64,000 bases of DNA from a virus: positions 32,001 to 96,000 of the IMG/VR virus record IMGVR_UViG_3300036770_005084; one strand, given 5' to 3'. This document shows positions 1 to 64,000 of the stretch, in pieces; within the stretch, counting starts at the first letter, position 1, and each line of letters opens with the position of its first letter. The notes beneath the pieces are model-generated. The model was not told the DNA's origin and ran no database searches. It was given only the letters and a program-made list of their open reading frames with translations. The position numbers were made by a program, and so were the translations under genes.

Positions 1-2
1 GA

Positions 3-1190
3 AAACTTACATCAAAATATGAAATAACATCTACATCAAATATTGAATTAGATTCAACATCAGGATTTGAAGTATTTGAAAGTTCAGCAGTATCAGTTAC
101 AAATCCAGGTTATATTTTAATTTCCGATGAAGTTATTTCTTATACTGGTATTTCTGGAAACTTCTTAACAGGAATTCAAAGATCTAAATTTGGATCTCCA
201 GCATTAACTCATTTACAAAATTCAAGAGTATATAAGTATGAATTAAATGGAATTAGTTTATCAAGAATTAATACCACACATACAATACAAGATCCCGAAA
301 TAGATTCTTATTATGTTGAAATAACCGCAGCATCATCAATAAAATTCACCTCTAGTAAACTTTCTGGTGGAGATTCTTGTTATGCGTCAAAAAATATAAT
401 TTTCTCATCTATAGAAGGAAATAACGAGATTATTTCTAATTTTAATTCAACTTCTGTAAATTCATCAATTAGAACTATAAGTTCTAGATCATCTAGTGGA
501 TCAGAAACTGCATTTTTAGATAATGGGTATGAATCTATAGATATAAACTCAGAAAATATATTTACCACACTTAGAATGGTTTCATCGAGACCAAATGAAA
601 CCGAGTTCTTATCTAATTCTCAGTTTGTAGATAATAAATCTCTATTCTTACAATTGTCATTATCCTCATTAGACGACAAATTATCTCCAATAGTTGACTT
701 AAATAATTTATTCTTAACATCAAAATCATATAGAATCAATTCACCAATTTCAAATTATATTACAGATTCTAGAGTAAATTCAAATACTGATGATCCCAAT
801 AAATTTGTATATGTCTCTCAAAAAATCAATTTATCTCAAACTGCTTCTTCATTAAAAGTTTTATTATCTGCTTATAGACCTCAAGATTCAGATATTAGAG
901 TTCTTTATAAATTGTTTAGAAATGATGTTCCAGATGAAGATCAAGTATGGGAACTTTTCCCAGGATATGAAAATCTAGACTCTAATGGTCAGATAATCTC
1001 AGACTCAAATAACAATGGAAATCCAGACTTCTTTGTTAGAAATAGTAATGAAGATGAATTCTTAGAGTATTCATTTACAATTGATGGATTGCCAGCATTT
1101 AATGCGTTTGCAATAAAGATCATTGGATCCTCAACAAATCAAGCAAATTATCCAATAATTAGTGAGTTGAGAGGAATAGCACTTAAATAA
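3..1190 (+). CDS. Large virion structural protein, C-terminal part (5'-truncated by window; VrlC/DUF4815-like)
   Basis: Frame reads open from base 3 into the 576..1190 ORF; C-terminus FAIKIIGSSTNQANYPIISELRGIAL is typical of the cyanomyovirus protein preceding gp13. Confidence 0.7.
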   Translation, partial: KLTSKYEITSTSNIELDSTSGFEVFESSAVSVTNPGYILISDEVISYTGISGNFLTGIQRSKFGSPALTHLQNSRVYKYELNGISLSRINTTHTIQDPEIDSYYVEITAASSIKFTSSKLSGGDSCYASKNIIFSSIEGNNEIISNFNSTSVNSSIRTISSRSSSGSETAFLDNGYESIDINSENIFTTLRMVSSRPNETEFLSNSQFVDNKSLFLQLSLSSLDDKLSPIVDLNNLFLTSKSYRINSPISNYITDSRVNSNTDDPNKFVYVSQKINLSQTASSLKVLLSAYRPQDSDIRVLYKLFRNDVPDEDQVWELFPGYENLDSNGQIISDSNNNGNPDFFVRNSNEDEFLEYSFTIDGLPAFNAFAIKIIGSSTNQANYPIISELRGIALK

Positions 1191-1191
1191 A

Positions 1192-1419
1192 ATGAAATAT
1201 GCGAAAGTAAATGGGTATCCAAATTTACTCAGAGATTTGGATACTAATGCAATAATAAACGTGGACTCTACAGAGTCCACAAATTACGATAGACTGAAAA
1301 GGAAAAAAATATTAGAAAAAACTGAAATTAATAAAATGAAAGAGGATATTGAAGACCTAAAGAAATCTATCGATAAATTATCAACTATTATTCTGGAGTT
1401 TGTTAGTAATGAATCATGA
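1192..1419 (+). CDS. Conserved hypothetical protein (coiled-coil C-terminus)
   Basis: ORF; KVNGYPNLLRD..TNAIIN motif common upstream of gp13 in T4-like phages. Confidence 0.7.
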   Translation: MKYAKVNGYPNLLRDLDTNAIINVDSTESTNYDRLKRKKILEKTEINKMKEDIEDLKKSIDKLSTIILEFVSNES

Positions 1420-1582
1420 GAATCTTAAACTAGATAGCATAAACAAATTATTTGAATATGAAAAAATATCTAGGGAATTGGATACTTGCACAAATATAGA
1501 TTTGTTGAGAAATCTTTGTAAATGCTATGTGAAATTATATTTAAAACAACAAGAGACCTTATCATTTATTCTAAATAATTAA
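1409..1582 (+). CDS. Small helical hypothetical protein (weak NblA-like pattern)
   Basis: ATG at 1409 with GGAG at 1395-1398; 57 aa, two predicted helices. Confidence 0.6.
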   Translation: MNHENLKLDSINKLFEYEKISRELDTCTNIDLLRNLCKCYVKLYLKQQETLSFILNN

Positions 1583-1596
1583 AAAGAGAAACCATA

Positions 1597-2427
1597 ATGG
1601 CAAAACCAGCATCAAGACAACAATTAATTGATTATTGCCTAAGAAGACTTGGTGCCCCAGTTTTAGAAATTAATGTTGCTGAAGAGCAAATAGATGATCT
1701 GGTAGATGATGCCTTACAATATTTTAGTGAAAGGCATTTTGATGGGGTCGAAAAAATGTTTCTCAAATATAAAATAACAGAAGATGATATTGATAGAGGA
1801 AGGTCTAGTGGTGGTAGTATTTCAAGTGGTATAGTTACAACTACGGTTAATTCTGGAATAGGGACTTTTAAATGGGAAGAAAATAGCAATTACATTCCAG
1901 TTCCAGACACTATTATTGGTATTGAGAGAATATTTAAACTAAGTAGTACAACGATTGCATCAAATTTATTCAGTATAAACTATCAGTTATTTTTAAATGA
2001 TATTTATTGGTTTAGTTCTACAGAACTTTTGAATTACTATGTGACAAAAAGATATCTAGAAGATATTGATTGGATTGTAACCCCAGATAGACAAATTAGA
2101 TTTAATAAACGTCAAAATAGACTTTATATTGATACAAATTGGAATACTTTGAATGCTGGAGATTATTTACTGATAGAATGTTATCGAATATTAGATCCAA
2201 CAAATTTCACAAACGTATATAATGATTCATTTTTAAAGATGTATTTGACATCTTTAATTAAAAAACAATGGGGACAAAACTTAATAAAATTCCAAGGTGT
2301 TAAATTGCCGGGGGGAATTGAACTTAATGGAAGACAAATTTATGATGATGCCCTAAAAGAATTGCAAGATATCCAAGACAGGATGATGCTCGAATTCGAA
2401 TTGCCCCCAATGGACTTAATAGGATAA
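1597..2427 (+). CDS. gp13: Neck protein gp13
   Basis: LIDYCLRRLGAPVLEINV; QWGQNLIKFQGVKLPGG. Confidence 0.95.
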   Translation: MAKPASRQQLIDYCLRRLGAPVLEINVAEEQIDDLVDDALQYFSERHFDGVEKMFLKYKITEDDIDRGRSSGGSISSGIVTTTVNSGIGTFKWEENSNYIPVPDTIIGIERIFKLSSTTIASNLFSINYQLFLNDIYWFSSTELLNYYVTKRYLEDIDWIVTPDRQIRFNKRQNRLYIDTNWNTLNAGDYLLIECYRILDPTNFTNVYNDSFLKMYLTSLIKKQWGQNLIKFQGVKLPGGIELNGRQIYDDALKELQDIQDRMMLEFELPPMDLIG

Positions 2428-2428
2428 C

Positions 2429-3802
2429 ATGTTAAACCCATTTTTTCTACAAGGATCATTAACTGAGCAAGGTCTTGTTCAAGACCTTATAAATGAACAA
2501 TTGAAAATGTATGGTATTGAAGTATACTATATGCCAAGAGAAATATTCTCAGAAGGTAAAGTAATACGTGATGTAATAAATTCAAAGTTTAATAATGCAT
2601 TTCCTATTGAAGCGTATTTAGTAAATTATGAAGGATTTGATGCAAATAGTGTCATGATGAGTAAATTTGGTGTAAAGATTACTGATGAAATGAATTTAAT
2701 TATTTCAAAGGAAAGATTTGAACTATACATATCAGAATTAATAAAAGATATACCAAATATAAAAAATCCATTAAGACCTAATGAGGGAGATTTAATTTAT
2801 ATTCCATTATCTGACAGTTTAATGGAAATTAAATTTGTTGAGAATAGAAAACCATTTTACCAACTACAAAAAAATTATGTTTATGACTTGAGATGTGAAG
2901 TATATGAAATGGATGATTCTGAAATTAATACTGGTATTGATGATGTTGATGAACCAATGAAAGATCTTGGATATAATGCAACTTTAACATTATCTGGAAT
3001 AGGTTCTACAGCATCTGCATACACATCTATAGTAAATGGAGCAATCTATAAAGTTGATGTTATTAATGGTGGATATGGTTACATTTCTACCCCTAAGATA
3101 ATAGTTTCAGAACCATCTTCAGGATCTGTGGCAGAATTATCTGGTATAATGACATCATCAAGATCATTGGTAAATAAATTAAGTTTAGATGAGATTTACA
3201 TAAAAGATCCGGGTTTTGGTTATACAAATAATGATAAAGTATTGTTATCATTTTTTGGTGGTGGTGGATATAATATCAAAGTTTCACCAAAAATATCTAC
3301 AACTGGAAGTATAGGAGTTGTTACATTATCTTCCTCTGGATACGGATATGTAGATACTCCTACAATAGTATTTTCCTCTCCTGGGGTTGGTGTAACTGCT
3401 ACTGGATATGCGGTATTAGATGCGTCTGGAAGTATTGATGAAATCCGAATAACAAATGCTGGATATGGATATACTTCTCCACCATCAATTACAATAGGTG
3501 CAGGTACAACAATAGCAGAAGGTAGTTTTGAATTTGGAGAAAGAGTAACTGGATCTATTAGTGGTGCAATAGGAATAGTTAAAAATTGGAATTCACCACT
3601 AAAAACTTTAGAAGTTACCGGAACTGGGAAAGATTTTATTGAGGGAGAAAAGATAATTGGCAGTGATACAAATTCTACTTATATAATTAAAGAGTATAAA
3701 ACTTTTGAAAATAAGACTGATTATAATAACAATGATATTATTGAAAGTGAGGCAGATGAAATAATAGATTTCAGTGAAATTAACCCATTTGGAGATATTT
3801 AA
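2429..3802 (+). CDS. gp14: Neck protein gp14 (extended cyanophage form)
   Basis: QDLINEQLKMYGIEVYYMPR, RPNEGDLIY, C-terminal DFSEINPFG; internal GxGY repeats. Confidence 0.93.
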   Translation: MLNPFFLQGSLTEQGLVQDLINEQLKMYGIEVYYMPREIFSEGKVIRDVINSKFNNAFPIEAYLVNYEGFDANSVMMSKFGVKITDEMNLIISKERFELYISELIKDIPNIKNPLRPNEGDLIYIPLSDSLMEIKFVENRKPFYQLQKNYVYDLRCEVYEMDDSEINTGIDDVDEPMKDLGYNATLTLSGIGSTASAYTSIVNGAIYKVDVINGGYGYISTPKIIVSEPSSGSVAELSGIMTSSRSLVNKLSLDEIYIKDPGFGYTNNDKVLLSFFGGGGYNIKVSPKISTTGSIGVVTLSSSGYGYVDTPTIVFSSPGVGVTATGYAVLDASGSIDEIRITNAGYGYTSPPSITIGAGTTIAEGSFEFGERVTGSISGAIGIVKNWNSPLKTLEVTGTGKDFIEGEKIIGSDTNSTYIIKEYKTFENKTDYNNNDIIESEADEIIDFSEINPFGDI

Positions 3803-3816
3803 CTTTTAGTTAAATA

Positions 3817-3824
3817 TATAAATA
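3817..3824 (+). promoter_or_regulatory. T4-type late promoter TATAAATA (gp15)
   Basis: Exact consensus upstream of gp15. Confidence 0.8.
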
Positions 3825-3842
3825 ATAGGATTGGAGTTTAGT

Positions 3843-4697
3843 ATGCTTGGCAACTATTTTTACAACAAATGCATTCATAAGACTGTAGTTGCATTTGGAA
3901 CATTATTTAATAATATAAAAATACATCATTCAGATCAAAGTGATGTTGATGTTTCAATATTAAAAGTGCCATTATCTTATGGTCCAATTCAAAAATTTCT
4001 ATCTAGAATTGAGCAAGCACCAGACGGAAATAGAAGAGTAGCAACTACTCTTCCGAGAATGTCATTTGAAATGATATCCATTGAATATGCACCAGCAAGA
4101 AAAGCATCAGCAATACAAAAATTCAAATCTTCACCAAACTCCTCTGGAAATGAAATTAAAAATATTTACATGCCAGTACCATATGATATTGGATTTGAAT
4201 TGACAATTGTTTCAAAAATTCAGGACGATGCTTTACAGATAATAGAGCAAATTATACCATTTTTTCAACCATCATTTAATGTTACAGTAAATTTAATTCC
4301 AGAAATATCAGAAAGAAGGGACATACCAGTAGTTTTAAATAGAATTAATTTTAGAGATACTTACGAAGAAGATTTTACACAAAGAAGATTAATTTATTAC
4401 ACCTTAAGTTTTACTGCAAAAACTTACATCTTCAATGAAATTCCTTCCGACTCAGATGGTCTGATTAGAAAAGTTCAAGTTGATTATGCATCAGATGCTA
4501 TTAAAAATGCTAAACGTGAACTAAGATATACAGTAACTCCAAAAGCACTTGAAGATTACAATGAGGATGGAAATATTGATGTTCTAGATGATCCATTAGT
4601 TGAATATGGTGATGATTTTGGATTTAATAGTTCTCTAGAAGATTTTAGTGATTTTAAGACTTACAGTAGTTCTCAAGGTATTGACGTAGATATTTGA
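3843..4697 (+). CDS. gp15: Tail sheath stabiliser / completion protein gp15
   Basis: VAFGTLFNNI, VPLSYGPIQKFL, LPRMSFE, QIIEQIIPFFQP. Confidence 0.95.
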   Translation: MLGNYFYNKCIHKTVVAFGTLFNNIKIHHSDQSDVDVSILKVPLSYGPIQKFLSRIEQAPDGNRRVATTLPRMSFEMISIEYAPARKASAIQKFKSSPNSSGNEIKNIYMPVPYDIGFELTIVSKIQDDALQIIEQIIPFFQPSFNVTVNLIPEISERRDIPVVLNRINFRDTYEEDFTQRRLIYYTLSFTAKTYIFNEIPSDSDGLIRKVQVDYASDAIKNAKRELRYTVTPKALEDYNEDGNIDVLDDPLVEYGDDFGFNSSLEDFSDFKTYSSSQGIDVDI

Positions 4698-4699
4698 TT

Positions 4700-5104
4700 A
4701 TGGAAAATAATTATAAAAACATAGAAGATGCTTTAGACATTGAAACAAGCATAATAGAAACGCAAAAGGAAGAAATTACTGCCCCGAATGACCCTCAAAA
4801 AGATTATGATTATACTAGAGCAAATCTGTACAATTTAATTGAAAAGGGACAAGAAGCAATTACTGGCATATTAGAACTTGCACAAGAATCTGGTCATCCA
4901 AGAGCATATGAAGTTGCTGGTCAATTGATAAAATCGGTTGGTGATGTTTCAGACAAACTTTTAGATTTACAAAAGAAAATGAAAGATTTAGATGCACCTC
5001 AGAAGAACGGTCCTACAACGGTAAATAATGCTCTATTTGTTGGTTCTACCGCAGAATTATCAAAACTTATAAAGAAAGGTCTTCTAAATAATTCAGAAGA
5101 GTAG
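4700..5104 (+). CDS. gp16: Terminase small subunit gp16
   Basis: DYDYTRANLY, HPRAYEVAGQL, NNALFVGSTAEL. Confidence 0.95.
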   Translation: MENNYKNIEDALDIETSIIETQKEEITAPNDPQKDYDYTRANLYNLIEKGQEAITGILELAQESGHPRAYEVAGQLIKSVGDVSDKLLDLQKKMKDLDAPQKNGPTTVNNALFVGSTAELSKLIKKGLLNNSEE

Positions 5105-5123
5105 TATTTAAAGTTAGATATAT

Positions 5124-5408
5124 ATGAATAATAAAAAAACTTTTTCAGAATTTATGATTGAAGTTGCTGCTTGGCAAAGAAAAGAAGGGAAAAGTAAATC
5201 TGGTGGATTAAACGAAAAGAGAAGAAAATCGTATGAAAAAGAAAATCCTGGATCAGATTTGAAAGCACCATCAAAGAAAGTTGGGAATCCTCGTAGAGCA
5301 TCATTCTGTGCCAGAATGAGTGGGATGAAAAAAAAGTTAACCTCTAAAAAAACTGCGAACGATCCTAATTCTAGAATTAATAAATCACTAAGAGCTTGGA
5401 ATTGTTAA
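5124..5408 (+). CDS. Basic hypothetical protein with capsid-targeting-like N-terminus
   Basis: KKTFSEFMIE start; AWQRKEGK..RASFCARM..SLRAWNC family common in cyanophages; TAAATA upstream. Confidence 0.75.
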   Translation: MNNKKTFSEFMIEVAAWQRKEGKSKSGGLNEKRRKSYEKENPGSDLKAPSKKVGNPRRASFCARMSGMKKKLTSKKTANDPNSRINKSLRAWNC

Positions 5409-5411
5409 TTT

Positions 5412-7064
5412 ATGAGCAATAAGAATGTATATCTTGGTAATCCATTATTAAAAAAAGCAAATACACAAATTCAATTTACTGCAGAGCAGATTGAGGAATT
5501 TGTAAAGTGCAGAAAAGACCCGGTATATTTTGCAAAAAACTATATTAAAATTGTAACCCTAGACCATGGATTACAACAATTTACACCATATGATTTTCAG
5601 GAAAATTTAATCGAAAATTTCCACAACAACCGATTCAACATTTGTAAGATGCCAAGGCAGACTGGTAAATCTACAACTGTTGTCTCTTATTTGTTGCATT
5701 ATGCTATTTTTAATGATAATGTAAATATTGCAATTCTAGCAAATAAAGCATCTACGGCAAGAGATCTTTTACAGAGATTGCAAACAGCATATGAAAATCT
5801 TCCAGATTGGTTACAGCAAGGTATAGTTGCTTGGAATAGGGGATCCATGGAATTGGATAATGGATCTAGAATTCTTGCTGCTTCAACTTCTGCATCTGCA
5901 GTTAGAGGTGGATCTTATAACATCATTTTCTTGGACGAATTTGCATTCGTTCAAAATCATTTAGCAGATGATTTCTTTGCTTCCGTTTATCCAACAATTT
6001 CATCAGGAACATCTACAAAAGTTATTATTGTTTCAACTCCACACGGTATGAATCATTTCTACCGTCTTTGGCACGATGCAGAACGTGGAAAGAATGAATA
6101 TGTCCCAACTGAAGTTCATTGGTCAGAAGTACCTGGAAGAGATGATAATTGGAAAGCACAAACCATTGCCAATACTTCGGAACAGCAGTTTAAGATTGAA
6201 TTTGAATGTGAATTTTTAGGGTCAGTAGATACATTAATTTCTCCAAGTAAACTAAAAAGTTTAGTATATGATAATCCAATAAAGAAAAATAAAGGTCTTG
6301 ATGTTTATGAAGATTCAGATTCTGAAAGAGATTATGTAGTTACTGTTGACGTTGCTAGAGGAGTCGGAAATGATTACTCTGCTTTTGTTGTTTTTGATAT
6401 TACCGAATTTCCACATAAAATTGTTGCAAAGTATAGAAATAATCAAATCAAACCAATGTTATTTCCATCGGTAATATATGAAGTAGCAAAGGCATATAAT
6501 AATGCGTTTATCTTATGTGAGGTAAATGATGTTGGTGATCAAGTAGCATCAATTATTCAATATGATCTAGAATATCAGAATTTACTTATGTGTTCTATGA
6601 GAGGAAGAGCAGGACAAATTGTTGGGCAAGGATTTTCTGGGAATAAAACTCAGTTAGGACTAAAGATGTCGAAAACTGTCAAGAAAATTGGTTGTATCAA
6701 CCTAAAAACTTTGATTGAAGAAAATAAATTAATATTTAATGATTACGAAATCATCAGTGAACTTACTACGTTTATTCAAAGACACAACTCATTTGAGGCA
6801 GAAGAAGGATGTAATGATGACTTAGCAATGTGTCTTGTAATTTATGCTTGGTTAGTTGCTCAAGATTACTTCAAAGAACTTACTGATCAAGATGTTAGGA
6901 AGAGATTATATGAAGAACAGAAAAATCAAATCGATCAAGATATGGCACCATTTGGGTTTATTTTAACTGGAATTGATGATGAAACTCATTTCAAAGATTC
7001 TGATGGAGATGTTTGGTTTGCAGATGAATATGGTGATCGTTCTTATATGTGGGAATATAGATAA
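5412..7064 (+). CDS. gp17: Terminase large subunit gp17 (uninterrupted)
   Basis: PRQTGKST Walker A, IIFLDEFAF Walker B, nuclease DVARG and NDDL motifs. Confidence 0.98.
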   Translation: MSNKNVYLGNPLLKKANTQIQFTAEQIEEFVKCRKDPVYFAKNYIKIVTLDHGLQQFTPYDFQENLIENFHNNRFNICKMPRQTGKSTTVVSYLLHYAIFNDNVNIAILANKASTARDLLQRLQTAYENLPDWLQQGIVAWNRGSMELDNGSRILAASTSASAVRGGSYNIIFLDEFAFVQNHLADDFFASVYPTISSGTSTKVIIVSTPHGMNHFYRLWHDAERGKNEYVPTEVHWSEVPGRDDNWKAQTIANTSEQQFKIEFECEFLGSVDTLISPSKLKSLVYDNPIKKNKGLDVYEDSDSERDYVVTVDVARGVGNDYSAFVVFDITEFPHKIVAKYRNNQIKPMLFPSVIYEVAKAYNNAFILCEVNDVGDQVASIIQYDLEYQNLLMCSMRGRAGQIVGQGFSGNKTQLGLKMSKTVKKIGCINLKTLIEENKLIFNDYEIISELTTFIQRHNSFEAEEGCNDDLAMCLVIYAWLVAQDYFKELTDQDVRKRLYEEQKNQIDQDMAPFGFILTGIDDETHFKDSDGDVWFADEYGDRSYMWEYR

Positions 7065-7075
7065 AAAATCAAATA

Positions 7076-7083
7076 TATAAATA
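7076..7083 (+). promoter_or_regulatory. Late promoter TATAAATA (gp18)
   Basis: Exact consensus; AGGAG RBS downstream. Confidence 0.8.
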
Positions 7084-7119
7084 CTTTTAGATCAAAATGA
7101 AGCAGTTAGAGGAGTCAAA

Positions 7120-9735
7120 ATGGCTTTAAGCTTATCATCTCCAGGGATTTCAATAAAGGAAGTAGATTTAACTCAAGGGTCAGTAGAATCAACTTCTTCA
7201 TTTGCTGCAGGAATCGTTGCACCATTTGCCAAGGGTCCTGTAGGAGAAGTTATAACAATAAGAAATGAAAACGAATTATTAAATACTTTTGGATCACCAT
7301 CAACAGAGGATTACCAATATGAATATTGGTACTCTGCATCAAACTACATGTCTTATGGTGGAAATCTACGTGTAGTTAGAGCAGATTCTACAAATTTGAA
7401 AAACTCAAATGCTGGTGTTGCAACAGATTTTGTTTCATTAAAAATCAAAAATAATGATGAATATGAAGCAGCAACTTCATATTCCTATTATTGGGCAGCA
7501 AAAAACCCTGGATATTGGTCAGATGGTATCAAGGTTTGTGTAATTGATAATTTTGCTGATCAGGTATTATCCGGAGTTGTTACAACTGGTCTTGATGTTG
7601 GATATGGAGTAACCCAAGCATTATCTTCTGGAAGTGGACACCTAAAAGGTATCATAACTGATATTGGAGAAGGTAGTATTAGTGTTAAAGTTACAAATAA
7701 AGTAATATCTAATGTAGAAACTACTCAAGATTATACAGAAAAGGGAATCTATTCATTTAATACTGCAGAACCAGTTTATATTGGTGATAATCTTGGTGTT
7801 GGATTAACAGCAGTCTCAGTTACTAGAAAGGCATTAGGAACTAATAATGCAACTATAATTGGAGCAGGAGTTTCATTCAATCTTTTACATTACGTTGGTC
7901 AGACTGAAGTTCAACTTGCGGGCGGAGATACATTTTTATCTTCGGAAGATTCATTCACAGTATCAAGTACCGTTGGAATAGATACTGGAAGAGTTATTTT
8001 AATTGGAACTGAACTGTTTCACATTAATTCATTTACCGGAAATACCATTGCAGTAAGAAATGGTGGTACTAGTTACAATGGATATGGGACAACTCAGACA
8101 AATCACTTTGATGGAGATACTGTAAAAATATTTACACTTACCACAGATTATACAGAATCATCACAGTCTGTGACCGCTTCTGATACGGTAATCCCAATAT
8201 CATTCTTAGGTGTTATTACAACTGACGACTACTTAATCAACAAGTCTTCAAATGAGATTATAAAAGTTAATGTTGCAAGTAATGTTGGATCACTTTCACC
8301 AAGTACTGCAGATGATTGGTACAATCAACAGTATTTACTAAGTACTGCAAATGGTGATAAACAGAATATTCTATGGAGATCTGTTGCTCCAAGACCAACT
8401 ACAAATAGATATGTAACTGATAGAGGTGGCAATAATGATGCACTTCATGTTGCAGTCATTGACAATACCAGAGCATCAAATAATGCCGGAGCAACACCAC
8501 AACAAGTATTGGAAATCTTCAGAAACTTATCAAAAGCAAAAGATGCTCAAGTTTCCCCATCACAAGATGTATATTATGTAAAATACTTAGCAGAAAATTC
8601 AAAATACATTTATGCTGGAACAACTCTAGCAACAGACTCTTATTGGGGAATTACTGAGGTTTCAACTGCATTCTCTAGTGGATTCACTCCAATATCAACA
8701 TCTATTAGTGGTTGGGGTCAGGATTCACTAGACACCAAGTTTAATAGTATTGGTAATAAATCATTTACAATTAGAGGTGGCAAAGATTACTCAACAGGTC
8801 TTGGACAAGCAACAAACGTTGGTGGGTATTCTGTACAACTTAGTGACATTACTAATTCATTAGAACTTCTTGTAAATACAAGTGAAGTAGATTTAAACTT
8901 CTTATTACAAGGAAGTGCTTCCGGATCAGATGATTTTGAACAATCTAGAGCAAATGCTTTAATCTCAATTGCAGACAGAAGAAAGGACTGTATTGCATTT
9001 ATATCACCATATAGAACATCAGTTGTTAACTCTAATTCGGATTCTCAAAAATTAAACAATATTTTAGAGTTCTTTACACCTTTAACATCTTCATCATATG
9101 CAGTATTTGATTCTGGATATCAGTATGTCTACGATAGATTTAACAAGGTATTTACTTACATGCCATGTTCTGCAGATGTTGCAGGGTTGTGCGTAAGGAC
9201 CGATGTTAATCAGTTCCCATGGTATTCTCCAGCAGGTAAGAATAGAGGAGCATTAAAGAATGTAGTAAAACTTGCATATAATCCTTCTCAGGATGATAGA
9301 GATCAACTTTATCAAAACAGAATAAATCCAATCATCACATACCCAGGTTCTGGAACAATCTTGTTTGGAGATAAAACTGCTCTTGGATACTCTTCAGCAT
9401 TTGATAGAATCAATGTTAGAAGATTGTTCATTACCATTGAAAAGGCAGTACGTGGTGCTGCTGATGATCAACTATTTGAGTTTAATGATGCTACAACAAG
9501 AGCAAACTTTATTAATATTGTTGAACCATATTTAAGAGATGTTCAAGCAAACAGAGGAATTACCGATTTCCTCTTAGTTTGTGATGAATCAAATAATACC
9601 CCCGACGTTATTGATCGTAATGAATTTATTGCAGATATCTATGTAAAACCAGCACGTTCAATTAACTATATTGGACTTACCTTCATTGCTACAAGAACTG
9701 GGGTATCCTTTGAAACCATTGTAGGAACCGTTTAA
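7120..9735 (+). CDS. gp18: Tail sheath protein gp18
   Basis: SPGISIKEVDLT, PWYSPAG, FDRINVRRLF, FEFND, KPARSIN. Confidence 0.97.
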   Translation: MALSLSSPGISIKEVDLTQGSVESTSSFAAGIVAPFAKGPVGEVITIRNENELLNTFGSPSTEDYQYEYWYSASNYMSYGGNLRVVRADSTNLKNSNAGVATDFVSLKIKNNDEYEAATSYSYYWAAKNPGYWSDGIKVCVIDNFADQVLSGVVTTGLDVGYGVTQALSSGSGHLKGIITDIGEGSISVKVTNKVISNVETTQDYTEKGIYSFNTAEPVYIGDNLGVGLTAVSVTRKALGTNNATIIGAGVSFNLLHYVGQTEVQLAGGDTFLSSEDSFTVSSTVGIDTGRVILIGTELFHINSFTGNTIAVRNGGTSYNGYGTTQTNHFDGDTVKIFTLTTDYTESSQSVTASDTVIPISFLGVITTDDYLINKSSNEIIKVNVASNVGSLSPSTADDWYNQQYLLSTANGDKQNILWRSVAPRPTTNRYVTDRGGNNDALHVAVIDNTRASNNAGATPQQVLEIFRNLSKAKDAQVSPSQDVYYVKYLAENSKYIYAGTTLATDSYWGITEVSTAFSSGFTPISTSISGWGQDSLDTKFNSIGNKSFTIRGGKDYSTGLGQATNVGGYSVQLSDITNSLELLVNTSEVDLNFLLQGSASGSDDFEQSRANALISIADRRKDCIAFISPYRTSVVNSNSDSQKLNNILEFFTPLTSSSYAVFDSGYQYVYDRFNKVFTYMPCSADVAGLCVRTDVNQFPWYSPAGKNRGALKNVVKLAYNPSQDDRDQLYQNRINPIITYPGSGTILFGDKTALGYSSAFDRINVRRLFITIEKAVRGAADDQLFEFNDATTRANFINIVEPYLRDVQANRGITDFLLVCDESNNTPDVIDRNEFIADIYVKPARSINYIGLTFIATRTGVSFETIVGTV

Positions 9736-9756
9736 TTTTAACAGGAGATTAGAGCA

Positions 9757-10377
9757 ATGCCTAGATTTTCAGAAAGAACAATCGACAGTTTTAAAACCCA
9801 GATGAAGGGTGGTGGTGCAAGAAGCAACCTATTTGAAGTAAGTTTTGGTAAGGAGCAAGGTGGTACTACATCTCCTGTTTTGGAGAATCTTGGTATTAAC
9901 CTTGAAAATAGTGATTTAATGTTGATCAAATCTGCAGGATTACCAGCATCAACAATTACTGAAATTCCTGTACCATTCAGGGGAAGAACTTTAAAAATTG
10001 CTGGTGATAGAACCTTCGATGTATGGACTATCACAGTAATTAATGATACAGACTTTAAGTGGAGAAGATTATTTGAAAGATGGATGAATTACATCACCAA
10101 AATTTCAGATGGAAGTGGAACAACAAATCCAGTTGATTACATGACCGAAATGAATGTTGTCCAACTATCAAGAGCACCAGGTGTTGGTCCAAATGTAAGA
10201 AATGATGGTGAAATTAATGTACTAAGAAAGTATGTTGTTCATGGTGTATTCCCAACAAATATAAGTCAAATTGACCTATCATATAATAATGAAAATGAAA
10301 TTGAAGAATTTACAGTTGACCTTCAAGTTCAGTATTGGGAAGCATACGATGAAAATAATAGAGATGATATTATCTGA
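9757..10377 (+). CDS. gp19: Tail tube protein gp19
   Basis: GGGARSNLFEV, VPFRGRTLKIAGDRTF, IEEFTV. Confidence 0.97.
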   Translation: MPRFSERTIDSFKTQMKGGGARSNLFEVSFGKEQGGTTSPVLENLGINLENSDLMLIKSAGLPASTITEIPVPFRGRTLKIAGDRTFDVWTITVINDTDFKWRRLFERWMNYITKISDGSGTTNPVDYMTEMNVVQLSRAPGVGPNVRNDGEINVLRKYVVHGVFPTNISQIDLSYNNENEIEEFTVDLQVQYWEAYDENNRDDII

Positions 10378-10410
10378 TAAATAATACATTAAACGGTTCT
10401 AAATTACACA

Positions 10411-12072
10411 ATGGCAAATCTTTTTGGGTTTTCGATTGAAGACAATAATAAACTTCCAAAAGGTGCAGTATCACCCGTCCCCGATAACAACGAGGACGGG
10501 GTTGATTACTATTTAACTAGTGGATTTTATGGTCAATATGTAGATATTGAAGGTGTATATAAAAATGAACATGATTTAGTTAGAAGATATCGTGAAATGG
10601 CACTTCACCCAGAATGTGATAGTGCCATTGAAAATGTCGTAAATGAGGCCATTGTTAGTGATCTAAATGATTCTCCAGTAGAAATAGAATTGAGTAATTT
10701 AAATTGTAGTGATTCTTTAAAAAAAATTATTAGAGAAGAATTTAAATATATAAAAGATCTTTTAGATTTTGATAAAAAATCTCATGAGATTTTTAAAAAT
10801 TGGTATATAGATGGTAGATTGTTATATCACAAAGTAATAGATCTAAAGAATCCTAGTGAAGGTATAAAGGATCTTAGATATATGGATGCCCTTAAAACCA
10901 AATTTGTTAGGCAAGAAAGAAAAGAAAAGAATAATAATCTGTCAAATTCTTATGTAAATTATTCAAATATGAATAATTTAACTGCATTTAAGGAACCAGT
11001 AATTGATGAATATTTTATATACTATCCTAGTGGTTCTGCTCAAAAGGCAAATTCAACTGTAAATGGAATTAAAATTTCAAAAGATTCTGTAGTATTTGTT
11101 CATTCTGGATTAGTAGATAGAAATCGTCAATTAATACTATCATATCTACACAAAGCAATTAAATCACTCAATCAACTAAGAATGATTGAGGATTCTCTTG
11201 TGATTTATAGATTGTCAAGAGCACCAGAAAGAAGAATATTTTACATCGATGTTGGCAATTTACCAAAAGTAAAGGCAGAACAATACTTAAGAGATGTAAT
11301 GTCTCGTTATAGAAACAAATTAGTTTATGATGCCAATACTGGTGAAATGCGTGATGATAAAAAATTTATGAGCATGATGGAAGATTTTTGGTTGCCAAGA
11401 CGTGAGGGTGGTAGGGGAACAGAAATCACTACACTTCCAGGTGGTCAAAATCTAGGTGAACTATCAGATGTTCAATATTTTCAAAAGAAGTTGTTTAGAT
11501 CTCTAAATGTACCAGAATCAAGAACTGCATCTGACGGCGGATTTAATCTTGGTAGATCCTCTGAAATACTCAGAGATGAATTAATGTTTGGTAAATTTGT
11601 AGGAAGATTAAGAAAACGGTTTAGTGCCTTATTTCATGATCTATTAAAAACTCAATTGGTATTGAAAAATATTGTTACCCCAGAAGATTGGGAGAAAATG
11701 AGTGACCATATTCAGTATGATTACTTATATGATGGTCATTTTGCAGAATTAAAAAATACTGAATTAATGAATGAAAGATTGAATTTAATGGTTGCAATTG
11801 AACCATACATTGGAAGATATTATTCAAAAGATTATGTTAGAAGAAAGATTCTTCGTCAAACTGATCAAGAAATAGTAGATGAAGATAAGATGATGAAAAA
11901 GGAAATTGAATCTGGAGAGTATCCGGATCCAAAATTAATGCCTCCGATTGGACCCGATGGACAACCAATCGATATGCAGGGGAATCAGATATTAGGAAAT
12001 GTTCCGATGGAACCAGATTTAAAGTCTGCCGATTCTGCTACTTCAATTAACAGCAAGGCTGCTGAGATATAA
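10411..12072 (+). CDS. gp20: Portal vertex protein gp20
   Basis: RAPERRIFYIDVGNLPK, EDFWLPRREGGRGTEITTLPGGQNLG. Confidence 0.98.
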   Translation: MANLFGFSIEDNNKLPKGAVSPVPDNNEDGVDYYLTSGFYGQYVDIEGVYKNEHDLVRRYREMALHPECDSAIENVVNEAIVSDLNDSPVEIELSNLNCSDSLKKIIREEFKYIKDLLDFDKKSHEIFKNWYIDGRLLYHKVIDLKNPSEGIKDLRYMDALKTKFVRQERKEKNNNLSNSYVNYSNMNNLTAFKEPVIDEYFIYYPSGSAQKANSTVNGIKISKDSVVFVHSGLVDRNRQLILSYLHKAIKSLNQLRMIEDSLVIYRLSRAPERRIFYIDVGNLPKVKAEQYLRDVMSRYRNKLVYDANTGEMRDDKKFMSMMEDFWLPRREGGRGTEITTLPGGQNLGELSDVQYFQKKLFRSLNVPESRTASDGGFNLGRSSEILRDELMFGKFVGRLRKRFSALFHDLLKTQLVLKNIVTPEDWEKMSDHIQYDYLYDGHFAELKNTELMNERLNLMVAIEPYIGRYYSKDYVRRKILRQTDQEIVDEDKMMKKEIESGEYPDPKLMPPIGPDGQPIDMQGNQILGNVPMEPDLKSADSATSINSKAAEI

Positions 12073-12075
12073 ATA
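12068..12075 (+). promoter_or_regulatory. Late promoter TATAAATA
   Basis: Exact consensus overlapping the gp20 stop codon. Confidence 0.75.
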
Positions 12076-12095
12076 AATTTAAACTTGAGGTTTAT

Positions 12096-12263
12096 ATGGA
12101 ATCTAGTTACGAATTAATGGATATGATTATGTCCAGCAATAGTCCAGAGCAAATATCAGATAAAATTAAAGAGATTTTGTTTTCAAAATCTTCAGAAAAT
12201 ATTGAGTCAATAAGTCCCGCAGTTTCTTCTTCATTATTTGGAAATAATTCGGAGGATAGTTGA
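12096..12263 (+). CDS. Small protein after portal (prohead-core, gp67-like position), 55 aa
   Basis: Read manually: MESSYELMDMIMS...; GAGG RBS; not in ORF track. Confidence 0.65.
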   Translation: MESSYELMDMIMSSNSPEQISDKIKEILFSKSSENIESISPAVSSSLFGNNSEDS

Positions 12264-12266
12264 TCT

Positions 12267-12959
12267 GTGGAAGAAATCAACAAAGAATTAATTGATTTCT
12301 TCAAATTAGTAAAAGAAGAAAAGAAAGAAAAAAAAGAAAAAATTAACTCTATAATAGGTAATTCCTTTATTGAAGATTTCATAAATCCTTTGGTAAAAGA
12401 GTTAAACTCTAAAAATATCTCAACTGAAATAATAGTTGAAGATAAAATTGAAGAGTTATCCGAAGAAAAAACTCTAGTAGAAAAATCTTTAGGTCTTTTA
12501 TCTGAACCATCTTCGTCAAAGAATCAAAATGATCCATTAACTCCAATGGATCAAAATTTTGTAACATTAGATCAATTACAAAAGCACTATAAATTATTCT
12601 TAGAAAGAATACAGCAGCAACTTTCTACTTTAGGTGGAGGTGGTGAGGCAAACCTTACTTACATGGATGTCCCAATAACATCTGTTACTTCTTCTTTTTA
12701 TAGAATTAAACCACAAGATTATTATATTGGAGTGAATTATGTTGGAGCAGTTACTATTACTTTACCAAAAGCAGATAGAGAAGGAAAAATTTTTGTTGTT
12801 AAGGATGAATTGGGAGAAGCATCAAAAGGAACTAATAGATATATTACAATCTTACCAACAGGATCCGACTTAATTGATGGTAGAGATAGAGCAATTCTTG
12901 CTTATGATTATGGTTCACTTACGTTTGTTTGGAAAAGTAATTCCTGGAGGGTAATTTAA
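12267..12959 (+). CDS. Hypothetical virion-associated protein
   Basis: ORF; QQQLSTLGGGGE motif and beta-rich C-terminal domain. Confidence 0.65.
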   Translation: MEEINKELIDFFKLVKEEKKEKKEKINSIIGNSFIEDFINPLVKELNSKNISTEIIVEDKIEELSEEKTLVEKSLGLLSEPSSSKNQNDPLTPMDQNFVTLDQLQKHYKLFLERIQQQLSTLGGGGEANLTYMDVPITSVTSSFYRIKPQDYYIGVNYVGAVTITLPKADREGKIFVVKDELGEASKGTNRYITILPTGSDLIDGRDRAILAYDYGSLTFVWKSNSWRVI

Positions 12960-14173
12960 TGTCACACTTATATGATCAGTCTCCATTAGGGAAAGGATTT
13001 AGTGGTGATTTGTTTGGAAGATTAAAAATATCTCAACCATACACTCTATTTGATTCATCTCATATATATTCTCAAGATGGAGATTTTAGTGATGTAATTA
13101 AAGGTATTGGTTCTGCCGTTGGAATAATTACTTCTCAAAGTACTGCAACATTAGGTATTGGATCAACTTCTGGTTGCTCTTATATTCGTGAAAGTAAAAG
13201 AGTATTTTCATATCAACCAGGAAAATCACTACAAGTCTTGCAAACTTTTGTAATGAATCCACCTAAAAATAATTTATTACAAAGAGTTGGATATGCATCA
13301 TCAGAAAATGGTGTGATGTTAGAACTCAATGGTTCTCAAATAAACATAATAAAGAGAACTGCAATTTCTGGAGTTGGAACTACTATATCAATTCCACAGT
13401 CTGAATGGAATCAAGACAAATTAGATGGTACTGGACCCAGTGGATATACCTTAGATATTACGAAAGCACAAATATTATTCTCAGAATACGAATGGTTGGG
13501 TGTTGGTTCTGTTAGAGTTGGATTTGCGATTGATGGTAAATTTATTATTGCTCACCAATTTGATCATGCAAATCATATAGACACAACATATATGACAACA
13601 GCAACTCTTCCAATTAGATATGAAATATTAAATACAGGAAATACTTCGTCACCATCATCAATGAAACAGATATGTGCATCTGTTCTTTCTAATGGTGGAT
13701 ATGAAAGATTAACCAAAAGAGATGTTGCAAGAAGATTAACTACTGTTTCTGTAGGTTCCACATCATTTGTTCCATTGGTAACTATTCGTCTTACTCCAGG
13801 AAGAGAAGATGCAATTATTCTTCCAAAATCATTTTCATTTTTAGGAAGTTCTGCGAACACATCAATTTTAGAGGTTGCTTGGATTCGTAATGGTACTATC
13901 AATGCAACAACTTGGGAATCTCTACAAGGAACACCAAATGCACAAAAAAATACTGATGCAACTACAATTACTGGTGGAACTATTATTTTAAATGATTTTG
14001 TTTCCTCTGCAAATAAATCAGATACTCCATTAAATGTGGAAAGTAATTATAATTGGGATTTACAATTGGGAAGAACTCAAGCAAAGGTAAGTGATACGAT
14101 TACACTAGCAGCAAGAGCAGTGACAGGTTCTGCAGATTGTATTGGTGGAATTACTTTTTACGATTTAACATAA
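12959..14173 (+). CDS. Putative virion structural protein (beta-rich)
   Basis: DLFGRL, YQPGKS, EWLGVGSVRVGF, LPIRYEI motifs; translationally coupled to upstream ORF. Confidence 0.65.
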   Translation: MSHLYDQSPLGKGFSGDLFGRLKISQPYTLFDSSHIYSQDGDFSDVIKGIGSAVGIITSQSTATLGIGSTSGCSYIRESKRVFSYQPGKSLQVLQTFVMNPPKNNLLQRVGYASSENGVMLELNGSQINIIKRTAISGVGTTISIPQSEWNQDKLDGTGPSGYTLDITKAQILFSEYEWLGVGSVRVGFAIDGKFIIAHQFDHANHIDTTYMTTATLPIRYEILNTGNTSSPSSMKQICASVLSNGGYERLTKRDVARRLTTVSVGSTSFVPLVTIRLTPGREDAIILPKSFSFLGSSANTSILEVAWIRNGTINATTWESLQGTPNAQKNTDATTITGGTIILNDFVSSANKSDTPLNVESNYNWDLQLGRTQAKVSDTITLAARAVTGSADCIGGITFYDLT

Positions 14174-14179
14174 CGATCT

Positions 14180-14187
14180 TATAAATA
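14180..14187 (+). promoter_or_regulatory. Late promoter TATAAATA
   Basis: Exact consensus. Confidence 0.75.
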
Positions 14188-14210
14188 ACTAATATAAGAT
14201 TTTTGCACCA

Positions 14211-14774
14211 ATGTATGTTTTTAAGGTAGTACAAAATGTACCAGATTTGAGTGTATCTGTTGGATCTGCTGTTACCACTGATTATATTTCATTAAAAACT
14301 GGATATTTGGCAATAAGTGCTGAAGTTGGATGTTATATTGAAGTTGGAAATTCACCTTCTATCAGTACGACATCATCATCTACTTGGGTATCTACAAATG
14401 AAACTTTTGTATTTAAAGATAGTGCCGCATCTAATAAAATTGTTGGGGTAACTACTGGAGCAACTACTATATTAGATTTTCCAGAAGGAACTGGATGTCC
14501 AGTTTCAGTTGGAGACATTGTTTCAGTTTCTGGGGTATATCCTGTCGGAATCAATACAACGAACGCATTGGTGACTGAACTTACTAATGGAATAGGTGCT
14601 GGTGGATTTAGAACTTCAAGAATTATTTTAGATTATGATACTTCATCTGTGGTTGGAGTTATAACCACTACAGAAAATGCTGAGATTAGAAGAGCAGTTA
14701 GAATTGCTGCTCAGGCATCAAGTTCCGGTGGAACAGTACATATAACAGAAGTTCAATTAGCAACTGGCGGATAA
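14211..14774 (+). CDS. Virion structural protein upstream of gp21
   Basis: ORF; VTTGATTILDFPEGTGCP motif; conserved position in cyanomyoviruses. Confidence 0.7.
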   Translation: MYVFKVVQNVPDLSVSVGSAVTTDYISLKTGYLAISAEVGCYIEVGNSPSISTTSSSTWVSTNETFVFKDSAASNKIVGVTTGATTILDFPEGTGCPVSVGDIVSVSGVYPVGINTTNALVTELTNGIGAGGFRTSRIILDYDTSSVVGVITTTENAEIRRAVRIAAQASSSGGTVHITEVQLATGG

Positions 14775-14775
14775 A

Positions 14776-15426
14776 ATGAAATTAATCACAGAAGAGATAG
14801 AATCAGTAGAAATAATCACTGAAGAAAAAAATGGTGTGAAAACACTATATATTCAAGGTCCATTTTTACAAGCAGAAGTAACTAATAGAAATGGTAGAAA
14901 CTATCCAAAAACAATTTTAGAACGTGAAGTAAACAGATATTATACTAATTTTATTTCTAAAGGTAGAGCATTGGGTGAACTAGGTCATCCAGATGGACCT
15001 ACTGTTAATTTGGATCGTGTTTCACATATGATTACAAGTCTTCATTCTGAAGGCAATAACTTTATTGGAAAAGCTAAGATTTTAGATACTCCAATGGGAA
15101 ATATTGCAAAGTCTTTATTGGGTGAAGGTGTAACCCTCGGGGTTTCTTCAAGAGGAATTGGTTCTTTAGTTGAAAGAAATGGAATCAAATATGTTGGTGA
15201 AGATTTCATGCTTGCCACTGCTGCTGATATCGTAGCAGATCCATCCGCACCTGATGCTTTTGTTCAGGGTATTATGGAAGGGAAAGAATGGGTATGGGAT
15301 GGAGGAATTTTAAAGGAGACCAGTGCTGAAGAGTCAAGAAAAGCAATTGAAAGATTGTCTAGACAAAAAAGATTAAATGAGGAGAATAAACTCAAATTAT
15401 TCTCCAAATATCTTTCAAATCTATAA
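14776..15426 (+). CDS. gp21: Prohead protease gp21
   Basis: MKLITE, RALGELGHP, LGVSSRGIGS, ADIVADPSAPDAFV. Confidence 0.98.
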   Translation: MKLITEEIESVEIITEEKNGVKTLYIQGPFLQAEVTNRNGRNYPKTILEREVNRYYTNFISKGRALGELGHPDGPTVNLDRVSHMITSLHSEGNNFIGKAKILDTPMGNIAKSLLGEGVTLGVSSRGIGSLVERNGIKYVGEDFMLATAADIVADPSAPDAFVQGIMEGKEWVWDGGILKETSAEESRKAIERLSRQKRLNEENKLKLFSKYLSNL

Positions 15427-15428
15427 TT

Positions 15429-15436
15429 TATAAATA
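15429..15436 (+). promoter_or_regulatory. Late promoter TATAAATA (gp22)
   Basis: Exact consensus. Confidence 0.8.
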
Positions 15437-15475
15437 AATATAGAATAAATTAAAGATTTTATTCGGAGAATAAAA

Positions 15476-16636
15476 ATGAGTGTCGGTAACGATTTACAAG
15501 AAATGGAAGTATCAACAAAAAAATCAACTTCTGCAGTAAATAAGGGTGCTAAACCAGCAGAGTCCATGCCAAAAGGGACTATTCCTGGTGAAGGACTAAA
15601 TAATTCTGTAGAGGATCTTGGTGGTCCAACACCCCAAAATTCTCGTCCCAGTGATGAATCAAATAAACTAAAGACCCCTGCAAGAACTTTATCTAAAGTT
15701 AGCAATGTTGTAAATAAGGGAGCAAAAGCACCCGACCCAATGCCAGTTGCTAACAAATCTGCAATGAGTTATGAAGAAACTGAATTAGAAGATGAAGTAA
15801 TTGCTGAGGAAGAAGAAGTTGATGAAGATCAAATTGAAACTGAGTATGAAGAAGATGAAGAAGTAGTCGAAGAAGAAAATGAGTTTTCTCTAGACGAAAG
15901 ACTTGAAGAAATTGCAAGAGAAAAAATTGATTGTAGAGAAGATATTAATGCCCTAATGGGTGGTGAAGATCTCAGTGAAGAGTTTATGCAAAAGGCATCA
16001 ACAATTTTTGAGACTGCAGTAAAATCAAAACTACATGCAATTATCGAAGCCTTTGAAGTTGACTACTCAAACAAACTTGTAGAAGAAGTTACCGCAATTA
16101 GAGAAGAATTAACTGAAAGAGTTGATTCTTATCTTGAGTATGTTTCTGAAGAGTGGATGGTAGAAAATGCCCTCCAAATCGAAAGTGGCATTAAAGTTCA
16201 AGTAACAGAATCGTTCCTATCAAATCTGAAGGAACTTTTTGAAGATCATTATGTAGAAATCCCTGAAGATAAATATGATGTATTAGAAGGAATGGTCGAA
16301 AGACTAGATGAGATGGAAGAAAAACTCAACGAACAAATCGAAAGAAATGTTCAACTTAACAATAGATTAAGTGAAGCTGTAAGTGATACAATTTTATCCG
16401 ATGTTTCTGAAGGGTTAGCTTTAACTCAGAAAGAAAAACTTGCTTCTCTTGCCGAAAGTGTTGAGTTTGAAAGTGAAGAAGACTATCGTGAGAAACTGGA
16501 GACACTAAAGGAATCATATTTCTCAAGAACTCCAGATTTTTCAAGAAAAGAGGAAATGCTAATAGAAGAAGCAACTGAGGACTATTCTCCTCAAATGAAT
16601 GCTTATCTAAAAGCAGTATCAAAATACTCTAAGTGA
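15476..16636 (+). CDS. gp22: Prohead core scaffold gp22
   Basis: Acidic coiled coil; VDSYLEYVSEEWM, KLETLKESYF; between gp21 and gp23. Confidence 0.95.
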   Translation: MSVGNDLQEMEVSTKKSTSAVNKGAKPAESMPKGTIPGEGLNNSVEDLGGPTPQNSRPSDESNKLKTPARTLSKVSNVVNKGAKAPDPMPVANKSAMSYEETELEDEVIAEEEEVDEDQIETEYEEDEEVVEEENEFSLDERLEEIAREKIDCREDINALMGGEDLSEEFMQKASTIFETAVKSKLHAIIEAFEVDYSNKLVEEVTAIREELTERVDSYLEYVSEEWMVENALQIESGIKVQVTESFLSNLKELFEDHYVEIPEDKYDVLEGMVERLDEMEEKLNEQIERNVQLNNRLSEAVSDTILSDVSEGLALTQKEKLASLAESVEFESEEDYREKLETLKESYFSRTPDFSRKEEMLIEEATEDYSPQMNAYLKAVSKYSK

Positions 16637-16701
16637 ATTTAATATTATACTAAATATTTGTAGATTAACACTTTAACAAGACAAACCAAGGAGAAAAGCA
16701 A

Positions 16702-18117
16702 ATGTTCCTTTCAGAACAATTGCAGAGAAAGTGGGAACCACTTCTTGAAGCAAATGGTTTAGAAAAAATTTCTGATCCATACAAGAAGGCAGTTACCGCA
16801 GTTCTGCTCGAAAACCAAGAAAGATTTCTAAAAGAAGAGAGAGGTTTCCTTGCGGAAGCAACTCCAAATATCAATACTGATCCAAGTGCAACTGGTGCTG
16901 CTGGTTTCTCTGGGGGTGCATCAACTCCAGTAGCAGGTTTTGACCCAGTTCTAATCTCACTCATCAGACGTTCAATGCCAAATCTTGTGGCATATGATCT
17001 TGCTGGTGTTCAACCAATGAATGGTCCTACAGGACTCATCTTCGCAATGCGTTCTACTTATCAGAACCAGAATGGTGAGGAAGCACTTTACAATGAACCA
17101 GATACTTCATACTCTGGACAAGATGATGGATTCGACCTTGCTCAAGGTGGATATGTTTCAGGTTCAAGTGGTGCATCTGTAGGTTTTGGTACTACCGGAT
17201 TTATTGGTGGTGGTTCTGCTGCTGGTAGCAACCCTGCTAGTCTAAATGGTGGTGCTGGCACTACCTATAGAGTTGGTCAGGGTATGAGCACTCAAGCTGC
17301 TGAGGCACTTGGTGGTGAAGATGGTGATCACTTCAACCAGATGGGATTCAGCATTGAGAAGATTGCTGTTACTGCAAAGTCAAGAGCACTCAAGGCTGAG
17401 TACACCCTAGAACTCGCACAAGACCTCAAGGCAATCCATGGTCTTGATGCTGAAGCAGAACTAGCAAATATCCTCTCAACCGAGATCCTTGCTGAGATCA
17501 ACCGTGAAGTTATCCGCACCATCTATAAGGTTGCAGAACCTGGTGCTCAAACTAACGTAGCAACTCAAGGTGTATTTGACCTAGACGTTGATTCCAACGG
17601 TCGTTGGTCTGTAGAGAAGTTCAAAGGTCTTCTTTTCCAACTTGAGAGAGATGCTAACGCAATTGCTCAAAGAACTCGTAGAGGAAAGGGCAACACAATT
17701 CTGTGTTCTGCTGACGTTGCATCTGCTCTTACCATGGCAGGTCTTCTAGACTATACCCCAGCACTCAACACCAACCTAAGTGTTGATGACACTGGCAATA
17801 CCTTTGCTGGAGTACTCAACGGCAAGTTTAAGGTATATATTGATCCTTATTCAGCAAACCTTGCTGCTGAGCAGTATTACGTTGTTGGTTATAAGGGTAG
17901 CAATCCTTATGATGCAGGTCTATTCTACTGCCCATATGTTCCTCTCCAAATGGTTCGTGCCGTTGGTCAGGACACCTTCCAACCAAAGATTGGATTCAAG
18001 ACTCGTTACGGAATGGTTGCAAACCCATTCGCAGAGGGAACCAATGCTGGTCTTGGAGCAATCAAAGCAGGTTCAAACCGTTACTACAGAAGAGTAAAGG
18101 TTCTAAACCTAATGTGA
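16702..18117 (+). CDS. gp23: Major capsid protein gp23
   Basis: GVQPMNGPTGLIFAMR, AKSRALKAEY, FQPKIGFKTRYG. Confidence 0.99.
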   Translation: MFLSEQLQRKWEPLLEANGLEKISDPYKKAVTAVLLENQERFLKEERGFLAEATPNINTDPSATGAAGFSGGASTPVAGFDPVLISLIRRSMPNLVAYDLAGVQPMNGPTGLIFAMRSTYQNQNGEEALYNEPDTSYSGQDDGFDLAQGGYVSGSSGASVGFGTTGFIGGGSAAGSNPASLNGGAGTTYRVGQGMSTQAAEALGGEDGDHFNQMGFSIEKIAVTAKSRALKAEYTLELAQDLKAIHGLDAEAELANILSTEILAEINREVIRTIYKVAEPGAQTNVATQGVFDLDVDSNGRWSVEKFKGLLFQLERDANAIAQRTRRGKGNTILCSADVASALTMAGLLDYTPALNTNLSVDDTGNTFAGVLNGKFKVYIDPYSANLAAEQYYVVGYKGSNPYDAGLFYCPYVPLQMVRAVGQDTFQPKIGFKTRYGMVANPFAEGTNAGLGAIKAGSNRYYRRVKVLNLM

Positions 18118-18136
18118 TCTCAAATCACAATTTCTC

Positions 18137-18161
18137 AGGGGTCCTTCGGGACCCTTTTTTT
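18137..18161 (+). terminator. Rho-independent terminator after gp23
   Basis: GGGTCC-TTCG-GGACCC followed by a T run (cUUCGg loop). Confidence 0.9.
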
Positions 18162-18191
18162 ATGCGAATAAATAGTTCAAAACTAATAAGG

Positions 18192-18743
18192 ATGGCAAAT
18201 TCAATTTGGTCAAAACAGATAGAAAATAGAAATTTTTTATCTCCAACTGGGTTTAAATTTATTTTAAACAAAGCACCTAAGGTAGATTTCTTTTCCAACA
18301 CCGCAAATATTCCAGCAATATCATTGGGGTCTTCCACAATGACTAGGTATGGAAAAAATATTGATATACCTGGTGATAAGATGGAATTTGGTGATTTTAA
18401 TCTTAGATTCATCGTAGATGAATATTTGGAAAACTATATGGAAATATGGAATTGGATGACCGGACTAGGATTTCCATATAGTATTGAACAATATCACGAT
18501 CTAACAGAAACTGCAGATCCAAACCTAAAAGGAATAAAATCTATATCATCATATGAAAGATCTGATGGAACTTTACAGATTTTAAGTAGTAATTTTAATC
18601 CCACATTATCTGTAATTTTTTATGGTTTATATCCAATATCATTGTCTTCATTGGAGTTTGATGCAACTTCAGAAAATATAAACTACTTCACAGCACAAGT
18701 AAACTTCAAATATACTTACTATAAAATACTTAAAAATATATGA
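18192..18743 (+). CDS. gp3: Tail completion / sheath stabiliser gp3
   Basis: NRNFLSPTGFKF, IPGDK, FIVDEYLENY, FKYTYY; ATG 18192 preferred. Confidence 0.9.
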   Translation: MANSIWSKQIENRNFLSPTGFKFILNKAPKVDFFSNTANIPAISLGSSTMTRYGKNIDIPGDKMEFGDFNLRFIVDEYLENYMEIWNWMTGLGFPYSIEQYHDLTETADPNLKGIKSISSYERSDGTLQILSSNFNPTLSVIFYGLYPISLSSLEFDATSENINYFTAQVNFKYTYYKILKNI

Positions 18744-19171
18744 TTGATCTTGAAAAATTGCAAGAATTATGGAAAGAGGATTCGACAATCGACATTGATA
18801 ATTTACATAATGAATCTTTAAGAGTTCCAACACTACATTCAAAATACTATGAGATATACAATAATATATCATTACTAAGAAAAAGAGCAGAACTACAATA
18901 TAAGCAAAAAAAATTAGAACGATATAATTATTACAGTGGAAAAGCAGATCCTCAAGCATATGTAGAAGAACCTTTTCCATATAAAGTGAGAGATAAAGAA
19001 GGTATGCAAAGGTATCTGGATGCAGATAATAAACTATCAGATATTTTTATGAAAATTGAATATTATGATACAATGTTAAAATATTTGGAAGAAATTATTA
19101 AAATGATTTCAAATAGATCATTTCAAATTAAAAACTCAATTGATTTTCTAAGATTTCAGTCCGGTATGTAA
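18740..19171 (+). CDS. uvsY: Recombination mediator UvsY
   Basis: WKEDSTID, LHSKYY, RSFQIKNSIDF; synteny. Confidence 0.92.
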   Translation: MIDLEKLQELWKEDSTIDIDNLHNESLRVPTLHSKYYEIYNNISLLRKRAELQYKQKKLERYNYYSGKADPQAYVEEPFPYKVRDKEGMQRYLDADNKLSDIFMKIEYYDTMLKYLEEIIKMISNRSFQIKNSIDFLRFQSGM

Positions 19172-19173
19172 AT

Positions 19174-20634
19174 ATGACAAATTTAGTAATTAGTAAAAAG
19201 AACGAAATATATTTAAAGATAGATTGCGAACCACATATTAAATATGAACTTTCTGATCAATTTACCTTTGATGTTCCTGGAGCAAAGTTTATGCCCCAGT
19301 ATAGAAGTAAGCATTGGGATGGAAAAATTAGATTATTTAATCTAACAACTGGAGAAATTTATGCCGGTCTTTTGGATAAAGTTATAGAGTTTTGTGAGAA
19401 TCACAATTATAAATTTTCATTAGAAGAAAATAAATTTTATGGAATCCCAGGAGAAATAGTTGAATCAATTTCTTTAGAGGGAGTTAAAGATTATATGAAG
19501 AGTATTTGTTCTCATGAACCTAGGGATTATCAAATCCAAGGGGTTTATGAGGCACTTAGATACAAAAGAAAACTAGTTCTATCTCCAACTGCTTCTGGGA
19601 AATCCTTAATGATATATTCCGTAGTTAGGTATCTAGTTGAAAGGGGGAAAAATATTCTACTGATAGTTCCAACTACTTCATTAGTAGAACAAATGTATAA
19701 AGACTTTGAAGATTATGGATGGGATTCTGAAAAATATTGTCATAAAATTTATGGTGGTATGGATAGAAGCAGTGATAAACAAGTAACAATATCAACTTGG
19801 CAATCAATTTATAAGTTAGATAAAAGTTATTTTACTTCATACGATGCTGTTATAGGTGATGAAGCACATCTATTCAAATCAAAATCCCTTGTAAGCATCA
19901 TGTCGAAGTTATTTGATGCCGATTATAGATTTGGGTTTACAGGCACTCTAGACGGTTCTCAGACGCATAAACTGGTATTAGAAGGTCTATTTGGACCAAC
20001 ATATAAATTAATTAAAACTGATGAGTTAATTAAAAAAGGATATCTTTCAAAATTAGATATTAAAGTTCTTCTTTTATCTCATAATGATACAAAGATAGAC
20101 AACTATGAGGATGAAGTTCAGTATTTAATAACCCACGAAAGAAGAAACAAGTTCATCAAAAATCTAGCATTAGACTTAAAAGGAAATACTTTAGTTCTGT
20201 TTAATCGAGTAGAATCTCATGGTAAACCACTATTTGATTTAATAAATAGTGGTGCTAAGAATAGAAAGGTGTTTTTTATTCATGGTAAAGTAGATACTGA
20301 AGAAAGAGAATTTGTAAGACAAATTGCAGAAACAGAAACCAATGCAATCATTGTTGCATCATATGGAACATTCAGTACAGGTATCAACATTAAAAATTTA
20401 CACAATATTATCTTTGCATCACCTAGTAAATCTAGGATAAGAAATCTTCAAAGTATTGGAAGAGTCCTAAGAAAAGGGAAAGAAAAGGTTTCTGCTACTT
20501 TATATGATATTGCAGATGAAATTAAATATCAATCAAAAAAGAATTATACTTTAAATCATTTGATAGAAAGAATTAAAATCTACAATGAAGAGAATTTTAA
20601 CTACGAAATTTTAACTATAAATTTTAAAAAATAA
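19174..20634 (+). CDS. uvsW: DNA helicase UvsW
   Basis: SPTASGKS, GDEAH, LQSIGRVLR. Confidence 0.97.
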   Translation: MTNLVISKKNEIYLKIDCEPHIKYELSDQFTFDVPGAKFMPQYRSKHWDGKIRLFNLTTGEIYAGLLDKVIEFCENHNYKFSLEENKFYGIPGEIVESISLEGVKDYMKSICSHEPRDYQIQGVYEALRYKRKLVLSPTASGKSLMIYSVVRYLVERGKNILLIVPTTSLVEQMYKDFEDYGWDSEKYCHKIYGGMDRSSDKQVTISTWQSIYKLDKSYFTSYDAVIGDEAHLFKSKSLVSIMSKLFDADYRFGFTGTLDGSQTHKLVLEGLFGPTYKLIKTDELIKKGYLSKLDIKVLLLSHNDTKIDNYEDEVQYLITHERRNKFIKNLALDLKGNTLVLFNRVESHGKPLFDLINSGAKNRKVFFIHGKVDTEEREFVRQIAETETNAIIVASYGTFSTGINIKNLHNIIFASPSKSRIRNLQSIGRVLRKGKEKVSATLYDIADEIKYQSKKNYTLNHLIERIKIYNEENFNYEILTINFKK

Positions 20635-21008
20635 TGGAAGACGATTTTTATGCTACTATTAAATTAGTATCTGGAGAAGAGATATTCTGCTCTGTTTGTC
20701 CCTTCTTTGAAGAAGAAAAAACATTTTTACTATTAGATAATCCAGTAATAATAATTCCTATACAAAGTAAATCTTCTAAAATAGTAGGATATAAAGTATC
20801 ACCTTGGATAAACATTTCAGATGATGAAATGCATATTATAGAAATGAAAAATGTGATTACTATAACCGAAGTAAATAAACCAGAAATAATTTCAATATAT
20901 CAAAAATTCACTAAAAATACTTCTAAGGTAGAAGTTACTAAAGAAATGGGATTATTATCTAAGGTAGATGAAGCAAGAAGTCTTCTAGAAAAGATCTATA
21001 ATACTTAG
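20634..21008 (+). CDS. Conserved hypothetical protein (Sm-like fold family)
   Basis: FYATIKLVSGEEI; conserved between uvsW and gp55. Confidence 0.75.
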   Translation: MEDDFYATIKLVSGEEIFCSVCPFFEEEKTFLLLDNPVIIIPIQSKSSKIVGYKVSPWINISDDEMHIIEMKNVITITEVNKPEIISIYQKFTKNTSKVEVTKEMGLLSKVDEARSLLEKIYNT

Positions 21009-21015
21009 ATATTAA

Positions 21016-21068
21016 TTATCTTCAAACCTAACAGAGTGATTATAGTCATATTATAGGTTGCATGTCAA
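21016..21068 (-). promoter_or_regulatory. Antisense sigma70 promoter TTGACA-N18-TATAAT with 26-bp repeat (copy 1)
   Basis: Reverse complement reads TTGACAtgcaacctataatatgacTATAATcactctgttaggtttgaagataa. Confidence 0.7.
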
Positions 21069-21122
21069 GTTGTGGAATATTCTTTATGGTGCTATAGTTA
21101 ACTTACATATATAAGAGAAAAA

Positions 21123-21614
21123 ATGAGTGTTATACACATGTCAAGGGAAAGAAAAAGATCTGAACACTATGTAAGCAATAAAGACTTTCATACAGCATTG
21201 ATTGAATATAAAAAAATGGTAGATAATGCTAAAGAAAATAATCTACCAAAACCAAAAATTCCTAATTATATTGGTGAATGTTTTTTAAAGATTGCAACTC
21301 ACTTGTCATACAAACCAAATTTTGTCAACTATATGTTCAAAGATGACATGATTTGTGATGGCATAGAAAATTGTGTGCAATATATTCATAACTTTGATGT
21401 GACCAAAAAAAATCCTTTTGCTTATTTTACTCAAGTCATATATTATGCATTTTTACGGAGAATTGCTAAAGAGAAAAAACAACTTGAAATCAAAACCAAA
21501 ATAATTGAAAGATCTGGATTTGATGAAGTATTTACAGCAGATAGTTCTGATGTTGGATATGAATACGGGGAAATGAATAGTATTAAGGATGGTATTAATT
21601 ATAGATTCAATTAA
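21123..21614 (+). CDS. gp55: Late-transcription sigma factor gp55
   Basis: HYVSNKDF, YIGECFLKIA, NPFAYFTQ, AFLRRIAKEKKQ. Confidence 0.97.
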   Translation: MSVIHMSRERKRSEHYVSNKDFHTALIEYKKMVDNAKENNLPKPKIPNYIGECFLKIATHLSYKPNFVNYMFKDDMICDGIENCVQYIHNFDVTKKNPFAYFTQVIYYAFLRRIAKEKKQLEIKTKIIERSGFDEVFTADSSDVGYEYGEMNSIKDGINYRFN

Positions 21615-21617
21615 ACT

Positions 21618-22655
21618 ATGAAAATAGCTATAATTACTGATACACATTATGGATTTAAAAAAGGAAATAAGATTTTCCACGATTATTTTGAGAAGTTTTA
21701 TTCTAATATATTTTTTCCATATTTAAAGAAAAATAAAATAAAAACAGTAATACATCTTGGAGATTCTTTTGATAGTCGAAAAGGAATTGATTATTGGTCT
21801 TTAAGGTGGGCAAAGGAAAATGTATATGACAAATACTTAAATCTTGGTATATCTTTATATAAAATAATTGGAAATCATGACATCTATTATAAAAATACAA
21901 ACATTTTAAATTCCCCAGATTACCTATTATCGAATTATTCAAATATAACTACTATCTCAAATCCACAGGAAATAAAAATTGATAATTTATCAATATTAAT
22001 GGTTCCTTGGATAACTAGTGAAAATCAAGATGAAGTTAATGAACTAATTTCAAAAAGTTCATCATCTGTCGTTATGGGTCATTTAGAATTAAATGGATTT
22101 AAAGTTAATTCTAAAATGGTAAGTGATCATGGATATAATCCAGATATTTTTAATAAATTTAATAAGGTATTTTCTGGACATTATCATACTCGATCTAATA
22201 ATGGAAAAGTATATTATCTTGGAAATCCATATGAAATGTTTTGGACCGATCATAATGACCTAAGAGGATTTACTATTTTTGATACTGAAACTTTAAGTCA
22301 TACTCATATCAATAATCCTTATAGATTATTTGAAATTGTTGAGTATGATGAAGATAATGAAGACTATAATTTTTCTGAATATACTGATAAGATTCTAAAG
22401 GTTATTATTAAGAATAAAGTAGACATTAAAAAGTATGAAAATTTCTTTGATAAATTAGTTAGTTTTTCTCCACATGATATAAAAGTGGTAGAAACCGTAC
22501 AAACATTACTTACAGATGTTAATGTTGAGTGTGATAGTAGTGAAAATACACTAACTCTACTTGAAAAGTATGTTGATGAATCTGAAACTAGCTTAAATAG
22601 AGATAAGATTAAAAGATTGATAACTCAGATCTATCAAAATTCATACCAAGTGTAA
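21618..22655 (+). CDS. gp47: Recombination endonuclease subunit gp47 (Mre11/SbcD-like)
   Basis: DTH, LGD, GNHD, SGHYH metallophosphoesterase motifs. Confidence 0.96.
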   Translation: MKIAIITDTHYGFKKGNKIFHDYFEKFYSNIFFPYLKKNKIKTVIHLGDSFDSRKGIDYWSLRWAKENVYDKYLNLGISLYKIIGNHDIYYKNTNILNSPDYLLSNYSNITTISNPQEIKIDNLSILMVPWITSENQDEVNELISKSSSSVVMGHLELNGFKVNSKMVSDHGYNPDIFNKFNKVFSGHYHTRSNNGKVYYLGNPYEMFWTDHNDLRGFTIFDTETLSHTHINNPYRLFEIVEYDEDNEDYNFSEYTDKILKVIIKNKVDIKKYENFFDKLVSFSPHDIKVVETVQTLLTDVNVECDSSENTLTLLEKYVDESETSLNRDKIKRLITQIYQNSYQV

Positions 22656-22658
22656 TAG

Positions 22659-22940
22659 ATGTATATACTCACATTGCAAAATAATCCAGACGAAGGTGCA
22701 TTTTCAATACAAACTGAAACTGGAAATAATTCTATTCTTATTTTTGAAGAGCATGACGATGCAGAAAGATATATCTTAATGCTTGATGAATTGGAATATC
22801 CATCAATGGTAGTTACAGAGGTTGATGATGACCTAATGTTGGCAGCATGTGAGCAATATAATTACGAATATGTTATAATTACTCCAAATGAATTAATAAT
22901 ACCTCAAGAATATGATAAAGTTTACCAAAATAAAATATAA
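22659..22940 (+). CDS. DUF3110-like protein
   Basis: FEEHDDAERY motif; conserved between gp47 and gp46. Confidence 0.65.
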   Translation: MYILTLQNNPDEGAFSIQTETGNNSILIFEEHDDAERYILMLDELEYPSMVVTEVDDDLMLAACEQYNYEYVIITPNELIIPQEYDKVYQNKI

Positions 22941-24630
22941 AAATTTTCTTTCTTCTGGTAATTATTGGACAGAGATAAACTTCTTAGAGTGCAATTCGAC
23001 ACTGATTGTTGGGCAAAATGGAGCAGGAAAAAGCACACTATTGGATGCACTTACCTTTGTTTTGTTTAACAAACCATTTAGAAAAATTAACAAAAATCAA
23101 TTAGTAAACACAATAAATGAAAAGGAGTGTTTGGTTGAGATTGATTTTTTTGTTCTCAATGACTCTTATAAAATTATAAGAGGAATAAAACCGTCTAGAT
23201 TTGAAATTATAAAAAATGGAAAAGTATTAGATCAACTATCATCTATAAATGATCAGCAAAAATATCTAGAGCAAAATATATTAAAGTTAAATTATAAATC
23301 ATTCACTCAAATAGTAATTTTAGGATCTACTAATTTTATTCCTTTTATGCAATTGGCATCTTCAAATCGAAGAGAAGTTGTTGAAGATATATTAGATATT
23401 AAAATATTCTCATCAATGAATGATATTACAAAAGTAAATATAAAAACATTAAGGGAAGAAATAAGAGAATATGAATATAAAAAGCAAAATATAAAGGATA
23501 AAATTGAATCTCAAAACACTTTAATTAGTGAACTTAAGAAGAGAAATTCTATAGATATAGATGAAAAAACTAAAAGTAATTTAATTCTTGAAAATCAAAT
23601 CAAAGAATTATTAATTGATACTGAAAACATATCAAAAGATATTGATAAGTTAACTCCAAAAGTAAAGGATGGTTCGGGAATTTCTGAGAAAATTAAAAAA
23701 GCAGAGATATTAATGGTTAAACTAAATCAAAAAATATCTCAGGTAATTGAAGATAAAAGTTTCTTTTTGGAAAACGATGTTTGCCCAACCTGTACTCAAA
23801 AGTTAGATGAACCCTTTAGGGATTCTAAAGTAAGAACACTTACAACTAAAATTGAAGAACTACAAAGTGGAACTAAAGAGTTGGAAAAAACTTTATTAGT
23901 TGAAAAAGATAGGGAAAAGTATTTTTCAGATATACTAGATTCTATCTCAAAATTAAATCAAAAAATCTCCGAAAATAATTTTAAGTTATCTCAATTAGAA
24001 TCACAAAGAACTCAAATCCAAAAAGAAATTCAAAAACTTAATGATAGAAGTGTAGATTTAAATATTGAATATGAAAATTTAGATAAACTAAAAGAACAAT
24101 TAGAAGTAGTATTTGAGGATATTACTAAAAAAACTGAAGATTTAATGAACTATGAATTCATTCATACGTTACTTAAGGATAATGGAGCAAAGACATCAAT
24201 AATCAAGAAATATTTACCAATTATAAACAAGAGTCTAAACAACTACTTAAGTATTATGGAGTTTCCAATTAACTTCAACCTTGATGATGAATTTAATGCA
24301 ACTGCTCTAAATCCAATTTATGAAGATTTTTCATATGATTCTTTTAGTGAAGGTGAAAAAATGAGGATTGATCTATCTTTGTTATTCACTTGGAGAGAGG
24401 TTGCAAAATTGAAAAACTCTATTAATACTAATCTTTTGATCTTGGATGAAGTATTTGATAGTTCTTTAGATGAATTTGGCACAGATAGTTTTACAAAAAT
24501 AATTAAATATATAATTTCAAATTCAAATATATTTGTAATATCACATAAGGTAGATGAATTGGAAGATAAATTTGATCGAGTTTTAAAATTTAAAAAAGAT
24601 AAGGGATTTGGAATTTTGGTTGACGACTGA
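22912..24630 (+). CDS. gp46: Recombination ATPase gp46 (Rad50/SbcC-like)
   Basis: GQNGAGKS, CPTC zinc hook, FSEGE signature, LDEVFD. Confidence 0.97.
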   Translation: MIKFTKIKYKNFLSSGNYWTEINFLECNSTLIVGQNGAGKSTLLDALTFVLFNKPFRKINKNQLVNTINEKECLVEIDFFVLNDSYKIIRGIKPSRFEIIKNGKVLDQLSSINDQQKYLEQNILKLNYKSFTQIVILGSTNFIPFMQLASSNRREVVEDILDIKIFSSMNDITKVNIKTLREEIREYEYKKQNIKDKIESQNTLISELKKRNSIDIDEKTKSNLILENQIKELLIDTENISKDIDKLTPKVKDGSGISEKIKKAEILMVKLNQKISQVIEDKSFFLENDVCPTCTQKLDEPFRDSKVRTLTTKIEELQSGTKELEKTLLVEKDREKYFSDILDSISKLNQKISENNFKLSQLESQRTQIQKEIQKLNDRSVDLNIEYENLDKLKEQLEVVFEDITKKTEDLMNYEFIHTLLKDNGAKTSIIKKYLPIINKSLNNYLSIMEFPINFNLDDEFNATALNPIYEDFSYDSFSEGEKMRIDLSLLFTWREVAKLKNSINTNLLILDEVFDSSLDEFGTDSFTKIIKYIISNSNIFVISHKVDELEDKFDRVLKFKKDKGFGILVDD

Positions 24631-24648
24631 ACCTGATAATGCTATACT
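24620..24648 (+). promoter_or_regulatory. sigma70-type promoter TTGACG-N17-TATACT
   Basis: Near-consensus with extended -10 TG. Confidence 0.75.
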
Positions 24649-24677
24649 ACTTTAGGTGAATAGATTAAAATCTTTAA

Positions 24678-25022
24678 ATGCAAGACGACATTATTAATTT
24701 TACAGGAACTAGTGAAAATTCCCATCCATTTTGGAAATATGGAGAAGATAAAACACTTAAAGCAGTGGAAGAATATCTAAAAGGAACCTATCATTCTCAT
24801 TACGCATCTGATAATTCTAAAGTACAAGTTCTTGACATTATTGATGCCATTGGAGATGGAATTCCATTCTGTAGAGATAATCTAATTAAATATTCTTCTC
24901 GATTTGGTAAAAAAGATGGACTGTCAAAACTTGACTGTCTAAAGATCATCCATTATGGTATTCTTATGTATCACTTTGCTGGATTCAATTCCAGTAACTC
25001 CAATCAATATAGCACTTTTTGA
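24678..25022 (+). CDS. Conserved hypothetical protein (DUF3310-like)
   Basis: TYHSHY, IKYSSRFGKKDG, KIIHY motifs. Confidence 0.65.
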   Translation: MQDDIINFTGTSENSHPFWKYGEDKTLKAVEEYLKGTYHSHYASDNSKVQVLDIIDAIGDGIPFCRDNLIKYSSRFGKKDGLSKLDCLKIIHYGILMYHFAGFNSSNSNQYSTF

Positions 25023-25028
25023 TATATT

Positions 25029-25694
25029 ATGAAACTTTCTGATAATACCCTGACAATTCTAAAAAACTTTTCTTCTATTAATCAATCAATCCTAGTTAAG
25101 TCTGGATCTAAACTAAGGACTATTTCTATTCTAAAAAATATTTTTGCAGAAGCAGAAGTAGCAGAAACATTCCCTAGAGATTTTGCTATCTATGACCTAT
25201 CAGAATTTCTAAGTGGTCTTAGTTTGCACCAAGATCCAGATCTTGACTTTTCACAAGACTCTCATGTAATTATTAGAGAGGGAAAACGAAAAGTAAAATA
25301 CTTTTATGCCGATCCTGAAGTTATCGTTTCTCCACCAGAAAAAGAAATTACACTACCATCCCAAGATGTATGTTTTCAACTTGAGCATTCTCAATTAGAC
25401 AAACTTAAGAAAGCATCTTCAGTTTACAAACTTCCAGACGTTTCTGCTATTGGTGAATCCGGTGTAATTCGTTTGGTTGTTCGTGATAAAAATAATGACA
25501 CATCAACTGAATATTCTATTGTTGTTGGTGAAACAGATGAAAATTTTGTTTTTAACTTTAAAGATGAAAACATTAAAATTATCCCAGGAAGTTATGATGT
25601 AATAATTTCGCAGAAACTATCTGCTAAGTTTGTAAATTCAAAATATAATATTACTTACTATATTGCATTGGAACCTGATTCTACTTTTGGTTAA
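25029..25694 (+). CDS. gp45: Sliding clamp gp45
   Basis: LKNFSSINQSI, FAIYDLSEFL, YYIALEPDS. Confidence 0.97.
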   Translation: MKLSDNTLTILKNFSSINQSILVKSGSKLRTISILKNIFAEAEVAETFPRDFAIYDLSEFLSGLSLHQDPDLDFSQDSHVIIREGKRKVKYFYADPEVIVSPPEKEITLPSQDVCFQLEHSQLDKLKKASSVYKLPDVSAIGESGVIRLVVRDKNNDTSTEYSIVVGETDENFVFNFKDENIKIIPGSYDVIISQKLSAKFVNSKYNITYYIALEPDSTFG

Positions 25695-26206
25695 TGAATA
25701 TTTTTGTCACTTCTCCCTGGCCTGCTGAAAGTGCTGTTTGTCTTCCAGATAAACATATCGTTAAAATGCCTCTAGAGTGCTGCCAGATGCTTTCTATTGT
25801 TGCATCTGAGAAATGGGGATATGGTTACGGTACTCTCCCTAAGGCAGATGGAACTCCTTATAAAACCGAAAAGGGTGCATTTAGAAATCATCCTTGTACC
25901 AAGTGGGCAATGGAAAGTATTCATAATGCCTATTGGTTAATCAAGTGGGGACTGAACTTGTCTGATGAATACTGTCTTCGGTATAATAAGACTCACTCCT
26001 GTTACAACACTCTTGTGGAGGCATACTACCTGTTTCCAAAGGGTAAGATTACAGAAGTGACTCCATTTGCTCGTGCTATGCCTGAGGAATGGAAATTTGA
26101 TAGCACTATTGATACATTTGAAGCATATCGAAGATACATTGCATCTAAACCTTGGGTATCTGAAAATTATCTTCGTATGCCACAACGCAAACCTGATTGG
26201 GTATAA
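25694..26206 (+). CDS. Pyrimidine-dimer DNA glycosylase-like protein (DenV-like family)
   Basis: MNIF, DKHIVKMPLECCQML, NHPCTKW, EYCLRY.KTH. Confidence 0.75.
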   Translation: MNIFVTSPWPAESAVCLPDKHIVKMPLECCQMLSIVASEKWGYGYGTLPKADGTPYKTEKGAFRNHPCTKWAMESIHNAYWLIKWGLNLSDEYCLRYNKTHSCYNTLVEAYYLFPKGKITEVTPFARAMPEEWKFDSTIDTFEAYRRYIASKPWVSENYLRMPQRKPDWV

Positions 26207-26209
26207 ATT

Positions 26210-27154
26210 ATGACAAGTGAATTTCTTTTTGTGGAAAAATATCGTCCGAAAGTAATTGACGATTGTATTCTTCCGGATGAAACTAAAAAAATATTTAAGG
26301 AGTTTGTTGCTAAAGGAGAAATTCCAAATCTTCTTTTATCAGGACCTCCAGGGATTGGTAAAACTACAATTGCAAAAGCACTATGCAATGAACTAGGAGC
26401 AGATTTTTATGTCATCAACGGATCCGACGAAGGACGTTTCTTGGATACTGTACGGAACCAAGCAAAAAACTTTGCTTCGACCGTCTCACTTACGGGATCT
26501 TCTAAACACAAAGTCATCATCATCGATGAGGCAGATAACACAGGGAACGACGTACAACTCCTATTGCGGGCAAATATTGAGACATTTTATAGCAACTGCC
26601 GATTCATCTTTACCTGTAACTATAAAAACAAAATCATCGAACCTCTTCACTCCCGATGTGCAGTCATTGACTTCACTCTCAGAGGAAAAGAGAAAGTACA
26701 ACTTGCAGGGAATTTCTTTCAGAGGTTACGATTTATCCTTGATCAGGAAAAGATTGAGTATGATGAAAAAGTCGTTGCGGAACTCGTATCCAAACATTTT
26801 CCCGATTTTCGACGTGTTCTAAATGAATGCCAAAAATATTCTTCAAGTGGAAAGATTGACTCTGGAATTTTATCCTCATTAGTAGATATAAACGTCAGTA
26901 GTCTAATTAAAGATATGAAGGATAAGAAGTTCAATGATGTTAGAAAATGGGTTGTATCAAATTTAGATAATGATCCAACGACATTACTTAGAAAAATTTA
27001 CGATGCTGGATATACTTCCTTAAAACCAGAATCGATTCCTTCGGCAGTATTGATTATTGGAAAATATCAATATCAATCTGCATTTGTTGCTGATCAAGAA
27101 ATTAATCTCTTGGCAGCATTGACAGAAATTATGTGTGAGTGTGAATTTAAATGA
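26210..27154 (+). CDS. gp44: Clamp loader large subunit gp44
   Basis: VEKYRP, GPPGIGKTT, IIDEAD, PLHSRC. Confidence 0.97.
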   Translation: MTSEFLFVEKYRPKVIDDCILPDETKKIFKEFVAKGEIPNLLLSGPPGIGKTTIAKALCNELGADFYVINGSDEGRFLDTVRNQAKNFASTVSLTGSSKHKVIIIDEADNTGNDVQLLLRANIETFYSNCRFIFTCNYKNKIIEPLHSRCAVIDFTLRGKEKVQLAGNFFQRLRFILDQEKIEYDEKVVAELVSKHFPDFRRVLNECQKYSSSGKIDSGILSSLVDINVSSLIKDMKDKKFNDVRKWVVSNLDNDPTTLLRKIYDAGYTSLKPESIPSAVLIIGKYQYQSAFVADQEINLLAALTEIMCECEFK

Positions 27155-27318
27155 AGAAAAAGACAACCCCAGAAAATGTTAATGAAGCAAATAATGCTTT
27201 GTTTAAGTCAAAGATGAATATTCCAGAAGCAGCAGAACATTGCGGAATGACCATAAAAGAAATGAAAATGACTTTTACAGAGTATCTAAAATATCATCCT
27301 CCAACTTATGAAAATTGA
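27151..27318 (+). CDS. Small HTH-like hypothetical protein, 55 aa
   Basis: Read manually: MNIPEAAEHCGMTIKEMK; overlaps gp44 stop and gp62 start. Confidence 0.6.
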   Translation: MKKKTTPENVNEANNALFKSKMNIPEAAEHCGMTIKEMKMTFTEYLKYHPPTYEN

Positions 27319-27694
27319 ACTGAAGGATTGGTTAAACTCAATTAACCAAACTAAGCATAATATTATTGATGAAGATTTGCAGGTGGAAAAAGAATATCCT
27401 CCTTATATTATTAATAAATGTATGTCTGGATATATTGATACTATAATGCTTGCAAACGAAATAAATCTTCTTCCAAGATTGGACAAAAAACTACAATATG
27501 ATTTTTATATAAATATTGTTAGGAAAAGGAAAAGATTTTCTCCTTGGGTCCGAAAAGAAAAAATCGAAAATCTTGAATGTATTAAATCTTACTATGGTTA
27601 TAGTAATGAAAAAGCAGAACAAGTGTTGAAGATTTTATCAACTGAACAAATTAACTTTATCAAATCAAAAACTGAAACTGGAGGAATGAAATGA
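27308..27694 (+). CDS. gp62: Clamp loader small subunit gp62
   Basis: ELKDWLNSIN, LQYDF, RKRKRFSPW, YYGYSNEKA. Confidence 0.95.
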   Translation: MKIELKDWLNSINQTKHNIIDEDLQVEKEYPPYIINKCMSGYIDTIMLANEINLLPRLDKKLQYDFYINIVRKRKRFSPWVRKEKIENLECIKSYYGYSNEKAEQVLKILSTEQINFIKSKTETGGMK

Positions 27695-28131
27695 GTGTTG
27701 TGACCGAACCTGAAGTTAAGTGGCAACAAAATCAAATGATTGAAGTTCTGCTTAATGAACCTGATGATTTCCTAAAAGTGCGAGAAACACTTACTAGGAT
27801 TGGGGTTGCCTCTCGAAAGGAGAAAAAAATATACCAGTCTTGCCATATCTTGCATAAGCAGGGCAGATATTATTTGGTTCACTTTAAGGAGTTATTTGCA
27901 CTTGATGGAAAACATGCAAATATCACTGTCAATGATATTCAACGAAGAAATCGTATTGCGCAATTATTGGCAGATTGGGGTTTAATTACTATTGTAACTC
28001 CAGAAAAAATCCAAGATATTGCTCCTTTAAATCAAATTAAAGTTATTGCATATAAGGAAAAAGGTGAGTGGATTCTAGAAACCAAATACAATATTGGTTC
28101 TAAAAAGAAGCATTTGGTAGAACCCGAATGA
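27691..28131 (+). CDS. regA: Translational repressor RegA
   Basis: PDDFLKVRETLTRIG, QSCHILHKQGRYYLVHFKELF. Confidence 0.98.
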   Translation: MSVVTEPEVKWQQNQMIEVLLNEPDDFLKVRETLTRIGVASRKEKKIYQSCHILHKQGRYYLVHFKELFALDGKHANITVNDIQRRNRIAQLLADWGLITIVTPEKIQDIAPLNQIKVIAYKEKGEWILETKYNIGSKKKHLVEPE

Positions 28132-28135
28132 TTTT

Positions 28136-28162
28136 GGGGGGTATTCCTACCCCCCTTTTTTT
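28136..28162 (+). terminator. Terminator after regA
   Basis: GGGGGGTA-ttcc-TACCCCCC followed by a T run. Confidence 0.85.
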
Positions 28163-28179
28163 ATGAATCTTATATAATT

Positions 28180-28238
28180 ATATACGGATGCCTTTTGGGT
28201 CCATGTATAACACTTGCTTTAATAGGAGAAAAAAAATG
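28180..28238 (+). promoter_or_regulatory. ROSE-like RNA thermometer candidate in hsp20 leader
   Basis: 5' hairpin, then CTTGCT (28213-18) pairing with AGGAG (28224-28) with a bulged G. Confidence 0.5.
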
Positions 28239-28667
28239 TCTGTAATTACAAAGTTTAATACTTCAAATCTTCAAAAGTTTTTGAACGAAATTGATAGATA
28301 TTACATTGGTGGGGATGAGTGGATTAAAAGAATGTATAATGCAAGTTATAATGATACTAACTATCCACCGTATAATGTCATTAGGGAAAACGATAATGAA
28401 ATTAAATTGGAAGTTGCTGTAGCAGGTTTTAAGTCTAATGATATTAACGTATATACTGAAGATGGTAAGTTAGTTATTGAATGTAATAAGGAAGTAAACA
28501 ATAATAAAGAATATGTTTATCATGGATTAGCAACCAGAGCATTTAAGAGGCAATGGACCATCTCAGATGATATGGAGGTAAAATCTGTAAATCATGAGGA
28601 TGGTGTTTTAATGGTGCTTTTAGAAAAAGTTATTCCAGAAAATAAAAAGAAGAAAGTTTGGTTCTAA
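28236..28667 (+). CDS. hsp20: Small heat-shock protein Hsp20
   Basis: NYPPYNV, LEVAVAGF, HGLATRAF, DGVL; ATG 28236 has AGGAG RBS. Confidence 0.95.
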   Translation: MSVITKFNTSNLQKFLNEIDRYYIGGDEWIKRMYNASYNDTNYPPYNVIRENDNEIKLEVAVAGFKSNDINVYTEDGKLVIECNKEVNNNKEYVYHGLATRAFKRQWTISDDMEVKSVNHEDGVLMVLLEKVIPENKKKKVWF

Positions 28668-28676
28668 ATATAATTG

Positions 28677-28731
28677 AATATCGTCGGCGCAGGGCACAAG
28701 TGGCAAAATCCACTTGACGTGCCCTTTTTTT
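28677..28731 (+). ncRNA. Candidate small structured RNA / terminator after hsp20
   Basis: TAAATA at hsp20 stop; GC-rich 5' end; GGGCAC-AAGTGG/CCACTT-GTGCCC stem followed by a T run. Confidence 0.45.
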
Positions 28732-28742
28732 CTTGCTAGAAT
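28714..28742 (+). promoter_or_regulatory. sigma70-type promoter TTGACG-N17-TAGAAT
   Basis: Near-consensus; lies upstream of the gp43 operon. Confidence 0.7.
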
Positions 28743-28765
28743 AAATGTTGAGTTAATATGTAATT

Positions 28766-29077
28766 ATGGCAGTAAAAATTTTAATTCTTAAATCTCTTGA
28801 AGATGTAATCGCAGAAGTACAAGAAGTATTTACTGGTCTGGAAGTTACATCATATAAACTGGAAAATCCATACACGGTATCTATTCAGCAATCTGAACCT
28901 TCGAATGGTTCTGATATTGTAACTAAAGTCGGATTTTATCCATATGCACCACTAGCAAAAGGTAGCACTGTAGAAATTCGATCTGATTGGGTTGTTTCAA
29001 TTGTTGATCCAATCGAAGAGATTCAAAAATCATATGAGGAAAAGGTAAATGGAAAATCTAAAACTTCTGATATTTAA
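28766..29077 (+). CDS. Conserved hypothetical protein (Sm-like)
   Basis: ILKSLEDVIA..DWVVSIVDP; conserved upstream of gp43. Confidence 0.75.
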   Translation: MAVKILILKSLEDVIAEVQEVFTGLEVTSYKLENPYTVSIQQSEPSNGSDIVTKVGFYPYAPLAKGSTVEIRSDWVVSIVDPIEEIQKSYEEKVNGKSKTSDI

Positions 29078-29300
29078 GAATACACTAGAACTAATTTGTG
29101 AAATTAAAGAACTATCTGCGGAACTTGGAGAACCAGATTGTAAATTAATTAATCCACTAAGAATCTTGAATAATGATACTCTAGAAAGGTGGCCAAATTA
29201 TACAAATCAAAAGGAAATCATAGTACATTCGGATTCTATTTTAACAATTGTAGATCCAGAACCAAAATACATTGAACTTTATTTGAAAGCAATTAAATGA
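29049..29300 (+). CDS. Conserved hypothetical protein (Sm-like)
   Basis: ELGEPDCKLINP..HSDSILTIVDP. Confidence 0.75.
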   Translation: MENLKLLIFKNTLELICEIKELSAELGEPDCKLINPLRILNNDTLERWPNYTNQKEIIVHSDSILTIVDPEPKYIELYLKAIK

Positions 29301-31792
29301 AATTTTATACCAACATAGTTCTTGTCGGAAATGAAATTCTTTCTAGAGGATATGATAATGGAGAGCATTTTAAAAATAGGGAAATGTTTTATCCAAAACT
29401 TTATTTGAGTACAAATAAGCAAACAAACTATAAAACTCTTGAAGGAAACTATGTTGAGGAAATAAATCCAGGAACAATTAGGGAGACGAGAGAGTTCATT
29501 GAAAAATATGAAAACGTAGAAAACTTTAATCTCTATGGTAATACGAGATATATTAATCAATATATCTCAGATAATTATCCTGAAGATCAAATTAAATTTG
29601 ACATCTCTAAAATTAAATTAGTTACAATTGACATTGAGGTGGCATCAGAAAATGGATTCCCAGACGTTAGATCTTGTCAAGAACAAATACTTACAATTTC
29701 AATCCAAAACTATACTACTAAAAATATAATAACCTGGGGGTTACATGAATTTAATAATACAAATCCAAAGGTGCATTATGTTAAATGTGATAATGAAGAA
29801 GACTTACTGAGAAAATTTGTAGAGTATTGGTATTATGAACCTCCAGAAGTTATTACGGGATGGAATTGTGAATTATATGACATTCCATATTTGTGTTCTA
29901 GGATTTCTAAAGTTATTGGTGAAAAGCAAGTTAAAAAATTATCTCCTTGGGGAATTGTCACTGAAAATGAGATTCTAATAACCGGAAGAAAATATCTAAA
30001 GTTTGATATTGCTGGAATTACAGTATTAGATTATTTGGATCTTTACAAAAAGTTTACATATACTAATCAAGAGTCTTATAGACTAGATCATATTGTATCT
30101 GTAGAACTTGGTGAGAAAAAATTGGATCACTCAGAGTACGATACATTTAAAGAGTTTTATACAAATGATTGGCAAAAATTTGTAGAATACAACATCAAAG
30201 ACGTTCAACTCGTTGATCGTCTTGAGGATAAGATGAAACTAATTGAACTTGCCATTACTATGGCATATGATTCAAAAAGTAATTATAATGATGTATTCTA
30301 TCAAGTTAGAATGTGGGATTCAATTATCTACAATTATCTTCGCAAAAGGAATATTGTAATTCCATTTAAAAAGGAAAGTAGGAAGGATCAAAAATATGCT
30401 GGAGCATATGTAAAAGAACCAGTTCCTGGTAAGTATGATTGGGTGGTTAGTTTTGACTTAAACAGTCTATATCCACACCTGATCATGCAATATAATATTT
30501 CTCCAGAAACACTTGTAGATAAACGACATCCAAATGTAAATGTCGATAAAATTCTAAAACAAGAATTGGATTTTTCTGAATATGATCAATATGCCGTATG
30601 TGCGAATGGTGCATTATATCGAAAAGATATTCGGGGATTTCTTCCGGAGTTGATGGAGAAAATGTATAGTGATCGAGTAATCTTCAAAAAGAAGATGATT
30701 GATGCAAAAAAAGAATATGAAAAAAATCCATCTCAAGAAATCTTAAAGGAAATCTCAAGATGCAATAATATCCAAATGGCAAAAAAGATTTCTCTTAACT
30801 CTGCTTATGGTGCTGTTGGAAACGAATATTTTAGATACTTTCGTATCGAAAATGCAGAGGCAGTAACTTTATCTGGACAGGTTTCAATCCGATGGATTGA
30901 AAATAAAATGAATTCCTACCTAAATAAACTTCTTAAAACGGAGAATGTTGATTATGTTATTGCTTCAGATACTGATTCTATTTACCTTAATATGGGTCCT
31001 TTGGTTGAACGTATATACAAAGGAAGAGAGAAGACTACTGAGGGCATTGTCACATTCCTTGATAAGATCTGTAAGGTGGAACTTGAAAAGTATATTGAAA
31101 GTTGCTACCAAGAATTGTCTGAGTATGTAAATGCATACGATCAGAAAATGAGTATGAAGAGAGAGAACATTGCTGAACGTGGAATCTGGACCGCAAAGAA
31201 AAGATATATTCTCAATGTTTGGGATAGTGAGGGTGTCAGATATTCTGAACCAAAATTAAAAATCATGGGTCTTGAGGCAGTAAAGTCATCAACTCCTGCA
31301 CCTTGTCGTCAAATGATTAAGGATGCCTTTAATATTATAATGACTAAAAGTGAAGATGATGTAATTGAGTTCATTAATGCAAGTAGAAAAAAATTCTATT
31401 CATTAACACCAGAAGAAATTTCATTTCCAAGATCTGCAAATAATATTGAAAAGTATAGATCAACCTCTACAATTTATATTAAAGGGTGTCCAATTCATAT
31501 TCGAGGGGTATTACTATACAATCACTATTTGAAAAAGAATTCACTTGAAAATAAATATCCTCTCATTAACAATGGAGAAAAGATAAAATTTTGTTACCTG
31601 AAAACCCCAAACACAATTCATGAGAACGTAATATCATTCATTCAACAATTTCCAAAAGAACTTAATATTCAAAGATATGTTGATTATGAACTTCAATTTG
31701 AAAAAAGTTTTATTGAACCATTAAAAACTATTCTAAATTGTATTGGATGGGGAATCGAGAAAACTAATACATTGGAGTCTTTATTTGGATGA
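29297..31792 (+). CDS. gp43: Family B DNA polymerase gp43 (uninterrupted)
   Basis: DIE exonuclease motif, SFDLNSLYP, KISLNSAYG, SDTDS. Confidence 0.98.
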   Translation: MKFYTNIVLVGNEILSRGYDNGEHFKNREMFYPKLYLSTNKQTNYKTLEGNYVEEINPGTIRETREFIEKYENVENFNLYGNTRYINQYISDNYPEDQIKFDISKIKLVTIDIEVASENGFPDVRSCQEQILTISIQNYTTKNIITWGLHEFNNTNPKVHYVKCDNEEDLLRKFVEYWYYEPPEVITGWNCELYDIPYLCSRISKVIGEKQVKKLSPWGIVTENEILITGRKYLKFDIAGITVLDYLDLYKKFTYTNQESYRLDHIVSVELGEKKLDHSEYDTFKEFYTNDWQKFVEYNIKDVQLVDRLEDKMKLIELAITMAYDSKSNYNDVFYQVRMWDSIIYNYLRKRNIVIPFKKESRKDQKYAGAYVKEPVPGKYDWVVSFDLNSLYPHLIMQYNISPETLVDKRHPNVNVDKILKQELDFSEYDQYAVCANGALYRKDIRGFLPELMEKMYSDRVIFKKKMIDAKKEYEKNPSQEILKEISRCNNIQMAKKISLNSAYGAVGNEYFRYFRIENAEAVTLSGQVSIRWIENKMNSYLNKLLKTENVDYVIASDTDSIYLNMGPLVERIYKGREKTTEGIVTFLDKICKVELEKYIESCYQELSEYVNAYDQKMSMKRENIAERGIWTAKKRYILNVWDSEGVRYSEPKLKIMGLEAVKSSTPAPCRQMIKDAFNIIMTKSEDDVIEFINASRKKFYSLTPEEISFPRSANNIEKYRSTSTIYIKGCPIHIRGVLLYNHYLKKNSLENKYPLINNGEKIKFCYLKTPNTIHENVISFIQQFPKELNIQRYVDYELQFEKSFIEPLKTILNCIGWGIEKTNTLESLFG

Positions 31793-31916
31793 TAACACTA
31801 CAGTTGACTTTATTAGAATTGAAGAGTATCCTAAAGGGAATACAATATAAAAACGAACCCCTTTATAATAAATTAGTAACAATTTATTATGCTAACATTT
31901 TACCTAAGGAGGATTG

Positions 31917-32924
31917 ATGGATTTTTTAAAAGATATTGTTAAAGAAATTGGAGGAGAATACACACAACTTGCTGCAGACATTGATGAAACAGAAACTTAT
32001 GTTGACACAGGTTCATACATTTTTAATGCATTGGTTTCAGGTAGTGTATTTGGTGGTGTATCTGGGAATAAGATTACTGCTATTGCTGGAGAGTCTAGCA
32101 CTGGAAAAACTTTCTTCAGTCTCGCTGTTGTTAAGAACTTCCTTGATAATAATCCCGATGGGTATTGTCTCTATTTTGATACTGAGGCTGCTGTAACCAA
32201 ATCTTTATTGCAAAGTAGGGGTTTGGATATTACAAGAATTGTTGTTGTGAATGTAGTAACAATTGAAGAATTTCGTTCAAAGGCACTTAAGGCAGTAGAT
32301 TTATATCTAAAGAAGAAAGAAGCAGAACGTAAACCATGTATGTTTGTTCTTGATTCTCTTGGAATGCTTTCTACTGAGAAAGAAATTGATGATGCTTTAA
32401 ATGAAAAGCAAGTTAGGGATATGACTAAATCTCAACTTGTCAAAGGTGCATTCCGGATGCTAACCTTGAAACTGGGGCAGGCAAAAATTCCAATGATTGT
32501 CACTAACCATACCTATGATGTTGTTGGTTCTTATATTCCCACTAAAGAAATGAGTGGTGGATCTGGACTTAAATATTCTGCTTCTACAATCATTTATCTC
32601 TCTAAGAAAAAAGAGAAGGATGGAACTGAAGTCGTTGGAAATATTATTAAAGCAACCACTCACAAATCTCGTTTAAGTAAAGAAAATAAAACAGTCGAAT
32701 TACGTTTGTATTACGATGAACGTGGTCTGGACAAATACTATGGTTTGTTAGAACTAGCAGAAAAGTATGAAATCTTTGTAAAATCTGGTACTAGATATCA
32801 AGTTCCGGACGGAACTTCTCAATATGGTAAAACTATTATGGAGAATCCTGAAAAATATTTTACTGAAGACGTAATGCAAGCATTGGATGAAGCAGCACAA
32901 AAAGAATTTTCGTATGGAGGATGA
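31917..32924 (+). CDS. uvsX: RecA-like recombinase UvsX
   Basis: [26 protein letters not shown]. Confidence 0.97.
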
Positions 32925-33550
32925 TGGAAAGGGTTGAAACTACAATTCTCAGAAACTTAATCTTCAATGACAACTATTGCAGAAAAGTTTTACCTTTTAT
33001 TAAAAATGAATATTTTGAAGAGATTGATGAACGGGTAATATTTGAAGAGATTTGTAAATTTATTCTTTCCTATGATAATCTTGCTACAAAAGAAGTAATT
33101 TTAATCGAAACTGAAAATAGAACAGATATCACAGAAGATATCTATAAGAAAATCTGTGATTATATTACTTCCTTAGATGATATATCTGTAGATCAGCAAT
33201 GGTTAATTGATACAACAGAAAAGTGGTGTAGAGATCGGGCAATATATCTTGCACTGATGGAAAGCATCAAAATTGCTGATGGGCAAGATGAGAAAAAAAG
33301 TAGAGATTCCATTCCATCAATATTGCAAAATGCACTTGCTGTAAGTTTTGATGACCATATTGGTCATGATTATTTGAATGATTACTTAGAACGATATGAG
33401 ACATACCACAGAAAAGAAGACAAAATTCCGTTTGATTTGGAATATTTTAATAAAGTTACGAAAGGTGGTTTACCTAATAAGACTCTCAATATCGCTCTTG
33501 CTGGTTGTGTTCATCCAGAAACCAAAGTTAAAATTAGGTTTAAAAAATAA
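32921..33550 (+). CDS. gp41: gp41 helicase N-terminal half (195 aa) fused to 14-aa split-intein N-fragment
   Basis: gp41 N-domain to KTLNIALAG, then [14 protein letters not shown]-stop. Confidence 0.92.
33506..33547 (+). mobile_element. Split intein N-fragment (IntN, block A only)
   Basis: Cys1-V-H-P-E-T-K-V matches intein block A, exactly at the Walker A break. Confidence 0.85.
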
Positions 33551-33576
33551 TAAATAATTTAAATGGAACAATAAAA

Positions 33577-33948
33577 GTGTATTTCAAGGAGTTTTTATTA
33601 GAATCCAAAAAAAGTTCAATATCTCATTTTTTGGCGTTTATAAAAAAAGAATTAAAACTATCTAATTTACCTAAAATTATTATAATAGATGATCCAAAAT
33701 TTTCAATAGTTAATAAAACTTTTGGAACATTTGATATTGATGATAATTGTATTAGAATACAAGTTTCTAAAAGACATAAATTGGATATTTTTAGAACTCT
33801 TGCTCACGAAATAATTCATTATAATCAAAGAAAAAGTGGAAAAGAACTTAATGGTAATGATGGGAGTGTAGATGAAAATGAAGCAAACTCAAGGGCAGCA
33901 GTTATATTGAGAAAATATACAAAAATTATTGATAATCACGGTTATTAA
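33577..33948 (+). CDS. HExxH zinc-metallopeptidase-like protein inside the fractured gp41 locus
   Basis: RTLAHEIIH plus downstream ENEAN; GTG start; TAAATA upstream; FKEFLLE N-terminus. Confidence 0.75.
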   Translation: MYFKEFLLESKKSSISHFLAFIKKELKLSNLPKIIIIDDPKFSIVNKTFGTFDIDDNCIRIQVSKRHKLDIFRTLAHEIIHYNQRKSGKELNGNDGSVDENEANSRAAVILRKYTKIIDNHGY

Positions 33949-34613
33949 TTTATTTTTTTAACTTTAGAATTTGGTGCTGGTTCTCCTGTCCCAAATTTCC
34001 ATCCTTCATTTAGTTTAATATCAATATCTTCTGGAGGTATTCTTTTCCATCCCTTTGTCCCCGGTAAGTGCATTACTTTCTTACCTTTGTGTGCTTTTCC
34101 TCCAAGAGATGCTCTTTCTTGTCTTCCTTGATTGGATGCCCAGTAATTAAACTCTTTGGATGCTCTTTTTTTGCCTCCAAGAGATGCTCTTTCTTTTCTG
34201 CCTTCTTCTGTGCTCCAATAATAAAAATTTTTAACTTTATCGTTTAGATATTCTTGTTTTTGAGTTTCTATTCCTCTAATCATCCACTCTTTTCTTTCTT
34301 CTACTGGTGTTGAAAAGAAACCAAGTTGATTATCTCTACAAAACTCTCCTATTATTTTTCTATGTTGTGGTGATAAATTCGCACCTAACATTTTCATAGA
34401 CCTCAAATCATTTGGATTTTTATAAATCTTCCAAAGTAAATAATGTGCTATGATATGTTCTCTAACATTCAAGTATGTAAGGTTGCAATCATCATCTGTT
34501 CCTCCCATATGTTTAGGAACAATATGATGCTCGTGTAGTCCTGAATATTTCTTATAGTTTTCTCTTCTTGACTTATTACCTTCGCATAAGTTAGAATAGA
34601 TACGATCAAACAT
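33945..34613 (-). CDS. Free-standing HNH homing endonuclease
   Basis: HEHHIVPKHMGG.DD..NL..L..REHIIAH; C-terminal tandem ERASLGGK repeats. Confidence 0.9.
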   Translation of the reverse strand: MFDRIYSNLCEGNKSRRENYKKYSGLHEHHIVPKHMGGTDDDCNLTYLNVREHIIAHYLLWKIYKNPNDLRSMKMLGANLSPQHRKIIGEFCRDNQLGFFSTPVEERKEWMIRGIETQKQEYLNDKVKNFYYWSTEEGRKERASLGGKKRASKEFNYWASNQGRQERASLGGKAHKGKKVMHLPGTKGWKRIPPEDIDIKLNEGWKFGTGEPAPNSKVKKIN

Positions 34614-34641
34614 TCCCTGTCCCTGCTACTGCTAATACTAT

Positions 34642-34649
34642 TATTTATA
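34642..34649 (-). promoter_or_regulatory. Late promoter TATAAATA for the HNH gene
   Basis: Plus strand tatttata is TATAAATA on minus, 28 nt before the HNH ATG. Confidence 0.8.
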
Positions 34650-34653
34650 CAAA

Positions 34654-35028
34654 ATGTGGATTGAAAAAGAAACATCAATTACTGAAATCAAAACATTACT
34701 TGATAATGGATATGAGGTAGAAGTTGATTCGCCTGATGGATATGTTCCAGTCAATTTCTTTATTAACAAAGGAATGTATGATGAATATGTTTTAAAGGTT
34801 GATGGTGAAGAACCCATTAGGTGTAATGCCGATCATTTATTTGAAACATCTTTTGGGTGGATGAAAGCATCGCATCTTTGTGGAAAATATCAAACAAATC
34901 ATTTTCTAACGAAGAATGGTTATAAACTTGGTAGTGTTTTTAAAACGGGAAATCAAATACCTATTGTTGATATTAATGTAAATCATCCAAATCATAGGTA
35001 TTATACTAATCAAGTTTCTTCTCATAAT
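34654..35028 (+). mobile_element. Split intein C-fragment (IntC, blocks B, F, G)
   Basis: SPDG, IRCNADHLF (block B), IVDINV..HRYYTN (block F), SSHN + Thr(+1). Confidence 0.88.
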
Positions 35029-35829
35029 ACTGGTGTCGGGAAATCTTTATTCATGTGCCACATGGCTAGCTCCGTCCTCTTGCAGGGGAGGAACGTTCTC
35101 TACATTACACTTGAAATGGCAGAGGATAGGATTGCTGAAAGAATTGATGCAAACCTACTAAATGTAAATATTAAAGATATCCCAGATCTGAGTAAAAATA
35201 TATTTGAGAAAAAGATTAATAATCTAATTAGTAAGACAAGTGGGAAGTTAGTCATTAAGGAATATCCAACTGGATCTGCTCATACTGGTCACTTTAAAGC
35301 ACTTTTGAATGAACTATCACTAAAGAAATCCTTTAGACCAGATATTATCTTTATTGACTATCTAAATATTTGTTCTTCTTCTAGATATAAAAGCAACTTC
35401 TCTGTAAATTCATATAGTTATATTAAAGCAATTGCAGAAGAATTGCGTGGTCTGGCAGTAGAATTTAATGTTCCTATTGTATCGGCAACGCAAACAACAC
35501 GAAGTGGATATGGTAATTCTGATGTTGAACTAACGGACACTAGTGAATCTTTCGGTCTTCCAGCAACTGCAGATCTAATGTTTGCTCTCATTAGTACTGA
35601 AGAGTTGGAAAATCTTGGACAGATTATGGTAAAACAATTAAAGAATCGTTACAATGATCCAACCGTCAATAAAAGGTTTGTGATTGGTATTGACCGTGCA
35701 AAAATGCGGTTGTATGATTGTGAACAATCTGCTCAGCAAGATATACTTGACTCTGGACAAGATGAAGAGTATGATACTGAAGAGCATTCTAATTCAAAAA
35801 GAAAATTCGCAGGGTTTAATTTTTCATGA
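34654..35829 (+). CDS. gp41: 125-aa split-intein C-fragment fused to gp41 helicase C-terminal half (266 aa)
   Basis: ..SSHN|TGVGKS; LYITLEM, IFIDYL, SATQTTRSG, SESFGLPATAD, QLKNRY. Confidence 0.93.
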   Translation: MWIEKETSITEIKTLLDNGYEVEVDSPDGYVPVNFFINKGMYDEYVLKVDGEEPIRCNADHLFETSFGWMKASHLCGKYQTNHFLTKNGYKLGSVFKTGNQIPIVDINVNHPNHRYYTNQVSSHNTGVGKSLFMCHMASSVLLQGRNVLYITLEMAEDRIAERIDANLLNVNIKDIPDLSKNIFEKKINNLISKTSGKLVIKEYPTGSAHTGHFKALLNELSLKKSFRPDIIFIDYLNICSSSRYKSNFSVNSYSYIKAIAEELRGLAVEFNVPIVSATQTTRSGYGNSDVELTDTSESFGLPATADLMFALISTEELENLGQIMVKQLKNRYNDPTVNKRFVIGIDRAKMRLYDCEQSAQQDILDSGQDEEYDTEEHSNSKRKFAGFNFS

Positions 35830-36236
35830 CACAAAAGATTGATTTTAATAAGTATCAAAATTTCGTTGATGCTGTAACTTCAGAAGCATCAAAAGATTTT
35901 GTAGCACTATCTGATCGTATGGTAGAACTTGATAGTAAAGGTGCTAATATCGAACGTCTTCTTACTGCTTCTGTTGGCATTAATGCTGAGGGTGGAGAAT
36001 TTATGGAGATCGTTAAAAAAATGGTATTTCAGGGGAAATCTTGGAATCAAGAAACACGAACTCATTTAATCAAAGAGTTGGGTGATACCATGTGGTATAT
36101 TGCTCAAGCATGTATTGCTCTTGAAGTATCATTTGATGAAGTACTACAAACCAATATCGATAAACTACTAAAACGATATCCTGAAGGATTTTTTGATGTT
36201 TACTATTCGGAAAATCGAGAGGAAGGAGATATTTGA
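35826..36236 (+). CDS. mazG: MazG-like nucleotide pyrophosphohydrolase
   Basis: AEGGEFMEIVKK, KELGD..WY, NIDKLLKRYP. Confidence 0.93.
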   Translation: MTQKIDFNKYQNFVDAVTSEASKDFVALSDRMVELDSKGANIERLLTASVGINAEGGEFMEIVKKMVFQGKSWNQETRTHLIKELGDTMWYIAQACIALEVSFDEVLQTNIDKLLKRYPEGFFDVYYSENREEGDI

Positions 36237-36241
36237 TACGG

Positions 36242-36274
36242 ACCCGTTTCTAAATACAAGAAACGGGTTTTTTT
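36242..36274 (+). terminator. Terminator hairpin with TAAATA in its loop
   Basis: ACCCGTTTCT-aaataca-AGAAACGGGT followed by a T run. Confidence 0.8.
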
Positions 36275-37087
36275 ATGGCATCACCTGAACAGTCTGGAAA
36301 AGAGTATGAGTTGTTATTAATTAATATTTTGACAAATATATTCGGAAAAGAAAATGTATCTCAAACTGCTGCTGGAAGCAGTTTATATCCAGATGTATTT
36401 TTTAGGGATCAATTTAGAAGTATGGTTAGAGTTGAAGCTAAGACAAATATAGGTGCTGATTTTGGACAAAAAGGAATTACTTTAGATAGAGATACTAGAA
36501 AATGGACTCCAATTGCGAGAGAATTTGCAGCAAGAAATAAATTTACAGGAAGATTGGATAACTTATATTCAACACTATTCGAAGATCTAGATATACATCA
36601 AAAAATTGTTGATGCTTGGAATCTGCCAAATAAAGATAACAAGGGAATGGATGTAAACACATTACTTTATTTGATTGAGACCAAACAACTAAATAAGTCT
36701 TTAAATTTTGAACGTCAATTGGTAAGAATTGAAAGAGGGTTTGATCCATATAAAGAAACTACTCTTGTTCGAAACGTAACAAATAGTATTATTAAATATT
36801 ATAATTCATTAAACACTTATTATATTCAGATAAAAGATCGTGGATTTTATTATATGGGGCAGGATAAAAATGATTTAAATAAAAAATTGAGAGATAGAAA
36901 TATTGATTTTATAATTCCTTCATTTTCACCAGGGGAATCTAAATTAAACTTGAGAGGAAAAACTAGTGAGACTGGTCAATATTTTAGACCAACATTGAGA
37001 TTTAAAATATCTGGATTGCAAAAATCTCCAGTATCCTTGGAAGATACTGCATTTGTTCAGGCACTTTATCAAATTTTGTGGTCATGA
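36275..37087 (+). CDS. PD-(D/E)xK nuclease-like protein
   Basis: GKEYE helix, YPDV, VEAK catalytic pattern. Confidence 0.6.
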   Translation: MASPEQSGKEYELLLINILTNIFGKENVSQTAAGSSLYPDVFFRDQFRSMVRVEAKTNIGADFGQKGITLDRDTRKWTPIAREFAARNKFTGRLDNLYSTLFEDLDIHQKIVDAWNLPNKDNKGMDVNTLLYLIETKQLNKSLNFERQLVRIERGFDPYKETTLVRNVTNSIIKYYNSLNTYYIQIKDRGFYYMGQDKNDLNKKLRDRNIDFIIPSFSPGESKLNLRGKTSETGQYFRPTLRFKISGLQKSPVSLEDTAFVQALYQILWS

Positions 37088-37308
37088 AAGAATTATTTTT
37101 GGAACTTATATCAATATATAAAACTAAAGTGCGAGTCAAACAACTTAAACGAAAGACCATAGAAAATTTTTCTAGATTTTTTATATCTTTTATTGACTCA
37201 AATAAAAATCCAAAAGATAAGAAAGATAAATACTTACAATTGAAAAAATCAGGTCTCAACTACATTCTTGATAATCAAGATTTTATATATTCTCAAATTA
37301 GTAAATGA
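37084..37308 (+). CDS. Hypothetical protein
   Basis: ORF with ATGA overlaps on both sides. Confidence 0.6.
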   Translation: MKELFLELISIYKTKVRVKQLKRKTIENFSRFFISFIDSNKNPKDKKDKYLQLKKSGLNYILDNQDFIYSQISK

Positions 37309-38540
37309 AAAAGTTCTTAGATTTCATTACCGAAGCAGTAGAAACCACTGCATCCGCTCAGGCAAAACGGATGGGTTTGGTTGGAAATGGACATGGAGAT
37401 TGGTATGACTCAAAGGGAAAACTTGTAGCAAAAACAGTCAATAAACAATTAAAAGTATTCAGTGGTAAACCATCCTCCAAAAAAGAAAAGGACGAGACTG
37501 AGAGACCAGAACCTGCAAAAATTTCTGGAAAAGCAAAGAGTGCATATAGTGGTGGAAGAAAAAGACTAGGAAAACCCCCAACAACATCATCAGCATCCTC
37601 TGGATCTGGTAGATCTGCTAGTTCTTCTGCTTCTATGGCAGGTCAACAACAATCTCAAATCAGAACAGATGTTGTTACAGTTTCTTTTGGGAAGTTTAAT
37701 CCCCCGACAAAGGGACATCAAAAATTATTGAAAGTGATGGAACAATCTTCCACTGGAGGAAATTTCTATATCTTCCCGAGTAGAACACAAGATAATAAGA
37801 GAAATCCTTTAGATCCGGAAACAAAAATTGCTTATATGCAAGAAATGTTTCCTGAGTATGCTGATAGAATAATTGATAGTGATGAATTTAAGACAATATT
37901 TGATGCACTAGCATTCTTAAATCGGGAAGGTTATACTACAGTTAATATAGTTGTTGGTGATGAAAGAGTTTCTGAAGTTGATAGTTTAACTGCAAAGGCA
38001 AATGGAAATCTATATCAATATCAATCTATAAATGTAGTATCTGCTGGACCTAAAGATCCGGATTCAGAATCAGAATCTTCTATTGCCAGAAAATCTGCAG
38101 CAGATGGTGATTATCAAACATTTTTAAAATCAATGCCATCTGGGGTAGACGAATCTGTAATTAAACAATTGTTTATGGATCTTAGATCTACCATGGGAAT
38201 TGAAGAAGGATATAATCTATGGGAGATATGTCCAGAATTAGATTGGTCTGGATTGAGGGAAATGTATATCACAAAGAAAATTTTTAAAGTTGGTAATATT
38301 GTAGAAAATTGTAATACTGGATTACGTGGAGAAATTATTAGATCTGGAGCAAATCATTTGATATGTTTAACTGATGATGGAATGATGTTTAAGTCTTGGA
38401 TAAAAGACGTTTGTGAGGTTCATGAGATTGGAACTGATGAGTATAGAGAATATGTGCAAAAATTAACTCCATATCAAAAAGTTGAAAAATATTCAAAACC
38501 ACAATCTAAACTAAATAAAAAAAGAACTAGAATTAATTAA
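37305..38540 (+). CDS. Cytidyltransferase-like (HxGH nucleotidyltransferase) protein
   Basis: FGKFNPPTKGH, NPL, IVVGDER, FKSWIKD; N-terminal GHGDWYD domain. Confidence 0.85.
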   Translation: MKKFLDFITEAVETTASAQAKRMGLVGNGHGDWYDSKGKLVAKTVNKQLKVFSGKPSSKKEKDETERPEPAKISGKAKSAYSGGRKRLGKPPTTSSASSGSGRSASSSASMAGQQQSQIRTDVVTVSFGKFNPPTKGHQKLLKVMEQSSTGGNFYIFPSRTQDNKRNPLDPETKIAYMQEMFPEYADRIIDSDEFKTIFDALAFLNREGYTTVNIVVGDERVSEVDSLTAKANGNLYQYQSINVVSAGPKDPDSESESSIARKSAADGDYQTFLKSMPSGVDESVIKQLFMDLRSTMGIEEGYNLWEICPELDWSGLREMYITKKIFKVGNIVENCNTGLRGEIIRSGANHLICLTDDGMMFKSWIKDVCEVHEIGTDEYREYVQKLTPYQKVEKYSKPQSKLNKKRTRIN

Positions 38541-39473
38541 ATGGAAAACATCTGGTCAGAATCTTATAAAAGTCTTAGAGAACCATTTTTTGAAATTGAA
38601 GATCCATACACCAATTTAACTGAGGAAAAATGCAATAAGTGTGGAAAGTCATCATGTGAATGTGAAGATAATAAGTATGGTGAAAAGGAAGAGAAAAAGT
38701 ATAAAAAAAGTGGTAAGAAATCAAAGGACTATGATGGTGATGGTGAAGTAGAAGATGAATCTGATGAATATGCTGGTGTAAAGGATCGTGCCATTAAAAA
38801 GGCAATGAAAGAAGGATATAGTGCATCAAAAAAGATAAAATCTAACGAAAAGATTGATGTAAAATCTGGAATTCAAAATAAAATTAATACCTCTCCAACT
38901 ATTCCAGAAGAATTTTGTGCTTGGGTAGATTCTCTTCTAGAGGAAGGTTACGATCTATCTGATTATACTTGGGATGAAATGTACGACATCTATGAAGCAG
39001 AAGGTTCATATGGTGCTACACCAAAGGCATATAGTGCAGCATCAACAACAAAGATGACTGCAAAGAGAAAACCTTTTCTCAAGAAAATGCTAAGCAGAAC
39101 TAATCCTGCTAACAGAACTTCTACTTATGATTCTCCAAGAAAGGGAATGAGTGATGAAGATAGAGAAAGAGCAAGAGCAGGTTCTAAGCATGGTGTAGGT
39201 ACTAGTCAAGAACACGATTATCCTTCAGAGGGTCCTGGTGGTGTAACCAAGAGTGCCAAGAAACTCCGTAAGCAAAAAGCAATGGGTGAGTTTGGTGAGG
39301 AATATGAGATTGATGAAATGGTGGATTCTAATGCAAGTAAATCATCTTTAGCACAAAAGAAAATTAGAAAAGAAAAGGCAGATCTTGAACTTGCAAAAGA
39401 AATGCAAAAGAGTCCTAATTTAAATAACGAATCTGTAATAAATTATCTTAACTCTCGATATCATCAAATTTGA
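38541..39473 (+). CDS. Modular charged hypothetical protein (putative internal head protein)
   Basis: DYDGDGEVE motif, EEGYDLSDYTWDEMY module; TAAATA upstream. Confidence 0.65.
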   Translation: MENIWSESYKSLREPFFEIEDPYTNLTEEKCNKCGKSSCECEDNKYGEKEEKKYKKSGKKSKDYDGDGEVEDESDEYAGVKDRAIKKAMKEGYSASKKIKSNEKIDVKSGIQNKINTSPTIPEEFCAWVDSLLEEGYDLSDYTWDEMYDIYEAEGSYGATPKAYSAASTTKMTAKRKPFLKKMLSRTNPANRTSTYDSPRKGMSDEDRERARAGSKHGVGTSQEHDYPSEGPGGVTKSAKKLRKQKAMGEFGEEYEIDEMVDSNASKSSLAQKKIRKEKADLELAKEMQKSPNLNNESVINYLNSRYHQI

Positions 39474-39505
39474 TAAATATTTAATGTAGTATGTAATTTA
39501 AAATC

Positions 39506-39670
39506 ATGGCATCTATAGTGGAACTTTTCAGACCAATTCTAATTGCGTTTTTAAGTTCATCTCACACAAAAAAACTGGTTTGCGATTTGCTCGATCACTA
39601 TGTCGCAACTACAGATAATGATGTTGATAATGTATTAGCAACAGCAGTTAGACACGCACTATTAAAGTAA
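39506..39670 (+). CDS. Small hypothetical protein, 54 aa
   Basis: Read manually: MASIVELFRP..TTDNDVDN; followed by terminator. Confidence 0.6.
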   Translation: MASIVELFRPILIAFLSSSHTKKLVCDLLDHYVATTDNDVDNVLATAVRHALLK

Positions 39671-39690
39671 ATAAAACATAAAAATATATT

Positions 39691-39724
39691 GGGGGAATCT
39701 GCGGATTCCCCCTTTTTATAAATA
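39691..39724 (+). terminator. Terminator abutting late promoter TATAAATA (39717-39724)
   Basis: GGGGGAATC-tgcg-GATTCCCCC, T run, then TATAAATA. Confidence 0.85.
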
Positions 39725-39752
39725 ATTCAAAGGAAACTAGCAGGTAAAACAA

Positions 39753-40562
39753 ATGGCTCTTTGGGGAAAATCAGATAGCATCTACTCAATTGGTACTATT
39801 GATTCAATTGATTATAGCAATAAAGTTATAGTAGGATCTGGAACATCTTTTACTGCTGCAGAAGTTGGTGATGTAATTACAATTGGTGTTGGAGCAACAT
39901 ACGGGGAAGCAATCATCACTGGAATTACTTCAAATACTCAAATCTCTATTGCATCTACAGCATTTTTAATTGGGCAAATTCCATCTGGTGGTGGTGCTGG
40001 TGTTGCTTATACCATGTCAGAAAAACCAATATATACTTTGCATGATACTAACTACACTGCAACCGAGATTTATGGTGTAGATATTAACGAAACAGGTGTA
40101 GCAAAAACAACTAAGTACGCAGTAGCACATGCCGGATGGGTTGGTGTTCATACCTATATTGATATGCATGGAACACTAAGAGTTAAGTCTGAAACTCTTG
40201 TTGCAATGTCTGAAATTACTAGTGGTACTTCAGCAACTTATGCTGCTGGTGGAGATGCTAATGATGATACAAGATACCCAGATGCTATCATCTCAATCCT
40301 TTCTGGACCACAATCAGTTGGTGTTGGAACAACAGCAACTGCTACATTTAGTGTAAGTGCTTCAATTACTCCAACATATGCTCCTCTGACCTATCAGTGG
40401 TATGAAGATGATGGAGTATCACCAGTTACTATTGGAACAAATAGTGCTAATGTAAGTGTTGCAAACACTGATGCAAGCAAAGATGGTTATGAGTACTATG
40501 TTGTATTAACATCTGGTGATGTATCAGTAACCTCTGGAATTGCAACCATGACAGTAAGTTGA
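39753..40562 (+). CDS. Virion protein with C-terminal Ig-like domain (fibre / head decoration)
   Basis: MALWG, HAGWVG, RVKSETLVA; LTYQWY..DGYEYYV Ig pattern. Confidence 0.75.
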   Translation: MALWGKSDSIYSIGTIDSIDYSNKVIVGSGTSFTAAEVGDVITIGVGATYGEAIITGITSNTQISIASTAFLIGQIPSGGGAGVAYTMSEKPIYTLHDTNYTATEIYGVDINETGVAKTTKYAVAHAGWVGVHTYIDMHGTLRVKSETLVAMSEITSGTSATYAAGGDANDDTRYPDAIISILSGPQSVGVGTTATATFSVSASITPTYAPLTYQWYEDDGVSPVTIGTNSANVSVANTDASKDGYEYYVVLTSGDVSVTSGIATMTVS

Positions 40563-40568
40563 TGATAT

Positions 40569-40940
40569 ATGAAATTTAATGAGTTGAACGATGATAATTA
40601 CTTATTGTTTGCAATAAAGTATTACGATAACCCCAATGCCATAACTAAGGAAGATTTTTTTGAAGATTTGAGTAGATTTAAATATATAAAAAAACTTCTT
40701 AGAAAATATCAAAAGACTAATGATTTAAAAGTTAGTCTTTTGATAAATCATTTTATTATTGTTTTTAATGTCTTTAGTGATGCTGCAATTCCACTATTGT
40801 TTTTTAAACTAGAAACAGAATTGTGGCCATCTTTAAAGGCATTTTTAGTATTTTTAAATAGAGTGCCAACGTATCCTAAATCTTTTCTCGACGATATTGA
40901 ATTAGATAATAATTGTCTTAATACATTACAGTCAATCTAA
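40569..40940 (+). CDS. Conserved T4-like hypothetical protein
   Basis: FAIKYYDNP, EDLSRFKYIKKLL, LLINH. Confidence 0.8.
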   Translation: MKFNELNDDNYLLFAIKYYDNPNAITKEDFFEDLSRFKYIKKLLRKYQKTNDLKVSLLINHFIIVFNVFSDAAIPLLFFKLETELWPSLKAFLVFLNRVPTYPKSFLDDIELDNNCLNTLQSI

Positions 40941-41146
40941 TGGACAAACTAGATAGAATCATAAATATTGTAAGATTATCTATTTGTGAAGAGGTTCCAA
41001 ATATGAATCTTGGATCTAAAAAAATAGCAGGAACTCCTGAAGCAGATCCCGGAAATCCACCAGTTGACTTACGAAAAAAAAGAAGAAGGTATTGGAATCC
41101 ATTTTTTAAAGACCTTGCAAATTTATACAGAAGGAAAGAAAAATGA
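40940..41146 (+). CDS. Hypothetical protein
   Basis: Translationally coupled ORF. Confidence 0.6.
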   Translation: MDKLDRIINIVRLSICEEVPNMNLGSKKIAGTPEADPGNPPVDLRKKRRRYWNPFFKDLANLYRRKEK

Positions 41147-41562
41147 TTCTCAATAAAAGTACCAAAATTGATGTACTTGAATCTAAATTCGAAATGTATG
41201 AAGATTTATCCAAACAGATGTTAGATAAATTAGAATCTGCAGTAGAAAAAATCGGTGAGGCAAATAATAAGATTGCGACGATACTTACAAAACATGATGA
41301 AAGACTTGAGCAGGCAGTAAAGACAGATGATTATATTTTAAAAGAAATTGAAAATCTTAGAGTAACTAATGGTAAAGATCATTCAAAAATTGAAGATAGG
41401 GTAGGTTCAATTGAAAAACGTATAGAAGATCTTTATAAGTTTAGATGGCAAGCTAGTGGAATAATTGCATTAGCATTAATCGTAGTAACTGCAATCACAG
41501 CACTAGTTCCCCATTTCTTGACAAATCAAGATAATAGCACTAGGATAGAAATGACCAAATAG
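41143..41562 (+). CDS. Coiled-coil protein with C-terminal transmembrane helix
   Basis: HDERL coiled coil; GIIALALIVVTAITALV. Confidence 0.7.
   Translation: MILNKSTKIDVLESKFEMYEDLSKQMLDKLESAVEKIGEANNKIATILTKHDERLEQAVKTDDYILKEIENLRVTNGKDHSKIEDRVGSIEKRIEDLYKFRWQASGIIALALIVVTAITALVPHFLTNQDNSTRIEMTK
41518..41546 (+). promoter_or_regulatory. sigma70-type promoter TTGACA-N17-TAGGAT (primase/nrd operon)
   Basis: Near-consensus. Confidence 0.65.
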
Positions 41563-41574
41563 TACACCTAGTTA

Positions 41575-42573
41575 ATGTCTTATATTGATGCAAAGTACAT
41601 TTCGTTGGTTTCTTCTAGATTAGAAAAATTTAAAAGGGTAAAATCTGACCTTTATAATTTTAGGTGCCCGTATTGTGGAGATTCTAAAAAGTATAAAAAT
41701 AAGGCAAGAGGTTATATTTACGAATCAAAAAATGACCACAATTATAAATGCCATAATTGTGGAATGTCTAGATCTTTTACAAATTTCTTGAAAGATTTAG
41801 ACATTACATTACATGACCAGTATGTGATGGAAAGATATAAGAATGGAATTACTGGAAAAAATTCAAATACAGCAGAACCAAAATTTAATTTTACAAAACC
41901 ATCTTTTAAAAAGGATTCTCTAGATCTTCCAAAAATTTCAGATCTGGATAAAGATCATCCTGCAAGAATATATTTGGAAAGTAGAAAAATACCGTCAGAT
42001 TATCTTCATAAATTATATTACTGTGATAAATTTAAAGAATGGACTAACACACAAAAACCCACATTTAATTCTATTGAAAATGATGAACCTAGAATAATTA
42101 TTCCATTAATTGAAAATGGTTCAATCTTTGGATTTCAAGGAAGAAGTTTAAAGAAAAAATCTAAAGTCAAGTATATAACTGTGATTTTAGATGAAACAAA
42201 ACCAAAAATTTATGGGATTGATAGTGTAAATTATGAAAAGACAATTTATATCGTGGAAGGTCCTTTTGACTCGATGTTTATTGAGAATTCTATTGCTATG
42301 GTAGGATCTGATATAGATTTTAATTTCATTAAATCTAATAATGCAGATTTTGTTATTGTGTATGATAATGAAAAGAGGAACAAACAAATTGTTGATAAGA
42401 TGGTAAAGTGTATTGATCGAAAATTACCAATTATAATTTGGCCGGATAATATTATTGAAAAAGATATAAATGAAATGATCATGTCTGGACTTGATGTGCA
42501 ATCTATGCTAAAATCAAATACCTTCATCGGACTAGAAGCAAAAGCAAAACTTATTGGTTGGAAACGAGTATGA
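41575..42573 (+). CDS. gp61: DNA primase gp61
   Basis: CPYCGDS..CHNC zinc finger, FQGR, VEGPFDS, YDNE, KDIN. Confidence 0.97.
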   Translation: MSYIDAKYISLVSSRLEKFKRVKSDLYNFRCPYCGDSKKYKNKARGYIYESKNDHNYKCHNCGMSRSFTNFLKDLDITLHDQYVMERYKNGITGKNSNTAEPKFNFTKPSFKKDSLDLPKISDLDKDHPARIYLESRKIPSDYLHKLYYCDKFKEWTNTQKPTFNSIENDEPRIIIPLIENGSIFGFQGRSLKKKSKVKYITVILDETKPKIYGIDSVNYEKTIYIVEGPFDSMFIENSIAMVGSDIDFNFIKSNNADFVIVYDNEKRNKQIVDKMVKCIDRKLPIIIWPDNIIEKDINEMIMSGLDVQSMLKSNTFIGLEAKAKLIGWKRV

Positions 42574-44864
42574 GTAACGGAACTAAAGTTGTAAAGAGAA
42601 ATGGATCTGTAGAGTCACTTGATCTTGATAAGATGCACCTTATGGTAGAAGAGGCATGTAAAGGTCTCTCTGGGGTCTCTGCAAGTCAAGTTGAGATGAC
42701 ATCTGGGATCCAATTCTATGATGGAATCACTACTAAAGAAATTCAAGAAATTTTAATTAGAAGTGCTAGTGATTTGATTGATTTGGACCACCCAAATTAT
42801 CAATATGTTGCTGCAAGACTTCTATTATTTTCCGTTAGGAAGCAACTGTATGGTGGAATTAAAGAATTGCCAGATCTAGAATCTCATATTAATAATTGTG
42901 TTCAAGCAAAAGTTTATGATCATGAAGTATATGCCAAATATACTAAAGAAGAAATTGCAAAAATAAACTCTTTCATTGATCATGATAGAGATATGCTATT
43001 TACATATGCTGGTCTTCGTCAGGTGGTTGATAAATATTTGGTGCAAGATAGAAGTGTTGGTGGTGTATATGAGACCCCACAATTCATGTACATTATGATT
43101 GCACTCACAATATTTGCAGAATATCCAAAGGAAACCCGTCTTTATTATATAAAGAGGTACTATGATGCAATCAGTAAGCACAAAATCAACATTCCCACAC
43201 CAATTATGGCAGGTGTTAGAACCCCACTTCGTCAATTTGCAAGTTGTGTTCTTGTTGATGTTGATGACACCCTTGACAGCATCTTCACTTCTGATATGGC
43301 AATTGGTCGGTATGTTGCTCAAAGAGCAGGAATTGGTATCAACGCAGGTCGTATCAGGGGTATTAATAGCAAGATCCGAGGTGGAGAAGTTACTCATACA
43401 GGGGTTATCCCATTCCTCAAAAAGTTTGAGTCAACTGTCCGATGCTGTACACAAAACGGGATTCGTGGTGGAAGTGCTACTGTCCACTTTCCAATCTGGC
43501 ACCAGGAAATAGAAGATATTCTAGTATTAAAAAATAACAAAGGAACCGAAGATAATCGTGTTCGTAAGTTAGATTACAGTATCCAAATCTCAAAACTGTT
43601 CTATGAACGATTCATTCAAGATAGAGAAATTTCACTCTTCTCTCCACACGACGTTCCTGATTTGTATGATGCTTTTGGCACTGATCGATTTGACAGTCTA
43701 TATGAGTCTTATGAACGAGATCAATCTCTTCCAAGAAAGACTGTCGGAGCTCAAGAACTCATTTTGGATCTTCTAAAAGAACGTGCAGAGACTGGTCGTA
43801 TTTACATAATGAATATTGATCATTGTAACTCTCACTCTTCCTTTAAGGATAAGGTAAACATGAGTAATCTTTGTCAAGAGATCACTCTACCAACAGATCC
43901 ACTTAATCATATTGATGATACTATGGGTGAGATTGCTCTATGCATTCTCTCAGCAATTAATGTTGGTAAAGTAAAATCAGATGAGGAACTTGAAGAACTG
44001 TGTAATTTATCAGTTAGGGCACTTGATGAACTAATTGATTATCAAGATTACCCAGTAAAAGCAGCAGAAATTGCTACTAAAGCACGTCGTTCCCTTGGAA
44101 TAGGTTTTATTGGTCTTGCCCACTATCTTGCTAAACTTGGATTTAAGTATGATTCTCAAGAGGCATGGGATGCAGTACATGGTCTTTCAGAGTCTTTCCA
44201 ATATTATCTTCTAAAAGCATCTAATGAACTTGCTAAAGAAAAGGGGCATTGTGAATACTTTGGTCGTACTAAGTATGCTGATGGAATTTTGCCAATTGAT
44301 ACATATAAGAAGGACGTAGATGAAATTAGTTGTATCGATCTAGAACATGATTGGGAGTCTCTCAGAAAATCTATTCAGACACATGGACTACGACATAGTA
44401 CATTGTCCGCACAAATGCCTTCGGAGAGCAGTTCCGTTGTGTCAAATGCAACAAATGGAATCGAACCACCTAGAGGTTATTTGTCCGTTAAAAAATCGAA
44501 GAAAGGACCACTTAAGCAAATTGTTCCACAGTATCAACAACTCAAAAATAATTACACGTTACTTTGGGATATGCCTAGTAACACTGGTTATATTAATACT
44601 ATTGCGGTAATGCAAAAGTTTTTTGATCAGGCAATTTCTGGTAATTGGTCCTATAATCCTGAAAATTATCCAGATAATGAAGTTCCAGTATCAGTCATGG
44701 CACAAGACTTCTTGACAACATATAAGTATGGATGGAAAACTTCCTACTATCAAAATACCTATGATCATAAAACTGATGAGGTAAAAGAAGACATTCCAAA
44801 TATCGACTCACTAATTCAAGAATTACTAGAAGGAGAAGAAGATTGTGAATCCTGTAAAATTTAG
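42570..44864 (+). CDS. nrdA: Ribonucleotide reductase class Ia alpha subunit
   Basis: ATP cone VVKRNG, QFASCV, SNLCQEI, C-terminal CESC. Confidence 0.98.
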   Translation: MSNGTKVVKRNGSVESLDLDKMHLMVEEACKGLSGVSASQVEMTSGIQFYDGITTKEIQEILIRSASDLIDLDHPNYQYVAARLLLFSVRKQLYGGIKELPDLESHINNCVQAKVYDHEVYAKYTKEEIAKINSFIDHDRDMLFTYAGLRQVVDKYLVQDRSVGGVYETPQFMYIMIALTIFAEYPKETRLYYIKRYYDAISKHKINIPTPIMAGVRTPLRQFASCVLVDVDDTLDSIFTSDMAIGRYVAQRAGIGINAGRIRGINSKIRGGEVTHTGVIPFLKKFESTVRCCTQNGIRGGSATVHFPIWHQEIEDILVLKNNKGTEDNRVRKLDYSIQISKLFYERFIQDREISLFSPHDVPDLYDAFGTDRFDSLYESYERDQSLPRKTVGAQELILDLLKERAETGRIYIMNIDHCNSHSSFKDKVNMSNLCQEITLPTDPLNHIDDTMGEIALCILSAINVGKVKSDEELEELCNLSVRALDELIDYQDYPVKAAEIATKARRSLGIGFIGLAHYLAKLGFKYDSQEAWDAVHGLSESFQYYLLKASNELAKEKGHCEYFGRTKYADGILPIDTYKKDVDEISCIDLEHDWESLRKSIQTHGLRHSTLSAQMPSESSSVVSNATNGIEPPRGYLSVKKSKKGPLKQIVPQYQQLKNNYTLLWDMPSNTGYINTIAVMQKFFDQAISGNWSYNPENYPDNEVPVSVMAQDFLTTYKYGWKTSYYQNTYDHKTDEVKEDIPNIDSLIQELLEGEEDCESCKI

Positions 44865-46023
44865 AACAACTTCCGAAAATAAAGTAAAAGGTATGACCGT
44901 ATTTAATACTCAAGAGGTTGATTTCAAAAAGCAACCAATGTTTTTTGGATCTCCTCTTGGGGTTCAAAGATATGATAGTTATAAATATCCTATTTTTGAT
45001 AAACTTACCCAACAACAACTTGGATATTTTTGGAGACCAGAAGAAGTTTCCTTACAGAAAGATAGATCTGATTACGCACAACTCAGACCAGAACAAAAAC
45101 ACATTTTCACTTCAAATTTAAAATATCAAATTCTTTTAGATTCTGTTCAAGGTCGTGGTCCCGGTATGGCGTTTTTACCATACTGCTCTCTCCCAGAACT
45201 TGAAGCATGTATGACAGTATGGGAATTTATGGAAATGATTCATTCTCGTTCCTATACATATATTATTAAAAATATATATTCAGATCCTTCTGAGGTGTTT
45301 GATACAATTTTAACTAATGAAAAAATTCTAGAAAGAGCATCTTCTGTAACTGGTGCATATGATGATTTTATTGATTCTGCACAATCTTATGGGAATTCAA
45401 ATCTGTGGTTACATGCATTAGAAAATGCAGGTAACTCTAAAGATGAAAGGATAGAAGTAAAACGTAAATTATATCGTGCAATTGCTAATGTAAACATTCT
45501 AGAGGGGATTAGATTTTATGTATCGTTTGCTTGCTCGTTTGCGTTTGGTGAACTCAAACTTATGGAAGGATCCGCTAAAATTATCTCTCTCATCGCAAGA
45601 GACGAAAATCAGCACCTTGCAATTACTCAAAATATCCTCAACAAATGGAGTCAAGGAGATGATCCAGAAATGCAGCAAATTGCTAAAGAGGAAGAAGAGT
45701 GGGTAATTAATGCTTTTAAAACTTGTGTGAATGAAGAGAAAAGGTGGGCAGAATATTTGTTTAAAGATGGATCTATGATTGGTCTGAATGATAAATTATT
45801 ACACAATTATGTTGAATGGATTGCCAATCGCAGGATGAAATCAATTGGAATTAAACCAATTTATGAAATTCCAGCAAAAAATAATCCACTACCTTGGACT
45901 GAGCATTGGATTTCTTCTAAAGGGTTGCAAGTTGCTCCTCAGGAAACAGAAGTTGAAAGTTATGTTGTCGGTGGTATTAAGCAAGACGTGACTAAAAATT
46001 CATTTTCGGGATTTAAACTATAA
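44845..46023 (+). CDS. nrdB: Ribonucleotide reductase class Ia beta subunit
   Basis: FWRPEE, EMIHSRSY, LEGIRFYVSF, RDENQH, VAPQETE. Confidence 0.98.
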   Translation: MNPVKFRTTSENKVKGMTVFNTQEVDFKKQPMFFGSPLGVQRYDSYKYPIFDKLTQQQLGYFWRPEEVSLQKDRSDYAQLRPEQKHIFTSNLKYQILLDSVQGRGPGMAFLPYCSLPELEACMTVWEFMEMIHSRSYTYIIKNIYSDPSEVFDTILTNEKILERASSVTGAYDDFIDSAQSYGNSNLWLHALENAGNSKDERIEVKRKLYRAIANVNILEGIRFYVSFACSFAFGELKLMEGSAKIISLIARDENQHLAITQNILNKWSQGDDPEMQQIAKEEEEWVINAFKTCVNEEKRWAEYLFKDGSMIGLNDKLLHNYVEWIANRRMKSIGIKPIYEIPAKNNPLPWTEHWISSKGLQVAPQETEVESYVVGGIKQDVTKNSFSGFKL

Positions 46024-46028
46024 TAACT

Positions 46029-46060
46029 GGAGGTCACAAGACCTCCTTTTTTTATAAATA
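46029..46060 (+). terminator. Terminator abutting late promoter TATAAATA (46053-46060)
   Basis: GGAGGTC-acaa-GACCTCC, T run, then TATAAATA. Confidence 0.85.
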
Positions 46061-46080
46061 ATTGAAAATCTAAAAGTGTT

Positions 46081-47184
46081 ATGTTTGAAAGTAAGACACC
46101 AAGTTTTCAAATTAAAAAGTCTTCAGGTGCGGGAGCACTTACTCCAAATGCTGCCAAGCAATTGGGATCAAAAGCAGTTGAAATGCAAAAGAAGAAAGCA
46201 GCAGGAGTTAGTTTACCAAAACTAAAGAATGAAGAAATTGAAGCTCAGGATAGAATGAGAGCACTTTTACGTGAGGCAAAGAAAGAAAAGACTTTAAAAA
46301 ATACAAATCCTTGTTGGAAAGGGTACGAACCAATAGGAACTAAAAAGAAAAATGGTAAAACCGTTCCAAATTGTGTTCCCAAAGAAGAGTTTGAATTGAT
46401 CGAAAAGGCACCTCCAGAGGATAAGTATGAGAGAATGGTGAAGCATATTAAAAAAGGATATTCTAAAGATGGTCTATCTCAGAAAGAAAGATCCATTGCT
46501 TATGCAACTGCTTGGAAAAAATATAAGGATAAGCAGCAAAATGAAGAATATCTTGACGAAAAGGCAAGAGGAACCAGACCAAAAAGAACAGTTCATGCAT
46601 ATGATGTAGATGAAACCTTGTTTTCACATGGAAAAAAAGGAAAACCAAACGTTAAAGTGCATGTAAAAGATTCTTCTGGAAAGAGAGTTAAGAGTCTAAG
46701 TAACCAAGAATTCAATACCCATAAGTTGGAGAAGGGGCATTCATATGATTTTGGTGAGTTTCAAAGTGCTAAAAAGTTCAAGGAAACTTCAAGTCCAAAT
46801 AAAAAAGTAATTAAAGATATTAAGAGAAAGCAGGCAAGGGGACAAAATGTTCACCTTATCACTGCTCGTTCCAAATTTGATAAACCAGGTGAGTTCCAGG
46901 GGCATCTTAAGAAGCATGGTGTTAATGTTGACAAAAAGAACATCCATTACACTGGTGGAATGAAGGGTGGTGATGTTGGTGAGAAAAAAGTAAAAGTTGC
47001 CAATGCAGTTGCTAAGAAGAGTGGTACTAAGAAAATGCATATGTATGATGATGCTGCTAAAGTTCATAAGGCATTTGAAAAAGAAAAGCAAAATGCACCA
47101 ACATCAAAGAAAATTAAAACTCATATGGTAGCACCAGACAAGAAAGGTGAATCTAGAGTTCGTTCATATCAAGCAACCAAATGA
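46081..47184 (+). CDS. Modular basic protein with C-terminal HAD-like phosphatase domain
   Basis: PCWKGY..VPNCVP and IAYATAWK modules; YDVDETLF, LITAR, MYDD HAD motifs. Confidence 0.7.
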   Translation: MFESKTPSFQIKKSSGAGALTPNAAKQLGSKAVEMQKKKAAGVSLPKLKNEEIEAQDRMRALLREAKKEKTLKNTNPCWKGYEPIGTKKKNGKTVPNCVPKEEFELIEKAPPEDKYERMVKHIKKGYSKDGLSQKERSIAYATAWKKYKDKQQNEEYLDEKARGTRPKRTVHAYDVDETLFSHGKKGKPNVKVHVKDSSGKRVKSLSNQEFNTHKLEKGHSYDFGEFQSAKKFKETSSPNKKVIKDIKRKQARGQNVHLITARSKFDKPGEFQGHLKKHGVNVDKKNIHYTGGMKGGDVGEKKVKVANAVAKKSGTKKMHMYDDAAKVHKAFEKEKQNAPTSKKIKTHMVAPDKKGESRVRSYQATK

Positions 47185-47630
47185 AATTTGATTTCAATTT
47201 TGGTAAAAAGAAAACATCTATTAAGGACTATGCCATTATTGGTATGGTCCTTTTTTTACTAGTTGGATTTTTATCTAGTAAGTTTGGAATTAGTGAGAGG
47301 GATGCTTGGAAACTAATTGATATAATTCAAAAAGAGTTAGTTAAGAGAGGATTGATTGATAGTAAGATTAATGATTTTATTATCAATACACCAGAATTGT
47401 TGGATCAAAGAGTTGAACGTGATGTTGATTATGCTATTGGGGAGTACAAGAGATTGGAACCCAAGGACCCTCCTAGGATGACCAATAAGACCATTCTAAA
47501 GAACTTGGAGTCCTCAAGGTTTACTGATACTCAGAGACTGATCGTAAAGGATGCGATTTACTATGAGTGCCCTGATGGAATTATGGGCATTAGAGCAGTA
47601 TGGGTTGACAAAGATCCTAAATGTAATTAA
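47181..47630 (+). CDS. Membrane-anchored hypothetical protein
   Basis: N-terminal hydrophobic helix YAIIGMVLFLLVGFL. Confidence 0.65.
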   Translation: MKFDFNFGKKKTSIKDYAIIGMVLFLLVGFLSSKFGISERDAWKLIDIIQKELVKRGLIDSKINDFIINTPELLDQRVERDVDYAIGEYKRLEPKDPPRMTNKTILKNLESSRFTDTQRLIVKDAIYYECPDGIMGIRAVWVDKDPKCN

Positions 47631-47656
47631 AATCACTCTGTTAGGTTTGAAGATAA
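47605..47656 (+). promoter_or_regulatory. sigma70 promoter TTGACA-N17-TAAAAT with 26-bp repeat (copy 2)
   Basis: 47631-47656 is identical to the reverse complement of 21016-21041. Confidence 0.7.
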
Positions 47657-47685
47657 ATAATACCTTGAATAACTTAAGGATTTAA

Positions 47686-48117
47686 ATGACTTATGAAAAC
47701 CCTTGGATATATCAAGGAGATATTTTTGATTCACCTGACATATTGGATTACTTTGGTTTTGTGTATAGGATTGAAAGTATTGAAACTTCCAGAATTTATT
47801 TGGGAAGAAAGTATTTTTGGTCTTTTAGAAAGCAAAAGGGTAAGTCTAGAAAAGTTAAACAAGAGAGTGATTGGAAAAAATATTATGGATCCTGTCCAGA
47901 GTTAAAAGAAGATATTAAAAAATACGGTAAGGATAAGTTTAAAAGAACAATATTGTCTCTTCATAAGACACTTGGAAAAACTAACTATGAAGAGACAAAA
48001 CAATTATTCTTAAACAATGTTTTAATGGAATCCCTTGACAACGGAGATCCTAGGTACTACAATAGTAACATCCTTGGACGTTACTACAGGAAAGATTATT
48101 TTTATGAGAATTTATGA
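47686..48117 (+). CDS. GIY-YIG family endonuclease
   Basis: GFVY..IYLGRK, YYGS, YEE, YYN. Confidence 0.85.
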   Translation: MTYENPWIYQGDIFDSPDILDYFGFVYRIESIETSRIYLGRKYFWSFRKQKGKSRKVKQESDWKKYYGSCPELKEDIKKYGKDKFKRTILSLHKTLGKTNYEETKQLFLNNVLMESLDNGDPRYYNSNILGRYYRKDYFYENL

Positions 48118-48283
48118 TTTTTGCAAACAGACTGTAGATAACCACATTGACAGAATGCACTATTTGTGCGAGATTGGAGAAACTGATGCAGCATCTGCAT
48201 TACACGAGGAAATTCGTGAATGGATTATTCAAAAAAATAATATTGAAGTAATTTCACTAGAATATCTTAGAAATTGCACTTGA
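48104..48283 (+). CDS. Hypothetical protein
   Basis: ATG 48104 within the 48035 ORF. Confidence 0.55.
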   Translation: MRIYDFCKQTVDNHIDRMHYLCEIGETDAASALHEEIREWIIQKNNIEVISLEYLRNCT

Positions 48284-48340
48284 TATTAAATTACTAAATA
48301 ACCCATTGTAATTAATTTTATTATTAGAATTTGAAGTGAA

Positions 48341-48408
48341 ATTAGAGCCTAGGTTAATCTCCTATGAAAATAGGATAAAGATTTTCTATTAGGATGTAGA
48401 GTTCAATT
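48341..48408 (+). ncRNA. Candidate structured leader RNA upstream of rlpA-like gene
   Basis: Nested stems CCTAG/TTAGG, AATCT/AGATT and CCTAT-GAAA-ATAGG. Confidence 0.45.
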
Positions 48409-48415
48409 TAATTTA

Positions 48416-48778
48416 ATGCTTTTTAAAACAATTTCAATCATTGCCTTTGGTCTAGTCGGACTGGCACCCGTAACAGCAAAGGCAGCAATCGGATGTTCCC
48501 TTGCATCACATTATGGAGTAGGTGATGGATATCACGGTCAAATTGCGGCAAATGGTGAAAGATTTGATGCATACGGTCTGACAACTGCTCACAAGTACTT
48601 ACCATTTGGTACTAAATTAAGAGTTACAAATCAATCAAATGGTCGTTCTGTAATTGTAAGAGTAAATGACAGAGGACCATTTATTGCTGGTAGATCACTT
48701 GACCTGTCCTATGGGGCATTTAGTAAAATCGCATCTCCTGGACAGGGAGTTGCCAATGTATGTTATAGTAGGGTATAA
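48416..48778 (+). CDS. rlpA: RlpA-like (DPBB) lytic transglycosylase, secreted
   Basis: Signal peptide; ANGERF, TAHKYLPFGT, VRVNDRGPF, LDLS. Confidence 0.9.
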   Translation: MLFKTISIIAFGLVGLAPVTAKAAIGCSLASHYGVGDGYHGQIAANGERFDAYGLTTAHKYLPFGTKLRVTNQSNGRSVIVRVNDRGPFIAGRSLDLSYGAFSKIASPGQGVANVCYSRV

Positions 48779-48787
48779 TATGCATAC

Positions 48788-48816
48788 TTGACAACTAAAT
48801 AAAAGGGGGTTATACT
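48788..48816 (+). promoter_or_regulatory. sigma70 promoter TTGACA-N17-TATACT for tRNA-Gly
   Basis: Near-consensus; TAAATA in the spacer. Confidence 0.8.
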
Positions 48817-48828
48817 ACTCCCATCACT

Positions 48829-48899
48829 GCGGATATGGTGTAGTGGTAACATCTGAGCCTTCCAAGCTCCAGTCACGGGTTCGAGTCCCGTTATCCGCT
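48829..48899 (+). tRNA. tRNA-Gly (TCC)
   Basis: GCGGATA/TATCCGC acceptor, CTTCCAA anticodon loop, GGTTCGAGTCC T-arm; CCA not encoded. Confidence 0.93.
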
Positions 48900-48950
48900 T
48901 TCCCCTTTCTGGGGACTAAATAACCAAGTAGTTATAAAACTTTACAAACT

Positions 48951-49790
48951 ATGATGATTCGTTCTATTATTGCTGCCACTGCGGTTGCTGCTACTGCTGC
49001 TCCTGCTATGGCTGCTCCCCTGAGTGATGTTCAACCTACTGATTGGGCATATCAGGCAATCGTCAACCTAAACAATAAGTATGGTTGCCTTGTTGGTTTT
49101 CCTGATGGTACTTTCCGTGGGGGTGAACCTGCTACTCGTAATCAAATGGCAGCACTTGTAAATCACTGTCTAGATAATATTAGTGCTTTCCAAAGTGCCG
49201 AAGATGCTAAACTTGCTGCTGCTCTTCGTGCTACCAACGGTCGGGTAACTGCTCTTGAGGTTGCTGCTGCTCAAAAGGCAGAAGGTGTTGGTAACTATCT
49301 TGGTGTTGGTGTTCTACTAAATCAACAAGGTACTGCTGGTAACGGATATGATGCCGAACGTACTGTATCTGGTGGTACTGTCCAAGCACGTTATGCTGTA
49401 AAGACATTCAAGAATCAGAATGCTGTTTCTGTTCGTCCTTATGCTAACTTTGTTGGTACTCCTGCTGGTGAAATCGGTGCTGGTGGTGGTGCTCTTCTTT
49501 CTTATGATTGGAGCATTTCTCGTGCACCTTCTGGTGTAAGTCGTGCTAACATTTACGGTGGTGTTGGTTATCAGATTCCTTTCGTAAATAACACTGCTGC
49601 TAACTTCCAATCTGCCGTTGGTGAGAAGGGTCAAGTTGTACTTGCTCTTGGTCTTGAAGGTCGTCTAACTAATTCTTTAGTTGGGTTTGCAGATCTTAAA
49701 TTCCCAACTACTACTGCTGCAAATAGTTATGGTGTAACTAATGGTACTTATTCACCAGTATTTACAACTGGTCTAGGATTTAAGTTCTGA
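48951..49790 (+). CDS. SLH-domain outer-membrane beta-barrel protein (cyanobacterial porin-like, short)
   Basis: Signal peptide; SDVQPTDWAYQA..GFPDGTFRG..TR SLH; terminal GLGFKF. Confidence 0.85.
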   Translation: MMIRSIIAATAVAATAAPAMAAPLSDVQPTDWAYQAIVNLNNKYGCLVGFPDGTFRGGEPATRNQMAALVNHCLDNISAFQSAEDAKLAAALRATNGRVTALEVAAAQKAEGVGNYLGVGVLLNQQGTAGNGYDAERTVSGGTVQARYAVKTFKNQNAVSVRPYANFVGTPAGEIGAGGGALLSYDWSISRAPSGVSRANIYGGVGYQIPFVNNTAANFQSAVGEKGQVVLALGLEGRLTNSLVGFADLKFPTTTAANSYGVTNGTYSPVFTTGLGFKF

Positions 49791-49825
49791 TAAGTACTCA
49801 AATCTGGGGTGGTTTCACCCCTTCT

Positions 49826-49896
49826 TGTGGGTGAGTGTAAAGGTAGCACAGAAGTCTCATAAGCTTCAGGAGGGGGTTCAATTCCCCCACCCGCCA
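49826..49896 (+). tRNA. tRNA with CAT anticodon (Met-type, atypical)
   Basis: Cloverleaf; CTCATAA loop; GGGGG-TTCAATT-CCCCC; 1:72 mismatch and G at position 8. Confidence 0.8.
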
Positions 49897-50015
49897 TTAA
49901 TAAATATAAAAAAATATGAAAAAGAAAAAATTTCAAGAACTAATTCAAAAACCACTCAGGTTCCATCATCAGGATATTCATGAAGAACTTGATCAAATAA
50001 AGGAGATGATATGTG

Positions 50016-50267
50016 ATGTTAAAAATCAGATGCAAGAATTGCAACGTAATATTGGAATCACATCCAACAAGGACTAAATGTTGTGGGTGTGATAATTTAA
50101 CTGCTGTTAAAGGAGAAACTATAACAGCATTAGATTTAAGTTTAGTTGAGTTAATAACTAATACTAAAATTAAACAGAATACTAATACTTTATCGAAAGA
50201 AGATCTTTATTATCAAGAAGAAAGAAGATCTAGAAAAGTTAGAAAACTTGAATTTGAAATAAGATAA
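50016..50267 (+). CDS. Small Zn-ribbon hypothetical protein
   Basis: CKNC..CCGCDN; C-terminal RKVRKLEFEIR typical of cyanophage tRNA regions. Confidence 0.7.
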   Translation: MLKIRCKNCNVILESHPTRTKCCGCDNLTAVKGETITALDLSLVELITNTKIKQNTNTLSKEDLYYQEERRSRKVRKLEFEIR

Positions 50268-50340
50268 GTGTTGAAACTCTGATAATATAAATATACTGGT
50301 TTCGAAATATTGTAAATAGTAATCATTTGCAATATGATCC

Positions 50341-50490
50341 ATGGATCAACATACACGCAATAACTGGATTAAGATTAAGGAAACTTTTGAAAAATCTGGT
50401 AATACTGATAATATGTTTTATAAGAGAGCATGTGAAATAGTTAAAAGTGGTGTTGATCCAATGGAAAAATTTTTAAATTCAAAGAATTGA
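50341..50490 (+). CDS. Small conserved hypothetical protein, 49 aa
   Basis: Read manually: MDQHTRNNWIKIKETFEKSGNTDNMFYKRA. Confidence 0.6.
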   Translation: MDQHTRNNWIKIKETFEKSGNTDNMFYKRACEIVKSGVDPMEKFLNSKN

Positions 50491-50523
50491 CATAATAATA
50501 TTTTTTTGTTATTATTTTTATAT

Positions 50524-50595
50524 GGGACTGTTGCTTATTGGTTAAAGCCCACTGCTTATAACGGTGTGAACAGAGTTCAATTCTCTGCAGTCCTA
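50524..50595 (+). tRNA. tRNA-Ile (TAT)
   Basis: GGGACTG/CAGTCCT acceptor; CACTG-CTTATAA-CGGTG; CAGAG-TTCAATT-CTCTG; TTGACA promoter upstream. Confidence 0.88.
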
Positions 50596-50596
50596 T

Positions 50597-50640
50597 TGTC
50601 TTGGGAAGACCTAAAACTCATCCTGGTGGAGCCAATGACC
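50597..50640 (+). ncRNA. Candidate small pseudoknot (wcaG-RNA-like) before epimerase
   Basis: GTCT/AGAC stem; loop GGGA can pair with TCCT; followed by TGGTG. Confidence 0.35.
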
Positions 50641-50664
50641 TAAAAATTTTAATCTAATTGATAT

Positions 50665-51714
50665 ATGGAACAATATAAAAAAACAGCACTAGTTCTTGGT
50701 GCTGGTGGTTTTATAGGAAGTCACATGGTTAAACGACTACGATCCGAAGGATATTGGGTTCGTGGTGTTGATTTAAAGTATCCAGAATTTTCTGAAACTG
50801 AAGCACATGAATTTGTAGTAGGGGATCTTAGAGATTACTCTTTTGCCGAAAGAGTAATTACATATAAAGGTCCTTATTCCAATTTTTATAACTTTGTTCC
50901 ATCAAAGTATATTGATACTTTTGATGAGATTTATCAATTTGCTGCTGATATGGGTGGAGCAGGTTTTGTTTTCAGTGGGGATAATGATGCTGATATTATG
51001 CATAATTCAGTAACGATTAACCTCAACATTCTTGATGCTCAAAGAAAACTAAACGACTTTAAAGATACAAATAAAACCAAGATTTTTTATTCTGGATCTG
51101 CATGTATGTATCCAGAACATAACCAATTAGATCCAGATAATCCTGATTGCCGTGAAGACTCAGCATACCCTGCTAACCCAGATTCTGAATATGGTTGGGA
51201 GAAACTGTTCTCAGAGCGGTTGTTTTTCTCTTATTCTCGTAATTATGGGATCCCTGTTCGGGTTGCTAGGTATCATAATATCTTTGGACCAGAAGGAACT
51301 TGGGAAGGAGGTAGAGAAAAAGCACCAGCAGCAATCTGTCGTAAAGTAGCATATCTTCCAGAGGAAGGTGGAGTGATTGAGGTTTGGGGTGATGGAAAGC
51401 AAACTAGATCTTTCTTGTATATTGATGAGTGTATTGAAGCAACACGAAGATTAATGGAATCGGACTTTGCTGGACCAGTTAATATTGGTTCTGAGGAAAT
51501 GGTAACTATTAATCAACTAGTAGATACTACTGCTAAAGTTGCTGGTAAGGAGGTAAAGAAAAGTCATATTGATGGTCCTCTCGGTGTTCGTGGACGTAAT
51601 TCAAATAACGATTTAATTAAGGACAAACTTAATTGGGAATATACCATGTCTCTTGAAGATGGAATTCTGAAAACTTATACTTGGATTAAGGAGCAGATTG
51701 ATGCTAGCATTTAA
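50665..51714 (+). CDS. NAD-dependent epimerase, GDP-mannose 3',5'-epimerase-like
   Basis: GAGGFIGSH, AADMGG, SACMYP, YGWEK, GGREKAPAA, WGDGKQTRSF. Confidence 0.92.
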   Translation: MEQYKKTALVLGAGGFIGSHMVKRLRSEGYWVRGVDLKYPEFSETEAHEFVVGDLRDYSFAERVITYKGPYSNFYNFVPSKYIDTFDEIYQFAADMGGAGFVFSGDNDADIMHNSVTINLNILDAQRKLNDFKDTNKTKIFYSGSACMYPEHNQLDPDNPDCREDSAYPANPDSEYGWEKLFSERLFFSYSRNYGIPVRVARYHNIFGPEGTWEGGREKAPAAICRKVAYLPEEGGVIEVWGDGKQTRSFLYIDECIEATRRLMESDFAGPVNIGSEEMVTINQLVDTTAKVAGKEVKKSHIDGPLGVRGRNSNNDLIKDKLNWEYTMSLEDGILKTYTWIKEQIDASI

Positions 51715-52576
51715 TCATCTAGGTAGGTTAGGATATCTTGCTAATCAAATGTTTCAATATGCAGCAATTAAAGGAATTGCTGCATATAATGGTATAGAAT
51801 ATATGATTCCTGAAAATAGTCAGATGCAACTATTTGAAGGATTTAAAATGGAAAATGCTACTAAGCATAGAGGATTTTTGGGAGATGTATCTGTTCGTGA
51901 TGGTAGAGGTGCTCCAGTAGGATGTAACATTAGAGCAGAATCTGGATTTCATTTTGATGAAGAACTCTTTAAAAATCCTCCTTCAGATACTTCTTTGTAT
52001 GGATTTTTTCAATCTGAAAAATATTTTTCTAATATTTCTAATGAAATCGTAAAAGATTTTACCTTCAAGAATGAAATACTAGAACCTTGCATTGAGTTTA
52101 TTTCAAAGGTTACTTCTTTTTACGGCAAGACAGTATCACTTCATATTCGAAGAGGTGACTATTTAACAAATTCTGCAAATCATTACAATCTATCTTTAGA
52201 CTGGTATCAAAAAGCATTGGAAAAATTTCCAGAACATACGGTATTAATATTTTCTGATGATATCGAGTGGTGTAAAAATCAATCAATATTTGATGCCGAT
52301 AGATTTATGTTTTCGGAAACTAAAGATGGTAAGGTTGTAAGATTAGACGGTAGATGGGACAGTACAAATATGGATCACTGGTATGATCTATGTCTACAAT
52401 CTCTTTGTGATGATAATATTATTTCTAATAGTACATTTAGTTGGTGGGCAGCATATTTAAATCAAAACAAAGAAAAAGTTGTAGTATCACCTGACCCAAG
52501 CAAAATGTGGTTTGGTCCAAATAATGCACACCTAGATACAAAAGATTTAATACCTAGTGATTGGATTTTAGTGTGA
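51701..52576 (+). CDS. Alpha-1,2-fucosyltransferase-like (GT11)
   Basis: ANQMFQYA, GFFQSEKYF, HIRRGDY, FSDD, NSTFSWWAAYL. Confidence 0.9.
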   Translation: MLAFNHLGRLGYLANQMFQYAAIKGIAAYNGIEYMIPENSQMQLFEGFKMENATKHRGFLGDVSVRDGRGAPVGCNIRAESGFHFDEELFKNPPSDTSLYGFFQSEKYFSNISNEIVKDFTFKNEILEPCIEFISKVTSFYGKTVSLHIRRGDYLTNSANHYNLSLDWYQKALEKFPEHTVLIFSDDIEWCKNQSIFDADRFMFSETKDGKVVRLDGRWDSTNMDHWYDLCLQSLCDDNIISNSTFSWWAAYLNQNKEKVVVSPDPSKMWFGPNNAHLDTKDLIPSDWILV

Positions 52577-53280
52577 AAATATCAATAGCAGTACCAGCAT
52601 ATGAATATAATGGTCGTGGTGTAGAATTTCTTGATGATTTATTTCGAACAATCAAAATTCAAACTCATAAAAATTATGAAATTGTAATATCCGATCACAG
52701 TGTAGATAATAAAATTGAAGATTATTGTGAATATAATGAATACGATCTTCCAATAATTTACCATAGAAATTCTGAATATATTGGAAATGGTCCTCATAAT
52801 ACTAATACAGCAATAAGTTATTGTTCTGGGGATTTAATTAAAGTAATGTTTCAGGATGATTTCTTTTGGGATGATGAGGCATTAGAAAAAATAGAAAATG
52901 CAATTGGTTCAAAACAATGGATTGTTTGTGGAACTAATCATACTAATGATGATGGTCATAACTTTTTTTGGGAATTATATCCAAAATGGAATGATCGTTT
53001 TTTATATGGAGTTAATACCATTAGTTCACCTTCTGTGATTGCTTTTAAATCTGATACTAAAGTTAAATTTGATACTGAATTAACTATGTTAATGGACTGT
53101 GAGTTCTATTATCATATGAACTCTGTATATGGACAACCAGCATACTTAAATGATATACTAGTTTCAAATCGTTTACATTCTGATCAGATATCTCAAAAAA
53201 CTTCAAATTCAAATAATTATCAAAATATTATGAATTCTGAAATTAAATATTGCCTAGGAAAGCATAAAGTGAATCTATGA
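52573..53280 (+). CDS. Glycosyltransferase family 2
   Basis: ISIAVPAY, EIVISD, FQDD. Confidence 0.85.
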   Translation: MKISIAVPAYEYNGRGVEFLDDLFRTIKIQTHKNYEIVISDHSVDNKIEDYCEYNEYDLPIIYHRNSEYIGNGPHNTNTAISYCSGDLIKVMFQDDFFWDDEALEKIENAIGSKQWIVCGTNHTNDDGHNFFWELYPKWNDRFLYGVNTISSPSVIAFKSDTKVKFDTELTMLMDCEFYYHMNSVYGQPAYLNDILVSNRLHSDQISQKTSNSNNYQNIMNSEIKYCLGKHKVNL

Positions 53281-53954
53281 AAATTGCTATAGTTACTGCA
53301 TCTATAGGAGCAAATTCTTTAAATACACCACCAGTTTGGGATGGGGTCGATTATCATGCTTTTGTCGATAAAAGATTATTGGGTCATCCAATATGGAAAA
53401 CTCATGAATATGTTAAATTTAGTTCTGATCCAGTTTATGCTAATCGTAGAAATGCAAAAATATATAAAGTTCTACCTCATCTAATTTTGCCTGGATATGA
53501 TTATTATTTTTGGATAGATTCTACTCATATCGTAGAAGAAAATCCTAAAGTTATAATTGAAAAATATTTAAGTGAAAGTGATATAGCAGTATTCAAACAT
53601 CCTTATAGAAACTGTGTATACGAAGAGGCAAATTTTATTGTCAATTTACAATATGATTATCCAAACTTGGTAGAGTCTCAGATGGAGTTTTATCAAGATA
53701 TGAATTATCCAAAGAACAATGGACTTTATGAGTTATCTTCAAGGGTTCAGAGAAATACTCCTGACATTCAACGAATGTCACTGATGTGGTGGGAACAATT
53801 ATGTATGTACTCGTCAAGAGATCAACTTAGTTTCCCATATTGTTTACATCAAGTTGGAATAACACCAACTATCCTACCTGGGAAATCAAGCACTCATAGG
53901 GGAAACAAGTTAATGCCAGAAATTGTACTATCAAATCATAATAGGAGATGTTAA
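53277..53954 (+). CDS. DUF616 / TOD1-MUCI70-like glycosyltransferase
   Basis: KVLPH, WID, HPYRNCVYEEA, RDQLSFPY. Confidence 0.8.
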   Translation: MKIAIVTASIGANSLNTPPVWDGVDYHAFVDKRLLGHPIWKTHEYVKFSSDPVYANRRNAKIYKVLPHLILPGYDYYFWIDSTHIVEENPKVIIEKYLSESDIAVFKHPYRNCVYEEANFIVNLQYDYPNLVESQMEFYQDMNYPKNNGLYELSSRVQRNTPDIQRMSLMWWEQLCMYSSRDQLSFPYCLHQVGITPTILPGKSSTHRGNKLMPEIVLSNHNRRC

Positions 53955-53959
53955 TTATT

Positions 53960-54730
53960 ATGTCTGAAAGAATAAGTTTTAATGAAAAAATACAATGGTC
54001 TATGGAAACGGATAGAAATCCATTGAAGACATATTGTACAGACAAGATTCAAGTAAAAGAATATGTAACTGATAAATTGAATGATTCTTTTATTCCTAAA
54101 GTTTATGTAATTGCAAATGATGTAAATGATCTTCTGCAAAAAGTTTCCGATTATGAAGATCACCCACAGACATGTTTAATTAAATCAAATAATGATTCTG
54201 GAGGTGTATGCTTTGTAAAAGATGGTGTTATTGAAGACCCTTCAAAACTTAATTTAGTTGAAAAGTATAAAGATTCCCCATTCGATGGTGTCTATAAAGG
54301 TGAATGGTTTTATAAGGATATTGAATATAAATGCTTCACCGAAGAATATCTTGGTGAAAATTTAATTGATTATAAATTTCATTGTTCTGGTGGTAAACCA
54401 AGATTCTGTCAGGTTATACGCGATAGAAATATTAAAAGGACTAATGAGGTTTGTGTTGACCTAAACGGAAATTGCTACGATTTTCATTTTGATATTAATT
54501 TTAAATTGGTAAAGGAATTTGAGAAACCTAAAAACTGGGATAGGATGATTGAAGTTGCCGAGATTTTATGTCAAGATTTTGATTATGTTAGGGTAGATAT
54601 GTATAATATAAATATTGAGGATTCAACTGACGAATCTATATTTGTTGGTGAATTGACTTTTGCCCCGATGTCTGGTGACTATAGGGGAGATGGACAAATT
54701 GAAGTAGGAAAATTATTACTAGGGATCTAA
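53960..54730 (+). CDS. TupA-like ATP-grasp protein
   Basis: DKIQVKEYV, KSNNDSG, EEYL, DYKFHC, YVRVDMY, GELTFAP. Confidence 0.85.
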   Translation: MSERISFNEKIQWSMETDRNPLKTYCTDKIQVKEYVTDKLNDSFIPKVYVIANDVNDLLQKVSDYEDHPQTCLIKSNNDSGGVCFVKDGVIEDPSKLNLVEKYKDSPFDGVYKGEWFYKDIEYKCFTEEYLGENLIDYKFHCSGGKPRFCQVIRDRNIKRTNEVCVDLNGNCYDFHFDINFKLVKEFEKPKNWDRMIEVAEILCQDFDYVRVDMYNINIEDSTDESIFVGELTFAPMSGDYRGDGQIEVGKLLLGI

Positions 54731-55290
54731 TGGCATCATTACAAAGAAAAGTTTTAGAAAAATATCCTAATAAGTACTTTGTTGAAACTGGAACTTGTTG
54801 GGGAGATACAGTACAACTAGCATTGGAATGTGGTTTTAAAAAAATTATAACCATGGAAATCAGTGCAGAAAAAGTAAAACACAACGAAGAAAGATTTTGT
54901 AAAGAAATTTCTGAAGGAAGGGTTGAGATATTTTATGGAGATACTGTAGATATATTTAAAGATGTTATTGCTGCAATAGATTCTCCGGCCACTTTTTGGT
55001 TAGATGCTCATTGGGATGATGGTCCGAAAGGAGAGTATCTTTGCCCTCTTCCAATCGAACTTGATATCCTAATAAATCATCCGATTAAAGAGCATACGAT
55101 TCTTATTGATGATAAAAGACTATTTGGTGTTCCAAATACAACTTGGGGACATACAATCGATTTAGATGGAATTATAGATCTTTTATATGATATTAATTCA
55201 AATTATACAATATCATATGAAGACGGATGTGTACCAAAAGACATTATTGTTGCAAAGATAAAAAATGAAAAATCTTTATATCCATTGTGA
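54730..55290 (+). CDS. SAM-dependent methyltransferase-like protein
   Basis: FVETGT, FWLDAH, ILIDD. Confidence 0.75.
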   Translation: MASLQRKVLEKYPNKYFVETGTCWGDTVQLALECGFKKIITMEISAEKVKHNEERFCKEISEGRVEIFYGDTVDIFKDVIAAIDSPATFWLDAHWDDGPKGEYLCPLPIELDILINHPIKEHTILIDDKRLFGVPNTTWGHTIDLDGIIDLLYDINSNYTISYEDGCVPKDIIVAKIKNEKSLYPL

Positions 55291-56125
55291 TGGAGGTTTT
55301 GGAAATAGATTTAATTCATTGATAGTTGGTTTATTAATATCTGAGGTTGGAAATTATAATCCTATTATATCTTGGCCATCTACAAATGTATGTAGAGCAA
55401 AATATTTTGAAATTTTTGAAGATTCTAAAATTAATAATTCTGATAGATTGGAAGAATATATTAAATCTATTGATGATCTTGAATTTGTAATGCATGAAGA
55501 TCAACTATCTTGGGGAATTTCATATACCCATCCAAATTCTTTTATATCAATTGATGATGTTGTAAATTTATATAATAAAAGTTCAAAATCTAAATTATTC
55601 TATTTTAATAATTTAATACCAGACTTTGCCAAATCCTCAAAACTTCTTTCTAAAGTATTGACGAGAATTAAATTTAAACAAGAATTTATTAATGAGGTTG
55701 AAGAATTTATTGAAAAAATTGGCAGTCCATTTATTGGTGTTCATTTGAGGGCAACTGATTTTTCAAGCAATGATAGAATAGACTTTAAAACTATCTATGA
55801 ATTTATTTTAAATAATGATCATCTTAAATTTTTTGTATGTTCTGATTCTAAAGATCTAGAAAATAAATTTTCTAAACTTGAAAATGTGATAGTTAAAGAA
55901 AAGAAAAACTACGTGGAAAAAATTGAAGATACTTATGATTGGAGAGGATCTCGTGGTTTCATTCAAGATGAATATGGTAAAAATTTAAGTTTTAATGTTG
56001 AGAGAAGTAATGATAGTGTGAAGGAAGCAATAATTGATTTGTTAATATTATCAAAGTCTGATATATTAAAGACATCAAATAGTACTTTTTTAGAAACAGC
56101 AATTTTATTGAAAGATTATGGATAA
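55265..56125 (+). CDS. Fucosyltransferase-like (GT-B) protein
   Basis: GGFGNR, GVHLRATD, FVCSD, DLLILS..STF. Confidence 0.75.
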   Translation: MKNLYIHCDGGFGNRFNSLIVGLLISEVGNYNPIISWPSTNVCRAKYFEIFEDSKINNSDRLEEYIKSIDDLEFVMHEDQLSWGISYTHPNSFISIDDVVNLYNKSSKSKLFYFNNLIPDFAKSSKLLSKVLTRIKFKQEFINEVEEFIEKIGSPFIGVHLRATDFSSNDRIDFKTIYEFILNNDHLKFFVCSDSKDLENKFSKLENVIVKEKKNYVEKIEDTYDWRGSRGFIQDEYGKNLSFNVERSNDSVKEAIIDLLILSKSDILKTSNSTFLETAILLKDYG

Positions 56126-56906
56126 AAATAAATCACTATACAAACTTAAAAATTTTGGTCCTGTATATTATTTGAATCTTGATGATCAACCAGAAAGAAA
56201 ACAATATATGGAAGATCAATTCAAGTATTGGGAAATTGAAAACTATACTAGAATTTCTGCATATGATGGTAGAGACGATGATCTAAGTGAAATTATAAAA
56301 GGAAGATATCCTTCATCTATGACATCCGGTGAGATTGGATGTACTACTTCACACCTCAAAGCAATTAAGCATTGGTATGAAACATCAGACAGTCCATATG
56401 CAATAATAATGGAAGATGATTGTATGCTAGATCTTGCAAAGTTTTGGACATTTAACTGGAATGAATTTGTAAATAAATTGCCTTATGATTGGGATGTTGT
56501 TCAACTTGCAATTATTTGTACGGGGAATATTCATGTAAAACTTCATAAGAGATTTGTTAACGATTTTTCTACAGCATCTTATATGATAACCAGACATCAT
56601 GCGGAAAAACTATTAAAAAATCATGTGAGTGGTGATAAGTATAAGTTGGATAATGGTGTTAAACCAAGAGCAGTGGCAGATGATTTAATATATAATTCTG
56701 GCAATACTTTCAGTATCCCTTTATTTTTATATAAAATATCATTAGGATCCACAATTCATCCTGATCATATTGATACTTTCCATAAAAATAGTTATGATGG
56801 AATATTTAATTATTGGAAATCAAATGGACCAATGCTCAATATATCTGATCTAATGGATTATGATCCATATCTTGGAAGGATGACACTTCCCGGAAATGCC
56901 CCTTGA
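56118..56906 (+). CDS. Glycosyltransferase family 25
   Basis: YLNLD..ERK, RISAYDG, GEIGCTTSH, IMEDD. Confidence 0.88.
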   Translation: MDKNKSLYKLKNFGPVYYLNLDDQPERKQYMEDQFKYWEIENYTRISAYDGRDDDLSEIIKGRYPSSMTSGEIGCTTSHLKAIKHWYETSDSPYAIIMEDDCMLDLAKFWTFNWNEFVNKLPYDWDVVQLAIICTGNIHVKLHKRFVNDFSTASYMITRHHAEKLLKNHVSGDKYKLDNGVKPRAVADDLIYNSGNTFSIPLFLYKISLGSTIHPDHIDTFHKNSYDGIFNYWKSNGPMLNISDLMDYDPYLGRMTLPGNAP

Positions 56907-56931
56907 CAACCCATTGAATTTGATATATAGT
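56903..56931 (+). promoter_or_regulatory. sigma70 promoter TTGACA-N17-TATAGT (hli operon)
   Basis: Near-consensus. Confidence 0.75.
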
Positions 56932-56956
56932 ATTGTTGTAAATCTTAACAAATTGA

Positions 56957-57151
56957 ATGACTGTAACAACTAATGATCGTGGTCAACAAAACATGTGGGC
57001 AAAAGAGCCTACCATGTATTACCACAATTATGGTATGCAAACCCCTAACGAATGGAAGGAGACATATAATGGGCGCTGGGCAATGGTCGGTTTTGTTTCT
57101 GGTCTTGTTTCTTATATGGTCACTGGTAATTTCTTCTTCGGGATCTTCTAA
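56957..57151 (+). CDS. hli: High-light-inducible protein (long type)
   Basis: QNMWAKEP; ETYNGRWAMVGF chlorophyll-binding helix. Confidence 0.92.
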   Translation: MTVTTNDRGQQNMWAKEPTMYYHNYGMQTPNEWKETYNGRWAMVGFVSGLVSYMVTGNFFFGIF

Positions 57152-57238
57152 ATGACCGAACTAATTTTTACTGTGACTAGTGTTGCATTTTTTGTGCTTC
57201 TTGCACATTCAATTAATAAACTATCTGATACATTTTAA
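57152..57238 (+). CDS. 28-aa single-helix membrane peptide between hli genes
   Basis: MTELIFTVTSVAFFVLLAHSINKLSDTF; ATG immediately after hli stop. Confidence 0.55.
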   Translation: MTELIFTVTSVAFFVLLAHSINKLSDTF

Positions 57239-57249
57239 GGAGAACTATT

Positions 57250-57369
57250 ATGAAATTTGGTTTTACCCCTGAGGCAGAAATGCTCAACGCACGTCTAGCA
57301 ATGCTTGGTTTTGTCATTGCTGTTGGAACATATCTTACTACTGGGCAAATTATTCCCGGAGTACTTTGA
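57250..57369 (+). CDS. hli: High-light-inducible protein (short type, 39 aa)
   Basis: GFTPEAEMLNARLAMLGF..TGQIIPG; AGGAG RBS; not in ORF track. Confidence 0.93.
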   Translation: MKFGFTPEAEMLNARLAMLGFVIAVGTYLTTGQIIPGVL

Positions 57370-57372
57370 GAT

Positions 57373-57403
57373 AAACCCTCACTAAATAGTGAGGGTTTTT
57401 TTT
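57373..57403 (+). terminator. Terminator hairpin with TAAATA in its loop
   Basis: AAACCCTCACT-aaat-AGTGAGGGTTT followed by a T run. Confidence 0.85.
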
Positions 57404-57406
57404 ATC

Positions 57407-57568
57407 ATGCCAAGAAATCATATAACAAAACAAGAAATAAAAACTTTTGTAGAAAAGTTAAAGACAGAACTATATAACTTAAATTATTATGGATATGGTG
57501 ATCCTAAAGAACTAGCACATAAATATCTCAATAAAGTTATGGATAAAATTCAAGAATATAGGGAGTAG
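57407..57568 (+). CDS. Small hypothetical protein, 53 aa
   Basis: Read manually: MPRNHITK..AHKYLNKVMDKIQEYRE. Confidence 0.6.
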   Translation: MPRNHITKQEIKTFVEKLKTELYNLNYYGYGDPKELAHKYLNKVMDKIQEYRE

Positions 57569-57571
57569 AAA

Positions 57572-58270
57572 ATGCAGATCGATCTACATAACTTCTTTAA
57601 ATACTATGACGAGAAGAATCCAAAGCACGTTGCTGCTGTTGAGCAACTAGAAAAGGATCTTCTCAATTCAGTTAGTAGTCTTATGGAAGATGATGCTAAC
57701 TGGGTTAGAATTTTTAGAAAAAAAGAAGTGATTCCAAAATCAAATATACTTGAAGTTCCTTTTTTCCCACAAACAGATAATTATAGGGATGCAAATAGAA
57801 CTTGTAATTCATCTGCTTGTGCAATGTGTCTTGAGTATTTTAGTCCAGGAACACTTAAAGGACCTAACGGTGATGATCAATATGTACAGAAGGTCTTTGC
57901 AATTGGTGACACCACAGACCATCTAGTACAGACTAAAGTTTTAAATTCATACGGAATTAAATCTACTTTCTCGTATACTCTTACTTTTGCAGATCTTGAT
58001 AGAGAGATTGCTTCTGGCAGACCTATTGTTATTGGAATTCTTCATCGAGGACCTATTTCCAATCCAACCGGAGGACACATGGTAGTTGTGATTGGTAAAA
58101 CTCCATCAGGTGACTATGTTGTAAATGATCCTTATGGTTCACTTAACGATGGTTATACTGGTGCAGTTACTAACGGCAAAGGTGCTATCTATAAAAAATC
58201 TGATTTATCCCGTAGATGGGTTCCTAATGGTAATGATGGTTGGGGAAGAATCTTTGACGTAAAAAAGTAG
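57572..58270 (+). CDS. C39-like cysteine peptidase (putative cell-wall peptidase)
   Basis: VPFFPQTDN, TCNSSACAM, GGHMVVVIG, VNDPYG. Confidence 0.85.
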   Translation: MQIDLHNFFKYYDEKNPKHVAAVEQLEKDLLNSVSSLMEDDANWVRIFRKKEVIPKSNILEVPFFPQTDNYRDANRTCNSSACAMCLEYFSPGTLKGPNGDDQYVQKVFAIGDTTDHLVQTKVLNSYGIKSTFSYTLTFADLDREIASGRPIVIGILHRGPISNPTGGHMVVVIGKTPSGDYVVNDPYGSLNDGYTGAVTNGKGAIYKKSDLSRRWVPNGNDGWGRIFDVKK

Positions 58271-58330
58271 AATCAACATCACAAAAAGTCCCTCAGTGTG
58301 GTGTTGATTTAATTAAAGAATTTGAGGGGT
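58261..58330 (+). promoter_or_regulatory. Putative programmed -1 ribosomal frameshift signal
   Basis: A_AAA_AAG directly before TAG; 13-bp stem 58271-83/58297-309; loop CCCTCA pairs with TGAGGG at 58323. Confidence 0.8.
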
Positions 58331-58746
58331 GTCACTTGAATGCTTATCCTGATCCATTAACTGGGGGACTTCCAATCACAATTGGATGGGGTTCTACTAA
58401 AGACTTTGATGGAAATTCATTTAAATTGGGAAGAACTATTTCTCAAGATTATGCAAACAGATTGTTAACGTATGACATTGAAAATAGATTTATTCCTACA
58501 CTACAAAAGATACCTTACTGGGGGGAGATGAATGACAACCAACGTGGGGCACTTTTATCCTTTGCTTACAATCTCGGTGCTGGCTTCTATGGCAACAGCA
58601 ATTTCAATACTATTACCCGCAATCTACGTGAGAAGAATTGGAAGGCAATCCCAGAAACATTAAAACTATATCGTAATCCTGGATCAAATGTTGAAGCAGG
58701 ATTGCTTAGAAGACGTGCTGCTGAAGGTAAACTTTGGAATTCTTAA
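58261..58746 (+). CDS. GH24 lysozyme domain in the -1 frame (C-terminal part of predicted 391-aa peptidase-lysozyme fusion)
   Basis: LIKEFEGCHLNAYPD..TIGWGST, ALLSFAYNLG, GLLRRRAAE; no ATG/GTG/TTG between TGA 58255 and the catalytic Glu. Confidence 0.85.
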   Translation, partial: KKVESTSQKVPQCGVDLIKEFEGCHLNAYPDPLTGGLPITIGWGSTKDFDGNSFKLGRTISQDYANRLLTYDIENRFIPTLQKIPYWGEMNDNQRGALLSFAYNLGAGFYGNSNFNTITRNLREKNWKAIPETLKLYRNPGSNVEAGLLRRRAAEGKLWNS

Positions 58747-59030
58747 TCGTCTACTTTAGTTCTTAATGCAATTACTGTAGTAAGAATAGTTAGTAAAGTT
58801 TCATACCCTCTTCTTTCAGATTCTTTGCAATCTAAAGGAGGGGGGTTTTTTAATTCTCCTTTTACATTTGCTTTATTAATGGTTCCTGGAACCATGAAGT
58901 TGCAAGCAATAAAGTTAATACCAACAAATCCAACAACGGAACAGCAGACACCAAAGATTAATTTATTTAGTAGTGATCCGTATTTTTTCTCTGATGAATC
59001 TGATGATTTTTGGAAATTATCTTTTTCCAT
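58743..59030 (-). CDS. Two-helix membrane protein convergent with lysozyme
   Basis: Hydrophobic LIFGVCCSVVGFVGINFIA and TLLTILTTVIAL; ATG 59030. Confidence 0.6.
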   Translation of the reverse strand: MEKDNFQKSSDSSEKKYGSLLNKLIFGVCCSVVGFVGINFIACNFMVPGTINKANVKGELKNPPPLDCKESERRGYETLLTILTTVIALRTKVDD

Positions 59031-59133
59031 CAGGAACCTTCTATGTTGTCTAACAATAATATGTATATTATACAACAAAGAACAAATGTTAAAATAAGAC
59101 CTAGACCTATACTTACTCCCCAGGGAAATTCAG

Positions 59134-59340
59134 TCATTCCCAATTCTCATATAAATTTCTAAAGTATATATCATATTCTTCTAATGTGGTGTATTTTTCA
59201 ATTTTATTTTCATCGCACCAAAATAGTGCTATTTCATGAAATTTTTCTTTAGACCTTACTTTATTTACACCATAACTTCTTGAAAATGATGACATTATAA
59301 AATGCCAACATTTAATTTTAGAATCATTGTCCTTTTTCAT
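59134..59340 (-). CDS. Hypothetical protein
   Basis: ORF overlapping the upstream minus-strand gene. Confidence 0.65.
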   Translation of the reverse strand: MKKDNDSKIKCWHFIMSSFSRSYGVNKVRSKEKFHEIALFWCDENKIEKYTTLEEYDIYFRNLYENWE

Positions 59341-59518
59341 TTTTATGAATCCAGGTTTTTAGTTCTGAAATATATTCTCTAAGTATTTGTGCTTTTTTTA
59401 AATGCCACTCATCACCATCTTTTAAATATTCTTGAGTATGATTGTCTATTGCTTTTAGTATATTATGTATCGGGGAATTCCATCCTTCACGTATAGGAGT
59501 GTTCCATTCTCGGGGCAT
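59324..59518 (-). CDS. Conserved cyanophage hypothetical protein
   Basis: MPREWNTPIRE.WN.PIH.ILKAIDNH. Confidence 0.7.
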   Translation of the reverse strand: MPREWNTPIREGWNSPIHNILKAIDNHTQEYLKDGDEWHLKKAQILREYISELKTWIHKNEKGQ

Positions 59519-59591
59519 ATATTTTTCAGGAACTATTTTTATTTATTTCTTAGTGATAATATAAATACAAAAAATATAAAATTAATTTACA

Positions 59592-60011
59592 ATGAATCCT
59601 AAGTATAAAATACGAATAAATGAGATAACTAGATTAGAGTCATTCGATACTCTAAGTGATATTATTGTGAGAGTGGAGGTTTTTGTCCAAGCATATATAG
59701 AAGAGAATTCATCTATTTCCACTTCTCGGGTCTTTGTAATTGACTTTTCTGAAGAAGATTATAATTTTGATAATTTTGTATCATATACTAACGTAGATTC
59801 GGACTTAATTATTTCTTGGATTGTAAGTAAATATAATGTTTCTTCATTTGAAGAACTTCCAATAGTTAAGTCTATAACTGAAGAACTTTCTGAAGTTTTT
59901 TCTAGATATGAAAATAAAATTATCGAAACTGTTAACTGGAATGTTAATCTTGATAAAGTTACTATTAAAGAGGAAATTGGAATTTCAACTGGTACTCTAG
60001 GAGAGGTATGA
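59592..60011 (+). CDS. Hypothetical acidic protein
   Basis: ORF behind TATAAATA; FVSY..VD.D.IISWI motif. Confidence 0.65.
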   Translation: MNPKYKIRINEITRLESFDTLSDIIVRVEVFVQAYIEENSSISTSRVFVIDFSEEDYNFDNFVSYTNVDSDLIISWIVSKYNVSSFEELPIVKSITEELSEVFSRYENKIIETVNWNVNLDKVTIKEEIGISTGTLGEV

Positions 60012-60012
60012 T

Positions 60013-60381
60013 ATGGAAGATATAAAATACCAAATTGAATTAAAAGAAGTTAAATATAGAAATCAATATAATAATTGTGAAAAATTTATAGAATCCATTC
60101 TTGGAAAAGTTACTGTTACTTCTATTTCTTGTCCGGAAATAGTTTATGAAAAAAAGATAAATGTTAAGTTTGATCCTGAAAATTTTAATTCAGAATCATT
60201 TATTCCATATGAAGAAGTAGATTTAGATACTTTTGTCAATTGGATGATTGCTTTAGATGGTGAAGCAGATACAATTGAGCAGGTTGAAATAGTTAGGAAT
60301 GGAATTGAATATGTTCAAAACTGTATTTCCAAAAGATTGAGTTCTGAAACTGAGACTAAGGATTGGGTTATTTCTAATTAG
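60013..60381 (+). CDS. Hypothetical acidic protein, probable paralogue of upstream gene
   Basis: FIPYEEVDLDTFVNWM motif. Confidence 0.65.
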   Translation: MEDIKYQIELKEVKYRNQYNNCEKFIESILGKVTVTSISCPEIVYEKKINVKFDPENFNSESFIPYEEVDLDTFVNWMIALDGEADTIEQVEIVRNGIEYVQNCISKRLSSETETKDWVISN

Positions 60382-60395
60382 ATCTTGGAGAGGGG

Positions 60396-60429
60396 TTGAC
60401 AGAAAAGTTAGGATATGCTAACATAAATA
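60396..60429 (+). promoter_or_regulatory. psbA promoter region: TTGACA-N17-TAACAT plus TAAATA
   Basis: Overlapping sigma70-type and late-type elements. Confidence 0.7.
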
Positions 60430-60495
60430 AGTGTTAAGGAATGTTTCTTTTCCTTAACAATACATATCCCTCAACTACTCGGAGTATTTAAATCT

Positions 60496-61575
60496 ATGAC
60501 TGCAACTATCGCCCAACAGCGGAGTAGCAACACTTGGGAGCAATTTTGCGAGTGGGTCACTTCAACCGATAATCGTCTGTATGTCGGTTGGTTTGGAACT
60601 CTAATGATTCCAACCCTTCTTGCTGCTACTATTTGCTTCATCGTTGCTTTTATTGCTGCACCTCCCGTCGATATTGACGGTATCCGTGAACCAGTTGCTG
60701 GTTCACTCATGTATGGAAACAACATCATTTCTGGTGCTGTTGTTCCTTCATCCAATGCTATTGGACTTCACTTCTATCCCATCTGGGAAGCTGCTTCTCT
60801 TGACGAGTGGCTATATAATGGTGGACCATTCCAACTGGTCGTCTTCCACTTTCTGATTGGTATCTATGCCTACATGGGTCGTGAATGGGAACTATCTTAC
60901 CGACTGGGTATGCGTCCTTGGATTTGTGTTGCCTACTCAGCACCCGTTGCTGCTGCTAGTGCAGTTTTCCTGGTCTATCCCTTCGGTCAAGGATCCTTCT
61001 CTGATGCGATGCCTCTGGGGATTTCGGGAACTTTCAACTACATGCTTGTTTTCCAGGCAGAACACAACATTCTTATGCATCCTTTCCACATGCTGGGAGT
61101 TGCTGGTGTCTTCGGTGGTTCTCTTTTCTCTGCTATGCATGGATCTCTTGTCACCTCTAGTCTTGTACGTGAGACTACAGAAAATGAGTCTCAGAACTAT
61201 GGATACAAGTTTGGACAAGAAGAAGAGACCTACAACATTGTAGCTGCTCACGGTTATTTTGGTCGTCTTATTTTCCAATATGCTTCCTTCAATAACTCAC
61301 GTTCACTGCACTTCTTCCTTGCTGCTTGGCCTGTAGTTGGTATCTGGTTTGCTGCTCTTGGTGTTAGCACCATGGCATTCAACCTCAACGGTTTCAACTT
61401 CAACCAGTCCCTGCTGTCTTCTGACGGTCGTGTAGTCAACACTTGGGCAGACATCCTCAATCGTGCAAATCTTGGATTTGAAGTAATGCACGAACGAAAT
61501 GCTCATAACTTCCCTCTCGATCTTGCTGCTGCTGATAGCACTCCTGTTGCTCTTACCGCACCTGCAATCGGTTGA
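60496..61575 (+). CDS. psbA: Photosystem II D1 protein
   Basis: Unmistakable D1 sequence; no intron; REWELSY (Glu130 form). Confidence 0.99.
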
Positions 61576-61602
61576 TATAAAATTGAATAATTGATATACG
61601 TT

Positions 61603-61627
61603 AGAGGGTGTAACAACCCTCTTTTTT
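61603..61627 (+). terminator. Terminator after psbA
   Basis: AGAGGGT..ACCCTCT followed by a T run. Confidence 0.8.
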
Positions 61628-61659
61628 ATTTTTATACATAATGAGGTTGCTTTTTATCC

Positions 61660-61821
61660 ATGAAAACATTAACATTTACAGAAGATCAGATTAAACTTCT
61701 TGCTGATGCGGTTTGGATGCGTCAGAGATGTTTTATTGCCGGAGATAAAAGATTCAAAGAATATGGAGTAATGCTGGAAGATATTCTTTTAGATCTTGAG
61801 TATACTCCATCCCGGTATTGA
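61660..61821 (+). CDS. Small hypothetical protein, 53 aa
   Basis: Read manually: MKTLTFTEDQIKLLADAVWMRQRCFIAGD; GAGG RBS. Confidence 0.6.
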   Translation: MKTLTFTEDQIKLLADAVWMRQRCFIAGDKRFKEYGVMLEDILLDLEYTPSRY

Positions 61822-61931
61822 AATGATTACATCTGAAACATCTTATAAACTTGCAGAGATTATTAGAGATACTTTTCCAAATCTTTACAGAAAACCTCAA
61901 GTGACCTATAATAATCAAAAGTCTTTAAATA

Positions 61932-62204
61932 ATGAACGAATATTGGATTGTAACAGATAATAGAACCGGAAGAGTTATCTCACATTGTGGAGATATTACC
62001 GATGCAATTATGATGGTGGGATTTGATCCCAATCATAGAACCTATAGTCGGCATCGTTATATTATGGACCAAGTAATTGACATTACTTCCACAACCGATA
62101 AACAACTTCCCGGTCAAATTGGGTTGCCATTAGGGAAAATAGATTCTCTTAATTCATATAAAGAAAAACTTCCTGATAGGATGGAAGAACCTTTTATTCC
62201 ATAA
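61932..62204 (+). CDS. Hypothetical protein
   Basis: ORF track. Confidence 0.6.
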   Translation: MNEYWIVTDNRTGRVISHCGDITDAIMMVGFDPNHRTYSRHRYIMDQVIDITSTTDKQLPGQIGLPLGKIDSLNSYKEKLPDRMEEPFIP

Positions 62205-62223
62205 TATTAATATTATATTCACT

Positions 62224-63201
62224 ATGCATTTAGCAAAATTAGCATTGGATAATGGTGGAGTACTTAAACCACTAATTATTCCTTCATCATTAACTTCTGG
62301 GACAGGATTGATGAATCCATCAATTTTGATTGATGATGGAAAAATTTTAGTAAATATTCGTCACGTAAATTATACCTTTTATCATTCTGAAGAGAAATTA
62401 TATCAACATCAGTGGGGTCCATTGACGTATATACATCCTGAGCATGATATGCATCTTAGGACCTGGAATTGGTATTGTGAGTTAGATTCTGAATTCAATA
62501 TCACTAGATATCATAAAGTTGATACTTCAAAGTTTGATACTTATGAACCACTTTGGGATTTTGTTGGTCTTGAAGATGCTAGAATTTTTAAATGGGAAGG
62601 AAAACTATATCTTTCTGGAGTAAGAAGAGACACTACAACTAATGGTCAGGGAAGAATGGAACTTTCTGAAATTGTAGTTGGTGATGGTGTCAAGGAAGTT
62701 TCTAGGGTTAGAATTCAACCTCCAAATGATCCAAATTCATACTGTGAGAAAAATTGGATGCCCATTATGGATAAACCATATCATTATGTTAAGTGGACAA
62801 GTCCAACTGAAGTTGTAAAAGTAAATCCAGAAACTGGTGAGTCTGAGACAGTAGTTAAATCTAATTATATTCAGTTTTCAAGAGACTTACGAGGAGGTTC
62901 TCAGGTAGTAAAGTATGGAGATTATTATATTGCGGTTACTCACGAAGTAGAATTTCTTGAAAGTGAAGTTGGGAGAAAAGATGCAAAATATTTACATAGG
63001 TTCATAGTTTGGGATAGAGATTTTAATATCTTTGCTTATTCTAGAGATTTTTCTTTCATGAATGCTCACGTTGAATTTTGTGTAGGACTTCAAATTTTAA
63101 ATGATGATTTTATCTTTACTTTTGGGTATCAAGATAATGGTGCATACATACTAAAGTGTCCATCTTATGTTGTAGTTGATTTTTTAAATGGAAAATATTA
63201 A
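62224..63201 (+). CDS. Beta-propeller glycosidase-like protein (GH130/GH43-like)
   Basis: NPSI, GLEDAR, EKNWMP, LRGGS, VEFCVG, FGYQD. Confidence 0.7.
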   Translation: MHLAKLALDNGGVLKPLIIPSSLTSGTGLMNPSILIDDGKILVNIRHVNYTFYHSEEKLYQHQWGPLTYIHPEHDMHLRTWNWYCELDSEFNITRYHKVDTSKFDTYEPLWDFVGLEDARIFKWEGKLYLSGVRRDTTTNGQGRMELSEIVVGDGVKEVSRVRIQPPNDPNSYCEKNWMPIMDKPYHYVKWTSPTEVVKVNPETGESETVVKSNYIQFSRDLRGGSQVVKYGDYYIAVTHEVEFLESEVGRKDAKYLHRFIVWDRDFNIFAYSRDFSFMNAHVEFCVGLQILNDDFIFTFGYQDNGAYILKCPSYVVVDFLNGKY

Positions 63202-64000
63202 GTTGATAGATTGCTTTCCATATTTCAATGAAAAGGAAATATTGGAACTTAGAATTAAATTGCTTTATGATTACGTAGATAAGTTTGTAATTACCGAAGC
63301 AAATCAAACTCATTCTGGTCTTCCAAAGGAATATACTTGCCATGAAGTATTAAAAAGTATAGATGACCCATTAAATAAAATTGAATTAGTACAGATTGAT
63401 TTTTCCGAAAAGAATAATTTTGATCATTGGAAAAGGGAAAGAGTACAAAGGGATGCAGTTCTCCAAATCTTACATACTTTTGATGATGACTGTTTATTCT
63501 ATTTTGGTGATTGTGATGAAATTTTAAATCCAAATCATATTGCTTGGATATGTGATATTGCTAGACAAAATCCAATGAATATCCTGCGTACACCACTCGC
63601 ATTTTTAAATTGTAGAGCAGACCTTAGAGTTTTTGATGAGTATGACAATCCAATTATTTGGAGGTGTCCATACATAGCATCAAAAATGCACTTGGGCAAA
63701 TACACACCATCACAAATTAGAGAATCTTCAGCACTATCTGGGAGCATAGAAACTTCTGACTTGGGAAGATATGTTAGTTTTCCGGATATTACTATAACTT
63801 GTAATGATATTGAAGTTATTCTTGGTTGGCATTTTGCTTGGATGGGTGATAATGAAAGGAGAAAAATAAAGTGTAAATCATATCTTCATTATCATGATGA
63901 AGTTTCTAATTCTGTGGCACCACTTAATAGTGCTGAGATGATGAATTTTATGGAAATATACCGTGCAGAAAATGGTGCAACAGATCCTTTAGGTAGAAAT
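63188..64000 (+). CDS. Glycosyltransferase family 17-like (3'-truncated by window)
   Basis: Read manually: IDCFPYFNEKEILELR..VDKFVITEANQTHSG..GDCDEI..GWHFAWMG. Confidence 0.82.
   Translation, partial: MENIKLIDCFPYFNEKEILELRIKLLYDYVDKFVITEANQTHSGLPKEYTCHEVLKSIDDPLNKIELVQIDFSEKNNFDHWKRERVQRDAVLQILHTFDDDCLFYFGDCDEILNPNHIAWICDIARQNPMNILRTPLAFLNCRADLRVFDEYDNPIIWRCPYIASKMHLGKYTPSQIRESSALSGSIETSDLGRYVSFPDITITCNDIEVILGWHFAWMGDNERRKIKCKSYLHYHDEVSNSVAPLNSAEMMNFMEIYRAENGATDPLGRN

Follow-up and report, generated by a model that had tools for sequence, protein, structure and literature searches.

A probable atypically split intein with a 14-residue N-terminal piece in the Walker A motif of a cyanophage gp41 helicase

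Gene layout at the gp41 locus

The region studied here lies in a 64,000-nucleotide window of a virus record (IMGVR_UViG_3300036770_005084) that comes from an uncultured T4-like cyanophage. Here, gp41 is carried by two genes, as the initial annotation proposed and the open reading frame (ORF) listing and raw sequence confirm. The upstream N gene (32921–33550, 209 aa) comprises 195 codons of helicase N-extein ending ..LAG (32921–33505, plus strand) followed by the N-terminal intein piece, IntN (33506–33550, plus strand), whose 14 codons from Cys1 plus a stop are delimited by the ORF listing and by allele comparison. Its TAA stop is directly followed by a second TAA at 33551–33553. The downstream C gene (34654–35829, 391 aa) has no Shine-Dalgarno sequence upstream of its ATG in the raw sequence. 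It opens with the C-terminal intein piece, IntC (34654–35028, plus strand), 125 codons assigned from a match to the VidaL intein, from dN/dS and from invariant residues; these include a block B-like CNADH (N..H), a block F and a block G ending in SSHN. The reading frame then continues as TGVGKS into the C-extein (35029–35829, plus strand), 266 codons plus stop that begin with Thr+1 and encode a DnaB_C domain (PF03796, E = 1.3e-16).

Two further genes occupy the 1.1-kb gap. ORF123 (33577–33948, plus strand) starts with GTG, contains an HExxH motif and belongs to an ImmA/M78-like small metallopeptidase family (phrog_87, E = 1e-4); it has 80 homologues, one of them in Synechococcus phage B3. A free-standing HNH homing endonuclease gene (33945–34613, minus strand; phrog_655, E = 1.3e-16, with a weak match to PF01844) runs antisense to gp41 and meets ORF123 tail-to-tail with a 4-nt overlap. 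A motif scan placed the T4-type late promoter motif TATAAATA at 34642–34649 on the minus strand, 28 nt upstream of the HNH start, with a Shine-Dalgarno-like AGGGA between the two. The window overall shows no enrichment of this motif (13 seen against 11.6 expected), so it is informative only through its position and conservation beside the HNH gene; of 60 insert-bearing loci, 56 have it on the HNH strand. A generic scan for sigma-70 promoters and terminators gave results at chance level. No regulatory hairpin is present in the HNH leader, a stretch that doubles as the leader of the C gene; its folding is poorer than that of shuffled sequence (z +2.0), and each of its strands has less structure than its shuffled versions.

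Group I introns with endonuclease genes occur in T4-like phages and in cyanophage psbA. This precedent favours a reading, already named in the initial annotation, in which the gap would be removed from RNA as a group I intron or similar element to leave a contiguous intein. We give it almost no credence: an Rfam scan of positions 33300–34900 gave nothing at E up to 1, shuffled controls are more structured than the region, and a convergent pair of protein genes, one of which is antisense, occupies the gap. Moreover, related alleles in which the two genes are separated by only 5 nt, or in which stop and start overlap (L030, L071 and L073), are still two ORFs.

The restored helicase and the intein

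Joining the two exteins gives a 461-residue helicase whose Walker A motif is identical to that of intein-less cyanophage gp41. In BLASTP alignments with the 459-aa gp41 of Synechococcus phage S-SRM01, N-gene residues 2–196 align to positions 1–195 and C-gene residues 118–390 to positions 187–459, and the S-SRM01 protein reads ..ALAGTGVGKS.. uninterrupted across the junction. These alignments agree with the proposal that joining the halves restores the P-loop. The closest isolated cyanophages match the exteins only, not the intein. Nothing interrupts the C gene at SGY, the site that gp41-1 occupies, also as proposed, which excludes a gp41-1 allele; for comparison, P0097 shows how that site looks when occupied.

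The element at this junction is, with high confidence, an atypically split class-1 HINT intein lying in the Walker A codons of the gp41 replicative helicase. A contiguous allele of the same intein matches VidaL (PDB 6vgv) along its full length (E = 1.8e-13, about 30% identity). The fold was modelled with AF2 on the contiguous relative L047, whose IntC is about 85% identical to that of the window, rather than on the window's two chains (pLDDT 91.7). The best Foldseek match to this model is again 6vgv (TM 0.86/0.90, rmsd 1.5 Å), followed by the RecA, DnaB, gp41-1 and NrdJ-1 inteins, and all top matches are inteins. In the model, the break falls in a loop between strands 13–19 and 25–30, and VidaL's own break aligns with it. 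As in S1-type split inteins, the pieces are encoded by two genes, the break follows the second strand and IntN is far shorter than IntC (14 versus 125 residues), which bears out the suggestion of an atypical split with a short IntN.

The intein was recognisable only through PDB and profile searches. Of the intein HMM searches called for in the initial annotation, Pfam returned nothing (the two gene products together gave a DnaB_C match and no intein model, and PF14890 had no match across the whole record), while the PDB and profile searches recovered the VidaL homologue. Ankyrin-repeat matches to IntC residues 10–45 were treated as spurious.

Purifying selection acts on IntC as well as on the two exteins, with a dN/dS of 0.26 for IntC over 1100 pairs. 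Across 29 loci, Cys1 (codon 196 of the N gene) is invariant, the IntN core residues are invariant or nearly so, and H61, H124, N125 and T126 of the C gene (the block B His, the terminal His-Asn and Thr+1) are invariant as well. The block B Thr is replaced by Asn (N58), which is likewise invariant. IntN carries a net charge of +4 and the first 30 IntC residues one of −6, and in the divergent loci L077 and L080 both intein halves have diverged together.

These features suggest how the helicase would be made. The N-extein and the basic 14-residue IntN (strands β1–β2) would be produced as one polypeptide, and the acidic-fronted 125-residue IntC with the C-extein as a second. The two intein pieces would be expected to dock into one HINT domain, in which Cys1, the block B His, the terminal His-Asn and Thr+1 would then perform protein trans-splicing to yield the 461-residue helicase with an intact P-loop. 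An essential replication enzyme would thereby rely on post-translational ligation within its own ATP-binding loop. The earlier claim that trans-splicing is needed for the helicase is backed by this comparative and structural evidence and by a single DnaB_C match in the 155-kb record; the record is about 76% complete, so a second helicase could lie elsewhere.

At two residues short of most alleles, this IntN could splice less well. The same shortness favours another explanation, that the intein pieces merely clamp the helicase halves together non-covalently, or that the 14-residue variant has lost splicing, leaving a two-chain or inactive helicase. This seems unlikely to us. None of the splicing residues varies, although a clasp would have no use for two of them, Asn125 and Thr+1, and the break lies within Walker A, where the loop can form only once the 139-residue domain is removed. 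In addition, residues past position 14 vary freely among alleles and sit in a loop of the model, and the 14-residue form recurs in one other contig, L009.

Alleles, mobility and origin of the split

Among the 80 IMG/VR loci surveyed, six alleles are contiguous, 59 are split with an insert and four are split without one. The insert is nearly always an antisense HNH gene with its late promoter motif, and the HNH gene is present in nearly all split loci. The search for contiguous or equally split homologues proposed in the initial annotation thus found both kinds, and also forms that lack the homing endonuclease gene (HEG). A tblastn search of 50,697 phage records with IntC as query found no isolate carrying this gp41 allele and returned UvsX and TerL inteins only, at no more than 34% identity, and no paper on a split intein in the P-loop of cyanophage gp41 was found in the literature searched.

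As the window belongs to a metagenome-derived contig that is 76% complete and has no isolate, it could in principle hold a decaying pseudogene or an assembly artefact of a defective or chimeric contig. We consider this very improbable. The same two-gene layout is present in the 59 split loci with an insert, 846 protein clusters match the IntC region, which marks the allele as abundant in metagenomes, an identical C-gene protein is present on four contigs, and the selection on exteins and IntC described above is not that of a pseudogene. An architecture that recurs in dozens of independent metagenome contigs is due neither to chance nor to misassembly, and the latter concern, raised in the initial annotation, can be set aside.

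Side-by-side comparison of the junction DNA of contiguous, split and HEG-less alleles shows the path by which the split intein arose. The starting state was a contiguous mini-intein. An antisense HNH cassette then inserted within the Trp17 codon, and this single insertion produced both the TGA stop of the N gene and the ATG start of the C gene, giving a 16-residue IntN. In the lineage of the window, ORF123 later entered between IntN and the 3′ end of the HNH gene, which cut IntN back from 16 residues to the conserved core of 14. Judging from the alleles, the 14-residue IntN is therefore a derived truncation of the commoner 16-residue form.

L009, L016 and L060 carry ORF123 in the same position. 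Identity between the window and L009 is 85–100% over 33401–35050 and 60–75% in the exteins; the intein, ORF123 and HNH gene are thus far more alike than the exteins, so the unit is mobile. On this identity profile, the three have been exchanged together from phage to phage, and homing driven by the endonuclease is the most likely mechanism. Accessory genes in the gap between IntN and the HNH gene include the ImmA-like metallopeptidase here and phrog_3708-domain proteins elsewhere. We tentatively raise a broader idea, for which we see somewhat less than an even chance: that 14 residues are the minimal natural IntN still supporting trans-splicing, and that the gap is a landing pad that captures unrelated accessory genes, which are spread among cyanophages by intein homing. 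If true, this IntN would be the shortest known.

Comparison with known split inteins

The gp41 intein is a relative of VidaL (6vgv/6vgw; Burton et al. 2020, as cited in PMC13014065), a known ultra-short split intein with a 16-aa IntN, and not a new kind. The two share a homologous HINT domain, Cys1, the terminal His-Asn, a Gly before the intein and Ser/Thr-Gly after it, an ultra-short IntN and a break that follows the second strand in the same loop (the S1 site). They differ in that identity is only about 30%, and in that the +1 residue is Thr and IntN is 14 aa here. Pseudomonas phage PA5oct carries a split intein in its UvsX P-loop to which VidaL is apparently closer than to the gp41 allele described here, and the host gene of VidaL therefore probably differs from gp41. 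An atypical intein in a Lake Vida 'T4-like helicase' was reportedly described by Neugebauer and colleagues in 2017.

The initial annotation had named the TerL type as the nearest atypical relative, a place that VidaL takes instead, given its identical split loop and 16-aa IntN. AceL-TerL and GOS-TerL, as cited in PMC13014065 and PMC11766414, are likewise natural split inteins with a short IntN and come from phage-like metagenome DNA, but their host is the large terminase, their IntN is 25–37 aa and their break lies one element further on, at S2 behind the first helix. In tblastn with IntC, the TerL inteins that cultured phages carry gave weak matches.

The PolB16 OarG intein also has a natural S1-position split and a very short IntN, whose 15 aa are called the shortest characterised (PMC10189870). 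It differs in being cysteine-less (Ser1/Ser+1), in its PolB polymerase host and in its 168-aa IntC (PMC10189870), and its structure, 8cpn, is a distant Foldseek match to the L047 model (TM about 0.55). The placement of the gp41 IntN at the very short end of the range therefore holds, but by a margin of one residue below PolB16, the shortest characterised in the literature searched.

The closest parallel in gene organization is the set of fractured genes described by Dassa et al. in 2009, including gp41-1 to gp41-9 (PMC2677866). In both, a split intein divides a cyanophage-like gp41 into two neighbouring genes with a free-standing homing endonuclease in between, some split alleles lack the HEG, and a late-promoter element adjoins the endonuclease. 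By contrast, gp41-1 to gp41-7 occupy the SGY site, position 356 of P-SSM2 gp41, and have a canonical split with a long IntN (PMC2677866), and the endonucleases of Dassa et al. are GIY-YIG or Vsr-like and on the same strand, whereas that found here is HNH and antisense. The upstream RNA hairpin of those systems, which sequesters the ribosome-binding site of the endonuclease and holds the late-promoter element (PMC2677866), is not found here, although the motif is present. The present family keeps nearly every step of split-intein birth, from contiguous intein through endonuclease insertion and endonuclease loss to gene capture, so that the model of gene fracture put forward by Dassa et al. can be tested cleanly on natural material. 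Finally, short IntN pieces are sought for protein semisynthesis. Compared with VidaL (16 aa) and PolB16 (15 aa), little is gained; natural variation indicates that residues beyond position 14 are dispensable, and the family supplies many orthologous IntC partners with Thr+1.

Gene layout and intein identity

Upstream of the split gp41 region lie the polymerase (gp43) and UvsX genes, and downstream of it a MazG gene, an order matching that of Synechococcus phage S-SRM01. It comprises the gp41 N gene (32921-33550, + strand, 209 codons), a small cargo gene, ORF123 (33577-33948, + strand, 123 codons), an antisense HNH endonuclease gene (33945-34613, - strand, 222 codons) and the gp41 C gene (34654-35829, + strand, 391 codons). 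The N gene ends in ..LAG, 14 residues with Cys first (IntN) and two TAA codons; the C gene opens with 125 residues closing in ..SSHN (IntC), followed by TGVGKS, and encodes a DnaB_C domain (PF03796, E 1.3e-16). The initial annotation held that joining the exteins restores an intact P-loop, and alignment bears this out: the 459-residue, intein-less gp41 of S-SRM01, to which the N gene aligns at residues 1-195 and the C gene at 187-459, reads ..ALAGTGVGKS.. unbroken across the junction. Among 519 matching phage records, coverage never extended beyond the exteins (48% of the query), and no second DnaB_C match was found in the 155,231-base source record, which is estimated to be 76% complete.

Pfam intein models did not recognise the element, but IntC matches the solved intein VidaL (6vgv_A, E 4.6e-9). 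Homologues both contiguous and split also exist: of 80 IMG/VR loci with IntC, 6 carry contiguous alleles and 63 are split (59 with an insert and 4 without, having a 5-nt gap or overlapping stop and start), the other 11 being cut off by contig ends. Contiguous alleles include metagenome proteins of ~600 residues with the intein unbroken at the same gp41 site (P0073, P0103 and P0109). The alignment of one contiguous allele (L047:4926-5396) with VidaL begins one residue ahead of Cys1 and ends one residue past the terminal Asn (E 1.8e-13). An AlphaFold2 model of its intein (L047:4932-5390), which drew on 26 contiguous relatives, has a mean pLDDT of 91.7 and matches 6vgv best (TM 0.86/0.90, rmsd 1.5 A, 30% identity), followed by the RecA, DnaB, gp41-1, NrdJ-1 and DnaE inteins. 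In this model, intein residues 7-13 and 19-24 make up a hairpin; its loop, residues 14-18, holds the natural break, and the VidaL break aligns there. This location is the S1 position known from VidaL and PolB16 (PMC13014065). In P0073 (598 aa), the split-site loop is five residues shorter than in other contiguous alleles; this protein may derive from a split allele that lost the endonuclease cassette and fused again.

Birth of the split and the 14-residue IntN

The commonest split form has a ~685-nt gap filled by the antisense HNH gene, the 3' end of which overlaps the final IntN codons. Relative to the contiguous allele, the cassette lies inside the first of two Trp codons, with a left junction of TG+A, creating a stop, and a right junction of AT+G, creating a start, so that one insertion supplied stop and start alike. 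The product of the HNH gene matches the homing endonuclease family phrog_655 (E 1.3e-16) and has relatives among the free-standing endonucleases of T4-like phages, one being the gp41-adjacent one of S-SRM01, with 48% identity over 56 aa in the HNH motif region. That gene (L001:2436-3017) lies between uvsX and the intein-less gp41.

A TATAAATA motif sits just 5' of the HNH start, on the HNH strand, in 56 of 60 loci; at L064 the HNH gene runs on the + strand, and so does the motif upstream of it. This co-orientation argues for late expression of the endonuclease. Of the 13 exact occurrences of TATAAATA across the window, 12 are on the + strand; the motif preceding the antisense HNH gene is the only one on the - strand. 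The HNH gene is reduced to a remnant at L015 and L036, and several loci suggest repeated replacement or re-insertion of the endonuclease (L064; L011, L023, L063, L067 and L068). In the last five loci a different HNH gene, ~35% identical, fills an equally large gap, and IntN has 18 residues.

Many loci have an extra + strand gene, which separates the IntN stop from the 3' end of the HNH gene; this position looks like a hotspot for accessory genes. In the window, L009, L016 and L060 this gene is ORF123, which belongs to a family of 123-residue cyanophage proteins labelled ImmA/M78 peptidase by JGI. Synechococcus phage B3 encodes a homologue, and the ORF123 protein contains an HExxH motif and matches phrog_87 weakly. 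Seven of ten other extra genes tested share a domain of unknown function, phrog_3708. At L003, L007, L010, L012, L015, L021, L022 and L029, the ORF123 position is taken by various other + strand genes (124-278 aa). The left junction of these insertions replaces IntN residues after position 14, giving tails of 14 to 20 residues. IntN is 14 aa at one locus and in the window; among split loci it is otherwise 15 (1 locus), 16 (34), 17 (16), 18 (7), 19 (1), 20 (2) or 23 aa (1). Residues 1-14 are conserved among alleles and those beyond vary freely. The interest of this split intein lies in its full series of evolutionary intermediates and in a putative 14-residue minimal IntN as naturally defined.

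Retained function, exchange and wider distribution

Several features suggest that the window allele is capable of protein splicing. Across 29 aligned loci there is no variation at Cys1, the block-B Asn and His, the terminal His-Asn or Thr+1. Median dN/dS values are 0.26 (IntC, 1100 pairs) and 0.12 (C-extein). The net charges of IntN (+4) and the first 30 IntC residues (-6) fit the electrostatic pairing reported in split inteins (PMC2677866), and in the most divergent loci, L077 and L080, both intein pieces have changed together.

Comparing the window with L009 in 150-nt steps, we found 60-75% identity in uvsX and both gp41 exteins, 85-100% from about 33400 to 35050, with 100% across ORF123, and a return to 71-79% directly after the intein. 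Such a block within diverged flanks indicates, at the sequence level, that the intein, ORF123 and the HNH gene were exchanged as a unit between otherwise well-diverged phages. We conclude that the gp41 P-loop element is a genuine split intein, both conserved and mobile.

A search of representative proteins returned 254 clusters at E <= 0.001, 126 with a near-full IntC match. IntC begins the protein in 45 of these, which are thus split at the same point as the window allele, and is internal in 68; 13 are fragments without a C-extein. In nearly all 126, a P-loop remainder follows IntC (Thr/Ser-Gly/Asn-x-Gly-Lys or Ser/Thr-Gly-Lys). The one cultured example found is UvsX of Pseudomonas phage PA5oct (L002:1260-4266, NC_071039.1), split in Walker A by a VidaL-like intein: an N gene of 81 residues, bearing a 17-residue IntN, is followed by a 477-residue ORF and then by a C gene starting with IntC. 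Its record reports ESI-MS/MS detection of the C-half product, which means that this family has a cultured system. The PA5oct annotation applies 'UvsX-like recombinase' to the C half only, the N half being the 81-aa 'hypothetical protein' upstream. A further gp41, P0097 (594 aa, on a 219-kb contig), carries a contiguous P-loop intein and a gp41-1-type IntN at the SGY site, indicating that both sites can be occupied together.

Comparison with known split inteins

Our literature search, incomplete on key papers, found no published description of the window's gp41 P-loop split-intein allele. The gp41 split intein is a new member of a VidaL-like, P-loop-specific, S1-split family, and its mechanism is not new. 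Natural atypical IntN fragments are reported at 15-37 aa, PolB16 being called the shortest characterised (PMC13014065, PMC10189870). At 14 aa, the IntN of the window is one residue shorter than that of PolB16 (15 aa) and two shorter than that of VidaL (16 aa), with which it shares its split position. Dassa et al. (PMC2677866) described fractured gp41 genes with another insertion site, the canonical split and GIY-YIG or Vsr-like nucleases on the same strand, whereas the gp41 locus in the window combines the P-loop site, the S1 split and an antisense HNH gene.

What the first reader, a model, noticed from the sequence alone, without database searches (positions are those of the whole stretch)
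57572..58746. Probable programmed -1 frameshift with pseudoknot fusing a C39-like peptidase to a start-less lysozyme
Seen: the peptidase ends GTA AAA AAG TAG, placing the heptamer A_AAA_AAG at 58261-58267. The -1 frame opens after TGA 58255 and reads KKVESTSQKVPQCGVDLIKEFEGCHLNAYPD... It has no start codon before the GH24 catalytic Glu (EFEG); the track's TTG start at 58336 would omit that residue. Directly downstream is a 13-bp stem (AATCAACATCACA 58271-83 / TGTGGTGTTGATT 58297-309, one G-U). Its loop CCCTCA pairs with TGAGGG at 58323-28, giving an H-type pseudoknot. An SD-like GGGGA lies about 14 nt upstream. Known: A_AAA_AAG with an upstream SD and 3' structure is the dnaX/IS3-type signal; in phages -1 shifts are best known in tail chaperone and capsid genes. 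Inference: one locus yields a 232-aa peptidase and a 391-aa two-activity peptidoglycan hydrolase at a set ratio, i.e. recoding control of a lysis enzyme.
Basis: partly seen in the sequence, partly recalled or inferred. Interest (0 to 1): 0.9.

Follow-up and report, generated by a model that had tools for sequence, protein, structure and literature searches.

The report
Frameshift-made cyanophage peptidase-lysozyme lysin
In this freshwater T4-like cyanophage, as in the lab phage S-PM2 and dozens of relatives, a lysozyme with no start codon is most likely made only when ribosomes slip back one base at the end of a peptidase gene, so one locus gives a short peptidase and a long peptidase-lysozyme; the mechanism is textbook, its use for a lysis enzyme seems unreported, and no protein has yet been looked at.

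Summary
A C39-like peptidase ORF (57572-58270) ends in A_AAA_AAG + TAG. A GH24 lysozyme follows in the -1 frame, which opens only 10 nt before that stop and has no ATG/GTG/TTG before its catalytic Glu. A 13-14 bp stem follows. Among 88 distinct homologous junctions, 70 have the lysozyme in the -1 frame and none in +1. 58 of the 70 carry in-frame A_AAA_AAG, and all 9 without a slippery run have their own ATG/GTG at the stop. The heptamer is kept at the nucleotide level, not the amino-acid level. Stems of unrelated sequence occupy the same place, with compensatory changes. The start-less lysozyme is under purifying selection. In-frame fusions of the same two domains exist in relatives. Candidate hosts show only tRNA-Lys(UUU). 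I read this as a dnaX/IS3-type -1 frameshift (about 0.85). The pseudoknot is inconclusive, and the SD-like motif is forced by Trp-Gly codons. New leads: inverse (dnaX-like) and A7 in-frame variants, and a predicted dimerising N-terminal module shared by both products. This scan has reached the same reading on other genomes several times. I found no publication. All evidence is comparative.

The parts
57572..58270 (+). Zero-frame ORF: 232-aa C39-like (papain-fold) cysteine peptidase, the short product
   Evidence: ORF list. Pfam PF13529 E 2.6e-13. Q67, C78, H169 and D186 are invariant in 66 diverse relatives. AF2 model pLDDT 94.3, Foldseek hits to C39-like 3ERV, PCAT/ComA peptidase domains and PeiR.
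57572..57724 (+). N-terminal helical module (residues 1-51), shared by the short and long products; predicted dimer interface
   Evidence: Helices 5-8, 17-33, 35-38 and 43-49 in the model. The homodimer prediction places the whole interface in residues 1-51.
58255..58257 (+). TGA that closes the -1 frame upstream; a shift can give a fusion only between here and the TAG
   Evidence: Sequence. The same 10-13 nt overlap is seen in nearly all related loci.
58261..58267 (+). Slippery heptamer A_AAA_AAG in the zero frame
   Evidence: Sequence. Present in 58 of 70 distinct -1 junctions. In the 54 examined, the X base is always A across Ala/Val/Thr/Glu codons and the second Lys codon is always AAG.
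58268..58270 (+). Zero-frame stop TAG directly after the heptamer
   Evidence: Sequence. A stop abuts the heptamer in 44 of 54 distinct junctions.
58270..58310 (+). Stem-loop: arms 58270-58283 and 58297-58310 (14 bp with two G-U), 13-nt loop
   Evidence: Folds. In 23 class-A sequences, 97.5% of cells are paired against 35-49% when slid, and 5 of 14 pairs show compensatory changes.
58288..58329 (+). Candidate pseudoknot: loop GUCCCUCAG (58288-58296) with UUGAGGGGU (58321-58329); not established
   Evidence: Up to 9 nt of complementarity in class A. No double-sided change in a fixed register, and the pair breaks when GAG becomes GAA. Not above chance in the other stem classes.
58267..58746 (+). 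-1 frame continuation: linker plus GH24 lysozyme (159 aa added to give the 391-aa long product), stop TAA 58744-58746
   Evidence: Pfam PF00959 E 2.5e-23. FEG / YPD / TIGWG motifs. dN/dS median 0.15 in 44 start-less relatives. It is the only GH24 in the 155-kb contig.
58242..58246 (+). SD-like GGGGA 14 nt upstream of the heptamer; no independent support as a signal
   Evidence: It is part of the invariant Gly-Trp-Gly-Arg codons. The third positions vary, and the same motif occurs in peptidases without a downstream lysozyme.

Best explanation
The locus is a dnaX/IS3-type -1 programmed ribosomal frameshift cassette inside a cyanophage lysis-enzyme gene.

Mechanism proposed:
- Ribosomes translating the peptidase reach A_AAA_AAG, with Lys codons in the P and A sites.
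- They are held up by the stem-loop that starts a few bases downstream and by the adjacent TAG.
- A fraction re-pair both tRNA-Lys(UUU) one base back and continue in the -1 frame.
- That frame encodes a short linker and a GH24 lysozyme.

Non-shifted ribosomes stop at TAG and release the 232-aa peptidase. Shifted ribosomes make a 391-aa peptidase-lysozyme. Both products carry the same N-terminal helical module and may therefore pair.

Shown here: the anatomy, its conservation and covariation, selection on the lysozyme, and the natural occurrence of the fused architecture.

Inferred: that shifting happens, its efficiency, the peptidoglycan substrate of the peptidase, and any pairing.
For: 1. Anatomy in the window.

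2. The six-A run is not an error.
- It is identical in two other assemblies.
- The same signal is in three S-PM2 records, two of the wild type and one of a deletion mutant.
- It is seen in more than 100 contigs.

3. Phasing across 88 distinct junctions.
- 70 are in the -1 frame, 0 in +1 and 18 in-frame.
- 58 of the 70 carry in-frame A_AAA_AAG inside a 10-13 nt overlap, and 24 of the 65 junctions first examined have no ATG/GTG/TTG at all before the catalytic Glu.
- All 9 junctions without a slippery run have ATG/GTG at the stop. None lacks both.

4. The heptamer is kept as nucleotides, not as amino acids.
- The codon holding X is GCA 26, GTA 24, ACA 3 and GAA 1.
- A is the third base in only 33% of Val/Ala codons elsewhere in these genes.
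- The second Lys codon is AAG in 54 of 54, against 31% elsewhere.

5. Stems.
- dG is -9 to -28 kcal/mol and the spacer 0-8 nt, 2-8 in all but one junction.
- Median z is -4.6, against -0.3 in in-frame fusions without a heptamer (Mann-Whitney p 1.6e-7, not corrected for phylogeny).
- Class A has 5 of 14 pairs with compensatory changes.
- At least three unrelated helix sequences occupy the same position.

6. The start-less lysozyme is intact in 44 loci, with median dN/dS 0.15.

7. The fused protein is a real architecture.
- ACG-2014f gp211 is a 405-aa in-frame fusion.
- PHROG 3617 covers both halves colinearly.
- Many PF00959+PF13529 proteins of about 390-430 aa exist.

8. Four candidate host picocyanobacteria (psbA 91-94% identical) have tRNA-Lys(UUU), and no CUU isoacceptor was found. 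The review PMC5009743 ties this condition to the high shiftiness of A_AAA_AAG.
Against: - No protein, ribosome-profiling or reporter data exist; everything is comparative.
- Nine heptamer-bearing junctions also have an ATG/GTG near the stop, so part of the heptamer's conservation could be shared ancestry.
- The spacer in class A is only 2-3 nt to the first (weak, A-U/G-U) pairs.
- Covariation within stem classes B and C does not exceed shuffles.
- The SD-like element has no independent support.
- A_AAA_AAG has not been tested on cyanobacterial ribosomes.
- The host genomes examined are incomplete MAGs chosen by psbA likeness, not proven hosts.
Confidence: 0.85

Rival explanations
1. The lysozyme is translated on its own, by termination-reinitiation at the TAG or by initiation at a non-canonical codon (for example the ATT of the Leu-Ile-Lys-Glu-Phe-Glu-Gly stretch). 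On this reading the heptamer and stem serve coupling or are incidental.
For: Some relatives are clearly coupled gene pairs with ATGA or GTGA overlaps: S-SRM01, L042, L074 and L123. This shows that separate expression is viable in this family. An ATT codon lies 4 codons before the catalytic Glu in the window.
Against: 24 distinct junctions have no ATG/GTG/TTG before the catalytic Glu. The protein-level conserved segment (Ile/Val-Pro ... Gly-Val-x-Leu-Ile-Lys) lies upstream of any near-cognate codon, so it must be translated. Nucleotide-level selection of X_XXY_YYZ in the zero frame and of AAG, never AAA, is not predicted by reinitiation. Junctions with their own start lose the heptamer and the strong stem.
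Confidence: 0.07
2. RNA polymerase slippage on the A run (or the T8 run in the S-CAM7 clade) adds one base to some transcripts. Ordinary translation of those transcripts then gives the fusion.
For: In-frame A7 variants exist in nature (L108-L111, L112). The S-CAM7 clade has a T8 run instead of A_AAA_AAG. Runs of about 9 A or T are known transcriptional slippage sites (PMC5009743).
Against: Six A is short for efficient polymerase slippage. The run is never lengthened to A7 by using AAA for the second Lys in the 54 heptamer junctions examined, although AAA is the commoner codon. A conserved downstream RNA stem at frameshift spacing is a ribosomal stimulator and is not needed for polymerase slippage. 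Candidate hosts show the single tRNA-Lys that favours ribosomal slippage.
Confidence: 0.05
3. There is no recoding. The six-A run is a sequencing or assembly error of an in-frame gene, or the lysozyme is a decaying pseudogene.
For: Five contigs show seven A and an uninterrupted fusion ORF.
Against: Six A is found in over 100 contigs from many samples, in two further assemblies of this same phage, and in three S-PM2 records. The lysozyme ORFs are all intact, with dN/dS 0.15 at dS about 1.4.
Confidence: 0.02

Closest known systems
E. coli dnaX tau/gamma -1 frameshift cassette (review PMC5009743)
   Same: Both use the heptamer A_AAA_AAG with a downstream stem-loop, and both give two products that share an N-terminal part. 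The review also describes a reversed arrangement in a few bacteria: the long product comes from the shift and the zero-frame stop lies directly after the site. That is the layout in this window. The E. coli layout (the -1 frame stops one codon later) is mirrored by ACG-2014f and L113.
   Different: The gene class differs: a phage cell-wall hydrolase rather than a DNA polymerase subunit. The upstream SD stimulator is not supported here. Efficiency is unknown. The stems differ in sequence between lineages.
IS3-family transposase OrfA/OrfAB -1 frameshift, e.g. IS911 (own knowledge; IS911 structure mentioned in PMC5009743)
   Same: A_AAA_AAG lies near the end of the upstream ORF. The shifted product is a fusion that adds a catalytic domain with no start of its own. 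There is a downstream structure.
   Different: It is not a mobile element. Here the two halves are both enzymes acting (by inference) on one substrate, not a regulator plus a transposase.
Two-product endolysin loci made by other means: Ms6 LysA Lysin384/Lysin241 (internal in-frame start), phi-vML3, PlyC (PMC3111421)
   Same: One lysis locus gives two related or cooperating proteins. In some of these systems the products associate.
   Different: Those use internal starts, overlapping genes or two separate genes. None uses a -1 frameshift. Here the short form is the N-terminal, not the C-terminal, part.
In-frame C39_2 + GH24 fusion lysins of Kyanoviridae (ACG-2014f gp211; PHROG 3617; S-CREM1 in reverse order)
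   Same: They have the same two domains, the same N-terminal module and a similar linker length.
   Different: They are a single ORF. Most lack both the heptamer and a significant stem.

Membership tests
-1 programmed ribosomal frameshift cassette (dnaX / IS3 type) | Slippery heptamer X_XXY_YYZ in the zero frame, at the only place where a shift joins the two ORFs | tested here: met
   A_AAA_AAG at 58261-58267 lies inside a 10-nt overlap. It is conserved in 58 of 70 distinct -1 junctions and is selected at synonymous sites.
-1 programmed ribosomal frameshift cassette (dnaX / IS3 type) | The downstream ORF is in the -1 frame, lacks its own initiation and is under selection | tested here: met
   70 junctions are in -1 and none in +1. 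24 junctions have no common start codon. dN/dS is 0.15.
-1 programmed ribosomal frameshift cassette (dnaX / IS3 type) | Stimulatory RNA structure a few nucleotides 3' of the heptamer, supported by covariation | tested here: met
   Stems have z -2.4 to -7.6 and a spacer of 0-8 nt, 2-8 in all but one junction. Class A has 5 compensatory pairs. Different helix sequences occupy the same place. Controls without a heptamer show no structure.
-1 programmed ribosomal frameshift cassette (dnaX / IS3 type) | Upstream SD-like stimulator 10-14 nt 5' of the heptamer (dnaX feature) | tested here: inconclusive
   GGGGA is at the right distance, but it is forced by the invariant Trp-Gly codons and is also present in peptidases without a lysozyme.
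-1 programmed ribosomal frameshift cassette (dnaX / IS3 type) | The host decodes AAA and AAG with a single tRNA-Lys(UUU) | tested here: met
   tRNA-Lys(UUU) was found in 4 of 5 candidate host genomes. No CUU isoacceptor appeared by pattern or by similarity search. Caveat: these are incomplete MAGs and presumed hosts.
-1 programmed ribosomal frameshift cassette (dnaX / IS3 type) | A frameshifted protein product is observed | not testable with these tools
   No proteomic, profiling or read data could be reached.
H-type pseudoknot stimulator | A second helix between the hairpin loop and downstream sequence, kept by covariation | tested here: inconclusive
   There are 6-9 nt of complementarity in class A. 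There is no double-sided change, the 3' strand is the Phe-Glu-Gly codons, the pair breaks when GAG becomes GAA, and nothing exceeds chance in classes B and C.
GH24 phage lysozyme (Pfam PF00959) | Profile match above the gathering score, with the catalytic Glu and the Asp/Thr motif positions | tested here: met
   83.2 bits against a cut-off of 22.3, covering profile positions 1-125. The FEG, YPD and TIGWG motifs are present and invariant in the fusions.
Peptidase_C39_2 (Pfam PF13529), papain-fold cysteine peptidase | Profile match above the gathering score, a Gln/Cys/His/Asp set and a papain-like fold | tested here: met
   51.2 bits against a cut-off of 24. Q67, C78, H169 and D186 are invariant. 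Foldseek gives probability 1.0 to 3ERV, PCAT1 and ComA peptidase domains. The substrate was not tested.

The most novel reading that the evidence does not exclude
The frameshift sets the stoichiometry of an oligomeric lysin. The short peptidase and the long peptidase-lysozyme would pair through their shared N-terminal helical module of about 50 aa.

Lineages seem to toggle by single-base changes between four ways of making the same assembly:
- long form by -1 shift (this window, S-PM2);
- long form in frame with the short form by -1 shift, dnaX-like (ACG-2014f, L113);
- plain in-frame fusion;
- two coupled genes in which the lysozyme carries its own copy of the module (L123 type).

Leads:
- Homodimer prediction: ipSAE 0.50, best of 3 controls 0.00. 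The mark was reached by 20 of 30 proteins solved as pairs of one chain and by 1 of 23 solved as single chains. The runs agree in at least 98% of contacts, the partner's pLDDT is at least 82, and the interface is residues 1-51 only.
- hhalign of the split lysozymes' N-extension against the peptidase module: probability 61%, E 8e-5.
Probability: 0.3. Interest if true: 0.7.

Novelty: new member of a known kind. Interest (0 to 1): 0.6.

Why it matters
Phage lysis enzymes are normally thought of as plain single ORFs. Here a whole lineage of abundant freshwater and marine cyanophages, including the models S-PM2 and S-CAM7, appears to make its only GH24 lysozyme by recoding.

Current annotations therefore truncate or miss the enzyme. 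S-PM2 'putative lysin' is annotated at 72 aa, S-CAM7 'lysin' at 90 aa, and PHROG 10457 is a 95-position fragment family.

The case is directly testable in a culturable system. It adds a gene class to the short list of bacterial and phage -1 frameshift cases. Natural variants (A6/A7, inverse, split, fused) allow a test of why a fixed ratio of a one-domain and a two-domain hydrolase would be selected.

Tried and rejected
I used independent assemblies instead.
- AF2 of a natural full-length fusion (L108, 15-row alignment) gave pLDDT 57 and was not used for fold search.
- A sequence search of the peptidase against PDB chains found nothing at E up to 1.
- BLASTP of the split lysozymes' N-extension against the peptidase N-module was not significant (E 0.11). 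Only the profile comparison gave a moderate signal.
- Covariation within stem classes B and C did not exceed shuffles. Pairing is high but mostly invariant.
- The pseudoknot in a fixed register shows no compensatory change.
- The SD-like element is rejected as independent evidence.
- The claim in the PRFect paper that 'lysins' are known to contain frameshifts traces to phi-vML3. That is a lysin plus a holin-like protein from overlapping genes, not a PRF fusion. The original paper, PMC201772, is not held.
- Pseudogene and sequencing error are rejected.
Full report
**What is in the window**

The window belongs to a 155-kb, 32.6% G+C virus contig with psbA and an hli-like gene, so it is a Kyanoviridae-like cyanophage. 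Its nearest isolate at this locus is Synechococcus phage S-SRM01 (73% nucleotide identity).

- The ORF 57572-58270 encodes a 232-aa Peptidase_C39_2 protein. It ends GTA AAA AAG TAG.
- The -1 frame is closed by TGA at 58255-58257. It then runs open to TAA 58744-58746 and encodes a complete GH24 lysozyme, matching Pfam PF00959 from its first position.
- No ATG, GTG or TTG precedes the catalytic Glu of the FEG motif. The first, TTG 58336, lies after it.
- The only stretch in which a change of frame can join the two ORFs is about 10 nt long. It is filled by the heptamer A_AAA_AAG (58261-58267).
- A 13-14 bp stem follows (58270-58283 with 58297-58310). Its free energy is -17.4 kcal/mol, with z -2.9 against dinucleotide shuffles.

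**Not an error**

- Two other metagenome assemblies of the same phage carry the identical junction with six A.
- The same signal is present in S-PM2 in three records, two of the wild type and one of a deletion mutant.
- It is seen in more than a hundred IMG/VR contigs.
- I could not lay raw reads.

**Comparative anatomy**

I collected 170 related loci and reduced them to 88 distinct junction sequences.

| Arrangement | Distinct junctions |
|---|---|
| Lysozyme in -1 frame: A_AAA_AAG, no start near the stop | 49 |
| Lysozyme in -1 frame: A_AAA_AAG plus ATG/GTG near the stop | 9 |
| Lysozyme in -1 frame: T-run (S-CAM7 clade) | 2 |
| Lysozyme in -1 frame: A_AAA_AAA with its own ATG | 1 |
| Lysozyme in -1 frame: no slippery run, own ATG/GTG overlapping the stop | 9 |
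| In frame with the peptidase | 18 |
| Lysozyme in +1 frame | 0 |

- No junction lacks both a slippery run and a start.
- Among the 65 junctions of the first tally, 24 have no common start codon at all before the catalytic Glu. In another 22 the only ones are incidental TTG/GTG codons inside the linker or the Asp-Leu codons.
- Peptidases with no lysozyme downstream lack the Lys-Lys tail.

**The heptamer is selected as RNA**

Among the 54 distinct heptamer junctions of the first tally:
- The codon that supplies the first A encodes Ala (GCA, 26), Val (GTA, 24), Thr (ACA, 3) or Glu (GAA, 1).
- Its third base is always A, although A is the third base of only 33% of Val/Ala codons elsewhere in these genes.
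- The second Lys codon is AAG in 54 of 54, although AAG makes up 31% of Lys codons elsewhere.
- A zero-frame stop abuts the heptamer in 44 of 54.

The strict AAG, never the longer run AAA, fits ribosomal rather than polymerase slippage. [quoted passage not shown]

**The stem**

- In junctions with a heptamer and no start of their own, a stable hairpin begins 0-8 nt after the heptamer, 2-8 nt in all but one junction (dG -9 to -28 kcal/mol, z -2.4 to -7.6).
- In-frame fusions without a heptamer encode the same linker and lysozyme N-terminus but show no excess structure. Median z is -0.3 against -4.6 (Mann-Whitney p 1.6e-7, not corrected for relatedness).
- Junctions with their own start and no heptamer also lack the stem.
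- In the window's class (23 distinct sequences), 97.5% of cells are paired against 35-49% when the partner is slid. Five of 14 pairs show changes on both sides.
- These changes alter the encoded linker residues, so pairing is kept at the expense of the protein sequence.
- Other lineages have helices of unrelated sequence at the same place. The 3' arm always lies in the conserved lysozyme N-terminus, and the 5' arm in the otherwise free linker.
- Within those other classes the pairing is 93%, but covariation does not exceed shuffles.

**The lysozyme is expressed and needs upstream translation**

- In 44 start-less loci the ORF is intact (145-152 codons from the Leu-Ile-Lys-Glu-Phe-Glu-Gly stretch). 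Median dN/dS is 0.15 at dS about 1.4.
- Residues upstream of any near-cognate codon (Ile/Val-Pro ... Gly-Val-x-Leu-Ile-Lys) are conserved in the start-less, self-starting and fused forms alike.
- It is the only GH24 in the contig.

**The fusion is a natural protein**

- ACG-2014f gp211 is a 405-aa in-frame C39_2 + lysozyme protein. S-CREM1 has the reverse order.
- PHROG 3617 (405 positions) aligns the window's peptidase to positions 1-235 and its lysozyme to 241-405.
- A search for longer relatives of the lysozyme lists dozens of PF00959+PF13529 proteins of about 390-430 aa.
- The C39_2 core of this subfamily is also found fused to GH108 + PG_binding_3 and to Amidase_2. The lysozyme is found fused to YkuD, M15 and PG_binding_1 domains.
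- These are the pattern of modular cell-wall lysins.
- The peptidase folds with high confidence (pLDDT 94.3). It is papain-like, nearest to a C39-like protein of B. anthracis (3ERV) and to PCAT/ComA peptidase domains, with a pseudomurein endoisopeptidase (PeiR) further down the list.
- Gln67, Cys78, His169 and Asp186 are invariant in 66 diverse relatives.
- Its substrate is inferred, not shown.

**Toggling between layouts**

- Five contigs (L108-L111, L112, in two stem classes) have seven A. They read through in frame with the stem still present.
- L113 and the ACG-2014f clade are in frame but keep an in-frame A_AAA_AAG. A hairpin follows 5-6 nt later, and a -1 frame TGA lies one codon after the site. 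A shift there would give the short form.
- This is the E. coli dnaX logic. [quoted passage not shown]
- The S-CAM7 clade (three contigs, 88-98% alike) replaces the heptamer by a T8 run, followed by a stop and its own hairpin. Its nearest relatives are plain in-frame fusions. There, polymerase slippage is a serious alternative.

**Host tRNA**

- The phage contig has five tRNA genes, none for Lys.
- Five picocyanobacterial genomes with the most similar psbA (91-94% identity) were searched by anticodon-arm pattern and by similarity. Four have one tRNA-Lys(UUU). No CUU isoacceptor was found. The next most similar tRNAs are Asn, Thr and Gly.
- These are incomplete MAGs and presumed hosts, so this is consistent with high shiftiness of A_AAA_AAG but does not prove it.

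**Pseudoknot and SD**

- In the window's class the loop can pair with the Phe-Glu-Gly codons over 6-9 nt. The GAG rather than GAA choice tracks the CCUC loop.
- However, there is no double-sided change in a fixed register. The pair breaks where GAG becomes GAA. The other stem classes, including S-PM2's, show nothing above chance. I leave the pseudoknot as possible and lineage-specific.
- The GGGG upstream is dictated by Trp-Gly codons. Its flanking third positions vary, and it is also present where no lysozyme follows.

**A possible reason for two forms**

- A homodimer prediction of the 232-aa product passed its controls. The score is 0.50 and the best of 3 controls is 0.00.
- The mark was reached by 20 of 30 proteins solved as pairs of one chain and by 1 of 23 solved as single chains. 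The runs agree in at least 98% of contacts, and the partner's pLDDT is at least 82.
- The whole interface lies in residues 1-51, the small helical module that both products share.
- In the split-gene loci without a heptamer (L123 type), the separately started lysozyme carries an N-terminal extension of about 45 aa. It aligns end to end with that module in a profile comparison (probability 61%, E 8e-5). BLASTP alone is not significant.
- This is a lead, not a finding. The model supports binding; it does not show it.

**Novelty and limits**

- Full-text searches for cyanophage, S-PM2 or endolysin with frameshift found no report of this case.
- Isolate annotations truncate the lysin instead.
- Known two-product endolysins use internal starts or separate genes.
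- Earlier reports of this scan reached the same reading on other genomes. One of them gave me the lead for the pairing test and another the review I read.
- The mechanism itself is textbook, and no product has been observed.

Noticed in passing
L085:2140-2260 (ACG-2014f), L113 junction: These in-frame peptidase-lysozyme fusions keep an in-frame A_AAA_AAG, a hairpin 5-6 nt downstream and a -1 frame TGA one codon after the site. A shift there would give the short form, which is the E. coli dnaX layout and the inverse of the window's.
   Followed up: partly
L108-L111 and L112 junctions: Seven A instead of six makes the two domains one ORF, while the stem-loop is still present. This occurs in two different stem classes and in contigs from five samples. 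It could be natural A6/A7 polymorphism or homopolymer miscalls.
   Followed up: partly
L086:1880-1935 (S-CAM7), L297, L298: The S-CAM7 clade has a T8 run, a stop and its own hairpin in place of A_AAA_AAG. Its closest relatives are plain in-frame fusions. This could be U_UUU_UUU frameshifting or polymerase slippage.
   Followed up: partly
L123:2190-2804, also L128, L131, L134, L138, L152: These are split-gene relatives with an ATGA overlap and no heptamer. Their lysozyme has an extra N-terminal segment of about 45 aa that resembles the peptidase's N-terminal module.
   Followed up: partly
window 57373-57405: An 11-bp G+C-containing hairpin is followed by a T run (terminator-like) just upstream of the small ORF that precedes the peptidase. 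The GTG start of the listed 59-aa ORF lies inside it, so the ATG at 57408 (53 aa) is the likelier start. The small ORF, the peptidase and the lysozyme look like one transcription unit.
   Followed up: no
window 56957-57151: A 64-aa ORF carries an ...NGRWAMVGF... motif and looks like a high-light-inducible (Hli) protein. A GT25 glycosyltransferase lies at 56118-56906 and psbA at 60496-61575.
   Followed up: no
P0185, P0187, P0195, P0268: Filamentous cyanobacteria encode this lysozyme, or the C39_2 core, fused to DUF4231/SLATT_3 two-helix membrane domains. This combines a conflict-system effector module with a cell-wall hydrolase.
   Followed up: no
P0121: A 1985-aa protein from a eukaryotic transcriptome assembly carries a lysozyme 54% identical to the window's. 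It could be contamination, a phage or cyanobacterial read-through, or a real transfer.
   Followed up: no
L083:2460-2678 (S-PM2d154), L086:2145-2417 (S-CAM7 gp246), PHROG 10457: Public annotations call only the C-terminal 72-90 aa of the lysozyme, and a PHROG family is built from such fragments.
   Followed up: yes
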